A stretch of 64,000 nucleotides of DNA from an uncultured Gemmatimonadales bacterium. Lineage in GTDB: Bacteria > Gemmatimonadota > Gemmatimonadetes > Gemmatimonadales > GWC2-71-9. The notes under the pieces were generated by a model, which saw only the letters and a list, made by a program, of their open reading frames with translations, was not told the origin of the DNA and searched no databases. Positions within the stretch are counted from its first letter, which is position 1; every line of letters begins with the position of its first letter. The stretch is from positions 320,001-384,000 of the forward strand of contig CAWCVB010000002.1 in the NCBI GenBank assembly GCA_963798915.1, read 5' to 3'. A program made the position numbers and the translations under genes. This document shows, in pieces, positions 1 through 64,000 of this stretch.

Positions 1-1
1 G

Positions 2-970
2 GCGGCGCGCACCGGCAAGTCGGACGTCGGTTCCAGTGAGACGCTCACGCTGCAACTCAGTTACCGGCCACCGTTTGACTGGAAGGGCCTGCTCGCGTTT
101 CTGGCCGCGCGCGCGATTCCGGGCGTTGAAGCAGTACGGAGTGATGCTTGGTTACGCACAGTGCGCCTGGGTCAGCAGGTCGGCTGGGTGGCGGTAACGC
201 ATGCGCCGGCCAGGCGCAGTCTGCGAGTGGAATTTTCCCACTCACTTGTGCCAGTGCTGCCTGCCCTCCTGGCCCGGATCCGGAATCTCTTTGACCTCAC
301 CGCCAGGCCCGACCTGATCGAGGCCCATCTGGCACAGGACCCTCGCTTGCGCGACCTGGTCGCTGAAGCTCCCGGGCTTCGGGTGCCCGGCGCCTTCGAC
401 AGCTTTGAGCTGGCGATGCGCGCCATCCTGGGCCAGCAGGTGACCGTCAAGGGCGCCACGACGCTGGCAGGACGCGTCGCCGAGGCCTTCGGAGACGCGA
501 TCACGACACCGCATCCCGAACTCGCTCGCCTCACGCCCACAGCCGAGCGGGTTCGGGCGCTCGATGCAGCAGCGCTCGGGTCGCTTGGTATTACCGGTGC
601 CCGTGCCCGTTGCATCATTGCCGTTGCGGACGCCATGGCCTCAGGCCGGCTCCGGCTGGACGCGGGAGCTGATCCTGAGGCGATCATTGCGGCGCTCAAG
701 GGGCTTCCGGGAATCGGGGACTGGACCGCGCAGTACATCGCGATGCGGGCGCTGCGCTGGCCGGACGCCTTTCCCGCCGGTGACATCGCGTTGCTCAACC
801 GGCTGGGTGTTGGCGCGAAGGAAGCGGAAACGATGTCGGAGGCGTGGCGGCCCTGGCGCAGCTATGCGGTGATGCATGTCTGGCTCGACAGGTCGGGCAA
901 GGCGGGCAAGGCGGGCAGGACGGACGGGTTCGAGTCGAACCGTCATTCCCGCGCAAGCGGGAATCCATGA
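2..970 (+). CDS. alkA: AlkA-type DNA-3-methyladenine glycosylase II (5'-truncated by window edge; probably C-terminal part of an Ada-AraC-AlkA fusion)
   Basis: Frame is open from base 2 (LQLSYRPPFDW = AlkA_N). Has RAILGQQV, the HhH motif LPGIGDWTA, DAFPAGD with the catalytic Asp, and WRPWRSYA. Confidence 0.9.
   Translation, partial: AARTGKSDVGSSETLTLQLSYRPPFDWKGLLAFLAARAIPGVEAVRSDAWLRTVRLGQQVGWVAVTHAPARRSLRVEFSHSLVPVLPALLARIRNLFDLTARPDLIEAHLAQDPRLRDLVAEAPGLRVPGAFDSFELAMRAILGQQVTVKGATTLAGRVAEAFGDAITTPHPELARLTPTAERVRALDAAALGSLGITGARARCIIAVADAMASGRLRLDAGADPEAIIAALKGLPGIGDWTAQYIAMRALRWPDAFPAGDIALLNRLGVGAKEAETMSEAWRPWRSYAVMHVWLDRSGKAGKAGRTDGFESNRHSRASGNP
894..928 (+). repeat. 9-nt tandem repeat (CGGGCAAGG)n inside the alkA 3' end
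   Basis: cgggcaagg-cgggcaagg-cgggcagga-cggacggg, translated as GKAGKAGRTDG. Confidence 0.7.
941..968 (+). repeat. REP-like palindrome family A (CGTCATTCCCGCG-N2-GCGGGAATCCAT)
   Basis: Hairpin TTCCCGC/GCGGGAA. Homologous copies at 9969-9996, 15156-15183 and 15224-15251. Confidence 0.85.
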
Positions 971-1026
971 GGGCTCCCCCGGGGCATGGAGGGCCGGATG
1001 GGCAGAGGCAGGCGGTCGCGCGATCA

Positions 1027-1116
1027 TGTCATCCTGAGCAAGCAGGGCGAGCGAAGGATCTACCTGCCCGGGTCCCGACGCTGGTCAGCAGATCCCTCGC
1101 GTTGCTCGGGATGACA
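1027..1116. repeat. Inverted pair of REP-like family B elements (TGTCATCCTGAGC...GCGAAGGATCT), REPIN-like
   Basis: 1027-1061 and inverted 1090-1116 (agatccctcgcgttgctcgggatgaca). Same family at 7436, 9190-9272 and 58229-58407. Confidence 0.85.
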
Positions 1117-1118
1117 AG

Positions 1119-1140
1119 AGGGCACGGCATGCCGTGCCCT
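1119..1140. repeat. Perfect 22-bp palindrome AGGGCACGGCATGCCGTGCCCT (REP family C variant)
   Basis: Self-complementary. A related copy with a GTAG tetranucleotide is at 7404-7431. Confidence 0.75.
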
Positions 1141-1181
1141 TAACGGCTGCCATCCACGAGCTTCGGTCCGCATGTCCGCCT

Positions 1182-1679
1182 TTAAAATCCCGGCATCTTC
1201 TCGTCCGCTGTGGGCCCGTACACCATGGGCACCGGCACATCGAGCAACCTGAGATACACCGTCAGCTGACCGCGATGGTGACTCAGGTGGCTGATGTGCT
1301 GCCGGATGACCGACCGGCGTGGGGCGGTGAAGATCACACGCTCGCCACGCTTGAGGGACCAGGGCCGATCGAAATCCTCCTCGCTGGATTCCTGCAAGGC
1401 CTCCCGCGCTGCTTCAACGTTCTGGTCGAACCCGACGAGCAGGTCCTCGGTGCTCTGGTACGAATAGCCGCCGGCCCTGGCCAGATCCAGCGCAGGTTCG
1501 GTCAGCGTATTGGCAATCCATCCAGGTATCCAGGAGACCAGCTGGGCCAGATGTCCCAGCGCAAAGGACTTGGGATGCGGTTTCCACTGGGCCTTGTCGG
1601 CGGGGACGCGTTCCAGCACCCGGCGCGTGGTGCGCATTTCTTCGTCGAAGTCGGGGAGCGGCGAATTGGAGAGATCCAT
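1182..1679 (-). CDS. DinB/DUF664 superfamily protein
   Basis: WKPHPKS..LGHLAQLV and HLSHHRGQLTVYLRLLDVPVP..YGPTADE. GGAG-free but clean ATG start. Confidence 0.88.
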   Translation of the reverse strand: MDLSNSPLPDFDEEMRTTRRVLERVPADKAQWKPHPKSFALGHLAQLVSWIPGWIANTLTEPALDLARAGGYSYQSTEDLLVGFDQNVEAAREALQESSEEDFDRPWSLKRGERVIFTAPRRSVIRQHISHLSHHRGQLTVYLRLLDVPVPMVYGPTADEKMPGF

Positions 1680-1738
1680 GGAGGTAGGGGTCAGGGGTTA
1701 GGGACTGGGGGCTGGAGCTGTGAGTTGAGCGCCCGAGG

Positions 1739-2389
1739 CTACTTCCAACGTACCCCCGCTCGCAGCGGAAGGTACGAGAATGGAGTGGAGAGCGCGTAAG
1801 TACCCGCCTCCGCCTGGGTAAACGCATGGGCAAAGGTGAGGTCCAAGATCAGGTCCATGCGGCCTGAGACCGGCACATCGATGCCGGCACCGGCCCGCAA
1901 CCCGAGTCCGGTGCGCGAGGCGCCGAAGCTGACGACGCCGAGCCCGCCATGAATGCGGGGTTGTACCGCGCCATCGCGCAGTCGCTGTGAAATATCGAGC
2001 CAGGCAGCCCAGAGTGAAGCGGTCGGGGCGTTGGTTCGTGTCGTACCGCTCGGAATGCCCGCTTCGAGTATTACGGGGAGTGCGAGTTCTCGCTCGGGGA
2101 AGCGCCCATATTCAATTTCCGCACTGAGGGCTGTTCCTGCGCGCAGGTCGTAACCGATAGCGACCGCACCGCCCGGCCCTGGATTCCAGCGGCTGCTGAA
2201 TTCTGTGGGGTTCAGCGGGACGGCAGTGGCGGCAAGCGCGCGTACTTCGATGCGACCGGATGGCGCCTGGGCGGGGAGAATGGAAGTCATGCTGCCCAGG
2301 AGTAATGCGGTCGAGCCAAATGACATGGCGATGAGGTGAGTCACAGGATCTCCGATCCTGGGAACGACGGAATCAGAGGGAAGCTCCAT
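1739..2389 (-). CDS. Outer-membrane beta-barrel protein (start uncertain)
   Basis: Alternating beta-strand pattern (GGLGVVSF, GLRAGAGIDV) and C-terminal PLRAGVRWK beta-signal-like end. Confidence 0.6.
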   Translation of the reverse strand: MELPSDSVVPRIGDPVTHLIAMSFGSTALLLGSMTSILPAQAPSGRIEVRALAATAVPLNPTEFSSRWNPGPGGAVAIGYDLRAGTALSAEIEYGRFPERELALPVILEAGIPSGTTRTNAPTASLWAAWLDISQRLRDGAVQPRIHGGLGVVSFGASRTGLGLRAGAGIDVPVSGRMDLILDLTFAHAFTQAEAGTYALSTPFSYLPLRAGVRWK

Positions 2390-2428
2390 GGTGACAACTT
2401 AGCCAAACCCGGCCCACAAGTGATGTTA

Positions 2429-3646
2429 TCACTTCTCCGCGGGTTGGCCGAGACCGAACCGTGCGACCCGCTCGACGCCGTCCGCGTCAGGATCCTTGGT
2501 CAACAGATAATCGCTCCCGACTTCGAGCAACTCCTGGTTGGAGGGCATCGAGAACCGGCAGGTGTAGCGGCCGGTGGAATCGAAACCGACCCAGTGCTCA
2601 ATCTCGGTTGACCCCGGCCGACTGAATACTCGTACCCAAAGCCGTCCGTCCCGGCCAATTCGGACTCCCGTGAACGCCGGCAACTCATCTGCGACGGGGC
2701 GATCGTCGCGCAGCGATGGCTCGAGGAAACGCTTCCGCACTTCTGGCGACGCATCGACGAACTCAGCTTCCTCCGCTCGCCGCGCTGCGGCGAGCAGATC
2801 AGACGTGATGGTCTGATCCTGGCCGGTCCAGCGGACAATACGTCGAATAGCATGGCTGCCACGAGCATCGCGCATCCTGAGTTCCGGACGCGCGCCATGG
2901 CCGGAGGCGATGCGCGTGCCACCTCCGGCGACCTGGGCATGAGACTCAAACCAGGGGGCCAGCAGGAAGGATTTGGAGGCACCGGGAAGGACGCCAAGTC
3001 GGCCATTGGGGAGGGTCTCCAGCGTGTCCGCCGCCGCCCCATCGGGTGAGTAGAGCGCGGTCGTGATCTCTCGCATCTTGAAGCCTGGACCGGTCAGTTC
3101 AGGCCATTCGTCATTGGCAAGCACCATCCACCCATCGGCAAGTACCTCAATCACTGCAGGCGGGTTGACGAAGGGCGGTTCTGGCCGAATGGTCCTGACC
3201 CATGTTCCGTTCTGGTCAAATACGAGGAACTGCCAAGGCCGGTAGTCGCCTACGTATATCGTGTCGCCTCGAGTCAGCCAGATGTAGAAGGCATCGCTGA
3301 ATTCGCCCGGTCCTCGGCCACGGCGCCCCGAGCGCATCAGGAACTTCCCGTCCGGACCGTAGTAGCGGATTTCCTCAGTGCCCTGATTTACCAGCACGAT
3401 CCGGCCGTCACTCAGCTGGGTTGCGCCGAAGACGCGGTGAAGCATGTACTCTTCCGGTCCTTCGGCTACGCCGATGAGAACTGATGGCGTGGTGTCCACC
3501 GGGCAGATCGCCGGCAGGCGGGCAAGATCATTGGTGACGATTGCGACGCCCGCGCTGTCGCGCACCGTGACCGGAGTTGAGGTCTCGCCACCGGTTGCCG
3601 AGCAGGCTATCAGCAGTGCAAGAGCGCCCAGCAAGAATCGCATCAT
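2429..3646 (-). CDS. 6-bladed beta-propeller (NHL-like) lipoprotein
   Basis: Lipoprotein signal MMRFLLGALALLIAC, VRDSAGVAIV, GRRGRGPGEF repeat, DADGVERV C-terminus. Confidence 0.75.
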   Translation of the reverse strand: MMRFLLGALALLIACSATGGETSTPVTVRDSAGVAIVTNDLARLPAICPVDTTPSVLIGVAEGPEEYMLHRVFGATQLSDGRIVLVNQGTEEIRYYGPDGKFLMRSGRRGRGPGEFSDAFYIWLTRGDTIYVGDYRPWQFLVFDQNGTWVRTIRPEPPFVNPPAVIEVLADGWMVLANDEWPELTGPGFKMREITTALYSPDGAAADTLETLPNGRLGVLPGASKSFLLAPWFESHAQVAGGGTRIASGHGARPELRMRDARGSHAIRRIVRWTGQDQTITSDLLAAARRAEEAEFVDASPEVRKRFLEPSLRDDRPVADELPAFTGVRIGRDGRLWVRVFSRPGSTEIEHWVGFDSTGRYTCRFSMPSNQELLEVGSDYLLTKDPDADGVERVARFGLGQPAEK

Positions 3647-3653
3647 GGCTGTC

Positions 3654-4109
3654 TCATCGTTGAGTCGACTCATGCGCGGCAATGACGCGCCAGCCTTCGG
3701 GGCGTTTCCGCCAGACCGTGGTCGCGACGAACTCGCCGGTGCTGACAGACCCATCGGCGGCGGTGCGCTTCGATGAGAGCGCACTGGTGACAATCACCGA
3801 CGAGGAGTCGAGCACCGTAAAGATCGGGTCGCCCCGCTCGGCATAGACCACATCCGAGGCACCATTCTGCCACCACTTGAGCTGTTGTTCCCGAAGGGCG
3901 TCGAAACCGCGGATGATCTCGCCATTGAACACGAAGATCAGGTCGGGACTCCGCAGGTATGACGCAAGAAAACCGTCGGTGTCGTGGGCATTGGCGGCAG
4001 CCATCTGCTCGTCCAGCACCGGCCTCAGCTCCTGTTCTGGTGCCTGGGCTCTGGCGCTTCGGCCCATGAGGAGGAGCGCCACGCCGGTGGTCGCGATCAG
4101 TCGTCGCAT
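3654..4109 (-). CDS. NTF2-like / SnoaL (DUF4440) exported protein
   Basis: Signal peptide, AANAHDTDGFLASY, and C-terminal VWRKRPEGWRVIAAHES. Confidence 0.8.
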   Translation of the reverse strand: MRRLIATTGVALLLMGRSARAQAPEQELRPVLDEQMAAANAHDTDGFLASYLRSPDLIFVFNGEIIRGFDALREQQLKWWQNGASDVVYAERGDPIFTVLDSSSVIVTSALSSKRTAADGSVSTGEFVATTVWRKRPEGWRVIAAHESTQR

Positions 4110-4154
4110 GATGTGCGCCTCGGGTGCGGGGTGATAGGCTACGATACGGACGCT

Positions 4155-4212
4155 CGGCAGGACGGGCAAGGCGGGCAGAATTCAGGGCGGGCAGGGCGGG
4201 CAGGGCGGGCAG
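4155..4212 (+). repeat. 9-nt tandem repeats (GGGCAGGAC / CAGGGCGGG)n
   Basis: Two adjacent runs of about 3 units each. Confidence 0.7.
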
Positions 4213-4382
4213 TCGGGCTGGCATTCCCCGCGCACGCGGAGCATCCATCCCGCCCCTGAAACCCCCGCCCGGCCTCCCCCGTATTGCCCCCTGCGCTTGC
4301 ACCTTCCCGGCAGGGTGCTACCATCCAGTGTTCAGCCGGCGCCCACCGTCTTGGCCCGGCCGCACCCAGGAGAATGCCAGGT

Positions 4383-5093
4383 ATGATCCATCCATTTGCC
4401 CGGCGTCTGGCCGGCGCGATGGCTGCCGCCGCCGTGCTGACGGCCTGCAGCAGCGCCACCGGTCGCGCCCAGAACCCGGCTGTTACCACCGTGTCCGCCG
4501 CGCCGGCCCAGGGTGAGGCCGCCGCCATCGCCCGGGCCCGGGCTGACAGCGCCCTCCGCCCCTATACCAAGGCGGATATCGACTTCATGAACGGCATGAT
4601 CGCCCATCATGCCCAGGCCGTGGTGATGGCCAAGTGGGCCCCCACCCACGGTGCGAGCCCGGCCGTCCAGCGGCTTTGCGCCCGGATCGCCAATGCCCAG
4701 CGCGACGAGATCCGGACCATGCAGGGCTGGCTGCGTGACCGCCAGTTGCCCGTCCCGGTACCTGACACCACCACCGGCATGGGCATGATCATGAATGGCA
4801 CCGTGCATCACATGATGATGCCGGGCATGCTCAGCGCCGAGCAGCTGCATGCGCTCGACCAGGCGCGGGGCGAGCAGTTTGACAAGCTGTTCCTGCAGGG
4901 CATGATCAGCCACCACCAAGGCGCTGTTACCATGGTGGATGACCTCTTCGGCAGCTACGGTGCGGCGCAGGACCAGCTCACCTTCAAGCTGGCGAACGAT
5001 ATCAGCGCCGACCAGACGACCGAGATCGAACGGATGCAGAAGATGCTGGTCGCCGTGACGTTCGGCACTTCACCGGCGTCCTCCAATCCATAG
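4383..5093 (+). CDS. DUF305 family ferritin-like (CopM-like) lipoprotein
   Basis: Lipobox VLTAC and two MIxHHxxA motifs (MIAHHAQA, MISHHQGA). Met/His-rich linker. AGGAG upstream (alternative ATG at 4374). Confidence 0.88.
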   Translation: MIHPFARRLAGAMAAAAVLTACSSATGRAQNPAVTTVSAAPAQGEAAAIARARADSALRPYTKADIDFMNGMIAHHAQAVVMAKWAPTHGASPAVQRLCARIANAQRDEIRTMQGWLRDRQLPVPVPDTTTGMGMIMNGTVHHMMMPGMLSAEQLHALDQARGEQFDKLFLQGMISHHQGAVTMVDDLFGSYGAAQDQLTFKLANDISADQTTEIERMQKMLVAVTFGTSPASSNP

Positions 5094-5124
5094 TCCCCAC
5101 TCCGACCCTCCAGAGGAATCTGCC

Positions 5125-7149
5125 ATGGTATCCGTGTTCGAGGCCCGCCCGTCGAGGGGCCGATTCAGCAGGCATGCGATGCTCGCCGCGTCGCTGGCCA
5201 CCGGGCTGCTGCTCGCGTCGGCCTGCTCGCAGTCCACCTCCTCGTCGTACAGCACCTCGCCGGCCCCCTCGTCCTCATCGGCTTCGAGCAACATGGCCAT
5301 GTCGGCGCCCAGCCCCGATCCGCGGGTAGGGCTGAAGGCCGGCCTGCAGGATGCGGAAGAAGCGTCCTGGAACCTCACTGTGGTCTCCCAGACGCCCAAG
5401 CCCGACGGCTTTGACAACACCAATTCCGACCTCGCCTTCCTGGGCAAGTATGCCATCCAGGGCAATTACAACGGCTGGCAGATCTGGGACATTTCCAATC
5501 CCAAGCAGCCACGGCTTGAGACCGGCTACATCTGTCCGGCCTCGCAGAGCGATGTCTCGGTCTACCGGAACCTGCTGTTCATTTCCGGTGAGGGCCTGGG
5601 TGGCCGGATCGACTGCGGCACCGAGGGCGTGCAGGATACGGTGAGCAGCGAGCGGCTTCGCGGCCTCCGCATCTTCGATATCAGCGACATCGCCCATCCG
5701 CGGAACGTCGGTAATGTGCAGACCTGCCGTGGCTCGCACACCCATACCGTGGTGGTCGATCCCAAGGATACCGAGAATGTGTACGTGTACATCTCGGGCT
5801 CGTCGCGGGTGCGTTCGCCCAGCGAGCTGCCGGGCTGCAGCAACGAGTCGCCAGAGGAGGATCCCAACTCGGCCCACTTCCGCATCGAGGTCATCAAGGT
5901 GCCGGTGGCGCATCCCGAGCAGGCGGCCATCGTGAGCTCGCCCCGGATCTTCAATGACCTGGCCGCGCCGCCCCAGCATGGCGAGTCGCCGGCGGACAAG
6001 GCCAGGATCGAAGAGGCCAAGGCCAACGGCGCCTTTGTGGTCGACATCATGGGCCAGGAACAGGTGCTGCCTGACCGCTTTGCCAACAACATGCTGGACA
6101 GCCTGGTCAAGGCGCGGGGCGGCAGCGGTGCGGCGACGGCCGCCGACAGCGCCACGCTGCGTGCGGCACTCCCCGACCTGATCGCGAAGATGATCGGCCA
6201 GCGTCCCGGCCGGAAGCCGAGCGGTCCCGACCAGTGTCATGACATTACGGTATATCCGGCCATCGGGCTCGCGGGCGGCGCCTGCGGCGGCTATGGCCTG
6301 CTGCTCGACATCAGCGACCCGGCGCACCCGGTGCGCATCGATGCCGCGGCCGATTCCAACTTCTCCTACTGGCACTCGGCCACGTTCAACAACGACGGCA
6401 CCAAGGTCCTCTTCTCGGACGAGTGGGGCGGCGGCGGCCAGCCCAAGTGCCGCGCCACCGATCCGCACGAGTGGGGCGGTGACGCCATCTTCACGCTGGC
6501 CAACCGCAAGATGCATTTCCAGAGCTACTACAAGCTCCCCGCGCCGCAGACGAGCGAGGAAAACTGTGTGGCCCACAATGGCTCGCTCATCCCGATCCCG
6601 GGCCGGGACGTGATGGTGCAGGCCTGGTACCAGGGCGGCATCTCGGTCTTCGACTGGACCGATGCCTCGCATCCGACGGAAATCGCCTTCTTTGACCGCG
6701 GCCCGATCGACTCGACCCACATGGTCAGCGGCGGCTCGTGGTCGGCGTACTGGTACAACGGCGTGATCGTCAGTTCCGAGATCGCCCGCGGGCTCGACAT
6801 CTTCGAGCTCACGCCCAGCGCGTTTCTGTCCCGCAATGAGATCGAGGCCGCGCGCTCGGTGCATCTCGACTACATGAACACCCAGGGCCAGCCCCAGTTC
6901 GTGTGGCCCGCTTCCTTTGCGCTTGCGCGGTCGTATGTGGATCAGCTGGAGCGGTCCAAGGGGCTGAGCACGAGCCGCATTGCGGCGGTGCGCCAGGCGC
7001 TGGACGGAGCGGAGAAGGCCACCGGATCGAGCCGCAGCGATGCGCTCAACGCGCTGGCCAGCTCACTGCAGAAGGATGCCGGCGGCTCCAGTGATGCCGC
7101 CAAGGTCAAGAAGCTGTCCGGTGCAGTGAAGGACCTGGCCGGGATGTAA
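5125..7149 (+). CDS. LVIVD-repeat beta-propeller lipoprotein
   Basis: NSDLAF, QIWDISNP, LRIFDISD, LLLDISDP repeats, CHDITV, HSATFNNDG, AHNGSL. Follows the DUF305 gene. Confidence 0.85.
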   Translation: MVSVFEARPSRGRFSRHAMLAASLATGLLLASACSQSTSSSYSTSPAPSSSSASSNMAMSAPSPDPRVGLKAGLQDAEEASWNLTVVSQTPKPDGFDNTNSDLAFLGKYAIQGNYNGWQIWDISNPKQPRLETGYICPASQSDVSVYRNLLFISGEGLGGRIDCGTEGVQDTVSSERLRGLRIFDISDIAHPRNVGNVQTCRGSHTHTVVVDPKDTENVYVYISGSSRVRSPSELPGCSNESPEEDPNSAHFRIEVIKVPVAHPEQAAIVSSPRIFNDLAAPPQHGESPADKARIEEAKANGAFVVDIMGQEQVLPDRFANNMLDSLVKARGGSGAATAADSATLRAALPDLIAKMIGQRPGRKPSGPDQCHDITVYPAIGLAGGACGGYGLLLDISDPAHPVRIDAAADSNFSYWHSATFNNDGTKVLFSDEWGGGGQPKCRATDPHEWGGDAIFTLANRKMHFQSYYKLPAPQTSEENCVAHNGSLIPIPGRDVMVQAWYQGGISVFDWTDASHPTEIAFFDRGPIDSTHMVSGGSWSAYWYNGVIVSSEIARGLDIFELTPSAFLSRNEIEAARSVHLDYMNTQGQPQFVWPASFALARSYVDQLERSKGLSTSRIAAVRQALDGAEKATGSSRSDALNALASSLQKDAGGSSDAAKVKKLSGAVKDLAGM

Positions 7150-7224
7150 GCTGCGGGGGCGGCCTGCGGCCGCCTGTTGGACGCGACGCCGGTGAGTGCA
7201 GCGATGCATTCGCCGGCGTTTTTT

Positions 7225-7461
7225 CAGGACGGGCAGGACGGGCAGGACGGGCGGGAGGAAAGGGCGAAGCCCGTAGGGGCGGGTCTCAGACCCGCCCCAC
7301 CATTGGCACACGTCCCTATGCCGGCATGATTCGACGAACGGGTGGGCGGGTCGACGCTTGCCCAATGGTCACCCGCGGTGGAACCCGATCCCGCATGGCA
7401 CCGGTAGGAGCACGGCATGCCGTGTCCCTACGATGTGTCACCCTGAGCGAGCGAAGGGCCC
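7225..7461. repeat. Composite repeat cluster: (CAGGACGGG)3, GTAG-type REP (7273-7298), GTAG-type REP (7404-7431), family B REP (7436-7461)
   Basis: gtaggggcgggtctcagacccgcccc, gtaggagcacggcatgccgtgtccctac and tgtcaccctgagcgagcgaagggccc between convergent genes. Confidence 0.8.
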
Positions 7462-7470
7462 GAAGCGTGG

Positions 7471-8234
7471 CTACCGCTTTGATCTCACGCTGAACGTGAC
7501 GCGCTGGAAGACCCGGACCCGCACGGGGACGCCGTCCAGGATTCCGGGCATGTACCGGCTGCGCATCAGGCCGTGGTATGCGACATTCGCGAAGGTTGAA
7601 TCAGTGAAGAAAAGGGCCGCGGGATATCCATCTTGCCGGCCTTGAGCAACCGGGGCTCCGCCGTGACGCGGCTGGCATCCAGCGGATCCCGGGCGGGCAC
7701 CGAGGGGATAACTGGCACAGGCGAAAGGCGGCTCGACGCCGCCGTCACAAAGAGCGCTTCTATCAGCGCGTTGGCTTCGCTGGCACTGGCATCAACCGCC
7801 CACGGCGTCGTGTCGTCCGTATCGAGAAATACCAGCTGCGGGCGCTCTGACCAGCCCGATCCCTTCCGCTTGCGCAGCACGATGAGCCAACTGCTGTCGG
7901 TGCTGTACATCGGCGGCGTGCGCAGATCGGGCACTGAGTCGCCCTCGACGCGCTGGCGGTAGCTCACCACCGCATGGGCCAGATTGATCCAGTTGGTCAA
8001 TGTGTCGGGGTCAAAGTCGGCGTGGAATGCGTGACGTGTACCGTTGTAGCCGACCGACGCCGTACCGGCCCAGAGCTGCAGCCCGTACGCAGTGTCGGCC
8101 CGGACCAGCACATTCACCGGCCCCCACGAAAATTGTCGCAGGCTGGAGTCGGCGTGCCAGGTCTGCGCCTCACAGGGCGAGACGCCAGCGAGTAGCAGCG
8201 CGGCCGCGAGCCTACCGAATCGCCGTCCGATCAT
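7471..8234 (-). pseudogene. TonB C-terminal-domain protein, frameshifted near 7630 and apparently internally shortened
   Basis: The ORF ends at 7566, but the shifted frame reads GYPAALFFTDSTFANVAYHGLMRSRYMPGILDGVPVRVRVFQRVTF..* (TonB_C-like) to a TAG at 7471. Confidence 0.65.
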
Positions 8235-9154
8235 GACGGAACCTCCCTCTTCTCAATCCCCAACCCCCAACCCCCGACCCCCAACCCCTGACCCCCCATC
8301 CCGTTCACCGCCCGCATGATTCGCCCCACGGTGCCCACTTTGAGTCCGTCTTCTCGACCGGCAAAAAATCCTTCGTTGATCATCGCCTGCGAGAAATCGG
8401 TGACCTCCTGAAAACCGAGCTCCTGCAGCTCGGTGATCAGCGCCGCGGGATCGAAATAGGTCCGCCACGGTTCGCCGATTGCCTTGAGCCGGCGCCGCCG
8501 GAGCGCGAGAAGCAACCGCACCATGATGGGCTGGGTCTGGGGTGGGACAAAGTAATCGAATACGATGCCGCCACCGGTGGCCGCCGCTTGGGCCACGAAT
8601 GCAAAGGTTGCGTCAATGGCGGGACGTTCGAGATACGGTGTGACACCGAGCCAGGAAAAGAATGTGGGCGCGGCCAGGTTCAGGCCGGCGGCAACGAGCG
8701 CGTCTTCCAGGCCATGGCGCGCAAAGTCCACCGGCACGAACGGCTCGGGTGAGGGAACCGCAATATGTCCCTGCGTCAGGCGCTCGCGCTTCCAGCCCTG
8801 GGTCGCCGGATGGTCCACTTCCCAGACACGCAGCCCGGGCCAGGGATTCCGGTAGGCAAAGGTGTCGAGTCCGGCACCAAGTACTACATACTGTCGGAGT
8901 CCCTGGCTCACGAGTTCGGCGAGTGTGTCCTCCGCGATCCGGCTCCGCGCCGCCAGAAAAGCGCGAAGGAAGCGGTCCGAAACGCGATGCGCTCGGAAAT
9001 TGGGATTCCGTTCCAGGGCCCTCGCCATGTCGGGACCCAGGATCCGCAAACCCAGCGGATCGACGAAAACCGGCGGCTGGTCAAGGAGCTGGTGCGCAGC
9101 CCGGCGTGCTGCCACAAGCCAGGCGGTACGGCTGGGGGATCGGAGGGTGGTCAT
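8231..9154 (-). CDS. Class I SAM-dependent methyltransferase (LCM/TIGR00027-like)
   Basis: PSRTAW, QYVVLGAGLDTFAYR, WEVDHPATQ, PTFFSWLGVTPYL, GEPW. Confidence 0.9.
   Translation of the reverse strand: MTTLRSPSRTAWLVAARRAAHQLLDQPPVFVDPLGLRILGPDMARALERNPNFRAHRVSDRFLRAFLAARSRIAEDTLAELVSQGLRQYVVLGAGLDTFAYRNPWPGLRVWEVDHPATQGWKRERLTQGHIAVPSPEPFVPVDFARHGLEDALVAAGLNLAAPTFFSWLGVTPYLERPAIDATFAFVAQAAATGGGIVFDYFVPPQTQPIMVRLLLALRRRRLKAIGEPWRTYFDPAALITELQELGFQEVTDFSQAMINEGFFAGREDGLKVGTVGRIMRAVNGMGGQGLGVGGWGLGIEKREVPS
8254..8297 (+). repeat. 7-nt tandem repeat (CAACCCC)n inside the methyltransferase 3' end
   Basis: caatccc caacccc caacccc cgacccc caacccc tgacccc, encoding the GGQGLGVGGWGLGI tail. Confidence 0.75.
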
Positions 9155-9189
9155 GAGTCACGGGTCGCGGGCCATGTCATTGCGATTCA

Positions 9190-9272
9190 TGTCATCCTGA
9201 GCGAAGCGAAGGATCTGCTCGCCCGCTTTCGGAGCCAGACTGGCAAGATTCCTCGCTCCGCTCGGAATGACA
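9190..9272. repeat. Inverted pair of family B REPs
   Basis: tgtcatcctgagcgaagcgaaggatct ... agattcctcgctccgctcggaatgaca. Confidence 0.85.
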
Positions 9273-9292
9273 CACTTTCCCGCGACCCTTGC

Positions 9293-9829
9293 CTACTCTT
9301 CCTTCTGATTCGCCGTCGGCGGCAGCAGCCCGTTGAACCGGAGATAGATGGCGAGCTGGCTGTAGTGGTCGGCCCAGTCCGCCACTGTGACTACCATGAC
9401 GGTGGCGCGGCTCGACTTCCGCCCTCCAAAGAACGGCAGCTCTTCCGCCAGGTTCGAGTCGTCCAGCTTGGCCAGCGCCTGGTCACAGAAGGCAAATGTC
9501 TCCTTCACCAGCGAGACCAGCTCGGCCTTGGCCGCCGTGTCGGCCACTTCCGTCCGCTTGGGCGCCTTCATGCCCCCGATCGTGCCGCAGAGGAAGTCGT
9601 TTCCCTCGGCCAGATGATTGGCGATCTGGCCCACGCTCATCTGGGCCGGTGTCGGCTTGTAGCCGAACTTGTCGGCCGGCATCGCCTCGAGCGCGGCGAC
9701 GAGGTTCTTCCCCGCCCGGGCGGCGTCGGACCTGAACGCCTCCGCGACCGGATTCTTCGACTGGGCCGACAGCGGCTGCGCCGCCAGGATGCCGACCAGC
9801 AGTCCCGCCGTACAGATGGATACTCGCAT
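9293..9829 (-). CDS. Exported DinB family protein
   Basis: Signal peptide, MPADKFGYKPTP, GQIANHLA, DHYSQLAIYLRFNGLLPP. Confidence 0.85.
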   Translation of the reverse strand: MRVSICTAGLLVGILAAQPLSAQSKNPVAEAFRSDAARAGKNLVAALEAMPADKFGYKPTPAQMSVGQIANHLAEGNDFLCGTIGGMKAPKRTEVADTAAKAELVSLVKETFAFCDQALAKLDDSNLAEELPFFGGRKSSRATVMVVTVADWADHYSQLAIYLRFNGLLPPTANQKEE

Positions 9830-9885
9830 GGCACTATCCCACGTTGAGGTTGCAATGATGTTGCTTCCGGTTGGGGGTTTCGGCT

Positions 9886-10122
9886 AGTGGGGAATAGGGA
9901 ATGGGGAATAGGGGTTAGGGAATGGGGGTCAGGGCGGAACACTGACGCTCGTCACTCGACCCTAACCCATGGATTCCAGCTTGCGCTGGAATGACGAATG
10001 GTCAAGACTCGTGACCCGTGACCCGTGACCCGTGACCCGTGACCCGTGACCCGTGACCCGCGACCCGCGACCCGTGACCCGTGACCCGTGACTCATGACT
10101 CATGACTCATGACTCACGACCC
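9886..10122. repeat. (GGGAATR)n heptamers, family A REP (9969-9996), then a long (GTGACCC)n/(ATGACTC)n heptamer array
   Basis: About 16 heptamer units at 10006-10122 and a degenerate G-rich run at 9886-9933. Confidence 0.9.
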
Positions 10123-10949
10123 GATTCAAAGGCATCATTCAGCGCCGCACCCGAAATCACGCCCGCCAGATGCGTGAAGCGGCCGTGCGTGGCGATTTCG
10201 GTGGCGGCATCCATGAAGGCCGCCCAGGCGGTGCGGGCCAGCGCGCCACCCACGCTGATCCGGCGCACACCCAGCTCAGCCAGTTGGCTGACGCTCGCAA
10301 AGTCGGTGCTCACCAGCACGTTTACCGGTTTGGGAGCCACTGCCCGGACCACCTCGGTAATCTGCTCCAGCCCCCTGATGCCCGGTGCGTACAGGCAATC
10401 GGCACCGGCCTCGGCGAAGGCGGTGAGCCGGCGAATGGTCTCGTCCAGGTCGGGCCGGCCGACGATGAAGCCCTCGGTACGCGCAGTCAGCAGCACGCCG
10501 GTATCGCTCTCGTCCAGCGCGCGCCGAGCGGCGCGGACCCGTGCCACGGCCAGCTCGAAGTCGAACAGGGGATTGGCGATGTCGCCAGTGGAATCCTCGA
10601 TCGACAGCCCGGCAATGCCGGTGTCCGAGGCCAGCAGCACATGCTTGGCGACATCCATCGGCTCCACTGCAAAGCCGCCTTCAAAATCCGCGTTGACCGG
10701 CACCGACACCGCCGATGCGATGGCCCTGAGATGTGCCAGGACTTCGTCGAGCGACATGCGATTGTCGGCCCGCCCGGCAGACCACGCGAACCCCGAACTG
10801 GTGGTCGCCAGCGCGGCAAACCCCAACCGCTCGAGCATCCGGGCGCTGCCCACATCCCACGGATTGGGCATGACGAAGCAGCCGGCCTGGTGCAGGGCGC
10901 GGAAGACCGCCAGCTTGTTCGATGTGATTTGGAGTCGCTCTTCCTGCAT
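10107..10949 (-). CDS. Isocitrate lyase / PEP mutase family protein
   Basis: MPNPWDVGSA, ATTSSG, PVNADFEGG, SIEDS, AGADCLYAPG, RRISVG. Confidence 0.9.
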   Translation of the reverse strand: MQEERLQITSNKLAVFRALHQAGCFVMPNPWDVGSARMLERLGFAALATTSSGFAWSAGRADNRMSLDEVLAHLRAIASAVSVPVNADFEGGFAVEPMDVAKHVLLASDTGIAGLSIEDSTGDIANPLFDFELAVARVRAARRALDESDTGVLLTARTEGFIVGRPDLDETIRRLTAFAEAGADCLYAPGIRGLEQITEVVRAVAPKPVNVLVSTDFASVSQLAELGVRRISVGGALARTAWAAFMDAATEIATHGRFTHLAGVISGAALNDAFESGRES

Positions 10950-11125
10950 GCCTGCCTCGGGTTCTGGGGACGGCTCGGCGGCTTGGCGAGCTTCGGCCTG
11001 CCCATTCCGCCGCCCCGCACATTCTGCCGCTGATCCTCTGGCGTCAAGGCGCCGCGTCCAGCGGTGGCCGATGCCGGGTCCGGATCCGGCGAGCGGATGG
11101 GCGGCCGCCCGACCAGATTATCCGG

Positions 11126-12649
11126 GTGACCAGCATGCCGACTGACATTCCGTTCCCGCTATCGGGGCTCACGCCCGACGCCTGCGTGCGCGCGCTGGCC
11201 GCTCGGGATCCCCGCTTTGACGGGCTCTTCTTCGTGGGCATCACGTCCACCCGGATCTACTGCCGGCCCGTGTGTCCGGCGCGAGTTTCGCACACCGATC
11301 GCCGGCGGTTCTTCCAGTCGCCGGCCGCGGCGGAACAGGCCGGTTACCGCCCATGCCTCCGGTGCCGGCCCGAACTGGCGCCCGGCCGAGCCCCGGTGGA
11401 TGCGGTGTCCCGGCTGGGCGCGGCGGCAGCCCGCCGCATCGAATCAGGCGCACTCAACGGGCACAGCGTCACTGAACTCGCCAAAACGCTCGGCGTCAGC
11501 GCCCGGCATCTGCGGCGCGCGCTCGATCGCGAGTACGGCGTGTCTCCCAGCGAACTGGCACAGACCTACCGCCTGCTGCTGGCCAAGCGGCTGCTGGCCG
11601 ACACCGCGCTCCCGGTCACAAGAATCGCCTTTGCCAGCGGGTTCCAGAGTCTTCGCCGGTTCAATGCCGCGTTCCGGGAACAATACCGGATGTCGCCCAG
11701 TTCGCTTCGTCGCGCACCCCATCCGAACGGTCGGCAGGAAGGCAGCGACGCTCAACTGCTCGATGATGCGCTGCACCTGACGCTGGCCTATCGGTCGCCC
11801 TTCGACTGGCGCGGCCTGCTGGCGGTGCTGGCGCGCGATGCGATTCCTGGCGTCGAATCGGTGTCAGGCGATTCATACAGCCGGACCGTTCGGCTGGATG
11901 GACACACCGGTTTCCTGACGGCGCGCGACGGCGATGGCCATCTCATCGTCCACATCTCCGCCTCGCTGGTTCCGGTGCTGATGCCGCTCCTGCCCGGGCT
12001 CCGGCGTCTGTTCGATCTTGACGCCGAACCGCTGGTCATCGACGACCACCTGGCGCGCACCGATCTCGCGCCGCTGGTGCAGCAGCGGCCAGGCGTGCGG
12101 CTGCCCGGAACCATCGATCCATTCGAGGTGGCGTTGGGCGTGATCTCGAGAGAGGGCAGTGCCCCGGGGAAGCGCTTGGCCCTGCTGCAGAGAATGATGG
12201 AGACGCTGGGTGATTCTTTTTCGGCGGGAGCACCCGACTTGCAATGGCTGGCGCCGAGCGCGGCGGTGGTGGCCCGAACGTCGTTGGCGGGACTCACGAG
12301 TGCCGGGCTTGACGATGCGGCCGGCAGGACCCTGCTGCGCGTGGCTCAACGAATGGCGGAGGGGTCCCTGTTGCTGGATGCCGGCGCTGATCCGGTTGCG
12401 GCACAGGCCGGGCTCACTGATGCGGGTGCGAGCGATGAGACGGCGACCCGGATCGTCATGCGGGCCCTCTACTGGCCTGACGCCTTTCCCGCCAGCAACC
12501 CCGCGCTGCTTGCGCGCACCGAGCCCTGGCGTCCGTGGCGGGCGTATGGTGCGACCCACCTGTGGCTGGCCCGAGGCGAGCGGCGCCGGCTGCGCCGCTC
12601 AGCCGATGGGCCGGCATTACGCCGCCAGCCGCAGCGCGGACTCGCCTGA
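11126..12649 (+). CDS. Ada Zn-finger / AraC HTH / AlkA-like fusion protein
   Basis: ARDPRFDG, IYCRPVC, GYRPCLRCRP, AraC IAFASGFQSLRRFN, AlkA_N LAYRSPFDW. The glycosylase motifs are degenerate. Confidence 0.88.
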   Translation: MTSMPTDIPFPLSGLTPDACVRALAARDPRFDGLFFVGITSTRIYCRPVCPARVSHTDRRRFFQSPAAAEQAGYRPCLRCRPELAPGRAPVDAVSRLGAAAARRIESGALNGHSVTELAKTLGVSARHLRRALDREYGVSPSELAQTYRLLLAKRLLADTALPVTRIAFASGFQSLRRFNAAFREQYRMSPSSLRRAPHPNGRQEGSDAQLLDDALHLTLAYRSPFDWRGLLAVLARDAIPGVESVSGDSYSRTVRLDGHTGFLTARDGDGHLIVHISASLVPVLMPLLPGLRRLFDLDAEPLVIDDHLARTDLAPLVQQRPGVRLPGTIDPFEVALGVISREGSAPGKRLALLQRMMETLGDSFSAGAPDLQWLAPSAAVVARTSLAGLTSAGLDDAAGRTLLRVAQRMAEGSLLLDAGADPVAAQAGLTDAGASDETATRIVMRALYWPDAFPASNPALLARTEPWRPWRAYGATHLWLARGERRRLRRSADGPALRRQPQRGLA

Positions 12650-13048
12650 CCAGCTGCGAGCCGGAAGCCGCCGCCACCGGGCGACGGCCACAGCTGCGGA
12701 AGCGATGCCGACGACGCCGGGCGTCAGCGCCTGAATTCCACCACCGATGGCCAGCGTGACACCGACGGCTCCACTCATGATGATCACCAGCCCGGCGGCG
12801 GCAAGCGGCGTCAGCTCCTGGCGGATGCGCAGCAGCCCCGGAAGGATGAGCCCAAGGGCGCCGAGTACCTCGACCACACCGATGAAGCGGAGGAAGCCGC
12901 CCGGCATCGGGATCTGCTGGGTGATGGCGGCGATCGGCATCACGAGCTTCATCCCGCCGGCAAAGAGAAAGAGGGCGGCCAGCAGGCCCTGAATGGTCCA
13001 CAGTGCGACAGCGGACTTGCGGCCGGTCGGCCGAGCGGGATTTGACAT
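12617..13048 (-). CDS. DoxX family membrane protein
   Basis: ALWTIQGLLAALFLFAGGMKL, FIGVVEVLGALGLILP, LTPLAAAGL. GGAG upstream of the ATG at 13048. Confidence 0.88.
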   Translation of the reverse strand: MSNPARPTGRKSAVALWTIQGLLAALFLFAGGMKLVMPIAAITQQIPMPGGFLRFIGVVEVLGALGLILPGLLRIRQELTPLAAAGLVIIMSGAVGVTLAIGGGIQALTPGVVGIASAAVAVARWRRLPARSWSGESALRLAA

Positions 13049-13119
13049 GGCGACGTCTCCTTCGGAGGACAGGTTGGGAGCCGCATGTCGGGCGACGGCC
13101 GCCCGGCGCATTGCCGGCT

Positions 13120-13668
13120 CTACCTGTACGTCGAAGGAGCCGGAGCGGAATCGACATGGCGCCGGAACACGATGTCGAACACCGTGCTCCAGGTCTTCCC
13201 GTCGTCAGCCGACCGCTCGGCTTTCTCCCTGACCGCGGCACCATCCTTCCACCAGACCGCCCGAATCAAAGTGGTGGAACCGTCGGGCCGGTGTTCCGGT
13301 GCAGTCAGCACCATTCGGCCATCCTTCAGGCCGCCTTCCAGTAGCAGCAGTGAGCCCCGGTTGGTGACCCAGCTCTGGTGCCACACGTTCCGGCTCGCGT
13401 CAAAAGTGCTGAAGCTCTCTCCCCGCAGGCCGTCGCGCTGCTCATAGACTTCGCGCAGGGCACAGCCGTCCACCATCGGGGTGACATGGTTCCGTGCCAC
13501 CACCGAGTCGGGCTCGGCTACGTCGTAGGTATCCCAGTCTCCAGCGAAGAAGTCGAACTGGTGGTATTCCGGCGCCCGGCATGCGGGCGCGGACTCGCGC
13601 TGCGACTGGCCGTGGGCCGTCATGCATGACGCAAGCAGTGTCACAACGACCACTCGGGGAAAGCGCAC
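13120..13668 (-). CDS. Exported hypothetical protein (DUF1579-like beta-barrel)
   Basis: Signal peptide, C..PEYHQFDFFAGDWD, WHQSWV, SADDGKTW. Confidence 0.7.
   Translation of the reverse strand: MRFPRVVVVTLLASCMTAHGQSQRESAPACRAPEYHQFDFFAGDWDTYDVAEPDSVVARNHVTPMVDGCALREVYEQRDGLRGESFSTFDASRNVWHQSWVTNRGSLLLLEGGLKDGRMVLTAPEHRPDGSTTLIRAVWWKDGAAVREKAERSADDGKTWSTVFDIVFRRHVDSAPAPSTYR
13127..13156 (-). promoter_or_regulatory. Candidate ECF-sigma promoter upstream of doxX (TGTCGATT...TTCGACGTA)
   Basis: 26/30 identical to the motif upstream of yciI at 20563-20592, in the same orientation relative to the gene. Confidence 0.65.
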
Positions 13669-13904
13669 GATCAGGATCTCCGCTCAGGTAGACGCCGAGG
13701 ATGCCAGGCATGAACCATGAAAATTATACGGCATCAGTGGACATCCGCTGGCCGCATGCGGACCTCGAATCATCGACGTGCATGCTCCTGATTTGACGTC
13801 CGGATGCGGCGTGCTGCGGGGGGACGCGAGTGCTAGGGTGTGCCAGGCGACGGAGCGTATGCGTGACGATCCGCGCGCTCCCCTTTCACTTTCTGGAGGA
13901 AGCA

Positions 13905-15107
13905 ATGCGCACCCTCGTATTCGCAGCCCTGATTGCCGGCGTGAGCGCCTGCGGTCGCGGCACCGATCTGACCCGCCCACTGGACGCCAGTGCCAAGCTC
14001 AGCACACTGCAGTATCAGGTCGTGAAGTACCCGGCATCACTTGGCGGCACCCAGAGCCGGGGCATGGCCATCAGCAATCAGGGACTGGTGGCCGGCTGGT
14101 CCAATCTCTTTGGCGGCGGCGCCCGTCACGCGGTCATATGGCGTGACGGCGTGCTCACTGATCTCGGCACGCTCGGCACCGGCAGCGGCCTGAGCAGCAC
14201 CGTACCCTGGCCCGGGCTCAACAACAATGGGATGGTGGTCGGCATCTCGCAGACGGATGACATCGATCCGCTGGACGAGAGCTGGAGCTGCGAGGAAGGC
14301 GGCTTCTTTCCCAACGGCGGCACCAACCTGGTGTGCCGAGGATTCGTGTGGCAGGATGGCGTGATGCAGGCCTTGCCCACCTTCGGCGGCACCCACGGGT
14401 TTGCCACCGCGGTCAACAACCAGGGTAAGGTGGTGGGCTGGGCGGAGAACACGGTACACGATCCGACCTGCCTGGCGCCGCAGGTGCTGCAGTTCCGGGC
14501 GGCGATGTGGACGCCCAGGTCAGGCGCCATCACCGAGCTGCCGCCCTATCCGGGCGACTCGACCTCGGCCGCCACCGCCATCAACCAGCAGGGTCAGGCG
14601 GTGGGCATCTCCGGTGATTGCGACATCGCCGTGGGCCGGTTCAGTGCAAAGCACGCGGTATTGTGGGATCACGGCCAGGTGCAGGAGGTTCCCAACCTGG
14701 GCGGCACCACCTGGCACACGCCGATGGACATCAACGACTCGGGCGTAGTGGTCGGGTTTTCCAATCCGGTGGGCGCAGGCGATCCCGAGGGCGAGTTCAT
14801 TGCCCATGCCTTCCGCTGGACCGGCGGCGACACGGCAGAGGATCTCGGCACGCTCGAAGGCGACGGCTACAGCGAGGCATTCGCGGTCAACGCCCGCGGC
14901 CAGGTCGTGGGTGTGTCGTTCGGCGGCGCCGCCGGCGCCCGTGCATTTCTGTTCGAGGACGGCGTCATGCACAACCTGAATGACCTGGTGGACTCGGATG
15001 ACGTCCTGCTCTCGGCGCAGGATATCAATGACGCCGGCCAGATCACCGGACGCCTGCTCGATCATGTGAGCGGTGAAACGGTGATGTTTGTGGCGACGCC
15101 GAAATAG
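13905..15107 (+). CDS. HAF-repeat extracellular lipoprotein
   Basis: GGAGG RBS, lipobox GVSAC, and repeated AINxxGQVVG / HAF / DLGTL units. Confidence 0.85.
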   Translation: MRTLVFAALIAGVSACGRGTDLTRPLDASAKLSTLQYQVVKYPASLGGTQSRGMAISNQGLVAGWSNLFGGGARHAVIWRDGVLTDLGTLGTGSGLSSTVPWPGLNNNGMVVGISQTDDIDPLDESWSCEEGGFFPNGGTNLVCRGFVWQDGVMQALPTFGGTHGFATAVNNQGKVVGWAENTVHDPTCLAPQVLQFRAAMWTPRSGAITELPPYPGDSTSAATAINQQGQAVGISGDCDIAVGRFSAKHAVLWDHGQVQEVPNLGGTTWHTPMDINDSGVVVGFSNPVGAGDPEGEFIAHAFRWTGGDTAEDLGTLEGDGYSEAFAVNARGQVVGVSFGGAAGARAFLFEDGVMHNLNDLVDSDDVLLSAQDINDAGQITGRLLDHVSGETVMFVATPK

Positions 15108-15317
15108 GATGGGCGGGATGGGCGGGATGGGCAAGATGGGCAGGTTGGCGTAGGCCGTCATTCCCGCGAACGCGGGAATCCATAGGGGCTCACGCGTGGT
15201 GGATCAGCATGCCCGTGGTCCTCATGGACCCCCGCTTTCGCGGGGGTGACGATTGTGCGAGCTTCGGCCCGCCCATCCCGCCCATCCCGCCCATCCCGCC
15301 CATCCCGCCCATCCCGC
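15107..15317. repeat. Symmetric composite: (GGATGGGCG)n, REP A, inverted REP A, (CCCGCCCAT)5
   Basis: Nonamers at 15107-15144 and their reverse complement at 15268-15317 bracket REPs 15156-15183 and 15224-15251, between convergent genes. Confidence 0.9.
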
Positions 15318-15319
15318 TG

Positions 15320-16813
15320 TCACACCCTGACTTGAATCCCCTTCCACTTCCCCTGGTTGAATCGCAGCACGCTCAGCAGGCAGCGGGTCATGTGGCCGGC
15401 CAGGATCGCGAGCCAGATGTGGAGCGGCCGGAGCGTGCCGGTCTGCTGGATCACGAAGCAGATGCTGAGCGGGACCACGACCTGCGAAATGATCGAGATC
15501 CAGAGCGGGCTCTTGGTGTCGCCGGTGCCCTGCAGGCCGCCGGTGTAGGTAAGCGCCACCGAGATGAAGAAGCCTGAGAGACTCAGCACCCGGAGCAGTT
15601 GCACGCCGATCTCGACCACGGCGGGTTCATCCATGCCGAAGACCGCCAGCAGCTGCCGAGGAAAGAAGAAGAAGAAGAAGCCGACGAAGGCCGCCAGCGT
15701 CATGCCCAGCCGAGCGGCAACATGCACGCCTTCGCTGGCCCGCTCCGGCTGGCGCGCGCCAAGGTTCTGGCCGGCGACGGCAGCGGCGGCGCCCATGAGC
15801 CCGACCGACGTCCAGGTGATGAAGGAGAACAACTGCGAATAGGACACGGAGAACGCCGCCTGCGCCGCGGCGCTCTGGGCCAGCGAGCCGATAAATGACA
15901 GCATGAGCACGCCACCCACGTTCATGGCAATGCCCTGAACGCCGGTCGGCAGGCCGAAGCGGAACAGTTCGCGGATGATGGCCCAGTCAGGCCGGTATCC
16001 ATGTCCCCGCGGGAAGGCGACGACCCAGTCGCCCCGCCAGAGCTTTACCATGGCGTAGATGGAGATGAGGCCGGTAGCGGCGACCGTGCCCATGGCGGCA
16101 CCCGCCGTGCGAAAGGCCGGGATCGGTCCCAGTCCCCGGATCAGGACCACGTTGAAGAGGATGTTGAGCGCCGTCATCACGATGCCGAGCACCATCGGAG
16201 TCCGGGCGTCGCCGGCCGAGCGCAGTGCACCGCCCAGCATGAAGAAGACCAGCATCCCGAAGCTGAACACGAACATGATGCGGAGGTACGGCAGCGCTTC
16301 GACCTGCACGTTGGGTGCGGCATTGACGAAGTTGAGCAGCGAGGGCGCGAGGAAGTAGCCGACCGGCGCCATGATGAGCAGCGCCATGGCCGCGGCGGTC
16401 AGGAACGCCTGGTAGACGGTGCGGTTCACCTTGTCCTCATTGCCCTCGCCGGCAAAGCGCGCCACCAGCACGCTCATGCCGGTGAAGATCGAGGCAATGA
16501 AGATGATGACGACGATCATGAGCTGGGATGAGACGCCGATGGCGGCGTTGCCCTCGAAGCCCACGATGTGCCCCACCATGATCTGGTCCACCAGGCCCTG
16601 AAGTCCGCCCACGATGTTGACCAGCATGGTGGGCCAGGCAAGCCGCCAGACGGCCGATGACAGGGGACCGTCAATAATGGACCGGTCAAAGCGTCGCCCG
16701 GTCCGGACCGGCATTGGCTGCGGCGCGCCGACGGCCTGGGCGGGCGCGGCGCTTTCGGCCGCGGGATCCGCAGCGGCTTCGTCCGCAGCTTCGGAGGCGG
16801 GTTCCTGGCTCAT
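15320..16813 (-). CDS. MATE family efflux transporter
   Basis: LAWPTML, LRSAGDARTPM, LQGTGDTKSP, about 12 hydrophobic segments. Confidence 0.92.
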   Translation of the reverse strand: MSQEPASEAADEAAADPAAESAAPAQAVGAPQPMPVRTGRRFDRSIIDGPLSSAVWRLAWPTMLVNIVGGLQGLVDQIMVGHIVGFEGNAAIGVSSQLMIVVIIFIASIFTGMSVLVARFAGEGNEDKVNRTVYQAFLTAAAMALLIMAPVGYFLAPSLLNFVNAAPNVQVEALPYLRIMFVFSFGMLVFFMLGGALRSAGDARTPMVLGIVMTALNILFNVVLIRGLGPIPAFRTAGAAMGTVAATGLISIYAMVKLWRGDWVVAFPRGHGYRPDWAIIRELFRFGLPTGVQGIAMNVGGVLMLSFIGSLAQSAAAQAAFSVSYSQLFSFITWTSVGLMGAAAAVAGQNLGARQPERASEGVHVAARLGMTLAAFVGFFFFFFPRQLLAVFGMDEPAVVEIGVQLLRVLSLSGFFISVALTYTGGLQGTGDTKSPLWISIISQVVVPLSICFVIQQTGTLRPLHIWLAILAGHMTRCLLSVLRFNQGKWKGIQVRV

Positions 16814-18378
16814 GCGGCAACTGCCGGGCTCATGTCGCGTTCCACCAGGTAGTCCCCGGGTTCAGTTGCGTCGTGCCCCCGCGGGGTGCCGGCGAACTGC
16901 ATGAGTGCGGTGCCGGCGCTCGCCACGGCAAGATTGACGATCACGGCGTAGAGTGCTGCGTAGCCCGGCACGATGATGCCACCCAGATGAAGAGGGAAGA
17001 CTGAACTCTGAAAATGCTGCGCGGCCGCCATGGCGGTGCCGACCGCCATCCCCGCGATCCAGCCCGCCACCAGCGCCCGACCGTGGAACCAGCGGGTGAA
17101 CAGTCCCACCACAATGGCTGGCAGCGTCTGGATGATCCAGATGCCGCCCAGCAGCTGCAGCTGGATGGCGTATTCGGTGGGCAGGAAGAGGATGAACGCA
17201 AGCGCACCCACTTTTACCACCAGTGAGACCAGCTTGGCTGTCTGCGCCTCGCCCGGCCCGCTCAGCGAACGGCGAAACCAGCCGCGCCAGATGTTGCGGG
17301 TGAAGAGGTTGGCGGCGGCGATGGACATGATGGCCGCCGGCACCAGCGCGCCGATTGCGATGGCCGCGAACGCCACACCCACGAACCAGCTGGGAAACTG
17401 ATCGAGAAAGAGCGCTGGTACGGCAAAGTTGGCTCCGTACCGATCGAACCACCCGGCATAGGCGGGGTTGGCCTGCACCTGCGCCGCGACCGCCATGTAT
17501 CCCAGCAGCGCAATCAGCGCCAGCACCACGGAATAGGCGGGCAGCAGCGCCATGTTGTGCCGCACGACGCTCCGGCTCCTGGCGCTGAGCAGTCCCGTGA
17601 CAGCGTGCGGATACAGGAAGAGCGCCACCGCCGAGCCGAGGGCAAGGGTGATGTAGGCGCTGGCATTGCCGGGGCCGCTCGCGGACGGCATCGTGAGCAG
17701 CAGTTTCTCGCGCGGCACTGCGCCGAAGATGGCGCCAAAGCCACCCAGGCGCGCGGGGATGATCACCACGGCGGCAATCACCGTGACATAGATGAGCAGG
17801 TCCTTGACCAGGGCGATCAGTGCCGGCGCACGAAGCCCGGAGCTGTAGGTGTAGGCCGCCAGCACGCCGAAGGCGATGATCAGCGGCAGGTCGCGCATCA
17901 GGCCGGTGCCGTGGAAGCCCAGCCCCGCGATCACCACTTCGATGCCCACCAGTTGCAGCGCGATGTACGGCATGGTGGCAATGATGCCGGTGATGGCCAC
18001 CGCCAGTGCCAGCGTCGGGCTGCCGAATCGGGCGGCCACGAAGTCGGCCACCGTGATGTAGCCGCGCCGGTGCGACACCGACCAGAGCCGGGGAAAGACC
18101 AGAAAGACGAAGGGATAGACCAGCAGGGTGTAGGGCACTGCAAAGAAGCCGATGGCGCCGGCGCCGTAGACCAGCGCCGGCACCGCCACCAGCGTGTAAG
18201 CCGTATAAAGATCGCCGCCCAGCAGGAACCAGGTCACCACCGTGCCAAAGCGACGGCCGGCCAGGCCCCATTCGTCGAGCCGGGCGAGGTCGCCCCGCCG
18301 CCACCGGGACGCGACGAAGCCGAGCACGGTGACGAGCCCGAAGAGCAGGAGGAAGACCGTCGTGGCGGGCCAGTTCAT
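16810..18378 (-). CDS. Sodium:solute symporter (MctP-like monocarboxylate permease)
   Basis: LDEWGLAGRRFG, WFLLGGDLYTAYT, IGALVPAAIMSIAAANLFTRN. Confidence 0.9.
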   Translation of the reverse strand: MNWPATTVFLLLFGLVTVLGFVASRWRRGDLARLDEWGLAGRRFGTVVTWFLLGGDLYTAYTLVAVPALVYGAGAIGFFAVPYTLLVYPFVFLVFPRLWSVSHRRGYITVADFVAARFGSPTLALAVAITGIIATMPYIALQLVGIEVVIAGLGFHGTGLMRDLPLIIAFGVLAAYTYSSGLRAPALIALVKDLLIYVTVIAAVVIIPARLGGFGAIFGAVPREKLLLTMPSASGPGNASAYITLALGSAVALFLYPHAVTGLLSARSRSVVRHNMALLPAYSVVLALIALLGYMAVAAQVQANPAYAGWFDRYGANFAVPALFLDQFPSWFVGVAFAAIAIGALVPAAIMSIAAANLFTRNIWRGWFRRSLSGPGEAQTAKLVSLVVKVGALAFILFLPTEYAIQLQLLGGIWIIQTLPAIVVGLFTRWFHGRALVAGWIAGMAVGTAMAAAQHFQSSVFPLHLGGIIVPGYAALYAVIVNLAVASAGTALMQFAGTPRGHDATEPGDYLVERDMSPAVAA

Positions 18379-18384
18379 GGGGTC

Positions 18385-18490
18385 ACGAAAGCACGAAAAT
18401 ACGAAAGCACGAAAGAGTCGTGGGTCGTGGGTCATGGGTCATGAGTGACGCATTCACGGCACAGGGCTCATGACTCACGACCCACGACTC
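18385..18490. repeat. (CACGAAAG)n octamers, (GTGGGTC/ATGGGTC)n heptamers, and inverted (GACTCAC/GACCCAC)n
   Basis: Read directly between the symporter and the DUF3311-like gene. Confidence 0.75.
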
Positions 18491-18491
18491 C

Positions 18492-18693
18492 CTAGACATC
18501 CAGCCGATACGCAATTGCCACGGCCACCGCGCTCGCACCGATCCAGGCAATCTGGAACCAGTAGAAAAAGGGAATGCCGGCGATGGCCGGGTCCAGCGCG
18601 GTTGTAGAGCGGCACCCAGAGCGACACCAGCACCACGGCGGCAAACAGGAGATAGACCAGGCGCCGCCGAGCCCGCATGCGGCCCGGCTTCAT
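18492..18693 (-). pseudogene. DUF3311 small membrane partner of the symporter, with a +1 frameshift near 18597
   Basis: LWVPLYNR, then the shifted frame LDPAIAGIPFFYWFQIAW...YRLDV* (TAG at 18492). Confidence 0.8.
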
Positions 18694-19964
18694 TGCTCGG
18701 CGCCCGCGAGCCGCTCGCAGGTGGCGACCCGGTCGAGCAACAGGGCGCGGTCGCGCGCGTTGCCGGCGAGTTCCGCTGCCCGCCGAAGCTCGGCCGCTGC
18801 TTCGTCATACCGTTCCAGCTTCATCAGCAGGTCTCCACGAACGCTGGGGAGCAGATGATACCCCTTGAGTGCTTTTTCATCCACCAGGGCCTCCGTAAGG
18901 GCCAGGCCGGCCTCGGGTCCCGATGCCATGCCCACCGCCACGGCGCGGTTCAGTGCCACCACCGGGGATCCGGTGAGCCGGGCGAGCCGGCCGTAGAGCG
19001 AGGCAATTGCACGCCAGTCGGTATCGTCCGCGGTCCGGGCTCGTGCGTGGGACGCGGCGATGGCGGCCTGCAGCACATAGGGACCTGGCTCGTCGGTCAG
19101 CGACTCGGCGCGTGCCAGGCCCGACAGCCCTCGGCGGATCAGCAACTGGTCCCAGCGGCTCCGATTCTGGTCCAGCAGGAGGATCGGTTCCCCGTCCGGG
19201 CCGACCCGCGCCTTGAAGCGCGATGCCTGGATTTCCATTAAAGCCACTAATCCATGCACTTCCGGCTCATCGGGCGCGAGTTCGGCGAGAATGCGCCCCA
19301 GTCGCAGCGCTTCATCCGAGAGTTGCGGGCGGATCCAGTCATCGCCGGCGCTCGCCGCATACCCTTCATTGAAGATGAGATACAGCACCTCCAGCACCGA
19401 GGAGAGGCGAGGAGCGAGCTCGGCGCCGCGCGGCACCTCGAAGGGTACCTGTGCGTCGGCCAGAGTGCGCTTGGCCCGGACGATTCGCTGCGCCATCGTG
19501 GGCACCGGCACCAGGAATGCGCGGGCGATTTCTTCGGTGGTGAGGCCGCCGAGCAGACGCAGGGTGAGCGCCACCCGTGCCTCGGTGGCGAGCACCGGAT
19601 GACAGGCGGTGAAGACCAGCCGCAGCAGGTCGTCGCCGATATCGTCGTCGATTGCGGTATCGTAATCCGGCACGGTGCGCTGGATGGCATCTGCATCGTA
19701 GGCCAGCTCCTCGTGCTTCCGGTCCAGGAGCTTATTGCGACGGAAGCCGTCAATGGCGCGGTGCTTGGCGGTGGCCATGAGCCAGGCTCCGGGATTGTCC
19801 GGGATCCCCGATTCGGGCCAGCGTTCCAGCGCAGCCACGAGGGCATCCTGGGCCAGGTCTTCGGCCTGACCGATATCGCCGACCAGGCGGGTCAGGCTGG
19901 CAATCAGCTTGGCGGACTCGATGCGCCAGACTGCATCGATGGCGCGATGGGTGTCGGTGGCCAT
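18690..19964 (-). CDS. ECF sigma-70 factor with C-terminal extension (YciI-associated type)
   Basis: AEDLAQDA, PGAWL, DDLLRLVFTACHP, VLYLIFNEGY, GPYVLQAAIAA, VVALNRAVA. Confidence 0.92.
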   Translation of the reverse strand: MATDTHRAIDAVWRIESAKLIASLTRLVGDIGQAEDLAQDALVAALERWPESGIPDNPGAWLMATAKHRAIDGFRRNKLLDRKHEELAYDADAIQRTVPDYDTAIDDDIGDDLLRLVFTACHPVLATEARVALTLRLLGGLTTEEIARAFLVPVPTMAQRIVRAKRTLADAQVPFEVPRGAELAPRLSSVLEVLYLIFNEGYAASAGDDWIRPQLSDEALRLGRILAELAPDEPEVHGLVALMEIQASRFKARVGPDGEPILLLDQNRSRWDQLLIRRGLSGLARAESLTDEPGPYVLQAAIAASHARARTADDTDWRAIASLYGRLARLTGSPVVALNRAVAVGMASGPEAGLALTEALVDEKALKGYHLLPSVRGDLLMKLERYDEAAAELRRAAELAGNARDRALLLDRVATCERLAGAEQ

Positions 19965-20041
19965 GAGGGTCAACGGTCGTCAGACGCCGGCCGACAGTCA
20001 ACGGCTCGTCAGGACGGCCAGGGCCTAACGGCGCGACCCTC

Positions 20042-20067
20042 GTACGGGCGGCCCGCGGGCCGCCCTT
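20042..20067 (+). repeat. REP family C-like hairpin (GTAC-GGGCGGCCC-GC-GGGCCGCCC)
   Basis: 9-bp stem between yciI and the sigma gene. Confidence 0.6.
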
Positions 20068-20078
20068 GACCCGACCCC

Positions 20079-20507
20079 TCAGCCCTTCTGCGCCGCGGCC
20101 TCCGTCCGGAGACGCTCTTCCTGTTCCCGCAGCTCGGGGGTGAACTCCTCACCGAACTCTTCCATTTCGAACACCTGCCGGATCTCGATTTCGCTTGGCC
20201 CGCTCATCGGATTGGGGCAACGGCGAACCCACTCCACCGCCTCCTCCATGGACTTGACCTGCCAGAGCCAGAAGCCGGCCACCAGTTCCTTGGTCTCGGC
20301 AAAGGGCCCGTCGGTCACGGTCCGCTTGTCGCCGGAGAACTGCACCCGCTTGCCCCTGGAGCTGGGATGCAGCCCCTCGGCGGCCAGCATGATCCCGGCC
20401 TTGACCAGTTGCTCGTTGTAGTTGCCCATCGCGGTCAGCAGCTCCGTGCTCGGCATCGCGCCGGATTCGGATTCATCGGTCGCCTTGACCATCACCAAGA
20501 CCCGCAT
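20079..20507 (-). CDS. YciI (DGPF) family protein
   Basis: VTDGPFAETKELVAGFW, EIEIRQVFE. Confidence 0.92.
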   Translation of the reverse strand: MRVLVMVKATDESESGAMPSTELLTAMGNYNEQLVKAGIMLAAEGLHPSSRGKRVQFSGDKRTVTDGPFAETKELVAGFWLWQVKSMEEAVEWVRRCPNPMSGPSEIEIRQVFEMEEFGEEFTPELREQEERLRTEAAAQKG

Positions 20508-20562
20508 TGTGGACCCCCTGATTTGCCGTTTTCGACCCGGGTGCTTCCCGGGTTTCCAACAA

Positions 20563-20592
20563 TACGTCGAACGAGCCGGGAGGGAATCGACA
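20563..20592 (-). promoter_or_regulatory. Candidate ECF-sigma promoter of the yciI-sigma operon
   Basis: TGTCGATTCCCTCCCGGCTCGTTCGACGTA, nearly identical to 13127-13156. Confidence 0.65.
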
Positions 20593-20663
20593 ACCGGGAC
20601 GGGCGGAGTGTGTGACGGGGATCAGATGGGGCGAAGTGCAACGGGTCTACACCACGCGGATGG

Positions 20664-21068
20664 TCATGCGTCACCGGCGATTCGTTCGATTCCGGGCACA
20701 CCATCGAAATGGCGGTCGAAGCTCATGACACGCGAGACGCCGTGCCGTTCCATGATGGCGACATGGAGTGCGTCTCGCGCGGACATGGCGCCGCGGCTCA
20801 GGACGATCGTCTTGGCGCGCTCGATGTCCGCCGCGTCCACCGGGAGGACAGCGTCTACGATGCGCGTGATGGCGTCAAACGCGGGCTGGATGGCGTCCCG
20901 GCGACTGATGGCTACGTAGCGATGGAGAATCTCCTGCAGCACTTCGGCACTGGTGACCAGTCGCTCCTCGCGTGCCACGGCTTCTTCGATCAGCATCCGG
21001 GCAATTGCCTGGTGCGACGCCGAGGCGCCCACGAGATACATGGGAATGTTGGAGTCCACGAAGATCAC
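20664..21068 (-). CDS. vapC: VapC-type PIN-domain toxin
   Basis: GTG start overlaps the antitoxin stop (GTGA). [27 protein letters not shown]. Confidence 0.9.
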
Positions 21069-21319
21069 GTGGACTCCTCGAGGTAGCCGCGTCCGATATC
21101 GCCGAGCATCTGTTCGATGTCGCCAGCAGGGTAGTGATGCCGGACCGCTTCCCGGACGGCCCGAAGCTTCTGCTCGGCCGGATAGGCGGGCTCGACCTGC
21201 CGGGCCCGGCGCAGGGCCTGCCGCACCCACTCGGCCACGGTGAGCCGCTGGGCGCGGGCCGAGCGCCTGATCTCGCGGAACTCGGCCTCGTCGAGGAGCA
21301 CCTGAAGTCGCTTACTCAT
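21065..21319 (-). CDS. Ribbon-helix-helix antitoxin (VapB-like)
   Basis: [27 protein letters not shown], 84 aa, directly upstream of the PIN toxin. Confidence 0.85.
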
Positions 21320-21355
21320 ATCAGTGAGTCTATCATACTCATGATCATGAGTCAA
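21314..21355 (-). promoter_or_regulatory. Sigma70 promoter TTGACT-N17-TAGACT with two ACTCA-N6-TGAGT operators; leaderless start
   Basis: -35 at 21355-21350, -10 at 21332-21327, ATG 7 nt later. Palindromes at 21337-21352 (perfect, 16 bp) and 21314-21329. Confidence 0.75.
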
Positions 21356-21493
21356 GCAGGAGGTGCTTGCAAGGCGATCTCGTTCAGGCCGCATCCGGGG
21401 ACCTGCTGCGCCCTCGGCCCCGCCCCGTTGCTCCCCGTGCTCCGCGTCAGGTACGTTCCGGTACTGATTCAGTCCACCTCGGAGGAGACTCCC

Positions 21494-21925
21494 GTGCCAA
21501 TATCACGATGCAGCCGGCAACGGCCCGGCTTCTGGGCGCCACTCGCGCTCACCCTTGCAATACTTCCGGTTCTCCTGAGCGGCTGTCTGGTGGCCGCGGC
21601 GGGTGCCGGCGCAGGAGCGGCCATTCATCTGAGCGACCGGGGAGCCGAGTCGGTGGTCACCGCCTCGGTGGACCGAAGCTACACGGCCACCCGCGAAGTC
21701 TTCCAGGAGATGAGCATTACTGAAGGCAAGAGCACCACCGAACAGGACGGCGACGTCGAGACGCGGGAGCTCCAGGGCAGCACCACCGATCGCGACATCA
21801 CCGTGACGATCAAGTCCGAAAATGCCGGCGCGCATGTCGATGTCGTGGCGCGGAAATCAGCGGTGACCTGGGACAAGGACCTCGCCAGGCAGATCCTCGA
21901 GAAGATCATCGCCAAGGTGCAGTGA
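21494..21925 (+). CDS. DUF3568-like lipoprotein
   Basis: GGAGGAG RBS with GTG start, lipobox LLSGC followed by AAAGAGAGAA. Confidence 0.7.
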   Translation: MPISRCSRQRPGFWAPLALTLAILPVLLSGCLVAAAGAGAGAAIHLSDRGAESVVTASVDRSYTATREVFQEMSITEGKSTTEQDGDVETRELQGSTTDRDITVTIKSENAGAHVDVVARKSAVTWDKDLARQILEKIIAKVQ

Positions 21926-21982
21926 GGGGACGAGTGGCGCGGGTCGCGATATTCGCCGGGATCCCGATGCCGGGCGGGATTG

Positions 21983-22095
21983 GTAGGGGCGGTTCGCGGG
22001 CCGCCCCTACGATGGCCGGGCACCATCCGTGCCTCATCCGGTGATCCCCGCGGGCCGCCCCTACGATGGCCGGGCACCATCCGTGCCTCATCCGG
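21983..22095 (+). repeat. GTAG-type REP with a 47-bp direct duplication (54-bp period) just upstream of the RAYT
   Basis: gtaggggcggttcgcgggccgcccctac. 21995-22041 is identical to 22049-22095. Confidence 0.85.
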
Positions 22096-22173
22096 AATCC
22101 CCGCCACCCAATGATCATATCCGCAATTATCCGGTGATGGTCCGCGGCGCCCGCCGCCGCATCCTGTCGCATC

Positions 22174-22680
22174 ATGGACCGCGCAATTTCCTCGAAGCGC
22201 CGGAAGAGCCCTCGGCTCCAGCAATACGACTCGGCTCCAGCAATACGACTATGCGCGGCGCCGATGGTATTTCGTCACTGCCTGCACCCTCCACCGGCGG
22301 CCCCTGTTCGGGGTGCTGGGTCCGGCAGGCGTTGCGCTGTCAGACGTGGGTGAGATCGTGCAGGAGGAATGGCGTCGCAGCGCAGGGCTCCGCGATGATG
22401 TGTAGCTCGACGAGTTCATCGTCATGCCCGATCACTTTCACGCCTTGATCGGTCTGCATGCGACCCACTCGTCGAACGCACAATCCCCCCTGTCTCAGAT
22501 CGTCGGTCAGTTCAAGGGGGCAGTGACGCGCCGGGTGCGCCAACTGGGCCCGGCCCAGCCGCATGCCATCTGGCAGCGGAGCTTCTACGATTCGATCATT
22601 CGCAGCGATCGGCGTTTCCGGCGGGTGCGAGCGTATATCAAGACCAATCCGGCTGTCGCCTGGCAGGAGACAGGTGGTAG
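22174..22680 (+). mobile_element. REP-associated tyrosine transposase (RAYT, IS200/Y1 HUH family) pseudogene
   Basis: RRKSPRLQQYDY..WYFVTACT..MPDHFH..IVGQFKG..WQRSFYD.IIR..YIKTNP. Broken by a 19-bp duplication (22211-22248) and a TAG at 22403. 3' end approximate. Confidence 0.88.
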
Positions 22681-22762
22681 CCTGGTGCCTCCGCGTCGGA
22701 GCCGGAACATGTCCCCGCTTCAGAAGCGGGTCTCCGAAGGGCAATCCGCTCTGCAACGGGAC

Positions 22763-23224
22763 TCAGCGTCGCGGTACCAGAAACGACAGGATCAGCGCCG
22801 CCAGGGCGATGAAATTGAGCCCCGCGCCCACCGCGTGCGAGTACTCCCACTGCCTTCGCAGCCCTTCCCAGTTGTCCGGGAGGAAGGTCCAGTTGCGGGT
22901 GGCCTGATTGGCAGGGAAGGTGAACAGGAAGAAGATCACCAGGCCCAGCGCCACGCAGGTCGTTGCGGCCAGCGTGAGGTGAAATTCGGTGGGCTGGTGG
23001 CGCACCCGGTACGCCACCATGGCATTGAGGAGCAGTGCGCCGATCACCGCAACGCCGAGGAATGCCCAGCCGGAATAGATCTGCTGCACCGTCAGGTAGT
23101 CGTTCCGCGGCAGCGAAATCTTGTTGGGCAAGGCGAACAGGTGCGCCAGGCCGGCACCCAGCGCAATGGTGGTGAACATCGCCGCCACCAGGCGCAGGAT
23201 CACCAGGCCCCGGTCACTCCCCAT
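22763..23224 (-). CDS. DUF1772 / anthrone-oxygenase-like membrane protein
   Basis: AHLFALPNK, YLTVQQIY.GW, TFPANQAT.NW, RRQWEYSH. Confidence 0.75.
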   Translation of the reverse strand: MGSDRGLVILRLVAAMFTTIALGAGLAHLFALPNKISLPRNDYLTVQQIYSGWAFLGVAVIGALLLNAMVAYRVRHQPTEFHLTLAATTCVALGLVIFFLFTFPANQATRNWTFLPDNWEGLRRQWEYSHAVGAGLNFIALAALILSFLVPRR

Positions 23225-23705
23225 TGGGTCTTCCGGCGTTCGCCGCCGCGTGGCGCGCCTGCGACAGGTAGGCCGGTTCCAGCTCCATCAGACTGGCCAT
23301 TTTCCGCACCAGGTAGGCTTCCCGCTCGCTGAGCTTCCCGTCAGCCAGGATGACTCCCCACATCACCTCCGCGAGCACCATCTTCTGGCCCAGGTCATAG
23401 TTCGCAGTAATCAATCGGGTGAACTGGAAGTGGTCGATGGACTCCGCCCGCTCGGCCTCGGCCAACCGCATGAGTTCCACCCCTGCCGCTTCATCGAGCC
23501 CGAAGTGTCGCACCAGCGTCCGCTCGATGTGCTCTCGCTCCTCCGGGCTGAATTCGCCATCGGCATGCGCCAGCTCCAGCAGCAGCGCGCACGCCGCCAG
23601 CTGCACCGGATTCGCGGACTCGGCAGGCTTGGCGGGACCCGGCGGACGCGGGTTCGTGTTCGTGCCCAGGTGCTCACGAACGAAACGTCGAATGTCTTTG
23701 AGCAT
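23214..23705 (-). CDS. TerB family protein
   Basis: AACALLLELAHADGEFSPEE, MWGVILADGKLSEREA. Confidence 0.88.
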   Translation of the reverse strand: MLKDIRRFVREHLGTNTNPRPPGPAKPAESANPVQLAACALLLELAHADGEFSPEEREHIERTLVRHFGLDEAAGVELMRLAEAERAESIDHFQFTRLITANYDLGQKMVLAEVMWGVILADGKLSEREAYLVRKMASLMELEPAYLSQARHAAANAGRPNGE

Positions 23706-23724
23706 GGGGTCTCCAGGGTGTGAT

Positions 23725-23890
23725 GCTGAGAGCTGACGGCTGAAAGCCGAAGGCTGAAGGCTGAAGGCTGAAGGCTGAAGGCGGACGCGTGTCTCGCAAT
23801 AACAATAAGTGGCGACCTTCGGCCCAGCCGTCTCGCCGTCTCGCCGTCTCGCCGTCTCGCCGTCTCGCCGTCTCGCCGTCTCGCCGTCTC
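23725..23890. repeat. (GGCTGAA)n heptamers (23725-23782) and (GCCGTCTC)8 octamers (23827-23890)
   Basis: Read directly; the 8 octamer copies are perfect. Confidence 0.92.
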
Positions 23891-23911
23891 GCGCCTTCCC
23901 ACTTCTTGCGT

Positions 23912-24337
23912 TCAACTTCCCACTTCCAGCACCGGCTTGATATCCACCACCGGCGTGCCATCAATGGCCTCGAGTGCCTCCACATGCAGGCGGTTGCCGT
24001 TCTCGATGCGGAGGAGCCGAGTGCGATGGATCCCGATCGGATTGGGCCGGTCGGGCGATCGAGTGGCGAAGACGCCTGTGAGCGGTGTCTCGGGATCCCG
24101 GCCGGGATGCACCTGCAGCGTATCGCGCCGGCCCTCATGCAGCCACGTGAGGATGATGATCTCGTCGCCGACCGCGAGCAGATGGAGCGCCGCCAGGTAC
24201 ACCGGCTCGATCTCGATCCATGCTTCGGGCGCGCCCTGGGACGGCTGGCGCGGCGCGTCCTTCCGTTGCGTCAGCGATGACTGCACCCATCCGATGGGGC
24301 GGAGTTCGAAGTGCTCGGGAGTTTCGGTCATTCGCAT
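23912..24337 (-). CDS. tsaA: tRNA m6t6A37 methyltransferase TrmO/TsaA-like domain protein
   Basis: LRPIG, GVFATRSPDRPNPIG, EAIDGTPVVDIKP. Confidence 0.9.
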   Translation of the reverse strand: MRMTETPEHFELRPIGWVQSSLTQRKDAPRQPSQGAPEAWIEIEPVYLAALHLLAVGDEIIILTWLHEGRRDTLQVHPGRDPETPLTGVFATRSPDRPNPIGIHRTRLLRIENGNRLHVEALEAIDGTPVVDIKPVLEVGS

Positions 24338-24360
24338 CCGGTCCTGTGCTGAGCCACCGA

Positions 24361-24828
24361 TCAGCGCGCCCGGGCCCGGACGGACCTGGCCATCGCCACC
24401 CACTGGTCCATGGGAATGCTGGCCACGAGCTCGCCGATCAACTCCAGGGCCAGGTCGTCCGCCTGGCGGAAGCGGATACAGGCCTTGCCCATGTCCAGCT
24501 TCTTGCCGGCCGCCTTGGAGCCCTCTTGGAGCCGCCGGAGATGCCGGGCGTCGCCATACGCGCTCATCAGGTAGAGCGAGAGATGGTGCTTCTGCGACGC
24601 GAGCGCAACGTACCAGAGCGGGTGCCCGTTGTACGTATCCGGATAAATCGCGAGCGGCACCTGGTAGGCGAGAACGTCGCCTGCCATGGCTTCTTCGTAT
24701 CCGGCCGGAAGGTTCCGGAGAATGGTATCGCGCACCGTCTCCATCGCGGCGCGCCGATCTGCCGGCAGGGCAGCCAGGAAATCCATCGCCGCACTCGAGG
24801 ATGTCCGGTTTGAGGATGGCCTGTTCAT
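24361..24828 (-). CDS. DUF1801 (YdhG-like) protein
   Basis: YPDTYNGHPLWYVALASQKHHLSLYLM, LDMGKACIRF. Confidence 0.88.
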   Translation of the reverse strand: MNRPSSNRTSSSAAMDFLAALPADRRAAMETVRDTILRNLPAGYEEAMAGDVLAYQVPLAIYPDTYNGHPLWYVALASQKHHLSLYLMSAYGDARHLRRLQEGSKAAGKKLDMGKACIRFRQADDLALELIGELVASIPMDQWVAMARSVRARAR

Positions 24829-24878
24829 CGCGAGTCTCCCTGGGAAGGTCTGTGGGTCCTCTCCTCGTCTTGACGCAC

Positions 24879-26243
24879 TCAGCGCATTCCCGGCAGCCGC
24901 ACGGTGACGGCCATGCCGGCGGTATCCACATCGGCGCTGTGCCACGTTGCGGCGATGCCGTCCGCCGAGACGGTAAGGCCACTGTCAGAAGCCACGACGG
25001 TGGGCGGCGCCTTCAGGCCGGTGAGGGTGAGCGTCCGCACACCGGTGAAGAGCGGATGCGCGCCGGCAGACGCGGTCAGCGCCGGCCGTCCCATGATCTC
25101 GATGCTGCCGCTGCTGTTGCCCAGTCTCAGGAAGCGGGTGTGGAGCACCTCACCCGGCGCCACGACCTGGACATTGAGCGGGTCGAATCCTTGGGGAAAG
25201 AGCGGACTCCCCGCCTCGATGGTCAGCCGCCATCCCGGCTGCTCCAGAAATGTACGCCGTCTGTCCTGGAGCTCGTGGACCAGTTCCTGCTGGTCCTGCC
25301 TGGCCGTCCGGGTGATGCGATTGCGCTCGTCAGCCCGGAATGCACAGGCCGATGTATCCGCACTGGAGACGACCACACTGAGCATCGAGTCCAGCGGGAT
25401 GGAATCCCGCTGCTCGAGGGCTGTGCGCCAGCCCGGCGAGAGCCGGTCGAGCAATCGCGCCATCGCCACGCCGCTCCGATACGCGCGCTGCCGCACGGCT
25501 TCAGCCGGAAATCCGGCCGCCGGCATGATGCTGCTGTCGGCGGCGCCAGTGGCGCGCCGCTCCACGTAGGTCGCCAGGCCTTCATTCAGTTCGGTCTGGC
25601 GCTCGTACGTCGCCCCGTCTCCGCCAAGCTGGGCAAAACGCTGCTTACGAAGCCGTATCGCTCGGCCAGTCCAGCACCCGGGCGACTCGGCGGCAAGCGC
25701 GCGACGCAACGCCTCCGACTCCAGGCGCCGCAACCCCAGCAGGCCGGCATCGCTCACCGGATAGGTGAAGAGATCGGCTTCGTTGGCGGACCAGTCGGGG
25801 TGATGCGCGCGTTGGAAGACATGAAACGTCTCATGAAGCAGGATCCCTGCGCGGGCGAGACCGGTGGTGGAATCTCCGGGCGGCATGAGGGTGGCAGTGG
25901 GAATGCCGCCCAGCTCTGCATTGGTGTTGGCGCTCACGCTGGAATCACGCCCATCGTGGACCAGGACACCCGGATGATCAGGCAGCGGAATGAACGTGGC
26001 GGGCGGCGCAGGATGGCGGAAGAGCAGGGTACGGGCGCCATCGAAGACGGCAACCGGCGTCGTGCGCGGGTCGAATCCGGGCCAGAGTTCCCGGTGCGCC
26101 AGTGAATCCGCCAACGCAACCACAGCGAATGGATCGCGGGCTCTGTCCGCGTCCGCAGTGGAAGAACCGGTTTGGCAGGCCCATGCCGCCAACGGCAGCA
26201 GCGTGCGCATGGCGGCCGTCCGAAGTGGCAGCGCTCGGCTCAC
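24879..26243 (-). CDS. Hypothetical exported protein with gluzincin-like HExxH...EG motif
   Basis: LLHETFHVFQ and ELNEGLATYVE. GTG start overlaps the upstream stop. Confidence 0.65.
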   Translation of the reverse strand: MSRALPLRTAAMRTLLPLAAWACQTGSSTADADRARDPFAVVALADSLAHRELWPGFDPRTTPVAVFDGARTLLFRHPAPPATFIPLPDHPGVLVHDGRDSSVSANTNAELGGIPTATLMPPGDSTTGLARAGILLHETFHVFQRAHHPDWSANEADLFTYPVSDAGLLGLRRLESEALRRALAAESPGCWTGRAIRLRKQRFAQLGGDGATYERQTELNEGLATYVERRATGAADSSIMPAAGFPAEAVRQRAYRSGVAMARLLDRLSPGWRTALEQRDSIPLDSMLSVVVSSADTSACAFRADERNRITRTARQDQQELVHELQDRRRTFLEQPGWRLTIEAGSPLFPQGFDPLNVQVVAPGEVLHTRFLRLGNSSGSIEIMGRPALTASAGAHPLFTGVRTLTLTGLKAPPTVVASDSGLTVSADGIAATWHSADVDTAGMAVTVRLPGMR

Positions 26244-26683
26244 TCGATGACTCGCTGGAACCTGGCCTCGATCTGGTTGGAGCCCGGTCCCTCATCACCA
26301 TAGAGCAGCGTCACGACCGTCTCGCTGTCCGACACGGTGCCAGGGCCCAGCAGGTAGGGAAAGCCCTCGCCGCCTCCGCCGGTACGGGTGAAGGTGAGCG
26401 TGTTGCCGCTTCGAGTCCAGGTGCCCTGCTCAGAGTTCTCGAATTCGATCCCGTTGTTCTTGTTGCGATGCATCGTATGCAGGTCGTAGGTCCTGGCCGT
26501 CAGCGTCAGCGATCCGGCCAGGGTCAGGCAGCAGCCATCAGGCGCGCCTGGGTCGGATGGCAAGGCCTGGCCGTTTTCCTCGGTCAAGTAGTAGCCACCC
26601 ACCAGTGGCGAGGGTTCGGTTCCGCTGCCACAGCTAGCCAAGGCCACTGTCACTATGACGCAGAACAGGAAGGAACGTTTCAT
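26240..26683 (-). CDS. Lipocalin-like lipoprotein
   Basis: Lipobox LASC, LVGGYYL, GTWTRSGNTLTF. Confidence 0.6.
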   Translation of the reverse strand: MKRSFLFCVIVTVALASCGSGTEPSPLVGGYYLTEENGQALPSDPGAPDGCCLTLAGSLTLTARTYDLHTMHRNKNNGIEFENSEQGTWTRSGNTLTFTRTGGGGEGFPYLLGPGTVSDSETVVTLLYGDEGPGSNQIEARFQRVIE

Positions 26684-26853
26684 GAGTCCTCACCAGATTC
26701 CAATACAGGTGCCGCTGCTGCAATACTTCCCGTCTTCCCGTCTTGTCCGCCTTGCCCGCCTTGCCCGCCGTGTCCAACCGGCTGATACTCTATAACGCTC
26801 GCCGGTAAGTGAGGCCGGCGTCAACTGACACTTCGAGCAACGCGAGGTGAGGC

Positions 26854-27970
26854 ATGAGCGGAGTGCGCGTGCTGGTTGGCACCCGGAAGGGGGCTTTTGT
26901 CCTGACATCCGACCAGGGGCGAAAGCAATGGGACGTGAGCGGGCCCCATTTTGCCGGCTGGGAGCTGTATCACGTCAAGGGTTCGCCGGCTTAATCCCGA
27001 CCGGATCTACGCCTCGCAGTCGAGCGGCTGGTTTGGCCAGATGATCCAGCGCTCGGACGATGGCGGCAGGACCTGGGAGCCGGTGGGGAACGAGTTTGCC
27101 TATGCTGGTGTGCCCGGCACGCACCAATGGTACGATGGTACGCCCCATCCCTGGGAATTCAAGCGGGTCTGGCACCTCGAGCCCTCGCTCACCGAGCCTG
27201 ACACGGTCTATGCCGGCATCGAGGACGCCGCGCTGTTCCAGTCCACCGATGGCGGCAAGTGCTGGCAGGAACTGTCAGGACTACGGGGCCATGGATCCGG
27301 TCCGCACTGGACGCCGGGCGCCGGCGGCATGTGCCTCCATACCATCCTGATCGATCCCGCCAATCCGCAGCGAATGTTTATCGCGATTTCGGCGGCCGGC
27401 GCCTTTCGCACGCTGGACGGCGGCGGGACCTGGGAGCCGATCAACAAGGGGCTCCACTCACAGTACATTCCCGATCCCACCGCCGAAGTGGGACACTGCG
27501 TGCACCGGATTGCCATGCATCCTTCGCGGCCTGACGTGCTCTATATGCAGAAGCATTGGGACGTGATGCGAAGCGACAACGGCGGCGACAGCTGGCAGGA
27601 GGTGAGCGGGAACCTGCCCACCGACTTCGGCTTCGTGATCGATGTCCACGCCCACGAGCCCGAGACCATCTACGTCGTCCCGATCAAGAGCGATTCGGAA
27701 CATTACCCGATGGACGGCAAGCTGCGTGTCTACCGGAGCCGCAGCGGCGGCAACGCGTGGGAGGAGCTGGGCAAGGGCCTGCCGGACCGCAACTGCTACG
27801 TCAATGTGCTGCGCGACGCGATGGCGGTGGATGCATGCGACGAGTGCGGAGTGTATTTCGGCACCACCGGTGGCCAGGTCTATGTCTCGGCCGACAGCGG
27901 CGACCGCTGGGCCCCCATCGTGCGGGACCTGCCGGCGGTCCTCTCGGTCGAGGTGCAGACGCTCGCATGA
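26854..27970 (+). pseudogene. BNR/Asp-box repeat (exo-alpha-sialidase-like) protein with a +1 frameshift at about 26991
   Basis: GAGGTG RBS and ATG at 26854: [15 protein letters not shown]...YHVKGSPA then TAA. Removing one T gives NPDRIYASQ. Multiple SxDGGxTW boxes. Confidence 0.85.
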
Positions 27971-28266
27971 TCCGGGTGGTGCTGCCCAACCCGCTCTGCG
28001 TCATCGCGCGGACCGAGAGCAACGAACTGCTGCTCGACGTGCCGGCGCCGGTGACCCAGCGAACCGTACTCGATGCGGTGGAGACGCGCTTCCCCATGCT
28101 CCGGGGGACGCTCCGCGACCACGCGACCCTCAAGCGCCGGGCCTTCATCCGCTTCTATGCCTGCGAGCAGGATCTCTCGCACGAGTCACCCGATACGCCC
28201 CTGCCGCCGGCCGTGATCGATGGCGCCGAGCCGTTCATTATCCTCGGCGCCATCGTGGGCGGCTAG
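27967..28266 (+). CDS. MoaD/ThiS ubiquitin-like protein
   Basis: ATGA overlap with the BNR gene, [17 protein letters not shown]-terminal AIVGG. Confidence 0.88.
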
Positions 28267-28278
28267 GCATGCCGCAGG

Positions 28279-29271
28279 CTACCGGCGCGACTTGGCCACC
28301 TGGCTTGGCCCCTTGATCACGCCCGCACGGCCGGCAGCACGCCGGCACATCGCCAGCTGGCCGGCATGATAGGTCCCGTGCATGGCGATGAGCTGCAGGA
28401 GTTCGGCACGCGAGCACTCCCCGCCAAAGGGATGCGGTACCGGCTCCGCCAGCTGCGCGTCGCTCAGCGCCGCAATGCCGGCAAGGCACCGCTCCCGTGA
28501 CTCCACAAACCGGCTGGTCAACCGTGACCAGTCCATTGGAGCATCAGGGCGGTCGGCCGGCTCCGGGGCTGCACCCGCCAGTTCGTCATCCGGCACCACC
28601 GGTTCTTCTCCCATCAAGTGCATGGCGCCGTTGTGCACGGTAATCAGGTGCCCCAGCACCCAGCTGGCCGAATTGGCACCGCCCTGGGCTTGAACCTGGG
28701 CATCCTCTGACGACATCCCCTCGAGATTGGGCAGGCTGGTCCCGTACAGCATTTCGTACTGCCGGGTCAGAAGGTCCTGTGTGCGCATGATCTGATTCTC
28801 CTGGTGATTGCCGTGCGAAAACAACTGTTCAAGGTTCTTGAGGGCGCTGGTCCATCCGACTCGGTGTCCGTCGCGGGCCGCGGCACTCAGGAACCCGTCC
28901 TGCCGCAGCACCACGAGCGTCCGCTCGCCCTGTTCGTGAAATTCCACGGTGAGCACTGTCTCCCGAGCCCGGGCGTCGGCCTCGGATTCGCCCTCCTGCT
29001 GCCACATATGGGTGTACACCAACCGTTCGGGCGGCGTGATCTCGCGATACTGGCCCACGGCCACGTGCCGGGTGCCATCGGGTTCCTGCATGACGGCGCG
29101 GAAGCGGCCGCCCACCCGGAAATCGATGGAACCCTCGGGCAGTGTCATGCCTTCCGGCGCGGACCATCGGGCGAGCAGCTCGGGCCGGGTCCATGCGTCA
29201 AAGACCTGCTGCCGCGGCGCTGCGATCAGGCGCTCCAGCCGCAGGCTGAACTGTTCGGTGTGGGCGGTCAT
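28279..29271 (-). CDS. SRPBCC (AHSA1) domain + DinB domain fusion
   Basis: VFDAWT.PE..RW, DFRVGG, GHRVGW, then NSASWVLGHL, HGTYHAGQL. Confidence 0.82.
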   Translation of the reverse strand: MTAHTEQFSLRLERLIAAPRQQVFDAWTRPELLARWSAPEGMTLPEGSIDFRVGGRFRAVMQEPDGTRHVAVGQYREITPPERLVYTHMWQQEGESEADARARETVLTVEFHEQGERTLVVLRQDGFLSAAARDGHRVGWTSALKNLEQLFSHGNHQENQIMRTQDLLTRQYEMLYGTSLPNLEGMSSEDAQVQAQGGANSASWVLGHLITVHNGAMHLMGEEPVVPDDELAGAAPEPADRPDAPMDWSRLTSRFVESRERCLAGIAALSDAQLAEPVPHPFGGECSRAELLQLIAMHGTYHAGQLAMCRRAAGRAGVIKGPSQVAKSRR

Positions 29272-29618
29272 GCCTCCACTTCCTTTCCGTGCGGCGCTTC
29301 CAGATACGCCTGCAATGCGTCCAGCTGTGATTCCCAGTATCGGTGATACCGATCCACCCAGGTGGCTGCCTGCTTGAGCGGCGCGCCGTCGAAGCGGCAG
29401 CGGTTGACCCGGCCGTCCGGCATCCGGTGCACCAGCCCGGCGCGCTCCAGCACATCGAGGTGCTTGGAGACGGCAGGCCGGGAGATGCTGAACGGCTCGG
29501 CCAACTCACCCACCGTGGCTTCGCCCCTGGACAGCCGGGCAAGCATGGCGCGCCGGGTGCTGTCGGCCAGGGCCTGGAAGATGAGGTCAAGCCGGGCGGC
29601 ACGTGAAATGGTAACCAT
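29268..29618 (-). CDS. ArsR/SmtB family regulator
   Basis: FQALADSTRRAML, ISRPAVSKHLDVLERAGLV, YWESQLDAL. Confidence 0.92.
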   Translation of the reverse strand: MVTISRAARLDLIFQALADSTRRAMLARLSRGEATVGELAEPFSISRPAVSKHLDVLERAGLVHRMPDGRVNRCRFDGAPLKQAATWVDRYHRYWESQLDALQAYLEAPHGKEVEA

Positions 29619-29628
29619 ACGGTTACCA
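29609..29628. promoter_or_regulatory. Probable ArsR autoregulatory operator TGGTAACC-ATAC-GGTTACCA
   Basis: Perfect 8-4-8 inverted repeat overlapping the arsR start codon. Confidence 0.75.
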
Positions 29629-29730
29629 ATATGGCAACACCGTCGCCCTCGCGCAATCCCGGAATGAACTTTCCGGGCAGGCTGATCGTCCCTATGAACG
29701 GATCACTCATGCCCGGCCCCGGGAGCACCA

Positions 29731-30273
29731 ATGCCTGACCTCGCACCCGATGCACTGCGGCTTCGCCTGCTGGTGCTGCGCTGCCAGGTGGGGGATGATC
29801 GAGCGTTCGCGGTGCTGATGGAGCAGTTTGGCGCCCGCACGCTGGGATACCTGCGGGGGCTGGTGGGAGACGCAGCTGACGACCTTCAGCAGGAGGTGTG
29901 GCTCGCGGTCTTGCGGAATATCCGCCACCTGGCCAATCCGGGCGCCTTCCGCACCTGGCTCTTCCGCACCACTCGGCACCGGGCAATCGATCACCTGCGA
30001 CGCACGCGCCGGGAGCAGGAGCTGTTCGCCGAGCTGGATGATGAGGCGTCTGGCGCGATCGAGGTGGATGATGCGCCCCTGGTGGTCTCGGCTGAGATGA
30101 GCGATGCGCTGGCTCGACTGCCCGTCCTGCAGCGTGAGGCCATGCTGCTCCGCTACCGGGACGGGCTGAGTTACGGCGAGATAGCGCTGGTGACGGGATG
30201 CCCGGTGGGCACGGTGCGCTCACGGCTGCACCACGCGCACAAGCGGCTGAAGGAATTGCTGGAACAGGAATGA
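29731..30273 (+). CDS. ECF RNA polymerase sigma factor
   Basis: DDLQQEVWL, FRTWLFR, LSYGEIALVTGCPVGTVRSRLH. A GAACTT...CGTC promoter-like motif lies at 29666-29690. Confidence 0.92.
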   Translation: MPDLAPDALRLRLLVLRCQVGDDRAFAVLMEQFGARTLGYLRGLVGDAADDLQQEVWLAVLRNIRHLANPGAFRTWLFRTTRHRAIDHLRRTRREQELFAELDDEASGAIEVDDAPLVVSAEMSDALARLPVLQREAMLLRYRDGLSYGEIALVTGCPVGTVRSRLHHAHKRLKELLEQE

Positions 30274-30312
30274 CGCGCCGCGGAACGGCGCCCACACACG
30301 TAGGAGAGCACG

Positions 30313-30687
30313 ATGAGTCATCAGATGAGCGGATCTAGCGGACCGTGGGCCCTGGTGGAAGACGAGAAGCGGCGGGACCGGGTCCTGCGGCGCGTAAGTA
30401 GGGTGGCGTGGGTTGCCACCATCACGGTAGTCCTGGTCTACGCCGTGATCACCGGCGTCCAGATTGCGCATGTTGCGCGGCTGCAGGCGGTCGGCATTTC
30501 CACCGGCGCGACGGTGTTCTCGACCGCGCTGCCGCTCCTGATCGTAGTGGGCGTGCTGAGCCTGCTCATCGCTACGCTCAGCACCGTGGGCATCTTCCTG
30601 CGCTTGCGCACCGCGAGCCTGCTGGAGATCCAGCTCCGGCTGGCGGCGCTGGAAGAGATCCTGACAGCCCGGGGCGACGTGCGCTGA
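30313..30687 (+). CDS. Two-TM membrane protein, candidate anti-sigma factor
   Basis: AGGAG RBS, two hydrophobic helices, directly downstream of the ECF gene. Homologous fragments at 33359-33396 and 34163-34279. Confidence 0.7.
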   Translation: MSHQMSGSSGPWALVEDEKRRDRVLRRVSRVAWVATITVVLVYAVITGVQIAHVARLQAVGISTGATVFSTALPLLIVVGVLSLLIATLSTVGIFLRLRTASLLEIQLRLAALEEILTARGDVR

Positions 30688-30828
30688 CGCGCCGACGCGC
30701 GCCCTGGTCGCTGCCCAGGGCTTTCCCCCCAGCGTCACGATGAAGCTCCGCCCTGTCGGGTCCGGCCGTCCGAAGTCCTTGCGGCTGCGAGTCCGAAGTG
30801 GAACATTGAGCGTACACTTGGAGCAGCC

Positions 30829-31266
30829 ATGAACATCGGACGCGCGACAGTTGCCGGCGTGATCGGCACGGTAGCCATGACCGTGCTGTTCTTCGTCGAG
30901 CCGCTTATCGGCTTCCCACGGATGGCCGAAGGTGGCATTCTCAGCACCGTCATGTCAGCGACGGTAGCCCATCTTCCGGTGGGGTTCGTCGGGGGCTGGG
31001 TCGTGCATTTCGGAGTCGGGATCCTGCTGGCAGTCGTCTATGCGGCGACTGCGGTCACCCGGATGCCAGGTGCGCCGGCGGTGCGCGGTGCGCTGTATGG
31101 GGCACTGGTCTTCCTCGTGGCACAGCTGGTCGTCATGCCACTGGTGGGAGCGGGCGCCTTCTCGGGCGGCGATCCGTCCCGCCTGGCCGGAAGCCTGGCG
31201 GGACACCTCGTGTACGGAGCGGTTGTTGGGTGGTATTACGGACGAGGACGCCAGCCTACCGTTTGA
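30829..31266 (+). CDS. Four-TM membrane protein with His-containing helices
   Basis: GWVVHFGVG, VVMPLVGAG, SLAGHLVYG. Confidence 0.7.
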   Translation: MNIGRATVAGVIGTVAMTVLFFVEPLIGFPRMAEGGILSTVMSATVAHLPVGFVGGWVVHFGVGILLAVVYAATAVTRMPGAPAVRGALYGALVFLVAQLVVMPLVGAGAFSGGDPSRLAGSLAGHLVYGAVVGWYYGRGRQPTV

Positions 31267-31654
31267 CTGTTCCGTGGCTCACGGCATAAATATAGGTGGC
31301 CACCATGAGGATCTGTGCGTCGCTGATTCCACCGGGATGCGAAACCATGGCCGTCCCGGGCATCCCCTCTTTGATCCGGTTGATGATGGCATCGTAACTG
31401 CCGTCAATGTGTCGCCATGTGGGACCCCGCAGTGACGGGGCAATGGGTCCACCCTGGAGATTGTCACCATGGCAGGCGTAGCAATTGCCGGCTCCGTGGA
31501 AGACTTTCCGTCCCTCGTTGATGATCGCCGGAGTCAGGACGGCGGTATGCGGCACCGAGTGGGGCCGGCCCGTGGTGTCGGTCACCTGGGCCTGAGCGGC
31601 GCCCGCCATCCCGGCGAGCAGAAGAACGGCGAGACCGGCATCCCTGGTTTTCAT
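31256..31654 (-). CDS. Periplasmic monoheme cytochrome c
   Basis: Signal peptide ending AQA, CYACH heme motif, distal Met in PGTAM. Confidence 0.88.
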   Translation of the reverse strand: MKTRDAGLAVLLLAGMAGAAQAQVTDTTGRPHSVPHTAVLTPAIINEGRKVFHGAGNCYACHGDNLQGGPIAPSLRGPTWRHIDGSYDAIINRIKEGMPGTAMVSHPGGISDAQILMVATYIYAVSHGTVKR

Positions 31655-31846
31655 GCTGCGGCGCCTCATGTATACGGGGGTCCACGCTCCAACAGTAAGG
31701 CCGCAGTCCGCGCCGGGCAAAGGCGCCTCCATTCCTCGGCTGCATCCATCGCTCGACACGATACAGCCCGTCGCTCCCCCCTGCGCATATCCTCATGCTT
31801 TCCCCAGGACATCGGGGCACCCGCCCCAATCCACCACGGAGGTTGC

Positions 31847-33241
31847 ATGTCTCGCGCGCGCACCTGGCTGGTCGTGATTGTCGCGATGTTCGGAGTGCCC
31901 ATTCCCGCCCACGCTGACTCGCTCAAGGACCTGGCTCGCGCGTATCTGCGCGTCTATGCCTCGGGACGCTCGGCCAGGTCGGAACGGATTTCCATCCCCA
32001 GTTATGCCCGGCAGACCGGACTGGCCTGCAGTGCCTGCCACTACCAGTTCCTGGCCCTGACACCCTTCGGCCGCCGGTTCAAGCTGAACGGCTACACGCT
32101 CACCACTCGCCAGCTCATCACTGAAAGGGACAGCACCAACGGCGGGAGACTCGGCCTGAGTCCTGCCTCCCTGCTTTCCGCCATGGCCACGGCGGGAGTG
32201 ACGCACGTCAAGGACACCCCGACCGACACGCAGAATGATGCTGCCGCGATGCCGCAGGAGCTGAGCGTCTTCCTGGGTGGCCAGATCACCTCGAAGATCG
32301 GGCTCTTCTCCCAGTTCACGTACGCTGGCGCCGACGGATCATTCGGCATGGACAACATCGATTTGCGCTATGCCAACCACACCAGCGGCAGGATCGATGC
32401 CGTGTACGGTCTCACGCTGAACAACAATCCGACGGTGCAGGACCTCTGGAATACGACGCCCGCGTGGGGCTACCCCTTCATAGGGTCGGATGCCGCACCA
32501 GGCGCGACGGCGAGTCCCGTGATTGACGGCGCCTTTGCCCAGAACGTGCTCGGCCTGGGTGCCTACACCATGATCGGCGGACTGGTGTACGCCGAGGTGT
32601 CCGCCTACCGCTCCGCCATCCAGGGGCAGGCCGTTCCCGATGTGTCGAGCGGGGCGATCGACGGGGTTGCGCCCTACTGGCGCCTGGCCTTGCAGAAAGC
32701 CTTGGGCCAGCAATACCTGATGGTCGGCACCTATGGGATGCACGCCAGCGTTTTTCCTGACGTGCTTACCGGTCCCACCAACAGCTTCACCGACGTCGGT
32801 ATCGATGCTCAGTTCGAGACCGGCGTGGGCCATGGCAATGTGGTGGCCAGGGGCACCTGGATTCACGAGAACCAGACCCTCAACGCGGCCTTCCTGGCAG
32901 GGGACGCGGACAACGCGGACAACCACCTCTCCACATTCCGGTTCAACACCAGTTATTACCCGTCCCAGTGGCTTGGAGTGACCGGCGGCTACTTCTCCAC
33001 GACGGGTTCGACCGATGCCGGTCTCTACCCGGCCGATCCGGTGGAGGGCAGCGCCAGCGGCAACCCGAAGACCACAGGGTTCACCGGCGAGCTGGACGTC
33101 AATCCTTGGGAGAACACGCGAATCGGCCTGCTGTATACCGGCTATGGCAACTTCAACGGCGGCAAGACCGACTACGACGGCTTTGGCCGGAACGCATCGG
33201 GCAATAACACATTCTTCCTCTTTGCCTGGCTGGCGTTCTAG
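31847..33241 (+). CDS. Cyc2-like cytochrome c-porin fusion
   Basis: GGAGG RBS, signal peptide, PSYARQTGLACSACH..LTPFGRRFKLNGY, beta-strand-rich body, C-terminal FAWLAF. Confidence 0.8.
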   Translation: MSRARTWLVVIVAMFGVPIPAHADSLKDLARAYLRVYASGRSARSERISIPSYARQTGLACSACHYQFLALTPFGRRFKLNGYTLTTRQLITERDSTNGGRLGLSPASLLSAMATAGVTHVKDTPTDTQNDAAAMPQELSVFLGGQITSKIGLFSQFTYAGADGSFGMDNIDLRYANHTSGRIDAVYGLTLNNNPTVQDLWNTTPAWGYPFIGSDAAPGATASPVIDGAFAQNVLGLGAYTMIGGLVYAEVSAYRSAIQGQAVPDVSSGAIDGVAPYWRLALQKALGQQYLMVGTYGMHASVFPDVLTGPTNSFTDVGIDAQFETGVGHGNVVARGTWIHENQTLNAAFLAGDADNADNHLSTFRFNTSYYPSQWLGVTGGYFSTTGSTDAGLYPADPVEGSASGNPKTTGFTGELDVNPWENTRIGLLYTGYGNFNGGKTDYDGFGRNASGNNTFFLFAWLAF

Positions 33242-33358
33242 CCGAGCAATTCGGGCGGTGGCGGGCGGTGGTGGGCCGTGGCGAGGGCGCGCACATCCTT
33301 CGCCACGGCCTTTTCTCCGGGGACCCTCACGGCACCAACGGCAGGGGCGTCCGGCTGA

Positions 33359-33396
33359 CGCTCCTGATCGTAGTGGGGGTGCTGAGCCTGCTCGTC
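33359..33396 (+). pseudogene. 5' remnant of a paralog of the 30313-30687 gene
   Basis: 36/38 nt identical to 30533-30570 (LLIVVGVLSLL). Confidence 0.7.
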
Positions 33397-33464
33397 CCGA
33401 CGCGCCCTGACCGGCAGGGCGCTCGGCCGTGTCGCGGCTCCCGGGCGCCTCGGGCACGGCCCGC

Positions 33465-33893
33465 TCACCCGTCTATGAGCGCGATCCTGCGCGCGTGGCG
33501 CCCGCCGTCAAACGCGGTGGCCAGCCACGTTTCAACGATCGGCATCAGGTCCGCCTCTGCGATGAGCCGCTCACCCAACGCGAGGACATTGGCATCGTTG
33601 TGCGCGCGGCCGAGCCGGGCCGATTCGACGTTCCAGCAGAGCGAGCACCGTACACCACGCACCCGGTTGGCCACGATGGCCTCACCGTTGCCGGACCCGC
33701 CCAATACGATGCCGCGGTCGAAACGCCCCGCCGCCACTGCCTCGGCCACGGGCCGGATGTAGAGCGGATAGTCCACCGGGTCGGACGAGTGGGTGCCGAA
33801 GTCAGCTACCTGGTGCCCAGCGTCGGTCAGGTGCGCCCTGATCAGTTCCTTGTATCGGAACCCCGCGTGGTCCGAGCCGATGGCGATGTTCAT
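33465..33893 (-). CDS. rpiB: Ribose-5-phosphate isomerase B
   Basis: IAIGSDHAG, VDYP, GGSGNGE, HNDANVL, FDGGRHARR. Confidence 0.95.
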   Translation of the reverse strand: MNIAIGSDHAGFRYKELIRAHLTDAGHQVADFGTHSSDPVDYPLYIRPVAEAVAAGRFDRGIVLGGSGNGEAIVANRVRGVRCSLCWNVESARLGRAHNDANVLALGERLIAEADLMPIVETWLATAFDGGRHARRIALIDG

Positions 33894-33900
33894 CTGCTAC

Positions 33901-34162
33901 TCAGCTCCGGAGCTTGGCCAGAAAAGCGCGTATGCGCGCGGCGTTGGTGCCCACGTCACTCTTGCCCACCCGCGACACCGATCGCACATCAACCCGGCTC
34001 CCCTCACCGGCGGGCGTGACCAGGATCACGATGTCATCCTTGAAGCCAAACCATGGTGTGGTGGCCGTGGCCTCGATGCGGCCTGCCGCGGAATCCGCGG
34101 CGGCGATGGCCCATCCCATGGCCTTTGCCGCATCGAGTGCATGCCCAAAGGCGTCCTGGGGC
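33901..34162 (-). pseudogene. C-terminal fragment of a DUF1499 family protein
   Basis: GRIEATATTPWFGFKDD, RVDVRSVSRVGKSDVGTNAARIR. The N-terminal part is replaced by unrelated sequence. Confidence 0.8.
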
Positions 34163-34279
34163 GCCACGCTCAGCACGGTGGGAATTTTCCTGCGCCTCCG
34201 CACCGCGAGTCTGCTGGAGATTCAGCTCCGGCTCTCGGCGCTGGAGGACATGCTGGCCTCACGCGCTGATGCGCACTAG
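34163..34279 (+). pseudogene. 3' remnant of a paralog of the 30313-30687 gene
   Basis: Collinear with 30571-30687, 30/38 aa identical, stop codon at the same position. Confidence 0.85.
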
Positions 34280-34842
34280 CGAGTGGTGCGTTCGGCCGGA
34301 TTGCCCTGACCGGACACCAGGTAGTCTGCTGCGGTGAGGCGATATGACGGGTGTTGTAAGCCGGTCGGGGGATAGAAGACATCCTGATCGTAGCTGAAGC
34401 CAAGGCGCCGAAGCAGATGGTGCGAGGCCTGATTCTCGGGATGGTGTCCGGCCATGAGTACCGCAACGTGTAGCAGGTCGAACGCGTAGCGCATGGCCGC
34501 CTCGGAGGCTTCCCTCGCCAGGCCCTTGTTCCAGTGCTCCGGTCTCAGGTGCACGCCCAGTTGCAGCGCGCCCTCGACCCTGGAGTAGGGCCAGGACGTG
34601 AGGCCGCAGCACCCCACGTGAGCGCCAGTGTCCAGCAGGAAGATGGGCCAGTACTGCATGCCGTGTTCCCGCTGCGTCGTCATCTCGACGGCCAGGCGTT
34701 CCACTATCCATTCTTCACCAAAGGGCCCGCCGATGAAGCGGGTGACCTGCGGGTCGCCCCACAACGCGCGAGCGAGTGGAAGGTCGTCGGGCGTCCACGC
34801 GCGAAAGCCGAGGCGGCTGGATTGGGGGAAGCACGAGAGCAT
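34276..34842 (-). CDS. GNAT (RimJ/RimL-like) acetyltransferase
   Basis: LWGDPQVTRFIGG, HWNKGLAREA, GHHPENQAS..LLRRLGF. Confidence 0.88.
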   Translation of the reverse strand: MLSCFPQSSRLGFRAWTPDDLPLARALWGDPQVTRFIGGPFGEEWIVERLAVEMTTQREHGMQYWPIFLLDTGAHVGCCGLTSWPYSRVEGALQLGVHLRPEHWNKGLAREASEAAMRYAFDLLHVAVLMAGHHPENQASHHLLRRLGFSYDQDVFYPPTGLQHPSYRLTAADYLVSGQGNPAERTTR

Positions 34843-34862
34843 GCGGGTGGTTCGCGGGCTGG

Positions 34863-35168
34863 TTACTCCAGTTCGCGCCACAGGCCGGGACGCCGGACCA
34901 CCGTGCGCGCGGGTGCCGCCGCTGTCTCGGTCGGCGGCGGAACGTTTTCCGCCACCCACTTGGCGAGCGCAAGGTCCAGGTCTTCCTTGGACAGATCCGG
35001 GTCACAGGGGAAGACCAGGCAGCGCCGGCCTTCAAGCATCAGGTGCCAGGTCGGCGGCACGGCGGGTTCGCCACTGCGCTCATTGGCGGCGCGAGCTTCG
35101 TAGGAGACAAAATGAAAATGGCGGCCACGGATAGTGAGGTGACGCTGGTCCGGCTTGAATGAGGACAC
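34863..35168 (-). CDS. Small hypothetical protein
   Basis: AGGAG with GTG start, RGRHFHFVSYE..PTWHLM. Confidence 0.55.
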   Translation of the reverse strand: MSSFKPDQRHLTIRGRHFHFVSYEARAANERSGEPAVPPTWHLMLEGRRCLVFPCDPDLSKEDLDLALAKWVAENVPPPTETAAAPARTVVRRPGLWRELE

Positions 35169-35271
35169 TGACACTCCTGGGACGAGGAACGCGGTGCGGA
35201 GCGGGGATTCGCCTGCGGAAACAGCAACCGCCACGACAACCGTCTTCCCTGTAACCTAGCTGAAGGTACCG

Positions 35272-35958
35272 TTACGTGCTGGCCGGCGAGTGCTCCACGC
35301 GCGGTGGTGGGCCGGGCTGATTGCCCGAGGTCATCGCGGCACGTGAGCGGGTGACGAGATAGGCGAGCAGCACTATTCCCCCGGCCGGCAGCGCGAGGTC
35401 CGCCCTCACGCCCAGTGTCATGGCCGCCGATCCTCCGACCGCCGCCCACAGGAGGGGAATCGGTCCGAGAATGCGCGCCTCGCGCCGGGGCAGGAGCAGC
35501 AAGATGCCCATGGTGAGGATGGTAGTGGGACAGGGAACCCCGTAGACCGGCATGCGAGGATAGTGCAGCCCCGTGAGCAGCCCTGCCGCGGGATACACGA
35601 AAGAGTATCCCACGAGCACGAGACCGGCCAGGCGCCATCCGGCCTCGACGCGCACGGTCGGAACTTGATGACGAGCGGCTCGCCACCAGAGCAGCACCGC
35701 CTCCAGCAGGAATATGCCGCCGAACAGCACCGCGGCCGGATTGATGGTGCGGAAGTAGAGCAGGTGATAAGCAACGGCCGACCAGGCCCACTGCAGCACC
35801 AGCACCCAGAGTACGGCCCGCATTCCAGTGCCATCCTTGATGACACGCCAGGTCAGGAGGAGGGAACCAAGCCAGAGCAGGCCAAGCGCCGGCCAGAAGG
35901 TCGCGTTATACCTGCCAAAGAGATCGAGGAACTGGGTGTGACTGAATGGCAGTTGCAT
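35272..35958 (-). CDS. DUF6064-like membrane protein
   Basis: LPFS..QF..LF..YN..FWP, YHLLYFRTINPAA, GVPCPTTILT. Confidence 0.75.
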   Translation of the reverse strand: MQLPFSHTQFLDLFGRYNATFWPALGLLWLGSLLLTWRVIKDGTGMRAVLWVLVLQWAWSAVAYHLLYFRTINPAAVLFGGIFLLEAVLLWWRAARHQVPTVRVEAGWRLAGLVLVGYSFVYPAAGLLTGLHYPRMPVYGVPCPTTILTMGILLLLPRREARILGPIPLLWAAVGGSAAMTLGVRADLALPAGGIVLLAYLVTRSRAAMTSGNQPGPPPRVEHSPAST

Positions 35959-36135
35959 GAGGCACGCTCCCGAAGCCCGGTGGCTGCCATCGGAAGCTGT
36001 CCGGTTCGCCGGCGCCGCGGAAGCGTCATGAACCGAGTTTCACCCGATCTTCATCGGGCGTATATCCCGCGCGAGCGTCCGGCGGCCAGTGACTTTACCT
36101 TTCCCCTGACCCCATACCCAGTGCTGGAGGCCGTC

Positions 36136-38046
36136 ATGCGCAGTGTTGTCGCTGGCCCGGTCGCGATCGTCCTGACGCTGAGCATCCTGAGCGCCGGCGG
36201 CCTCGCCGGCCAGGCGACCAGCCCCGACCGCCAATTGACGGCTGGCCATGTGGCGCCGTCCAGCGTGCGTACGGCGGCGGGCCGCCCCGGCGCGGGCTAT
36301 TGGCAGCAGCGTGCCGACTACCAGATCACGGCCACGCTGGATCCCGCCACCAGCCGCCTTACCGGCCGCGAGACGATCAGCTATCACAACAACTCCCCTG
36401 ACTCGCTCTTCTATATATGGCTGCATGTGGAGCAGAACATCTGCGCCCCCCAGAGCCTGACCAACCAGCTGCACCAGCCGCCGCTGGTCTTCCAGGACGC
36501 CACCTTCGACTTCTCCTGCCAGGGGTTTTCCGGTGGCGGCACCATGGAGTCGCTCACGGTCAATGGCGACAGCGCGACCCGTACCGCCTACGGCACCATC
36601 ATGCGGGTGGACCTGGCCCGGCCGCTCGCACCCGGAGCGGTGGCGGAGCTGGCGATTGCCTGGCACTTCAGCGTCCCGCCCTACGGCGCGGGCCGCATGG
36701 GCCACGACGGAACGTTGTACGAACTGGGCCAGTGGTATCCACGCGTCGCCGTTTATGACGATGTGAAGGGCTGGAACCACGAGCCCTACATCGGCGCCGG
36801 CGAGTTCTACCTGGAATACGGCAAGTTCGACGTCAAGATCACGCTCCCTTCCAGCTACGTGGTTGCAGCGACCGGCCGCCTCCTCAACCCGGAAGAGACG
36901 CTCACGGCCACCGAGCGCGCGCGGCTGGCGCGAGCGGCCACCAGCGATACCACCGTCGCCATCATTACGGCCGCGGAAGCGGGGAAACCCTCGGCTCGCC
37001 CCACTTCGACCGGCACGCTGACCTGGCGCTTCACCGCCGATTCGGTCCGCGACTTCGCCTTTGCCGCCGCGCCCAACTTCCGCTGGGACGCGAGCGGTTA
37101 CGATGGCATCCTGATCCATACCTATTACCGTCCCTCGGCGACGCTCTGGACCGAGGCCAACCGGATCGCGCGCCATGCGGTGAAGTACTTCAGCGAACAG
37201 TGGCTCAAGTATCCCTATCCTCACGCGTCATCCATCGAGGGACCCATCGAGGGGATGGAGTATCCCATGATGACGTTCGACCCGACCGGACCGGACCGGC
37301 TCAACTTCGCCTGGACCGTGGCGCACGAGCTGGGGCACCAGTGGACCCCCATGATCGTGGGCAGCAACGAGCGGCTCTACCCCTGGATGGATGAGGGGTT
37401 CAACACCTTCATTGATCTCGGCAATGCGGCCGCCTACTTCAAGGGCACGCCCTATGGCGACTCGATCGAAGTGCATCCGCTGCACCTGTATGAGCAGCAC
37501 GCCGTCGCCGGGCAGGAGCAGCCGCTCATCACCAATCCGATCGAGAGCCATGATCTCTTCTGGACCGGATACCAGAAGCCGGCCCTCATGATGCAGACGC
37601 TGCGCTACCATGTGCTGGGGAAGGAACGCTTCGACGACGCCTTCCGCGCGTACCTGAAGGCGTGGGCGTTCAAGCACCCCACGCCCGACGATTTCTTCCG
37701 GCTCATGCGGGACCGGAGCGGGCGCGACCTCGACTGGTACTGGCAGGACTGGATCTACACGACCAGCCGGCCGGACCAGGCGGTGACCGCCATCAGCAAC
37801 GCCGACTCGGGCGCCACCGTGACGCTCGAGAACAAGGGCACCATGCAGCTGCCCGTCTTCCTCAAACTGACCTACGCCGACGGGTCCAGTGCATCGGTGA
37901 CCCTGCCGGTGGAGATGTGGAACCTGGGACCGACGTATGTCTATCGAGTGAGTGGGAAGAAGCGGGTCGTGAAGGCGGAGATCGATCCGGAGGGCGTGCT
38001 GCCGGACGTGGAGAGGGGCAACAACGAACAGGGACCGGAGCGCTGA
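36136..38046 (+). CDS. M1 family zinc aminopeptidase (exported)
   Basis: GGAGG RBS, YWQQRADY, QWYPR, GMEYP, HELGH..WMDEG. Confidence 0.93.
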   Translation: MRSVVAGPVAIVLTLSILSAGGLAGQATSPDRQLTAGHVAPSSVRTAAGRPGAGYWQQRADYQITATLDPATSRLTGRETISYHNNSPDSLFYIWLHVEQNICAPQSLTNQLHQPPLVFQDATFDFSCQGFSGGGTMESLTVNGDSATRTAYGTIMRVDLARPLAPGAVAELAIAWHFSVPPYGAGRMGHDGTLYELGQWYPRVAVYDDVKGWNHEPYIGAGEFYLEYGKFDVKITLPSSYVVAATGRLLNPEETLTATERARLARAATSDTTVAIITAAEAGKPSARPTSTGTLTWRFTADSVRDFAFAAAPNFRWDASGYDGILIHTYYRPSATLWTEANRIARHAVKYFSEQWLKYPYPHASSIEGPIEGMEYPMMTFDPTGPDRLNFAWTVAHELGHQWTPMIVGSNERLYPWMDEGFNTFIDLGNAAAYFKGTPYGDSIEVHPLHLYEQHAVAGQEQPLITNPIESHDLFWTGYQKPALMMQTLRYHVLGKERFDDAFRAYLKAWAFKHPTPDDFFRLMRDRSGRDLDWYWQDWIYTTSRPDQAVTAISNADSGATVTLENKGTMQLPVFLKLTYADGSSASVTLPVEMWNLGPTYVYRVSGKKRVVKAEIDPEGVLPDVERGNNEQGPER

Positions 38047-38053
38047 GTCTCGC

Positions 38054-38243
38054 GTAAGGGCGGCCTGCGGCCGCCCCCTGACATCCCGATCGCTGCCGGC
38101 TCCTGCGGCCTGCGGCCGCCCCCTGACATCCCGATCGCTGCCGGCTCCTGCGGCCTGCGGCCGCCCCCTGACATCCCGATCGCGTCCGGCGCTGCCTGCG
38201 GCCTGCGGCCGCCCCCTGACATCCCGATCGCTCCGGCGCTGCG
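38054..38243 (+). repeat. BIME-like tandem array: 4 copies of a 45-48-bp unit, starting at a GTAA-type REP
   Basis: 34-bp core gcggcctgcggccgccccctgacatcccgatcgc at 38060, 38105, 38150 and 38198. Confidence 0.9.
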
Positions 38244-38283
38244 ACCAGGCCGACCGCCGCCCACAGTCCGTCTCTCCTGGTGT

Positions 38284-38396
38284 GACAGCTCACAGCTGCA
38301 CAGCGCACAGCTCACAGCTCACAGCGCACAGCTCACAGCGCACAGCTCACAGCTCACAGCTCACAGCTCACAGCGCACAGCTCACAGCGCACAGCG
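38284..38396 (+). repeat. (ACAGCTC/ACAGCGC)n heptamer array, about 16 units
   Basis: Read directly; abuts the stop codon of the DUF3175-like gene. Confidence 0.92.
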
Positions 38397-38397
38397 T

Positions 38398-38670
38398 TCA
38401 CCTTCCGTACAGCTCCCGCAGCTCGTCCTTGGCTTTTTCGAGCCGGCCCAACTGGGCCTTGGACAGCCCCTTGCCGGCACGATTGATATAGAAAGTGAGC
38501 ATGGACATCGCTGAGCGATAGGGATCCGACTTGCGGCGTGTGCTGCGTTCCGCCGAGCGCTTGAGTGACCGTGCAATACGGCGTGGGTCAGTCTGTGTGA
38601 AGACGCCGGGATCGAGATCCAGTGCGTCGCCATGTTCAGTGACCCGTTGTGACCAGCCCTTGCGTCCCAT
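38398..38670 (-). CDS. DUF3175 family protein
   Basis: WSQRVTE..DALDL, IARSLKRSAE.S.RRK, SAMSMLTFYINRAGK. Confidence 0.85.
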   Translation of the reverse strand: MGRKGWSQRVTEHGDALDLDPGVFTQTDPRRIARSLKRSAERSTRRKSDPYRSAMSMLTFYINRAGKGLSKAQLGRLEKAKDELRELYGR

Positions 38671-38699
38671 TGTCCGGCGTCCATCAGGTGTGCGGTCTG

Positions 38700-38951
38700 T
38701 CAGTGATCGAGGTGCTCCAGCGAACCATCGCGTACTATCCGTGCGAGGAGCCAGAGGCCGGCGCCCATCGCAAAGACAGTCCACCGTCCGGTCAGGAGCC
38801 CGGCACCGGCCAGGGCCGGGCCTCCAAAGGACGCCCACGCGCGCCAGGGCCAGACCCGGTCGGGCCGCCGCACACGCCAGATGAACAGATGAAAGAAAGC
38901 CCCACCGAGCACGGAGCAGAGGATCAGGGCAATGCCGAGCAGCGTGATCAT
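38700..38951 (-). CDS. Small membrane protein
   Basis: 83-aa ORF with hydrophobic segments filling the gap in a minus-strand run. Confidence 0.5.
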   Translation of the reverse strand: MITLLGIALILCSVLGGAFFHLFIWRVRRPDRVWPWRAWASFGGPALAGAGLLTGRWTVFAMGAGLWLLARIVRDGSLEHLDH

Positions 38952-39026
38952 GTCTCGCAGGCCTCTATCTGGCCGATACTGAATGAATCCTCCGCCCCCA
39001 CGAGCAGCGGCTGGTGCAATGGATCA

Positions 39027-39983
39027 TCAGGGGGGGCTGCCATGGTGATCAAGCCAACGCAGCAGTTCGCCTGTGCTGGCGGTGGCGAGTGCGATGCTGG
39101 TGTCCGCCGCACCGTAATAGATATTCAGTGTATCCCCATCGGTGTCGAGCGTGGTACCGCACGGGAAGGCGACGTGGCCCACGTCGCCCACGCATTCATA
39201 TCCGGTTTCGGGGCCAAAAATCCATTCATCGCCGCGGAGCAGGCACTGATCCGGGTGGGTCGCATCAAACAGCGCCAGGCCTAGCCGGTACAGCGCTCCC
39301 GAGGCTGTATGGCGGACGCCATGGTAGAGCATCAGCCATCCGCGCGAGGTCTCGATCAGCGGGGGCGAGAGCCCGATCTTGTTGGCGTCCCACCACGCGC
39401 CCTTCCGGGCCTGCAACACCGGCTTGTGATTGCCCCAGTTGCGGAGATCGGGCGAGAATGACATCCAGATGTGCGCCCCGGTGACGGCCATCGGGCGGTG
39501 CAGCAGCGCGAAACTTCCGTCTACCCGTCGGGGCAGCAGCGCCGCATCCTTGTCCTCCGGCTGCATGATGAGTCCCAGCCGCTCGAAGCTCACGAAGTCG
39601 TTCGTGAGCGCCAGGGCCACGCCGGGGCCGCTCTTGCTGAACGCCGTGTAGACGACCGCGAACTTTCCCAGCTCTTCCATATACGTGATGCGCGGGTCTT
39701 CGATGCCCCAGAGCTCTTCCGGGTGCTGGTCCGGCTCCGGAGGCAGGGTGGGCGCAGCGTCGATCTGCCATCCATCGATGCCATTCGCCGAGCGCGCGGC
39801 ACATAGATGCGAATGACCACGCCGATCTTCCACTCGGCAGAGCAGCAGCGTGGTGCCGTCCTCCAGCCGCGTGGCCGCGGGATTGAACACGGTGTGCGCG
39901 GGATAGGGCCAGTCCGCGGCCGTCAGGATAGGGTTGCTGTCGTGACGGTGAAGGAGCGTGGGATAACGGGATGAAGCGGTCAT
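39027..39983 (-). CDS. GH130-like glycosidase / mannoside phosphorylase
   Basis: NPIL, VFNPAA, WGIEDPRI, EDKDAAL, WLMLYHGV, YYGAADT. ATGA overlap with the glycosyltransferase. Confidence 0.9.
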   Translation of the reverse strand: MTASSRYPTLLHRHDSNPILTAADWPYPAHTVFNPAATRLEDGTTLLLCRVEDRRGHSHLCAARSANGIDGWQIDAAPTLPPEPDQHPEELWGIEDPRITYMEELGKFAVVYTAFSKSGPGVALALTNDFVSFERLGLIMQPEDKDAALLPRRVDGSFALLHRPMAVTGAHIWMSFSPDLRNWGNHKPVLQARKGAWWDANKIGLSPPLIETSRGWLMLYHGVRHTASGALYRLGLALFDATHPDQCLLRGDEWIFGPETGYECVGDVGHVAFPCGTTLDTDGDTLNIYYGAADTSIALATASTGELLRWLDHHGSPP

Positions 39984-42259
39984 GCGGGCGTGCCTTGTGG
40001 CAGGTGGGTGGCGACCGCGGCCAACTGGGCTGCGCGCATGTCGAGGAGTGCCTGCAGAAAGGAGATCGTGGACTCGGCGCCCTGGTTCTCGTTGGCCCGG
40101 TCGGCATGCAATCCATCCCGGCACCCACCGGAAGACGGATCGTACAGCGACAGCTGCAGGTCGTTCCGTCCGACGAACCAGTCGAAAGCCCAGCGCGCAC
40201 GGTCCAGCCAGACTGTGCCTCCAGCGGCACGATGGGCGGCCAGGCATGCCGATACCATGCCGGCAGCTTCCACCGGTTGCTGGTCAAATTGGGCGGTGGC
40301 GGCGCCGCGCTGGAGAAAGCCGTTGGACCCGATGGGCGTAAAATGGCCTTCCGGTGAGCGCTGCACGGACAGGAGCCAGGTCAGCGACGCGAGCCCGGCC
40401 TGGAGCATCGGCTGGTGCTGCATTTGCGTTCCCGAAGCGATCAGAGCCTCACACAGCCGGGCATTGCAGTAGGTCACGCGATCCTCGAACCAGCACCAGT
40501 CGGGGCCGCTGGTGGCCTGATGCAGGGCCAGCAGGCGCTCGGCCAGCACGGAGCGGATCGCTTCCACGGCCCGGTCTCCCTTGAACGCATCGAGGTAGTG
40601 ATCCACGCCGATGAGCGCATAGGCCCACGCCCTCGGACTGCCAAAATCGAGGACGGCCGGAAGTGCCAGATGAAAGAGATCGCCTGCCAGGCTTCGCGTG
40701 CCGGGCGTGTCCGAGCGTCCGACCACCGCGCCGAGCGCCCAGAGGGCGCGGCCGTGGCTGTCCTCCGACCCCGAAGCTTCGGTCCACTCGCGCGCGAACG
40801 ACATGAAATTGCGAAAGCGCCCGGTGTCCCGCTTGAACGCATGGCTGACGAACGCCAGGTATCGCCCGGTGAGCGCGCTGATCGCGGCCCGCTCATCGGT
40901 TCCCGATTCCTCGATCGACGCCGTCAGCAGCAGCGCGCGGGCATTGTCGTCCAGGCAATACCCGTCTTCATAGCGCGGTACGCTGTACCGCGCGTGCTGC
41001 AGCACGCCGGTATCGTCGGTCAGGCGCCGGAGATGCGACAGGTTCAGCTCGGGCAGTCCGGCGGGCCTGGCCGCCAGCGTATGGGCGATGAGCCGGGTGC
41101 GCTTCTGGTGCGCATGGCCCTCGCGTGCGTGCTCAAAACTCGTGAGGTATGCCCGGGCCACCGACGGCCAGTGCATGCCATGTCCGAAGGCGGCCGCGCG
41201 CCGGCCCAGGGCCCGGCGCGCCGGTTCGTCTTCGAGAAGCCGGCTCACCGCATCGGCCAGCGCCGGTGCATCGCGCCAGGGAACCAGCACGCCGCGTCCG
41301 TCAGCAAGCAGCTCACTGGCGTAGCGATAGGGCGTGGAAATGACCGCCTTGCCAGCGCCCACGGCATAGGCCAGCGCACCGGAGGTGATCTGCTCCGGCT
41401 GCAGATAGGGCGTGATGCAGATATCGGCTGCGGCCAGAAAATCGGCCAGCTCTTCCGCACTGGCGAACCGATTGTGGAAAATGACGTTGGCCTCCACGCC
41501 AAGTTCGCGGGAGCGGGCCTCCAGCGACAGCCGGTAGGCCTCGCCATGGCGTTCCTTCACGTGCGGGTGTGTGGCACCGAGCACAATGTAGACCGCGTCG
41601 GGAAAGCGAGAGAGAATGGCCGGCAGGGCATCGAGCACGTACTCGATGCCCTTGTCGGGCGAGAGCAGCCCGAAGGTGAACAGCACCGGTCGCGCGTCCA
41701 CGCCGAGCCGTTCCTTGGCCTCAGTCGCGGGAGGCACTTGCGGGCTGCCGTGGGGGATCAGGTCGATCCTGGACTCCGGCACGCCGTATCGGTCGCGCAG
41801 CAGGGTGGCGCCATGTTCGCTCATCACCACCAGGCGGTCCGACAGGGCGGCGAGTTCGCCCATGACCGCCCGCTGGTTGTCGTTGGGCTCGCCCAGCACC
41901 GTGTGCAGGGTGCTGACGATGGGCGTCTGCAGCGCACGGAGCATGCTGAGGAGGTGGCTGCCCGCCTTGCCGCCGAAGATGCCGAATTCGTGCTGCACCG
42001 ACAGCACATCCACGGCATTGATGTTCAGAAAGTCCGCTGCGCGGAGATACGCGTCGCTGTCCGTTTCAGACAGCTCGAAACGGACCTCTGCCGGGTAGGC
42101 ATGCCGCCGCCCCGGGTCGTTCATCGCCAGCACGATACGATCAATTCCGGGGAACTCGGCCCCGATGGCCGCGCTCAGGTCGGTCGTGAAGGTGGCGATC
42201 CCGCACTGGCGCGGGAGATGGGTCCCCAGGAAGGCGATGCGGGCGATAGGCCGCGTCAA
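39980..42259 (-). CDS. GT4 glycosyltransferase with C-terminal (alpha/alpha)6-like domain
   Basis: PRQCGIATFT, QHEFGIFGG, FGLLSPDKGIE, QITSG, GYCLDDNAR, FDQQPVE, NENQGAES. TTG start overlaps the HTH gene stop. Confidence 0.88.
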   Translation of the reverse strand: MTRPIARIAFLGTHLPRQCGIATFTTDLSAAIGAEFPGIDRIVLAMNDPGRRHAYPAEVRFELSETDSDAYLRAADFLNINAVDVLSVQHEFGIFGGKAGSHLLSMLRALQTPIVSTLHTVLGEPNDNQRAVMGELAALSDRLVVMSEHGATLLRDRYGVPESRIDLIPHGSPQVPPATEAKERLGVDARPVLFTFGLLSPDKGIEYVLDALPAILSRFPDAVYIVLGATHPHVKERHGEAYRLSLEARSRELGVEANVIFHNRFASAEELADFLAAADICITPYLQPEQITSGALAYAVGAGKAVISTPYRYASELLADGRGVLVPWRDAPALADAVSRLLEDEPARRALGRRAAAFGHGMHWPSVARAYLTSFEHAREGHAHQKRTRLIAHTLAARPAGLPELNLSHLRRLTDDTGVLQHARYSVPRYEDGYCLDDNARALLLTASIEESGTDERAAISALTGRYLAFVSHAFKRDTGRFRNFMSFAREWTEASGSEDSHGRALWALGAVVGRSDTPGTRSLAGDLFHLALPAVLDFGSPRAWAYALIGVDHYLDAFKGDRAVEAIRSVLAERLLALHQATSGPDWCWFEDRVTYCNARLCEALIASGTQMQHQPMLQAGLASLTWLLSVQRSPEGHFTPIGSNGFLQRGAATAQFDQQPVEAAGMVSACLAAHRAAGGTVWLDRARWAFDWFVGRNDLQLSLYDPSSGGCRDGLHADRANENQGAESTISFLQALLDMRAAQLAAVATHLPQGTPA

Positions 42260-42483
42260 CCGCGCCGGCGTTTCTTGTCCGGCACCCACTGCAGCAGGTC
42301 GCCGGGTTGCACCTCGAGCGCCGCACACAGCCGGTCGAGCGTATCGGCGGTGAACCGGCCGAACTGCAGGTCCGGATCGGCCAGGCGATACGCTGTTGGC
42401 GGGGTCAGGCCGGTGGCCTGCGACAGGCGGTAGGGCGTCCATCCCTTGCGTTTCAGGGCCTCGGCCAGCCGGAAGCGGATCAT
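42256..42483 (-). CDS. Cro/C1-type HTH regulator
   Basis: TPYRLSQATGLT..TAYRL, TLDRLCAALEVQPGDLL. Confidence 0.88.
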   Translation of the reverse strand: MIRFRLAEALKRKGWTPYRLSQATGLTPPTAYRLADPDLQFGRFTADTLDRLCAALEVQPGDLLQWVPDKKRRRG

Positions 42484-42555
42484 GGAGGCGATCGGAAGCG
42501 GGGAAGCCAAAGTAAGACCAGGAGTAATCACGTGTGACAATATTAATACCACGTC

Positions 42556-43182
42556 TTATGTATGCACAGTGGTGTCGAAGAAATCCACTTCGCCCGTCTC
42601 CAGCGAATACTCCGCCCCCACCACCAGCAGCCCGTCGGCCTGGATCAGCTCCTCCAGGATTTCCGACCCATGGCGCAGATGATTGACCGAGGCCAGGATA
42701 TTGGCGCGGACGGCCTCGGCTGAGAGCGCTACTGGGTCCCGGGCCAACTCGGTATGCAGCAACGGTTCCACCGACGGGCGGATCCGGTCCACGATCGCTC
42801 GGACATTGCGGGAGTGGCTGCCGGACGGATTCCGGAGGTCCTCCAGGGTCGCGGCGATGGCGCCGCACTCCGAGTGGCCCAGGACGACCACCAGGCGAGT
42901 GCCAAAGGTGTCAGCGGCAAATTCGACGCTGCCGACCAGGGACGGCGCCACGATGTTGCCCGCGACCCGGATGACGAACAGGTCACCCAACCCCTGGTCA
43001 AAGACCAGTTCCGCCGGCACCCGCGCATCGGAGCAGCCCAGGATGATGGCGATCGGCTCCTGGACCTGGGGAAGCGACAGGTGCGTGCCGGCGACTGACC
43101 GGCCGTGCGTGCCGCGCACGCTGGCCACGAAGCGGCGGTTGCCATCCTGCAGGCGGGCGAGTGCGTCGCGGGCTGAGAGCAT
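42556..43182 (-). CDS. Beta-class carbonic anhydrase
   Basis: GCSDARV, GDLFVIRVAGN, LGHSECGA. Confidence 0.95.
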   Translation of the reverse strand: MLSARDALARLQDGNRRFVASVRGTHGRSVAGTHLSLPQVQEPIAIILGCSDARVPAELVFDQGLGDLFVIRVAGNIVAPSLVGSVEFAADTFGTRLVVVLGHSECGAIAATLEDLRNPSGSHSRNVRAIVDRIRPSVEPLLHTELARDPVALSAEAVRANILASVNHLRHGSEILEELIQADGLLVVGAEYSLETGEVDFFDTTVHT

Positions 43183-43222
43183 CAGTCTGAGGTCCTGTGG
43201 GTGAAGGAAGGGCCTCCCGTCG

Positions 43223-43687
43223 TCAATCCAGCGCCTTGCGATAGACATGCTGGCTCTTGATGCGGGCGTAACCGTACTTGGCATAGAAGGGGTGTGACTC
43301 CGCCCGTGGTACCGCGCTGCGTACCGAGATGGCGGTCAGCCCTCGCTGGCGGGCCCACGCCTCGACCGCCTGCAGCAGCTGAGCGCCCACGCCCAGCCGG
43401 CGGCAGGACGCGTCAACGACCAGCCCGAGAATTTCGCAGCGCCGCCCAATTTCAAAAAGATCCTGCTCGGCGGCGTGGACCCAGCCCGCAGCCGCTCCCA
43501 TCCGTTCCGCCACCAGCAGCGCGTCGCGCTCGCTGGCGCCCAGCCGCTCAATCCGCTCCCGGGCGAGCTCGGGAGTGAGCGGGTAGCCCAGTTGCCCACA
43601 GAGCGACGCCATCCGCTCGGCGTCGGCAACGCGTGCCGGGCGGATCCGGGTCGCAGGATCGGGGCAGTTTGAGCTCGGTTGCTGCAT
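43223..43687 (-). CDS. GNAT acetyltransferase
   Basis: GQLGYP, LVVD..RRLGVGAQLL, SHPFYAKYGY. Confidence 0.85.
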   Translation of the reverse strand: MQQPSSNCPDPATRIRPARVADAERMASLCGQLGYPLTPELARERIERLGASERDALLVAERMGAAAGWVHAAEQDLFEIGRRCEILGLVVDASCRRLGVGAQLLQAVEAWARQRGLTAISVRSAVPRAESHPFYAKYGYARIKSQHVYRKALD

Positions 43688-43834
43688 TGCTGGTCCTCGC
43701 GAAGCGTCGAATACCGCCTCCAACATGCGCGCGTTCCGCATGCACGGCAATTGTCTCCTGCGTGCCGCCAGCATCCGGCTCACAACGACATCTGCGTCAT
43801 CGGGATGGTTTGTGGATACGTTCCGGTCTCCTTA

Positions 43835-43898
43835 CTTTCGTGCTTTCGTGCTTTCGTGCTTTCGTGCTTTCGTGCTTTCGTGCTTTCGTGCTTTCGTG
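43835..43898 (+). repeat. (CTTTCGTG)8 perfect octamer array
   Basis: Read directly; the reverse complement of this unit occurs at 18385-18415. Confidence 0.95.
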
Positions 43899-43948
43899 TG
43901 CGCTGTTGCGGGGCCGCTCGATGCCAGGGCGGGCTGGGTCGGAGCTCT

Positions 43949-44233
43949 GCCCGGGCGTCCCGGCATGGATGAGGGAGGGGCGGGTCAGAGACCCGCCCGG
44001 GCATCCCGGCATGGATGAGGGAGGGGCGGGTCAGAGACCCGCCCGGGCATCCCGGCATGGATGAGGGAGGGGCGGGTCAGCGATCCGCCCGGGCATCCCG
44101 GCATGGATGAGGGAGGGGCGGGTCAGAGACCCGCCCGGGCATCCCGGCATGGATGAAGGGAGGGGCGGGTCAGAGACCCGCCCGGGCATCCCGGCATGGA
44201 TGAGGGAGGGGCGGGTCAGAGACCCGCCCTTAC
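43949..44233. repeat. BIME-like tandem array: 6 x 46-bp unit carrying the REP hairpin GGGCGGGTC-AGA-GACCCGCCC
   Basis: Units start at 43949, 43995, 44041, 44087, 44133 and 44180. The array ends in CCCTTAC (GTAAGGG on the - strand). Same hairpin as the REP at 7273. Confidence 0.93.
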
Positions 44234-44255
44234 GGTTCAGGTGTTCGGGGGCGTC

Positions 44256-47018
44256 ATGTCCGTCACGCTGGTCGTTTTTGCGGCTGCGCTCGCAGCCACC
44301 CCGCAGCTCCCGCCTGTCGCGGCGCCGCTCGGCGTCACTGATCTTCGCACCGAGTATCTCAGCGAGCCGCTTGGCATGGACGTGCTCCGCCCCCGGCTGA
44401 GCTGGCGTCTGGTGAGCACCAGCCGTAATACGCTGCAGACGGCGTATCAGATCGCCGTCTCGACCGACTCGGCCAAGCTCCGCACTGGCGGGTCGCTGGT
44501 CTGGAGCTCCGGCCGGGTCGCGTCGAATGCGTCAGTCTTCGTCGAGTACGGTGGCCCTGCGCTGCAATCGGCTACGCGCTACTACTGGAGGGTGCGGGTC
44601 TGGGATGCCGCAGGCCATGCCTCCGAATGGAGCGCTCCGTCCTGGTGGGAGACCGGGCTGCTGGATCGAAGCGACTGGACCGCGCGCTGGATCCGTCCGC
44701 CCGACGCCAACCACGATTCGGCCGGCGGCCCCGCACCGATGCTCCGCCGCGTCTTCACCCTTGCCGGGCCAGTGCGCTCGGCCCGGCTCTACGTGACCAG
44801 TCTCGGACTGTACCAGTTGCAGCTCAACGGGCACCGGGTCGGTGCCGATGTCTTCACTCCCGGCTGGACCAGCTACGGCAAGCGGCTCCAGTACCAGACC
44901 TACGACGTTACCGAGCTGCTTACCGCGGGAGGCAATGCGCTCGGCGCCACGCTCGGCGACGGATGGTACCGTGGCCACCTCGGCTTCGAGGACCGGCAGA
45001 ACCGGTACGGCAGGCAGGTCGCGCTGCTGCTTCAGCTCGACGTGCGCTATGCCGACGGACACAGTGTGCGGATCGTATCCGACGCCGACTGGAAAGCGGC
45101 CACCGGCCCGATCCTGATGTCTGACATCTACGGCGGCGAGACATATGACGCGCGGCGGGAGCGCCGCGGCTGGACCACCGCGACATATGACGATGGTGAC
45201 TGGCGTCCGGTCGCCATGGCGACTACACCGGCCGTCACGCTGGTCGCACCGGTCTCCGAGCCGGTTCGCCGCATCGAGGAGATCAGGCCGGTCGCCATCC
45301 TGCGCACACCGGCCGGCCAGACGGTGTTCGATCTGGGGCAGAACATCACGGGGTGGGTCCGGCTTCGGGTGACCGGGGCGGCGGGCACCACGGTCGTCCT
45401 GCGCCATGCGGAAGTGCTCGACAAGAACGGCAACGCTTACTTCGACAATCTCAGGAATGCCGCGCAGACCGATCGATACACGCTGAAGGGTGGCGCCGAG
45501 GAGGTGTACGAGCCGCACTTCACCTATCACGGGTTCCGCTACGTCACCGTCGAAGGGCTGCCGGCGCCGCCGACGCTCGAGACGATCACCGGAATCGTGG
45601 TCCATTCGGATCTCCGGGAGACCGGTCGCTTCGCGACCTCCGATACGATGCTGAATCGGCTGCAGCACAATATCGTCTGGGGGCAGCGCGGCAATTTCCT
45701 CGATGTACCGACCGACTGTCCTCAGCGCGACGAGCGGCTCGGCTGGACCGGCGACGCCCAGGTTTTTGCCCGCACGGCAGCGTTCAACATGTTCGTGCCT
45801 GGCTTCTTCGCGAAGTGGCTGGCCGATCTCACGGCGGACCAGCATCCGGGCGGCAGTGTCCCCTGGGTGATTCCCAACCCGATGGGCGGCGACTCGACGA
45901 CCTATGCCGGCGCGGCTGGATGGGCTGACGCCGCCGTGGTGGTGCCTTGGACGATGTACCTCGTGTATGGCGACCGCCGCCTGCTGGAGCGCCAGTATCC
46001 CAGCATGCGAGCCTGGGTCGAATATGCCCATCGCCAGACAGGGCCCGACCTGATCTGGCGTTCCGGTCGCCACTTCGGCGACTGGCTCGCCTGGCACAGC
46101 GATGATGCATCATACCCCGGCGCCACGACCGGCAAGGATTTCATCGCAACCGCGTACCTCGCGCACTCGACCGATCTGGTCGCACGGGCCGCCGCGGTGC
46201 TCGGGCGCACCGCTGATGCGCGGAAGTACACCGCGAGGTTCGCCGCGCTCCGCGCCGCGTTCCGACGGGAGTTCGTGTCGCCAGGCGGGCGGGTGGCCGA
46301 GAATACCCAGACCGCCTACGCGATGTCACTCAATTTCGGGCTGGTGGCGCCGAGCGACGTCGCGGGGGATGCCCAACGGCTGGCGGACAACATTCGCGCG
46401 CACGGCGGCCACCTGTCCACCGGATTTCTGGGCACGCCCGAGCTGACTCAGGCGCTCTCTCGTAACGGACATCTCGACGACGCATATCGGCTGCTGCTGC
46501 AGCGCGGGTATCCATCCTGGCTGTATCCGATCACCCGGGGCGCCACGACGATGTGGGAGCGCTGGGACGGCATCCGTCCCGACAGCTCGTTCGAGGAGCC
46601 GAGCATGAATTCGTTCAACCACTACGCCTTCGGCGCGGTGGGGGACTGGATGTACCGGGTGATCGGCGGCATCAACCTCGATCCGGCGGCGCCAGGGTAC
46701 AAGCACGCACGCATCGCGCCACGGCCGGGTGGCGGGCTCACCAGCGCCAGCGCCGCGATCGAAACGCTGTACGGTACTCTGGCGACCGCATGGCGCCAGG
46801 ACAGCGCCGGGTTCTCGCTGGATATAGACGTTCCCGCCAACACATCGGCGACGGTGACGTTGTGGGATGCAGCGGCTGCCCAGGTGCTTGAAGGGGACGG
46901 TCCGCTCCAAGGGGCCGAGGGAATTCGATCAGTACGGCAGCAAGGAAAGGATCTCGTGCTGGAGGTCGGATCGGGACACTACGCGCTCCGGGTCATCCCG
47001 CCTCACCACGCAGGCTGA
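44256..47018 (+). CDS. Alpha-L-rhamnosidase (GH78)
   Basis: PRLSW, FDLGQN, FTYHGFRY, PTDCPQRDERLGWTGD, GATTMWERW, MNSFNHY. Confidence 0.95.
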   Translation: MSVTLVVFAAALAATPQLPPVAAPLGVTDLRTEYLSEPLGMDVLRPRLSWRLVSTSRNTLQTAYQIAVSTDSAKLRTGGSLVWSSGRVASNASVFVEYGGPALQSATRYYWRVRVWDAAGHASEWSAPSWWETGLLDRSDWTARWIRPPDANHDSAGGPAPMLRRVFTLAGPVRSARLYVTSLGLYQLQLNGHRVGADVFTPGWTSYGKRLQYQTYDVTELLTAGGNALGATLGDGWYRGHLGFEDRQNRYGRQVALLLQLDVRYADGHSVRIVSDADWKAATGPILMSDIYGGETYDARRERRGWTTATYDDGDWRPVAMATTPAVTLVAPVSEPVRRIEEIRPVAILRTPAGQTVFDLGQNITGWVRLRVTGAAGTTVVLRHAEVLDKNGNAYFDNLRNAAQTDRYTLKGGAEEVYEPHFTYHGFRYVTVEGLPAPPTLETITGIVVHSDLRETGRFATSDTMLNRLQHNIVWGQRGNFLDVPTDCPQRDERLGWTGDAQVFARTAAFNMFVPGFFAKWLADLTADQHPGGSVPWVIPNPMGGDSTTYAGAAGWADAAVVVPWTMYLVYGDRRLLERQYPSMRAWVEYAHRQTGPDLIWRSGRHFGDWLAWHSDDASYPGATTGKDFIATAYLAHSTDLVARAAAVLGRTADARKYTARFAALRAAFRREFVSPGGRVAENTQTAYAMSLNFGLVAPSDVAGDAQRLADNIRAHGGHLSTGFLGTPELTQALSRNGHLDDAYRLLLQRGYPSWLYPITRGATTMWERWDGIRPDSSFEEPSMNSFNHYAFGAVGDWMYRVIGGINLDPAAPGYKHARIAPRPGGGLTSASAAIETLYGTLATAWRQDSAGFSLDIDVPANTSATVTLWDAAAAQVLEGDGPLQGAEGIRSVRQQGKDLVLEVGSGHYALRVIPPHHAG

Positions 47019-47055
47019 CGCATTGTGGCGGGCAGCTTGTCAGAAAGAAGCGCCC

Positions 47056-47157
47056 GCGGCGGACGTGCTGGTCACCGGTGACCGTGACCTCCTCGACCTT
47101 GGTGACCGCGCACCGCTGCCCGTCCTGACCCCGCGGGGTTCATGGGAGCGGTTGCGA
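47056..47157 (+). pseudogene. C-terminal remnant of a PIN-domain (TIGR00305-like) toxin gene
   Basis: ADVLVTGDRDLLDL...PVLTPRG.WERLR, with no recognisable 5' part. Confidence 0.6.
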
Positions 47158-47172
47158 TTTCACCCGCAATCA

Positions 47173-47535
47173 CTATGTCCACTGATTGTCGATGCAACGA
47201 AGCAGATTGCCGTCGGGGTCGACAAGCGCGAACATGCGAAGCCCATGCTGCACATCGGGCGGAGTGAGGCGGGGAATCGACCGGCAATCGCTCGGCAAGC
47301 CGGCCTCTTGAAAGGAGGCATACAAACTGTCCAGATCATCCACACGAATGCAGGCGCTGGAGAAGCTTCGTCGTGGATTGCCATTGAGTGGGAAGAATTC
47401 AATCTCCAAGGGGCCGCGGGACAGAATCATCCAGCCCTCATCCTTGAAGCCGACGTGGAAGCCGAGTGCTTCGTAAAACGCAGCCGTTTTGTCAAAATTC
47501 CCGCTCGGCAGATTTGCCGTCACGCGATCGCTCAT
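47173..47535 (-). CDS. Bleomycin resistance protein (VOC family, Ble-MBL-like)
   Basis: T.NLPS..FD.T..FY..LGF....KD.GWMIL.RG.L..EFFP, C.R.DDLD, GLR...L.DPD..L.R.I.N. Confidence 0.8.
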   Translation of the reverse strand: MSDRVTANLPSGNFDKTAAFYEALGFHVGFKDEGWMILSRGPLEIEFFPLNGNPRRSFSSACIRVDDLDSLYASFQEAGLPSDCRSIPRLTPPDVQHGLRMFALVDPDGNLLRCIDNQWT

Positions 47536-47624
47536 GGAGCTCGTCTTCCTTTCAGGCTTGCGTTCCTGGAACCCAGGCCGCCCTCTGTATGGCAGCTTCC
47601 GTCCAACCGATTACTCTGAAGGTG

Positions 47625-48059
47625 TCATGACGTCCTGATGGCGATCCCGAACCTGACGCCGCGAACCTCGAAGAGGCGACGGGTGGTACCGGGGATGTAG
47701 TGCGCTTCCTCGGTCGGGTCCAACTGGTTCTTGGTCTGATAGCCCAGCAGTTCTCCGTGTGCATCGACCACTGCCGCGACAATCTGCGACCCCGCCGCGG
47801 TGACCCATTCCATGCCGACAATCGTGGCGATCCGATGCTTGCGGGCCGAGGCGCTGATGACGCTGAGCGCCAGCGCCTGCTGTGTTGCATCAAAGGCCGG
47901 CACGTCAAAGTCCAGTCCGCGCAGCCCTGGCAGGTAGGCTTCCGGGAAGCAGACCAGGTCGGCGCCAGCGTCGGCGGCACGGCCCATCAAGCCATCGACC
48001 CGTGCGAGGCCGTCATCCAGCGACGATGCAATGCGGGGTGATGCCAGCGCAATCTTCAT
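47625..48059 (-). pseudogene. Truncated carbon-nitrogen hydrolase (nitrilase family)
   Basis: LVCFPEAY and YQTKNQL are present, but the ORF stops at FGIAI, just before the expected catalytic Cys. Confidence 0.8.
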
Positions 48060-48072
48060 TGCTGGTCCCATA

Positions 48073-48420
48073 TCATGCGGAGCGGGGCGGAACCCGGCGC
48101 AGCCGGTTGGCCAGCCGCCAACCTCGCACGGTGCCGCCCATCGCGCCCGTAATCAGCGCGACACTGTAGATCAGGACCGTGGCGTCGGGCCCGATCGCGG
48201 CAACCGCCGGGACGACCAGCACGAGCACGAGGAGCAACGCGCCGGTAGCGATCAGGTCCCGACCGGCCACCTCGTTCACCTCGTACCAGACGTGTTCGTC
48301 CTCGAGCGTGGCCTTGACCCGGAAACCGTACCAGAGGTTGGGGGCCACTCGCCGCCGGGCGAGCGGCAGGCCGAGCCCGATGAGCATTAGCGCGAGCAAG
48401 CCAAACAGCAGGCTCACCAT
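48073..48420 (-). CDS. SdpI family membrane protein
   Basis: PNLWYGFR...TL....VWYEVN..AG. Confidence 0.82.
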   Translation of the reverse strand: MVSLLFGLLALMLIGLGLPLARRRVAPNLWYGFRVKATLEDEHVWYEVNEVAGRDLIATGALLLVLVLVVPAVAAIGPDATVLIYSVALITGAMGGTVRGWRLANRLRRVPPRSA

Positions 48421-50471
48421 ATCCGTACCCGGTCGGCGGGTGGCAGGTATTCGCGCTCGTCCGGCGTGACGTTGAATGCCTGGTACCAGGGATCGAGGTT
48501 GCGCACCGTGAGCGCGCGATACTCTCCTGGCGCGTGCCCATCCGTCAGCAGTCGCTGGCGCAGCAGCGGCTCGCGGGACTTGCTGCGCCAGACCTGGCCG
48601 AAGCTGAGGAAGAACTGCTGCTCGCCGGTGAGCCCACCCACGATCGGTGCCTCCTTGCCGCCAAGCGAGGCATGCCACGCATCATAGGCCGCGGTAAGCC
48701 CGGCCAGGTCGGCAATGTTCTCCGTGAGGGTGAGCTTGCCATTGACGGCCAGGTCGCGGAACGGGTGGTACCCGTTGTACTGCTGGACCAGCTGCTCGGT
48801 GGCGGCGTTGAAGTGTGCCAGGTCCTCTGGCGTCCACCAGTTCCGCAGCCGTCCGTCCGCGTCAAAGTTGGCGCCGAGGTTGTCAAAGCTGTGGCTGATC
48901 TCGTGCCCGATCACGGCGCCGATGCCGGCATAATTCATCGCATCAGTGCGAGCCGGATCAAAGAAGGGCGGCTGCAGAATGGCGGCGGGGAAGTTCATGG
49001 CGTTCATGGCCGGCATGTTGACCGCGTTTACCTCCTGCGGTGTCAGGGACCATTCCGTCCGGTCTACCGGCCGGTGCAGCTTGGCGAGATTCTGCCGGTA
49101 CTGATATCGCTCCAGTCGCTCGGCGTTGCCATAGGCGTCGCCGGCGCGAATCTCCAGGCCGTCGTACGTGGGCCAGCGATCCGGGTAGCCGACGCTCACC
49201 CGCAGCGTCTTCAGCTTCCGCCGGGCTTCCGCCCGCGTGGCTGGCGCCATCCAGTCGAGTCGCCCGATGCGCACATCGAATGCGTGAATGATCCCAGCCA
49301 CCATCGCCTCGGCCCGCGCCTTGGCGCTCGCCGGGAAGAACCGCTCAACATACTGGCGCCCTACCGCAAACCCCAGCGCGCTGCTGGTGGCCTGGATGGC
49401 GCGCTGGTCTCGCGCGGCCTGCTCCGGTGCACCGCTCAGCACCTGGCCAAAGAAGGCAAAGTGCTCATGATCAAACGCCGATGGCAGCACGTCGGCCCGA
49501 TGCTCGATGGCATGGTAGGCCAGCAGTGCCTTCCACGATTCGAGCGGCTCGCTGGCCGCCAGCGCCGACAGGCCGGTGATGGCGCTTGGTTGCCAGGCCA
49601 CCAACGTGGCCTGGTCACCCAGGCCGGCGGCCGTAAAGAAGCTCTCCCATTCCAACCCCGGCGCCTTCGATGAGAAATCCGCTCGGGCCCAGTGATTGTC
49701 CCCTTTCACCACATCCCAGGTATCCTCGGGCTTCCAGTGCGTGGCTGCGATCCGGGTCTCCAGCGCCACGACCGCGTCCGCCATCCTGGCCGTGTCGGCA
49801 AACCCGGCGAGGCCGAGCATCCTGGCTACGTGGGTCCGGTATGCCGTCCTGGTGGAATCCATCGCGGGCGAGTCGTCGAGATAGTAACTCCGATCCGGCA
49901 TGGCGAGGCCGCCCTGCAGCAGCGCCGCCGAATTGCGGGAGGGATCGTCGAAATCCTGATCCACCCACAGGCCGAACAGGTTCTCAGTATGGAGCGCGCC
50001 ATCATTGATCACGTCTACGTCGGCCCGCATGGTGGCGCCGATGAAGCGCGCCAGTCCGGTGCGGTCATGGATCGCAGCGATCCGGGCCAGCTCGGGCTTG
50101 AGCGATGCCAGCCGTCGAGCCTCGATGGCAGCGGTGTCGAGATAGGCAGTGTAGAAGTCGCCGATGCGCCGGCGGTCGGAGCCTTGAGCCGCCTTGCTCG
50201 CCGCCGCATCCCGCACCACCTGCTCCAGTTGCTTTCCCGCCGTTCGTGCTGCGACCGAGAACGCGCCGACCGAACTTCGGTCGGCGGGAATCTCGGTCTG
50301 GCGCACCCAGGTGCCGTTGGCATACGTGAAGAAGTCGTCGCCCGGCCGCACGGAGCGATCCATGCCTGCGGTGTCCAGGCCCAGCACCAGTTGCTGCGCC
50401 GTGAGCGGAGTAGCGAGCAGGACGAAGAGTGCACCGACGAGGCGGATGATACGGGCGGAAGCGCGCTTCAT
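48414..50471 (-). CDS. M13 family metallopeptidase (PepO/neprilysin-like)
   Basis: PGDDFF.YANG.W, VNA, FPAAILQPPFF, GHEISHSFD, ENIADLAG, HAP. Confidence 0.95.
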   Translation of the reverse strand: MKRASARIIRLVGALFVLLATPLTAQQLVLGLDTAGMDRSVRPGDDFFTYANGTWVRQTEIPADRSSVGAFSVAARTAGKQLEQVVRDAAASKAAQGSDRRRIGDFYTAYLDTAAIEARRLASLKPELARIAAIHDRTGLARFIGATMRADVDVINDGALHTENLFGLWVDQDFDDPSRNSAALLQGGLAMPDRSYYLDDSPAMDSTRTAYRTHVARMLGLAGFADTARMADAVVALETRIAATHWKPEDTWDVVKGDNHWARADFSSKAPGLEWESFFTAAGLGDQATLVAWQPSAITGLSALAASEPLESWKALLAYHAIEHRADVLPSAFDHEHFAFFGQVLSGAPEQAARDQRAIQATSSALGFAVGRQYVERFFPASAKARAEAMVAGIIHAFDVRIGRLDWMAPATRAEARRKLKTLRVSVGYPDRWPTYDGLEIRAGDAYGNAERLERYQYRQNLAKLHRPVDRTEWSLTPQEVNAVNMPAMNAMNFPAAILQPPFFDPARTDAMNYAGIGAVIGHEISHSFDNLGANFDADGRLRNWWTPEDLAHFNAATEQLVQQYNGYHPFRDLAVNGKLTLTENIADLAGLTAAYDAWHASLGGKEAPIVGGLTGEQQFFLSFGQVWRSKSREPLLRQRLLTDGHAPGEYRALTVRNLDPWYQAFNVTPDEREYLPPADRVRIW

Positions 50472-50812
50472 GATTGCTCCGGTGACCCTGGTGCCCTCAG
50501 CAACCCTACGCCCAGCGCCACGACGCCAATGGCGAGCAGCAGGGCGCCGAGATAGGCCAGGTAGATGAAGCCGTTGGGCTCACGTGCATCGGCGTGGAGC
50601 ACGGAGAGAAAGACGGCGGCGGGCAACAGGATGGCGGCGGACGGGATGAAGCTGCGCACCAGTTGGCCGGCACGCCACAGATTCTGGCGGAGCGGGTTGT
50701 CCATGTAAGCCGGGTCCCCGATCAGGAGGCGGAGCAGGTTTACCCCGCCATAGATAACCGTTGGCCATACGATCAGGATGATACCCGCCACCCGTCGTGA
50801 GGCATGGCTCAT
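50468..50812 (-). CDS. Membrane protein, possibly with an in-frame internal deletion
   Basis: AAGGAGG RBS, PTVIYGG, NPLRQNLWRAG joined directly to QLVRSFIP. Confidence 0.6.
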   Translation of the reverse strand: MSHASRRVAGIILIVWPTVIYGGVNLLRLLIGDPAYMDNPLRQNLWRAGQLVRSFIPSAAILLPAAVFLSVLHADAREPNGFIYLAYLGALLLAIGVVALGVGLLRAPGSPEQS

Positions 50813-50985
50813 GGTGTGCCCTCCTTGAGCGGTCGGCCGGACATCAGGCATTGGCCGGTGCCATCAAGCTGCCGGAGCCGGGTGCGGCCGGCAACCCTGC
50901 CCGGCGGCACCGCCTTCACTTTCCTTTCATCGTGCGTTCACCTGAAGCGTCCCAGATTGAGCCTGACTCGGTCCGGGAGCAGGCG

Positions 50986-51165
50986 ATGCCCTATGCTGGC
51001 GTGACGGTTTTCATCCTCTTCTTCGGCCTGGCGCTGCTGGATGCATTGCGGGACGGGCAGTGGTTTCGGGCGTTGCTCTGGATTGCGGCAGGGGCCGCGT
51101 TCTGGCTGCTGGAGCGACGCGGCCGTCTGGCCCGGGCTCGCCGACGCGGGGCAGGGAGCCCATAG
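50986..51165 (+). CDS. Small two-TM membrane protein
   Basis: GVTVFILFFGLALLDA...W..ALLW, 59 aa. Confidence 0.55.
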   Translation: MPYAGVTVFILFFGLALLDALRDGQWFRALLWIAAGAAFWLLERRGRLARARRRGAGSP

Positions 51166-51197
51166 GACCCGGGCGAATCGCCAGGCAAATGCGGAAG

Positions 51198-51689
51198 CTA
51201 CCGGTCGGGCGCCGTGACCGGCCGGCTCGCGCTTGCCTCGATAATCATGCGATAGGGGTCTGACGGGCTCTCGACATCCCACTGCAACCGCAGCGACGTC
51301 TCGCCCCATTCGATACAGGCATGGTAGCGGTCCTGGCCGCACTGATGCGGACCGGTCGCGATCCAGCGCCCTGCCGTATCCGGATACAGCTGGACCAGCT
51401 GGGTTGGGCTGCCAGCGCCTCGGCGCAGGTGGCTCAACTCCAGCCCCACGCCGTCCGGCATGGTCCGCCAGCATGTGGTGTTGTGGAATCGAAGTCCCGT
51501 GAGCGGTCCGGTGGCCCACTCTCCCTCTTCATGCCAGGTCACGGCCGATGGATCGGCCGCATTCTCTTTGACACGAATGCTGCCGGTCGCGGTGTGCACC
51601 TCGTCCCGGCCGCTCGCGCCACGCGCCTCGACCCGCACGGCCAGGTGCCGAACCAGCGCCAGGAGATGCCACGGCGATTGATTGCTCAC
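51198..51689 (-). CDS. DUF6314-like protein
   Basis: GTG start overlaps the MerB-like stop (GTGA). WHEEG.W, HLRRG, PHQCGQDRY, W.V.SP..PY. Confidence 0.6.
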   Translation of the reverse strand: MSNQSPWHLLALVRHLAVRVEARGASGRDEVHTATGSIRVKENAADPSAVTWHEEGEWATGPLTGLRFHNTTCWRTMPDGVGLELSHLRRGAGSPTQLVQLYPDTAGRWIATGPHQCGQDRYHACIEWGETSLRLQWDVESPSDPYRMIIEASASRPVTAPDR

Positions 51690-52363
51690 CTGAATTGATC
51701 TGCCGCCGGATTCCAGAATTCTCCCGTCAGGCCCAGATGGTCAAAGATCGCCTTCATTTCTTCGGGGCCCGGGCGGCGCGCGTTCGCTTCCAATCGGGTC
51801 GAATACCAGGCGCGGGCCAGCCCCCAGAGCTGGGGAATTGTGACCAGCGGCCGCATCGGCGTGCCCTGCTGCGCGCACCATTCGCGCACCATTTCTTCCG
51901 ACCGGAAGAATAGCATGCGGCTTCAGGTGAATCCGATATCGTCCCACCATTGTGATGCGGGGAGGAGGCAATGAAAGAGCCAGCTTGACGGCTCCGGTCC
52001 GTCTGGTCCCACCTGCAGGCGCAGCGGTTCGCCTGACTGTTCGCACCGGGAACGCACCTCGGCCGGCTGCCGCAGGGCGGCCGGGACACCCAGGGCATCC
52101 CAGGCGCAGTTGGCGAAGTATTGCGTGCCGTTGCAGACAACCGCGTGGTGGGTTGGCACACCCGAGAAAGGCGGTGCCATCCGGATGGAGCTTCCGTCGG
52201 GCTCGAGTACGAGCACCCGCCGCGCCGCGAGTCGCGCATAGGCGGCGAGCACTGCAGGCACGTCGGCCCTTACCCGCGCTGCCACGTCCTCGACCGAAGG
52301 GCGGTTGCCTGTCTCGGCGAAGTGGCGGTACACCGCCAGTCTGGTTTCGCTGTCGAAATCCAT
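51686..52363 (-). CDS. MerB-like organomercurial/organometallic lyase, probable selenoprotein (225 aa, Sec147)
   Basis: N-terminal HTH, APPFSGVPT, NCAWDALG (C86/D89), RCEQSG (C107), then WWDDIGFT-TGA-SRMLFFRSEE continuing in frame for 78 codons. A SECIS-like hairpin follows the TGA. Confidence 0.85.
51885..51919 (-). promoter_or_regulatory. Bacterial SECIS-like stem-loop
   Basis: UUCUUCC-GGUC-GGAAGAA (51910-51893), with the loop 19 nt after the UGA. The lower stem is extendable (CUAU/AUGG, CGCA/UGCG). Confidence 0.75.
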
Positions 52364-52365
52364 GG

Positions 52366-53311
52366 TCAACCAAGTCCTTCCACGAACCCGCGACGCCAGC
52401 TGGCGTAGGCGGGCTGCCAGCCCAGTTGCCTTCCTGGCCTTGGCGTTGGAACCACCGCGGCTCAGCGTCATCATGGACACGCCTCCTTCACCGATCAGCA
52501 GCCGTGCAAGCCAGGCCGGCACGTGGCGTGGCGGCTTGGCGCCCAGGACCTCGGCCAGGAACGGCAGCCAACTCGAGACCGGCGCCGGTTCGTCGTCTAC
52601 CACATTGTAAATGCCCGGATCGCCCCGGGACATCGCCGCCGCCGTGGCCGTGGCAACGTCTGCTATATGAATGAAGGACCAGATGCCTGCTCCATTGCCC
52701 ACGACGGGAAACTTGCGCTGAAGAATCAGCTCTGGCAGCAGGGCTCCGCGGGCAATGCCGGTGCCCGGCCCGTAAAGCGAGCCGTAGCGAAGCGCCAGGG
52801 CCTCGAGATCGGTCGCAGTGCGAACGCGATCTTCAAGGTAGCGGATGGCCGCGAGGGTTCGCCTGAAGCTCGCGGGCGGGTGGGGATCCAGGGGCGCGTC
52901 TTCGTCCTTGACCGGTCCCCCCTCCCGCGCGAAGGGCCAGCCGCAGTAGCTCTGCGCAATGAATCGCCGGGCACCAGCCTGGCGGGCCGCGGCGAACAGG
53001 GTATCGGTGACCTCGGTGCGGAAGCGATTGGTGAGGGCAAACTCCTGGTCGAACTTCCTGAAGTTTCCGCTCAGATGTGCGAGTGCCGTGAGTTCGTGCA
53101 TCACGACCTCGGGCCCGCTTTCTACGACGGCCGCGGTCAGCGCCTCACGATCGAGTGCGTCGGCGATGGCCGGCCGGGCGCCCTGTGCTTCCACCTCCTG
53201 CGCCTTCTCCCTGCTCCGCACCAGCGCGGTCACCTCGTGGCCCTGCTGGACCAGCAGCGGTACGAGGCTCTTGCCTACCGCCCCCGTGCTTCCCGCGATG
53301 AATACTTTCAT
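52366..53311 (-). pseudogene. NAD-dependent epimerase/dehydratase with a +1 frameshift near 52430
   Basis: VFIAGSTGAVG, LRYGSLYGPG, SFIHIADVA, SNAKARK. The shifted frame gives QLGWQPAYASWRRGFVEGLG* (TGA at 52366). Confidence 0.85.
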
Positions 53312-53387
53312 GACTTCTCCGTGCTCAGTGCAGCCACACTCCTGGCCGTGCGGGCCGCCTGAATCGAGACGAATCTCTCACCTGGTG

Positions 53388-55964
53388 TCAGGGCGCCAGC
53401 TGCACCACGCGCCGCTCGACGTCGGTTCCCAGCGACACACCTACGGTCATGAACATCCCGGTGTGACCTTGCAGCCGTCCCCCTTCCACCACCCGAAGGT
53501 CCAGAGGCGTCCGGATTCTGAATTGCTGCTCGCCTCGTCCCTCTACCGTCGCAATGTAGCGACCATGCTCCTGGCGCCAGTCGAGCAGCCGGAGCCCGCG
53601 CGACGGGTCTCCCGGTTCCGGGCGGGTCTGTTGCGGCACCAGTTCGGCGCCGCCCGAAAACTGAATGTCGACAGCCGCGGAGTCGGCGAGCGACGTCTCG
53701 AAGGCCGGAGAAATGTCGTGCGGGGTTGCGACCGCGCGATATTCCACGGCCTTTCCATTGACGCTGACATGTGTGATGGTGGCACCGAGGGGAAGCGAGG
53801 GCTGCAGTTGGATATTGAGCGGCCTGGTGCCCTGCAGGCGGTGCAGCGCAAGCTGCAGCCGTCCCGGCTCACGCCGGATCGTGACGTCCAGCTTGCCGCA
53901 GCCGCTGTCGAGCCGCCGCAGCGTGAGTCGGTCCCAGTCAGCCGGCAGCTGGGGTGAGAGCATCACGCGGCAGTGCGGCGCATCTGCCCGGAAGCCCGCC
54001 AACCCGCGCAGCAGTGGCGTGATGAGCATGGAGGTCGAGAAGAACTGGTCCGGCATCGCGGTGTCCAGCGGGTCATAGAATGCTGCGGACATCAGCTCCG
54101 GCTGAACGCCGAGTGCAAAGTCATCGCCTGTGCGGGCAATGTCGCGGATGAGGTCATAGCCTGCCCAACCCCTGCGGGTCTGATAATCGGCCCACGCGGC
54201 AAAGCCGGTGACGAAGGGCCAGACGGCGCCGTTGTTGTAGTGCAGCGGCTCATAGAGCGGATGCATCCGGTCGAGCGTCCGGACGCCCCAGTCAGTGGTG
54301 ACCCGGTCGCTGGCCACCTGGGTCATCATCTGCCGCGCGTGGCCGGCGTCGAGCTGGCCAAAGGCGATGGCCGTCGCGGGCCACACCGTGAGCGCATCGT
54401 TCAGGCTGGTCTTCCCGTGGTCGTCCTCCAGCAGCGCGAAAGCATAGCGGCCGCTCCGCGCCATCCAGAAGCGCTGTTCAAGACTCGCGGCCGCCTTGTC
54501 GTGCAACGCGTCCAGCTCGGTCGCCAGCGCCGAGTCGCCGCGGGCGCGCGCCATGTCACGCAGTCCCTCGAGCGCCGCGACCCAGACACCGGCCAGGTAG
54601 ATGTCAGTGTGCAGCCGGTCACCGAGGTTGCCCACTTCAATGGCGCCGACTCCGGAGCCAGGGTTCTCCATCAGTCCATCGCCGTCAGTATCGCTCTTCC
54701 GGGACCAGCGATAGGCGAGCAGCAGCTTGTCCCACGTCGCGTCGATCCATGCCTGGTCACCTGAGGCGCGCCAGTACTCAGCGCACGCCAGGATCCAGTA
54801 TGGAGTCGTATCACCATGGTACCAGGTATAGGGATAGTCAGTCCACCACGGCAGACGCGCGGCGGAGTGGGAAATCTCGTGGGGAATCTTGCCGTCGGCG
54901 CGCTGGTACTTGCCAAGGAAGGAGAGCCCCTGGCGCACCAGGCCGAATTGCCCGAGCGCGTCCATGGCGAAGGAGTTGATGGCGGCGTCGCCACCGAAAT
55001 ACCAGCCGAATCCGGGACGGAAATTTCCCGGGCCGGCCTTGCCGTAGCCGGCCACCAGCCCGCAGCCCAGGTCGGGATTGCACACCAGTTGGCGATCGAG
55101 GCTCAGCTTGGCCCATTCGAAAGCGCGATTGAAGCCGGCATCCGGCGATTCGATCGAGACCAGCGAGTCGGCGACCTCGCGGAAATGTGCCACCTTGCGA
55201 TCCACCTGCTCACGAGCCGTTGCCAGCAGCCGGTTGGCCACGGCCCAGACCGAATCCTGCGACATCACGCCACCGGCAATCACGATCGGCAGGAAATGCG
55301 TCCGCGCCATCGCGGTGTCGATGGCCATCCGGAACTGTGAACCGAACGCGGGGGCGTCATGCGCGGCATGCAGCGTCCCCGACGTGGCCGCCGGTGACGC
55401 GACCACGCCGTTGATGGCCCACACCCCGCCCTGGGTCAACAGGAAGCCGCGATGCGCAGCATCCCACCCGATATGCTGGCCGCCAAAGCCGCCGGGCCAG
55501 GCCAGATTGAAGTCGGCGTGGAGGTGCACGATCACCTCCAGTGGGTGCACCGACTCCACATCGAGCAGGATCAGCGCACCTGGCTCGTCCAGAGCGGCTA
55601 GCACATGGGCCTTGACGGTGAAGGACGGATGCGAATAGACGATGGTCTTGTAGCCCGGATGAACGATGACCCGTCGGGCGACCGTGCTTGCCTCGATCGG
55701 GTCATCGTAATCGGGGATCTTGAATGCAAACGACAGATCGCGGACCAGTTTGATGGGCCAGGTCCAGGCTTCGAAGCCGCCGGTCTCATCGCCAAAGAGC
55801 GCGGCTCGGCGCCCTTCGTCTCCGAGGTAGACGCCAGGCCGTGCCGGCCCCTCCATATCGAGCGGCGACTCGGGCAGCGGAAATCTGGGGATGCCGGTGG
55901 GCGCCTGGGCCGCCGCCGACGCCGCGCCCAGCCCCAGCATCGCAGCGACCAGGATCGGGCGCAT
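53388..55964 (-). CDS. Exported (alpha/alpha)6 glycoside hydrolase (amylo-alpha-1,6-glucosidase / GDE C-terminal-like)
   Basis: GFGWYFGGD, QRADGKIPHE, DTDGDGLMEN, YNNGAVWPFVTG. Confidence 0.82.
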   Translation of the reverse strand: MRPILVAAMLGLGAASAAAQAPTGIPRFPLPESPLDMEGPARPGVYLGDEGRRAALFGDETGGFEAWTWPIKLVRDLSFAFKIPDYDDPIEASTVARRVIVHPGYKTIVYSHPSFTVKAHVLAALDEPGALILLDVESVHPLEVIVHLHADFNLAWPGGFGGQHIGWDAAHRGFLLTQGGVWAINGVVASPAATSGTLHAAHDAPAFGSQFRMAIDTAMARTHFLPIVIAGGVMSQDSVWAVANRLLATAREQVDRKVAHFREVADSLVSIESPDAGFNRAFEWAKLSLDRQLVCNPDLGCGLVAGYGKAGPGNFRPGFGWYFGGDAAINSFAMDALGQFGLVRQGLSFLGKYQRADGKIPHEISHSAARLPWWTDYPYTWYHGDTTPYWILACAEYWRASGDQAWIDATWDKLLLAYRWSRKSDTDGDGLMENPGSGVGAIEVGNLGDRLHTDIYLAGVWVAALEGLRDMARARGDSALATELDALHDKAAASLEQRFWMARSGRYAFALLEDDHGKTSLNDALTVWPATAIAFGQLDAGHARQMMTQVASDRVTTDWGVRTLDRMHPLYEPLHYNNGAVWPFVTGFAAWADYQTRRGWAGYDLIRDIARTGDDFALGVQPELMSAAFYDPLDTAMPDQFFSTSMLITPLLRGLAGFRADAPHCRVMLSPQLPADWDRLTLRRLDSGCGKLDVTIRREPGRLQLALHRLQGTRPLNIQLQPSLPLGATITHVSVNGKAVEYRAVATPHDISPAFETSLADSAAVDIQFSGGAELVPQQTRPEPGDPSRGLRLLDWRQEHGRYIATVEGRGEQQFRIRTPLDLRVVEGGRLQGHTGMFMTVGVSLGTDVERRVVQLAP

Positions 55965-55965
55965 G

Positions 55966-57132
55966 CTACCTCACTGGCTCGACGCTGAAGGTCCACACCG
56001 TTTCCGAGCGGTAGTGCTGGTCCGGCTCCAGGATGGTGGAGGGAAAGCCAGGATGGTTGGGAGAATCAGGAAAGTGCTGCGTCTCGAGCGCGAGTCCGGT
56101 GCGATGCCGATACACCGTGCCGCCTTTTCCGGTAATCGACCCGTCCAGGAAGTTGCCGGAGTAGAACTGCACCCCGGGTTCGGTGGTGCGAATCTCCAGC
56201 ACCCTGCCGCTGGTCGGGTCGGTGACCCGGGCCGCCAGCCAAATGCCATCGTGGGCGTGGGTGAGCACGAAGTTGTGGTCGTAGCCACCGCCGAAGCGCA
56301 GCTGCTGGTTGTCGGCATTGATCCGCTCCCCGATGGGGTGCGGGCTTCGGAAATCGAATGGCGTGCCCGCCACCGGCACGATGTCGCCGGTGGGAATCAG
56401 CGTGCTGTCCACTGGCGTGAAGGAGTCCGCGGCGATCATCAGCTCGTGGCCCAGGATATCGCCCGAGCCGGCAAGGTTGAAATAGGAATGCTGGGTCAGG
56501 TTGACGGGCGTTGCCTTGTCGGTCTTGGCCTCGTAGTCGATGATGAACTGATTGCCGTCAGTCAGGGTGTAGGTGACCGTGGCCTGCAGCGTTCCGGGGT
56601 AGCCCTCGTCGCCGTCCGCACTGGTATGCCGCAACACGACGCCCCGCCGGCGCGCGTCCTCGAAGGGTTGCGCCTGCCATACCACCTTGTCGAAGCCACG
56701 GACGCCGCCGTGCAGTGCATTGGGACCGTTGTTGGTCGCCAGATGGTAGGTGGTGCCATTGAGCGTGAAGCGACCCTTGGCGATCCTGTTGCCGTAGCGG
56801 CCGACGATGGCGCCGAAGTAGGGCGAATCCTTCAGGTATCCCGCCAGACTGTCATATCCCAGCACCACGTCGCCCAGTGTTCCGTTGAGGTCGGGTACCT
56901 TGAGGGAGACGATGATGCCGCCGTAGGTCATGATCCGCACTTCCATGCCATGCGAATTCGTGAGCGTGAACAGCTCGACCGCTTCGCCGCCAGGCGTGGT
57001 GCCGAACGGGGCGCGTGTCACTGGTTCCTCCTGGGCTCTGGGCGCGTCCGGTTTCCTGGTGGAGCAAGCGGCCAGGCCGGCGAGCAAGGCCAGGCAGGAG
57101 CGGCGAAGCGGCTGCTTCATGATTCTGGTCAT
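55966..57132 (-). CDS. galM: Aldose 1-epimerase (mutarotase) with lipoprotein signal
   Basis: YFGAIVGRYGNRI, LHGG, NLTQHSYFNL, GYDHNF, LETQHFPDSPN. Lipobox LAAC. Confidence 0.93.
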   Translation of the reverse strand: MTRIMKQPLRRSCLALLAGLAACSTRKPDAPRAQEEPVTRAPFGTTPGGEAVELFTLTNSHGMEVRIMTYGGIIVSLKVPDLNGTLGDVVLGYDSLAGYLKDSPYFGAIVGRYGNRIAKGRFTLNGTTYHLATNNGPNALHGGVRGFDKVVWQAQPFEDARRRGVVLRHTSADGDEGYPGTLQATVTYTLTDGNQFIIDYEAKTDKATPVNLTQHSYFNLAGSGDILGHELMIAADSFTPVDSTLIPTGDIVPVAGTPFDFRSPHPIGERINADNQQLRFGGGYDHNFVLTHAHDGIWLAARVTDPTSGRVLEIRTTEPGVQFYSGNFLDGSITGKGGTVYRHRTGLALETQHFPDSPNHPGFPSTILEPDQHYRSETVWTFSVEPVR

Positions 57133-58067
57133 TCCGGCTCGACGGTGAAGGGCACCAGCATGTGCTTGGTCCGGGTATGGGGCACTTCGGCGATCCAGGC
57201 GTACTCGCCGGGCTCGAATGTCGCCGTGAGGTAGCCCACCGAGCCGGCTGGCATCTCGTTGACGCCGCCAAGAAAAGTAGCCGGTGCCGGGACCTGCAGG
57301 CCTGCCGGACTGCTCCAGTCCATCCACGCCGCGAGCGAATCCAGGTTGGCATTGGGCTGAAGCTTGAGCAGGTGGACGTCGTGTCCCACGAAATTTTCAT
57401 GAGCCCGCTGGTCGGCAAAGTGCACGGCGACGGTCTGGATGCCCGCTACCGGCTTCCCCTCAACCCGGATTCCGCTATCGGCAGAGATGGTGAGGCTTAC
57501 ATCCGCCCGGGGTTCGGCGGCGCCTGACGCGGGCGCAGTCACCGTGAACTGGTGGACCATGCCCCAGGCCGAGGTGTCGCGATTGAATGAATGGAACGTG
57601 CCGCCGGACTTGACGTAGCACTCGAGGAGATAGGTCCCCGGGCTGAGCCTGATGGTGGACTGCGATGTCTGCCCGGGACCGGTGAGCCCCGGCCCGCCCA
57701 TGAAGACGACCTGCTGGAACCAGGTGGGCAGCCTGCCGAATGCGGCCATGGCCGAGTCGGGCTGTCCGGCGATGAGCCGGTCCATGCCGGCTTGGAACAC
57801 CGGCGCCACTTCCTTCTGCTGCCGAGCTGCGTCCACGCCCTCGGGCAGGCGTTCCACCACCGCGAAGTGGGTGACGGGCGAGGTGTTGTGGAAGCGAATG
57901 GTGACCCAGCCCGCCGGCACGGTGTCGGGCGCCTCGAACGACAGCCCGGTGGCCACTACGTTCATCGTGCCGGGCTGGTCGGTCCGCTCGGCGGCACTTC
58001 TGTCAGCACAGCCGAGCAGCGGGAGGGCGAGGAGGGTGGCGGCGAGCGTGGTGCGGCGGCATGGCAT
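57129..58067 (-). CDS. Lipoprotein with tandem cupredoxin-like folds
   Basis: Lipobox LLGC, PAGWVTIRFHN, PGTYLLECYVK..FH..GM, and a second repeat PGEYAWI..H...M. Confidence 0.6.
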   Translation of the reverse strand: MPCRRTTLAATLLALPLLGCADRSAAERTDQPGTMNVVATGLSFEAPDTVPAGWVTIRFHNTSPVTHFAVVERLPEGVDAARQQKEVAPVFQAGMDRLIAGQPDSAMAAFGRLPTWFQQVVFMGGPGLTGPGQTSQSTIRLSPGTYLLECYVKSGGTFHSFNRDTSAWGMVHQFTVTAPASGAAEPRADVSLTISADSGIRVEGKPVAGIQTVAVHFADQRAHENFVGHDVHLLKLQPNANLDSLAAWMDWSSPAGLQVPAPATFLGGVNEMPAGSVGYLTATFEPGEYAWIAEVPHTRTKHMLVPFTVEPE

Positions 58068-58190
58068 GATGGCAGCTCCGGTGGCGGGGTGTCCTTCGGT
58101 TTTACGGGGTCACCCCGGGCCTGTCAACCGGCTGCGGCGGCTGGAGCGTCGGCTCGCCCGCCGGGCAGGTGATTCGCACCGCATTCGGAG

Positions 58191-58407
58191 TCCTTGGAAA
58201 TGGTCGTCGGTCGTCGGTCGGCGAGATCTGTCATCCTGAGCGAAGCGAAGGATCTGCTCACCGGCGTCGGGGCCCGGACCAGCAGATCCTTGGAAATGGT
58301 CGTCGGTCGGCGAGATCTGTCATCCTGAGCGAAGCGAAGGATCTGCTCACCGGCGTCGGGGCCCGGACCAGCAGATCCTTCGGCCGCTGCGCGGCCTCTG
58401 GATGACA
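58191..58407. repeat. Tandem duplication (96 + 89 bp) of a heptamer run plus family B REP, closed by an inverted REP
   Basis: 58191-58286 matches 58287-58375, differing by one GTCGGTC unit. Partner agatccttcgg...ggatgaca ends at 58407. Confidence 0.88.
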
Positions 58408-58449
58408 CCTGCTGTGACATCTGCCGAGCAGGGGCTTCCAGCCCCGTGA

Positions 58450-60534
58450 CTACCGAGCAGCGGCTTTCAGCGGCGTGACACGCGCCGAGCCGCCGAGCCG
58501 CCGAGCCCACGCCTCGATCTCGGTGAGCCCGCTCGAAGCGCCCGGCTGATGGGTCAGCACCAGCCGAAGTCTCGACGTCTCGATCGGGGCGAAGCTCACC
58601 CGATTGGCGCGATGGCCCTGGGGCTGTTCCGGTGAGCGCCGCTGGTCGGGTATCTCCTGCCATGCTCCATTGCGCCATGCCGCCAGCTTGTAACCTGCCG
58701 GCGCGCGAATGCTGTCGCCGTCATCCAGGAAATAGAGCATGACCCATTCGACCGGTCGGCTGACCCCGAAGTCGAGCTGTACCGTGTCTGCGGCGTTGCC
58801 CGAGCCGAGGGCGGTCCAGCGGTTGGGCGGCGAAGCGTGATACCAACGGTTGCCGTCAATCAGAACGTGGGGCGGTGATTTCGGCGCGCTGTACGAGGCA
58901 CGGATGGCAGGGAACGCCCCTGAGTCGTTGTTGACCGCAAAGTTTACCGGCCGGTCCACCGGCGCGAGCGCCGGTGGCGAGCCCATGTCCGCGACCAGCC
59001 GGGTGAGTTGCGCTGCCCGTCCCACGCGATGGCCATCCACATAGAGTGCCAGCCCCGCGCCGCGCCCATAGTGGGAGCCGTCCCGGTCCCAGAAGATCGA
59101 GACCTGGCGGCCCCGGTACGCTACACCGTCCAGCGCAAACCAGTCCCAGGTGTCGGGAATGAGCGGGTGGACTTCCAGCGAATCATCGCCCCGGGGCCGG
59201 AGGCCGGCGAGGCCGGTGATGATCAGGTCCACGTAGCTCGAATGGAAATAGTGCTCGCTGTGATTATAGGAATCGTGGCCGCGCCAGGACCCGGTAAGCG
59301 GATTGGCGGCTTCGGCGATGTAGGGCCGGCCGTCCTTGCGCTGGTCCAGCGTGAAGACCTTGAGCAGCCGGAAATAGTCTCCCGGTGTCACCACCGTCTG
59401 CCGGTAATCGTTCAGCAGGTTCGCCATGGCCGTCAGCGTCTGGCTGGTAGCGTAGGGCCACTCGTTGCCGCTCCAGACGCAGCAGGTGGGAGAGATCAGG
59501 AACTGTGGATCGTGCTGCTCGACCGTGGTGGGACCGTGCGGCGCCATGAAGTAGCTGCTGTCCATCAGGAACCGCCAGGCGCCCTCGTAGCCCGAGTCCG
59601 GCAGGCTGAACTGCCAGGGTACGTAACCGATCAGCTCACGCCCATGGGAGTTCCCCGCATACGGTCCGGTCTCGTAGGTGCGGCTGCCGGCGCGGATCCC
59701 TCCTTTTTCGTCGTGTGCAAACTGGTGAAAGAAGAATTGCCGGGTGGAATCCCAGAGTTCATCCTGCACCCGTGTCTTGAGGCGCGTCGCCCGGCTGGCG
59801 TAATCGCGCGACAGCGCGGAGTCGCCGAACAGCTGAGCAGCCGAGGCGATAGCCCGTGCATCGGCGAACAGATAGCTGTTGAGCGTGGGCCGGTATCCCT
59901 CGGCGCCGGCAAAGGAGTCCGCCGTCTGGCGGCTGTTGATATTGGTTTCCATGCCGTCGTGCATGCCGTCCCACCGGAACATCGCGTGGGCCGAGTCCCA
60001 GTGCTCGGTCAGCCAGCCCTGATATTGAGTGAGCATGTGCGGCAGCATCCGGTGAAGAAAGGCGGAGTCGCCGGTGACGAGATATGCGGCCCAGACCGCA
60101 TCGCCATACCAGTTGCTGTAGCTCCGGGGTTCCGCACCGGGTGTCTCGAACCAGTAGCGCGCGAAGTCCTCGACGTAGCGCCGGTCCTTGAGCCACCGGG
60201 TTTCATACATCTGGTGGCCCAAGGGACAGCTGATCGAGCCGTACGCGCCCGACCAGAAGGGCCGGTCAATGAATTCGGTGAAGGTGTAGCCGGTTTCCGG
60301 CGAGCCGTAGGTCAGGTGCTTGGTGACCAGCTCCCAGCGGTAATAGTAGGTGGCGTCGATAGCCGAATCGGGCGACTCGAAGAAGGGAATGTTGTGTTCA
60401 TACCAGTCCCAGTCCTGATTGTCCCACCAGGTTTGGCGCGCGAGAATGGCGCGATGATCCAGTGCCGGGGGCGCCGTGCGACAGGCGGTGATGATGGCGG
60501 ACGCCGTGATGGCGGCCAGCATGAGTCTTGTCAT
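58450..60534 (-). CDS. MGH1/GH63-like glycoside hydrolase with C-terminal discoidin/CBM-like domain
   Basis: NIPFFE.PD, YYYRW, HDGME, RPTLNSY, RELIGYVPW, WSGNEWPYAT, EHYFHS. Lipobox-like ITAC. Confidence 0.82.
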   Translation of the reverse strand: MTRLMLAAITASAIITACRTAPPALDHRAILARQTWWDNQDWDWYEHNIPFFESPDSAIDATYYYRWELVTKHLTYGSPETGYTFTEFIDRPFWSGAYGSISCPLGHQMYETRWLKDRRYVEDFARYWFETPGAEPRSYSNWYGDAVWAAYLVTGDSAFLHRMLPHMLTQYQGWLTEHWDSAHAMFRWDGMHDGMETNINSRQTADSFAGAEGYRPTLNSYLFADARAIASAAQLFGDSALSRDYASRATRLKTRVQDELWDSTRQFFFHQFAHDEKGGIRAGSRTYETGPYAGNSHGRELIGYVPWQFSLPDSGYEGAWRFLMDSSYFMAPHGPTTVEQHDPQFLISPTCCVWSGNEWPYATSQTLTAMANLLNDYRQTVVTPGDYFRLLKVFTLDQRKDGRPYIAEAANPLTGSWRGHDSYNHSEHYFHSSYVDLIITGLAGLRPRGDDSLEVHPLIPDTWDWFALDGVAYRGRQVSIFWDRDGSHYGRGAGLALYVDGHRVGRAAQLTRLVADMGSPPALAPVDRPVNFAVNNDSGAFPAIRASYSAPKSPPHVLIDGNRWYHASPPNRWTALGSGNAADTVQLDFGVSRPVEWVMLYFLDDGDSIRAPAGYKLAAWRNGAWQEIPDQRRSPEQPQGHRANRVSFAPIETSRLRLVLTHQPGASSGLTEIEAWARRLGGSARVTPLKAAAR

Positions 60535-60536
60535 AG

Positions 60537-60626
60537 GTCGTGGGTCGTCGGTGGGCAGATCACCGGTCGTCGGGCGCAAGCGTCGGCTCGCCCATCCCGC
60601 CCGTCCTGCCCATCCTGCCCATCCTG
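60537..60626. repeat. (GTCGTGG/GTCGTCG)n and (CCCATCCTG)n short arrays
   Basis: Degenerate heptamers on the left and 4 nonamers at 60590-60626 on the right. Confidence 0.7.
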
Positions 60627-60627
60627 T

Positions 60628-61635
60628 TTACGGCTTCAAGACCGTCCATTCGATCTCATTCAGCAGGTTGCCCACCGCTTCGGCCGAGTCGCTGGTGTAG
60701 GCAAAGCAGCCGGCGCCGCCATCGGCGCTCACACCCTCGAGCCGGCCCACCGTCTCCCGCACCCAGTCATCGCGGGTGAACGAGCGGCGCAGGCAGAGCC
60801 GCACGTGATAAGGCTTGGCGATCCTGAGGGGCGACAGTTCACCGGCCTTGACCCGGCGGACGGCGCGTGCCGCCGCTTCACGGAGCATCCGGTGCACGGT
60901 CGGGAGGGGGAGCGTGGCAGCCGACGAACGGGAGAAGACGGTCTTCACGGTGACCGTCTCCAGGGGCCCCAGCATCTCCCTCGTCTCGGCCGTCAGCACG
61001 TCGTCACCGGCGGCAAGCGCCATGGGCACGCCCATCTCGCCGCCAATGAAGGCTGCGATGGCCGCTTCGTTGAGCTGCTTCCCGTTCACGGTGAACGAGT
61101 CGAAGGCGAAGCTGTGCGAGATGACGCCAGGACTCCCCGCGTTGGCATGCGCCCCCACGATCATCATGGCATCCACCATCGGGTTGAGGCCGGTGGACAT
61201 CACGATCGGCTTGGGATAGCCACGGATGAGGATTGCCTCGGGGTCGAGCTGGTCCACCAGGATGTTGCGGAACAGGGTGCCGCCGTGGCCCTCGTTCACG
61301 ATGAACTGGGTGGCGCCGCCCTCACGCGCGCCTGCGATGACCGCGTTCACCTCGTCGGTCAGCTCCTGGCGGAAGCGCTCGTGCTCGGGCGACCCGCCCC
61401 GGCTCACCGGCCGCATCTCGGTCGCGTTCCGCACCACGCCGCCCAAACCTTCCATGTCGGCGATGATGTAGACGCTGAATCCGTCCTTCTGCATGTCCTG
61501 CTCCAGCTTCTGGCGGGCAAGCTGGTACTCGGTCACGCCGAAATACGCCTCGGGGGGCGTGGTGTCGCGCGGTTGTTCCTGCGCCAAGAGCGGCAGCGGC
61601 AGCAGGACCAGGGCGGCAAGGATGCGGGCGCTCAA
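60628..61635 (-). CDS. M55 family (DppA-like) D-aminopeptidase with signal peptide
   Basis: ADMEG, EVNA.I.GA, VNEGHG, GAHA, LNEA, GDD. TTG start overlaps the upstream stop. Confidence 0.88.
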   Translation of the reverse strand: MSARILAALVLLPLPLLAQEQPRDTTPPEAYFGVTEYQLARQKLEQDMQKDGFSVYIIADMEGLGGVVRNATEMRPVSRGGSPEHERFRQELTDEVNAVIAGAREGGATQFIVNEGHGGTLFRNILVDQLDPEAILIRGYPKPIVMSTGLNPMVDAMMIVGAHANAGSPGVISHSFAFDSFTVNGKQLNEAAIAAFIGGEMGVPMALAAGDDVLTAETREMLGPLETVTVKTVFSRSSAATLPLPTVHRMLREAAARAVRRVKAGELSPLRIAKPYHVRLCLRRSFTRDDWVRETVGRLEGVSADGGAGCFAYTSDSAEAVGNLLNEIEWTVLKP

Positions 61636-62612
61636 TGGAGCACCGCCGATTCGATGGCGTCGAGCAGATAGCCCATCTCGCGCGCGCTGCTGGTCACGAA
61701 GCGGAAACTGCGCTCGCCGGTCTTTTCCAGCTTGAAGTCGGGCAGGGCCGCCACGGCGGTCACTACGCTGTCGGGATAGCTGCGGCGCAGCTTGAAGGCG
61801 ACCGTGTAGGGGCGGCTCATGGTGAAGGGCTTGAACTCGCCGGCGCGTTCCCGGCGAACCGCCTCCTTGGCGCCGTCCTCCAGCATCTTCCGGACGTGCG
61901 CGGGACTGTAGGTGATGGCGGCGCTGCGGCCCACCGCGCGCTTGGTCACGATCGCGACAAATCCCTCGGGCAGCATCTTCTGCGTCTCGGCGATCAGCAC
62001 GTCGTCGCCGCTCACCAGTGAGACCGAGACACCAAGCTCGCCGGCGATCAGCGCGTTGATGCCCACCTCATTCAGCTTCTTGCCATTCACGGTGAACGAG
62101 TCAAAGGCAAAGTTGTGCGCCATCACGCCGGGACTTCCGGCATTGGCGTGGGCGCCGGTGAACATCACCGTGCCAAAGCTGCTGTCGATGCCGGTGATCA
62201 TCACCAGCGGCTTGGGGAAACCGCGGATCAGGATCGCTTCGCTGTCGAGATCCCAGGGCAGCACGTTGGCGAACAGGTTGCCGCCGTGGCCCTCGTTGAC
62301 CACGAAGCTGCGGGCCCCGGCCGCGCGGGCGCCCTTGATGGTGGCATTCACTTCCTGGGTGAGCAGCGATCGGAAGTGATCCCAGTAATCCGGACTGGTG
62401 AGATTCTTGTAGTGCTCGCCCTCGTTGCCGGCGATCACTTCATGGATGTCCACGGCGCTTCCCATGCCTTCCATGTCCGGGATGATGTACACCCGGAACC
62501 CGTCCTCGTGGGGAATCTGCTTGGCGCGGAATTCGGCCGTGGATGACCGTCGCGCCTGGGCGTGGAGTACCGAGGCGACACAGAGCAATGCGGGCAGGAC
62601 CAGGGATCGCAT
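61632..62612 (-). CDS. M55 family (DppA-like) D-aminopeptidase with signal peptide (paralog)
   Basis: PDMEG, VNEGHG, GAHA, LNEVGINA, VSGDD. Confidence 0.88.
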   Translation of the reverse strand: MRSLVLPALLCVASVLHAQARRSSTAEFRAKQIPHEDGFRVYIIPDMEGMGSAVDIHEVIAGNEGEHYKNLTSPDYWDHFRSLLTQEVNATIKGARAAGARSFVVNEGHGGNLFANVLPWDLDSEAILIRGFPKPLVMITGIDSSFGTVMFTGAHANAGSPGVMAHNFAFDSFTVNGKKLNEVGINALIAGELGVSVSLVSGDDVLIAETQKMLPEGFVAIVTKRAVGRSAAITYSPAHVRKMLEDGAKEAVRRERAGEFKPFTMSRPYTVAFKLRRSYPDSVVTAVAALPDFKLEKTGERSFRFVTSSAREMGYLLDAIESAVLH

Positions 62613-62636
62613 CGTCGTTCTCCCGAAGTTCGGGTG

Positions 62637-63998
62637 TCAGGGGTTGCCGAGCATGAGCAGCCGCAGTTCCGTCATCTCCTCGATCGCGTAGCGCACACCT
62701 TCCCGGCCCAGGCCCGATGCCTTGGCACCGCCGTAGGGCAGGTGATCCACCCGGAAGCCGGGCACGTCATTGACTACCACGCCGCCCACGTCCAGCCGCT
62801 CGAATGCGTGCAGGATGCGCCGCATGTTGTTGGTGAACAGCCCGGCCTGGAGTCCATAAGGCGAATCGTTGACTGCGGCGATGGCATCGTCGAAGTCGGC
62901 GTAGCGCCGTACCGTGGTCACTGGCGCAAAGATCTCCTCACAGTTGACCCGCATGGTGCCGGTGGTGTCGAGCAGGACGGTGGGCGCGAGCACAGCGCCA
63001 TGCCGGTGGCCACCCGCCGCCACGTGCGCGCCCGCTGCCACCGCTTCTGCGATCCACTGCTCGGCGCGCTCGGCGCTGGCCTGGTCAATCATGGGGCCGA
63101 CATCGGTGGCCTCTGACATCGGGTCGCCGGTGCGGAGTTTCTGGACGGCGGCGGCGTAGCGCCTGGTGAAGTCGTCGTAGAGCGACTGGTGCACCAGGAT
63201 GCGCTGGGTCGAGATGCAGGATTGTCCCGCGTAGATGTAGCCCCCTGCCACGCAGCGGCTGATGGCGTGATCCAGGTCGGCATCGGGTTCGATGATGACG
63301 GCAGCATTGCCACCCAGCTCGAGCGCGACGCGCTTGGTGCCGGCGCGCTGCCGGATGGCCCAGCCCACCCGGCCCGACCCGGTGAAGGTGACCATCCGGA
63401 CGCGCGGATCCTCGATCAGCGGTGTCGCCACTTCGTTGCTGCAGGGGAGGACAGAGATGGCGCCGGCCGGATAGCCGCTCTGACTCAGCATCTCGCCCAG
63501 CAGCAGCGTCGAGAGCGGATCCTGTGGTGGCGGCTTGAGCACCATGGTGGCGCCGCAGGCGATGGCGGGCGCCAGCTTATGCGCCGCCAGGAGCACGGGA
63601 AAGTTGAAGGGGATAATGGCCGAGATGGGCGAGAGCGGGAAGCGGCGGGTGAGGCCCCAGCGATGCTCCCCATGCGGCAGGAGATCCATGGGGATCACTT
63701 CGCCGCCGATGCGCTTGGCCTCTTCGGCCCCCTGCTGGAAGACGAAAATGGCCCGGTCAATCTCTCCCCGGGCCAGGGCGACGGGTTTGCCGGCTTCGGC
63801 CGCGAGCAGCCGGGCCAGCTCGTCCCGCCGGCTGGCGACGGCGGTGCGGATCCGGTCCAGCGCCGCGGCGCGGGCGTGGGACGGGAGTGCGGCGGCCTCG
63901 GGGGCGGCGGCCACGGCGGCATCCAGCGCGGCAGCGACGTCGCTGGGGCTGGCCATGGCGGCGAGGCCCACCAGCTCCCCGGAAAAGGGGCTCCTGAT
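62637..63998 (-). CDS. Aldehyde dehydrogenase (5' end beyond the window)
   Basis: IRSPFSGE, PFNFP, FTGS, LELGGN, AGQSC, EEIFAP, PYGGAKASGLGREG. Confidence 0.95.
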   Translation of the reverse strand: MRSPFSGELVGLAAMASPSDVAAALDAAVAAAPEAAALPSHARAAALDRIRTAVASRRDELARLLAAEAGKPVALARGEIDRAIFVFQQGAEEAKRIGGEVIPMDLLPHGEHRWGLTRRFPLSPISAIIPFNFPVLLAAHKLAPAIACGATMVLKPPPQDPLSTLLLGEMLSQSGYPAGAISVLPCSNEVATPLIEDPRVRMVTFTGSGRVGWAIRQRAGTKRVALELGGNAAVIIEPDADLDHAISRCVAGGYIYAGQSCISTQRILVHQSLYDDFTRRYAAAVQKLRTGDPMSEATDVGPMIDQASAERAEQWIAEAVAAGAHVAAGGHRHGAVLAPTVLLDTTGTMRVNCEEIFAPVTTVRRYADFDDAIAAVNDSPYGLQAGLFTNNMRRILHAFERLDVGGVVVNDVPGFRVDHLPYGGAKASGLGREGVRYAIEEMTELRLLMLGNP

Positions 63999-64000
63999 TT

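Follow-up and report, generated by a model that had tools for sequence, protein, structure and literature searches.

Organization of the locus

The window, that is, the whole stretch of 64,000 nucleotides analysed here, carries on its minus strand an open reading frame of the MerB family that spans 225 codons (52363..51686) and is interrupted by a single in-frame stop, a TGA at codon 147. The frame opens with the ATG at 52363 and, past the TGA, continues for 78 sense codons until a second TGA (51688-51686), part of which is shared with the GTG start codon (51689) of the ORF that follows. The features of the locus are the following:

51686..52363, minus strand: complete read-through coding sequence (225 residues and the closing TGA) of the proposed MerB-like selenoprotein (from the sequence, Pfam, AlphaFold2 and Foldseek)
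52097..52108, minus strand: codons C86-A-W-D89, counterparts of MerB Cys96 and Asp99 (from alignment to MerB structures)
52043..52045, minus strand: codon C107, which aligns with the Cys of the MerB SSHC motif
51923..51925, minus strand: UGA codon 147, proposed selenocysteine codon, at the position of the MerB catalytic Cys159 (TGA in 81 of 81 sequences)
51893..51910, minus strand: apical hairpin of the candidate SECIS, with a 7-bp stem UUCUUCC/GGAAGAA and the loop GGUC, inside codons F152-E157 (from codon entropy, pairing and RNAalifold)
51883..51919, minus strand: extended lower stem of the candidate SECIS, predicted in this genome only and not conserved in relatives (from the 50-nt fold and the RNAalifold consensus)

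Within the CAWD motif, C86 occupies 52108-52106 and D89 52099-52097. In MerB, Cys96 and Asp99 serve as metal ligand and proton donor, respectively, and the Cys of the SSHC motif to which C107 aligns is presumably Cys117. A previous sequence-only reading of this DNA had described the ATG, the CAWD motif, C107, TGA-147, the 78 additional codons and the GTGA overlap, as well as a perfect 7-bp hairpin with a GGUC loop 19 nt from the TGA, and each of these statements agreed with the sequence.

The Pfam domain MerB (PF03243) crosses the TGA. In the read-through chain it extends over residues 66-187 and over positions 1-125 of the 126 in the profile, with 106.9 bits against a cutoff of 27, whereas the ORF ended at the TGA matches only positions 1-80 of 126, with 64.5 bits. 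The neighbours of the gene in the window encode an SDR and a DUF6314 protein. It should be noted that the adjacent SDR gene looks frameshifted near 52420-52440, which leaves the integrity of the region, or of the assembly, open to question.

Conservation of the UGA codon at a catalytic position

The window has a G+C content of 66%, and 19 of its 55 called ORFs end in a TGA followed by at least 40 further open codons. For this reason, the open frame past the TGA was rejected as evidence. Taken by itself, the window sequence is suggestive of a selenoprotein; what carries the case far beyond chance is the comparative data, namely the TGA kept in 81 of 81 sequences and a freezing of synonymous sites that is seen in the codons of the hairpin only.

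The set of orthologues consisted of 81 sequences, the one in the window and those of 80 related genomes, which represent at least nine phyla (Gemmatimonadota 19, Acidobacteriota 16, Verrucomicrobiota 14, Chloroflexota 12, Eiseniibacteriota 11, and others). The related loci are 57-71% identical to the window protein, and therefore they are not copies of one contaminating sequence. Codon 147 is TGA in all 81 sequences, while the terminal stop of the same genes varies (TGA 35, TAG 24, TAA 22). C86, D89 and T146 are also present in 81 of 81, and Cys at position 107 in 80 of 81.

In the alignment to the solved structures of MerB and MerB2, U147 corresponds to Cys159, C86 to Cys96 and D89 to Asp99. 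Distant full-length homologues mostly present Cys at the column of codon 147: of 150 sequences that represent clusters at 50% identity, 44 have Cys at this column and continue beyond it, and 71 stop near residue 146. Both a Cys/TGA pairing at position 147 and the retention of the TGA among relatives had been put forward as checks in the sequence-only reading, and both came out in its favour. The alignments show that the UGA is invariant among the orthologues sampled and that it lies at what corresponds to the column of the catalytic Cys.

The region downstream of the UGA

The pattern of substitutions is similar on both sides of the UGA. For residues 158-222 the pairwise amino acid identity is 0.62 and the ratio of differences at codon position 3 to those at positions 1+2 is 2.13; the corresponding values for residues 1-146 are 0.64 and 2.29. 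As judged from this pattern, the frame downstream of UGA-147 is shown to be under selection at the protein level.

The AlphaFold2 model of the read-through chain presented a pLDDT of 95.9 and a pTM of 0.92, and the mean pLDDT of 10-residue blocks was 90-99 from block 141-150 through block 211-220. In this model, a helix (143-148) and a strand (150-153) run unbroken across the UGA site, with block means of 96-99. The Foldseek search of the PDB returned 11 matches with E < 0.001, all of them MerB or MerB2, with target TM-scores of 0.56-0.73. The whole chain is modelled, with high confidence, as one MerB fold.

A candidate SECIS element past the UGA

The arms of the hairpin, TTCTTCC (51910-51904) and GGAAGAA (51899-51893), enclose the loop GGTC (51903-51900), which begins 19 nt past TGA-147. 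The published bacterial SECIS (bSECIS) model specifies a loop of 3-9 nt, a stem of 4-16 bp, a G in the first two loop positions, a spacing of 16-37 nt and an MFE of -7.5 kcal/mol or lower; with a loop of 4 nt, a stem of 7 bp and a spacing of 19 nt, the window hairpin is within these limits. In isolation, the hairpin is marginal, since it lies exactly at the limit of -7.5 kcal/mol. Across the orthologues, the hairpin alone reaches this limit in 66 of 81 sequences and misses it in 15, and a 54-nt region reaches it in 81 of 81. Furthermore, the 50-nt stretch from the UGA folds with -17.3 kcal/mol (z = -2.23; 5 of 200 shuffles fold as well), and a longer 71-nt fold was not distinctive (z = -0.96).

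As a control for chance, we counted perfect stems of at least 7 bp with a G in the first two loop positions located 16-37 nt past a TGA. Such a hairpin follows 39 of the 1747 TGA trinucleotides of the window (2.2%), or 15 of 1747 if the loop is of 4 nt. When window positions 51500-52500 were scanned against Rfam with a limit of E = 10, the three matches were weak, attributable to chance and away from the hairpin; to our knowledge, there is no bacterial SECIS model in Rfam.

The synonymous sites of the hairpin codons are nearly frozen among the 81 sequences: F152 is TTC in 80 of 80, F153 is TTC in 81 of 81, R154 is CGG in 79 of 80, S155 is TCG in 79 of 81 and E156 is GAA in 72 of 81. Codon entropy is near zero in the hairpin codons only, other conserved Arg and Ser columns presenting 1.5-2.4 bits, and the Glu columns outside the hairpin favour GAG, in contrast to GAA at E156. 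In the window itself, the share of GAA among Glu codons is 34%, that of CGG among Arg codons 32% and that of TCG among Ser codons 31%. The stem is paired in 99.1% of 560 cells across the orthologues, compared with 45-72% when the partner is slid, and none of 500 shuffles reached 99.1%.

The closing C-G pair gives way to A-U by compensatory changes in two divergent genomes (L026 and L080), on which the weak covariation rests, the other 79 hairpins being nearly identical; the remaining changes within the stem are all G-U wobbles. The RNAalifold consensus of the 81 sequences contains the same seven apical pairs, without the lower stem, and the loop is GGUC in 79 sequences, GUUC in one and GGAG in one. 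It should be noted that the peptide encoded by the hairpin codons, FFRSEE, is also conserved and that similar peptides are found in Cys-type homologues, so part of the nucleotide conservation is at the protein level. From the codon and pairing comparisons, the hairpin is shown to be under selection as RNA.

A close counterpart among known elements is the SECIS of E. coli K-12 fdhF (formate dehydrogenase H, UGA-140), which also lies within the coding region directly past the UGA and has a GGUC apical loop, starting 18 nt after the UGA as against 19 nt in the window. The upper stem of the window hairpin differs from it in being a perfect 7-bp helix of other sequence, without the bulged U, while the predicted fdhF stem is interrupted; in addition, a conserved lower stem is lacking among the 81 sequences. 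In E. coli, the bulged U and the G-U of the loop are contacts of SelB. The resemblance to the fdhF element pointed out in the sequence-only reading was thus borne out in the loop and in the nearly identical spacing, and the hairpin fits the bacterial model.

Genetic context and selenocysteine machinery

No conserved gene neighbour was found when the 841 ORFs of the 81 loci were clustered, the best family being present in 8 loci. The products of the genes surrounding the window gene (SDR, DUF6314, a 127-residue protein, an M13 peptidase and a glycoside hydrolase) had tblastn matches with E <= 1e-5 in none of the 80 related loci. The commonest neighbour families in the 81 loci were a Zn-dependent dehydrogenase (8), an AhpC-cNMP protein (6), an alpha/beta hydrolase (5) and an ICMT-type methyltransferase (5).

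Genes merA, merR, merT and merP are absent from the window, and no mer-operon context was observed across the 81 loci. A flavoprotein present in three loci was considered as a possible MerA and rejected, since it scores 342.9 bits against the MerA cutoff of 454. The NCBIfam equivalog models for MerB were also missed by the window protein (NF009710, 59.8 against 193 bits; NF033555, 51.7 against 200 bits).

Regarding the machinery for selenocysteine, none of selA, selB, selC and selD is in the 64-kb window, where 54 ORFs were examined and no tRNA was found. In the related locus L009, a tRNA-Sec lies about 500 nt from the gene (ARAGORN call; Rfam RF01852, 58.6 bits, with the gathering threshold at 47). 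Of the 80 related loci, L009 is the only one with a tRNA-Sec in its flanks, and the tRNA adjoins an integrase ORF; its linkage to the gene may be incidental.

Distribution of the family and its annotation in databases

Relatives of the MerB-like gene were found in at least 588 species-level genomes. Most likely, the design with an internal TGA is shared by hundreds of bacterial genomes, mostly of soil type, for which the databases give the truncated protein only. Among the best 120 matches in a collection of 5.8 billion proteins, 117 cover just 63-65% of the query and 111 are exactly 146 aa long; a separate cluster of 77 aa (P0261) matches residues 150-224 alone. Standard annotation therefore splits the gene in two, as the sequence-only reading had anticipated, and with 117 of the 120 best matches truncated at the UGA the gene is systematically mis-annotated. 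In five entries known from the protein alone (P0002, P0141, P0142, P0148 and P0233) the UGA column holds W, and in another such entry (P0132) it holds S. The W entries may be a product of gene calling under code 4.

The relationship between Sec-type and Cys-type members was explored in a tree of 118 rows, made by a quick method from the N-terminal 146 columns, from which rows were left out if their ends were ambiguous or if under 125 positions were filled. Well supported branches are few (9 of the 115 inner ones), and Sec and Cys labels, the former assigned to representatives from truncation at T146 and not read from DNA, are interspersed. Parsimony on this tree gives 12-16 changes of label, at least 3 of which are forced by supported branches.

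In full-text searches of the literature, SaoL was the sole MerB-like selenoprotein found, and the MerB-like family of the window was absent from the catalogues searched. The supplement text of BSepDB (one file) contains neither MerB, mercury, alkylmercury, organomercurial nor SaoL, and the text of a 2026 review does not mention the host phyla of this family by name.

Comparison with known MerB-like proteins

SaoL, a MerB-like organometallic lyase, is a selenoprotein encoded in the SAO locus (NCBIfam NF040728; Haft & Gwadz preprint, 10.1101/2022.07.06.499078). According to the excerpts of that work used here, its hosts are exclusively anaerobic, the Sec site is a C-U dipeptide, and the gene lies in a nine-gene SAO neighbourhood with an ABC transporter and an efflux pump (10.1101/2022.07.06.499078). 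As described in those excerpts, SaoL shares with the window protein the MerB superfamily, Sec (predicted in the window protein) in place of MerB Cys159, residues equivalent to Cys96 and Asp99, and database entries that are usually truncated at the UGA.

On the other hand, the window protein reaches 43.1 bits on NF040728, with a cutoff of 140, and the match is limited to residues 34-118. Compared with the SaoL features given in the same excerpts, the window family has T-U (T146 in 81 of 81) instead of C-U; the nine-gene SAO neighbourhood was not observed around the 81 loci, as far as the few neighbours on which Sao-specific models were run can tell; and the hosts are MAGs of Gemmatimonadota, Acidobacteriota, Verrucomicrobiota, Chloroflexota and Eiseniibacteriota, those of SaoL being described as exclusively anaerobic. 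The parallel with SaoL drawn in the sequence-only reading is consequently apt as an analogy, but the score and the T-U dipeptide place the window protein outside the SaoL family.

With the MerB encoded by plasmid R831b and the MerB2 from Bacillus (PDB 3f0o, 3f2f, 5c17 and others), the window protein has in common the fold (Foldseek E ~1e-11, with target TM-scores of 0.66-0.73 over about 195-200 aligned columns for the crystal structures), the Pfam domain and the catalytic columns, C96, D99 and C159 corresponding to C86, D89 and U147. It differs from them in the predicted Sec in place of Cys159, chemically an analogue of Cys but not the same residue, in an identity of just 21-23%, in scores under the NCBIfam equivalog cutoffs, in its location outside a mer operon, and in an additional conserved C-terminal segment of the family that extends to residue 222.

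The Cys-type homologues (P0129-P0252, of about 220-235 residues) are alike in length and architecture over residues 1-220, with 27-40% identity, and have Cys where the window has U147. Furthermore, 14 of their 44 representatives also swap Asp89 for Cys, while this Asp is nearly always retained in forms ending at T146.

Interpretation and alternative explanations

Taking these results together, we consider it very likely that the locus is a genuine selenoprotein gene, encoding a 225-residue enzyme of the MerB superfamily with selenocysteine as the second catalytic cysteine (Cys159 of E. coli MerB). The 225-residue selenoenzyme proposed in the sequence-only reading is thereby supported by the comparative data. 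In the mechanism that we propose, the ribosome would arrive at UGA-147, and SelB, together with GTP and Sec-tRNA(Sec), would be bound by the GGUC-looped hairpin that lies 16-33 nt further downstream. Sec would then be inserted at position 147 and the 78 further codons would be translated to the real stop. If the enzyme works as MerB does, the metal of an organometal substrate would be held by Cys86 and Sec147, and the carbon that leaves would take up a proton from Asp89. In the chemistry of MerB, the hydrocarbon is released and the metal stays bound to the Cys/Sec pair. Organomercury may be what the enzyme acts on in nature, or else another organometal(loid).

The alternative that survives best concerns the chemistry and not the decoding: the protein may be a selenoprotein that does not cleave C-Hg bonds, in which Cys86 and Sec147 act on another organometal(loid) or form a metal-binding or redox site. 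We regard this as a serious possibility, somewhat short of an even chance. It fits with the absence of merA, merR, merT and merP from the window and of any conserved neighbour (8 of 81 loci for the best family), with the flavoprotein of three loci not being MerA, and with the low equivalog scores and the identity of 21-23% to solved MerB. In the excerpts used here, the authors of SaoL voice the same caution for Sec at this site (10.1101/2022.07.06.499078). Against it stand the conservation of the two metal ligands and of the Asp that serves as proton donor (C86 and D89, in 81 of 81) and a fold that matches MerB and nothing else.

Judging from context and scores, with no mer genes around it and equivalog scores under the cutoffs, organomercurial lyase activity (EC 4.99.1.2) is not established for the window protein. 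That the family represents a widespread, overlooked, selenium-dependent organomercurial lyase, independent of mer operons, in the largely soil-associated phyla Acidobacteriota, Verrucomicrobiota, Gemmatimonadota, Chloroflexota and Eiseniibacteriota is an idea that we hold to be rather unlikely.

Another explanation is that the UGA is a true stop and the enzyme is split, with an N-terminal protein of 146 residues, a C-terminal part of 76 residues made by termination-reinitiation at codon 150, and the hairpin involved in coupling or pausing. Codon 150 could serve as a start in all 81 sequences (ATG in 79, GTG in L038 and TTG in L051), and a protein of 77 residues is indeed called there as a gene product of its own (P0261). 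However, M, V and L are ordinary hydrophobic replacements at position 150, and no Shine-Dalgarno-like GGAGG is found within 15 nt before codon 150. A plain stop would also be expected to drift as the terminal stop does (TGA/TAG/TAA, 35/24/22), and codon 147 is TGA in 81 of 81. Moreover, a split enzyme would be missing the residue at the catalytic Cys159 column, the Cys-type homologues keep one continuous chain, and the modelled helix 143-148 and strand 150-153 are continuous across the site (block-mean pLDDT 96-99). We find the split arrangement improbable.

Slightly more improbable still is that the UGA is read as a standard amino acid, either by an alternative code (Trp or Gly) or by near-cognate read-through independent of a SECIS (Trp or Cys). 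The W found at the site in the five database proteins agrees with it, but TGA is the real terminator of the same genes in 35 of 81 cases and ends most of the called ORFs of the window, and the conserved fdhF-like hairpin would be left without a role. We know of no UGA reassignment in the host phyla, at least nine in number.

Finally, a pseudogene or a sequencing error, in which a TGC or TGT Cys codon, one base away from TGA, was mutated or misread and the gene is dead or mis-assembled, would find some room in the apparent frameshift of the neighbouring SDR gene, which makes local errors or decay possible, and in the abundance of open frames past a TGA in this GC-rich window (19 of 55 ORFs), but it is hardly tenable in view of the same TGA in each of the 80 independent genomes, which come from nine or more phyla, the normal coding signature of the 78 downstream codons, and the 117 of the 120 best protein matches that end at the same place.

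Implications of a probable selenium-dependent MerB-like family

Returning to the preferred reading, a selenoprotein gene, recognition of this family would allow many database records to be corrected and would extend the bacterial selenoproteome to phyla that are not named in the 2026 review. A survey of MerB that requires Cys96, Asp99 and Cys159 cannot score this protein because its annotation ends at residue 146. In the excerpts of a mer-gene survey that we used, no MerB is listed for Acidobacteria.

If the protein were an organomercurial lyase, it would have been missed by merB surveys, as the annotated protein stops short of the second residue of the catalytic pair. The demethylation of methylmercury, poorly assigned in the environments of these largely soil-associated phyla, would then gain a candidate enzyme, and the selenium cycle would have a direct molecular link to the mercury cycle. 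Likewise, if C-Hg bonds were cleaved, estimates of demethylation potential would change. The presence of Sec, predicted in the window family, at one catalytic column in two separate branches of MerB, SaoL and the window family, speaks for a repeated benefit of having a selenolate at the metal site. Since the candidate SECIS is near that of fdhF in loop and spacing, Sec-inserting expression in E. coli is realistic.

A MerB-like gene interrupted by an in-frame UGA

The ORF that opens with an ATG at 52363 encodes a MerB-like protein interrupted by a TGA within its MerB domain. When the sequence was re-read, all the coordinates and residues that the sequence-only reading had assigned to this ORF and to the hairpin downstream of the TGA proved correct.

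Features of the MerB-like gene and its hairpin (positions in the window)
52363, minus strand: ATG start; N-terminus MDFDSETRL...
52108-52106, minus strand: codon of C86
52099-52097, minus strand: codon of D89
52045-52043, minus strand: codon of C107
51925-51923, minus strand: internal TGA, codon 147
51910-51904, minus strand: 5' arm of the hairpin, TTCTTCC
51903-51900, minus strand: hairpin loop, GGTC, starting 19 nt after the TGA
51899-51893, minus strand: 3' arm of the hairpin, GGAAGAA, completing a perfect 7-bp stem
51688-51686, minus strand: terminal TGA, 78 sense codons after the internal one, overlapping the GTG start of the next ORF

With Cys substituted for Sec, the read-through protein matched Pfam MerB (PF03243) over residues 66-187 (profile positions 1-125 of 126; 106.9 bits, cutoff 27), and the piece ending at the TGA reached only profile position 80, with 64.5 bits. 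Alignment to solved structures placed C86 and D89 on Cys96 and Asp99 of MerB, and U147 on the Cys of "FCS" in the MerB C160S mutant, which is Cys159, as well as on the equivalent Cys of MerB2; the proposal of a MerB-like protein with UGA at the second catalytic Cys therefore holds. AlphaFold2, run with a 65-sequence alignment, gave the read-through protein a mean pLDDT of 95.9 and a pTM of 0.92. The 10-residue block means from 141-150 to 211-220 were 90-99, and a predicted helix (143-148) and strand (150-153) pass through the UGA site. All 11 Foldseek matches in the PDB at E < 0.001 were MerB or MerB2 (E about 1e-11, target TM-score 0.56-0.73), with no other fold among them.

The adjoining genes deserve a comment. 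The downstream ORF (51198-51689, minus strand; 163 residues, Pfam DUF6314) has a GTG start that overlaps the MerB-like stop (GTGA). Since none of the 80 related loci has a homologue of it within 6 kb of the MerB-like gene, this pairing is specific to the source genome. The upstream NAD-dependent epimerase/SDR gene (52367-53311, minus strand) has a break near 52420-52440 and reads in frame, without a stop, into the MerB-like ORF, producing an ORF of 462 residues. The NCBIfam match of the SDR gene is incomplete (it ends at profile position 289 of 304), and a plausible C-terminus is supplied by another frame, whose TGA lies 3 nt ahead of the MerB-like ATG. This arrangement suggests a 1-nt frameshift, whether through a sequencing error or a genuine lesion, rather than a fusion protein.

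Conservation of the UGA among relatives

On its own, the single window sequence is a hint rather than proof. The window has a G+C content of 66% and, therefore, long open frames after TGA are common in it: TGA terminates most called ORFs, and in 19/55 it is followed by at least 40 further open codons, which makes the length of the read-through ORF useless as a selenoprotein signal here. A perfect hairpin of at least 7 bp with the spacing and loop expected of a SECIS follows 39 of the 1747 TGA trinucleotides (2.2%), or 15/1747 if the loop is restricted to 4 nt. For the 50 nt that begin at the UGA, the folding energy is -17.3 kcal/mol (z = -2.23), a value matched by 5/200 shuffles.

The comparison with relatives settles the case. 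A genome scan covering one genome for each of 185,579 species returned at least 597 matching stretches, at least 588 of them encoding a relative of the MerB-like protein; the 80 best were retrieved together with flanking sequence. These loci, all from MAGs, belong to Gemmatimonadota (19), Acidobacteriota (16), Verrucomicrobiota (14), Chloroflexota (12), Candidatus Eiseniibacteriota (11), and Pseudomonadota, Calditrichota, Ignavibacteriota and Omnitrophota (one each), with four unassigned to a phylum. Conservation of the TGA, on which the selenoprotein proposal depended, was complete: codon 147 is TGA in 81/81 sequences (the window plus the best 80 loci). At their genuine end these genes have TGA in 35 cases, TAG in 24 and TAA in 22; a plain stop at codon 147 should show similar variation, so the invariant TGA argues against a mere stop. 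Mean pairwise amino-acid identity is 0.62 for residues 158-222 and 0.64 for residues 1-146, with ratios of third- to first-plus-second-position differences of 2.13 and 2.29, respectively, a pattern indicating that the region downstream of the UGA is translated.

It had also been anticipated that standard annotation would cut the gene at the UGA, and this was observed. Among the best 120 of 3666 matches in a search of 5.8 billion proteins, 117 cover just 63-65% of the query and stop at that point, 111 of them being exactly 146 residues long and ending at the TGA position; in the alignment the shortened matches end in ...DDIVFT. The other three entries, nominally "full-length", carry W at the site or seem frameshifted around it.

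A hairpin constrained at the RNA level

Where the amino acid is conserved, codons 152-157 are the only ones whose codon entropy collapses: F152 is TTC in 80/80 sequences, F153 TTC in 81/81, R154 CGG in 79/80, S155 TCG in 79/81, E156 GAA in 72/81 and E157 GAA in 60/75. Elsewhere, conserved Phe columns use both TTC and TTT (51 and 30 in one case), codon entropy at Arg and Ser columns amounts to 1.5-2.4 bits, and GAG is the favoured codon at Glu columns. Among the window's genes, 34% of Glu codons are GAA, 32% of Arg codons CGG and 31% of Ser codons TCG. In a gap-free DNA alignment of 60 columns, the 7 stem pairs were formed in 99.1% of 560 cells, which 0/500 shuffles reached; with a slid partner the values were 45-72%. 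The closing C-G pair is changed to A-U in two loci (L026 and L080), all other changes within the stem are G-U wobbles, and the five unpaired cells are all at the outermost pair. RNAalifold predicted exactly the same 7-pair helix. Covariation is thin because 79/81 hairpins are near-identical, so that the weight rests on the frozen synonymous sites, which indicate that the hairpin is selected as RNA.

The bacterial SECIS consensus model, as quoted in a 2026 review (PMC13188914), has a loop of 3-9 nt, an upper stem of 4-16 bp, a UGA-to-loop distance of 16-37 nt and an MFE of -7.5 kcal/mol or lower. The hairpin agrees with it throughout (loop 4 nt, stem 7 bp, spacing 19 nt), the MFE limit being reached by the 54-nt region in 81/81 sequences and by the bare hairpin in 66/81 (range -5.3 to -9.1). 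Its description as an fdhF-type SECIS was borne out for loop and spacing: in E. coli K-12 fdhF, where the UGA is codon 140, the predicted apical loop is also GGUC and starts 18 nt after the UGA. However, the stem sequence is different, and the hairpin here lacks the interruption seen in the upper stem of fdhF.

Selenocysteine machinery

The 64-kb window contains no tRNA gene, and no sel gene was found among the 54 ORFs scanned in it. Only three tRNAs were detected in the flanks of the 80 related loci, one of them a tRNA-Sec, in a Chloroflexia MAG (locus L009; 7178-7264, minus strand), about 500 nt from the MerB-like gene. It was called by ARAGORN and scored 58.6 bits with Rfam RF01852 (gathering threshold 47), and this genome clearly has selC. 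A phage-integrase-family ORF (7394-8092, plus strand) lies directly after it, suggesting that an integrative element uses the tRNA-Sec as its attachment site; for this reason the adjacency to the MerB-like gene may be incidental.

Proposed mechanism and function

The UGA invariant at the catalytic Cys column (81/81), the SECIS-like hairpin with its RNA-level constraint and the translated downstream domain, which completes the MerB fold across the UGA, confirm the original observation and support its interpretation as a selenoprotein. The MerB-like family, the window's gene included, very probably encodes selenocysteine at codon 147. SelB carrying Sec-tRNA(Sec) would bind the GGUC hairpin and insert Sec at this codon.

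In MerB, the Cys pair ligates the metal and Asp protonates the leaving carbon. By analogy, Cys86 and Sec147 would act as ligands to the metal in an organometal substrate, with Asp89 as the proton donor to the leaving carbon. At neutral pH a selenolate is in the deprotonated state, and its binding to soft metals is tighter; this could favour the capture of trace substrates but hinder the release of Hg(II). That the family is specifically an organomercurial lyase is held with much lower confidence than its selenoprotein nature, and a MerB-like selenoprotein with a function other than C-Hg lysis is a serious possibility, somewhat short of probable. No mer genes were found near the MerB-like gene in the window, a flavoprotein present in three loci scored below the MerA cutoff, the most frequent neighbour family occurs in 8/81 loci, and the window's own neighbour genes are absent from all 80 related loci.

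Two known identities were rejected. The protein is not a canonical mer-operon MerB (59.8 bits vs a cutoff of 193 and 51.7 vs 200 with the equivalog models, and no mer gene nearby), nor is it SaoL, the Sec-containing MerB-like protein described in the preprint of Haft and Gwadz (10.1101/2022.07.06.499078): it scored 43.1 bits vs a cutoff of 140, has T-U where SaoL has C-U, and lacks a SAO-type neighbourhood. Full-text literature searches returned SaoL alone as a MerB-like selenoprotein. It is the sole such entry in the available text of a 2022 review (PMC9312934) and in that of a 2026 review (PMC13188914), whose supplements may list others; by term search, MerB and mercury are not mentioned in the main text and one supplement of BSepDB (PMC13326102) or in deep-Sep (PMC12013277). 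Because of this, and since no model in NCBIfam release 20.0 accepts the protein, we rate the family as a new, large and so far unannotated group of MerB-superfamily selenoenzymes with a SECIS in the coding region.

The Cys/Sec column in the wider family

The Cys/TGA pairing at position 147, proposed earlier as a check, was assessed at the protein level by searching 1.84 billion cluster representatives in full with HMMER (2189 matches). Among the best 150 representatives, 71 stop near residue 146, with ...FT or ...YT as the last residues in nearly all of them, and 44 read through with Cys at the U147 column; four have W, ten another residue, eight no aligned residue, and 13 are fragments too short to classify. 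The Cys-type homologues share 27-40% identity with the window protein along nearly all of its length. In a quick tree of the N-terminal 146 columns, which was poorly resolved, Cys and Sec labels were interspersed. The Asp89 column is Cys (C-x-x-C) in 14 of the 44 Cys-type representatives, and Asp89 is kept almost always in the forms ending at T146 (exceptions seen: N in P0178, E in P0200); the active site may therefore be designed differently in Cys and Sec forms. Among individual homologues, W occupies the Sec column in P0002, P0141, P0142, P0148 and P0233, and S in P0132. The W entries may result from gene calling with genetic code 4 or be real variants with TGG.

Other genes of the window

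Two genes of the DNA-alkylation repair type were observed on the plus strand, one with AlkA_N and HhH-GPD (161-967) and an Ada-like one with Ada zinc-binding, AraC HTH and AlkA_N domains (11126-12646). The start of a 302-residue ORF (22424-23329, plus strand) partially matches an IS200-like Y1 transposase (profile positions 49-120 of 121), and it adjoins a gene of the TerB tellurite-resistance family (23217-23915, minus strand).
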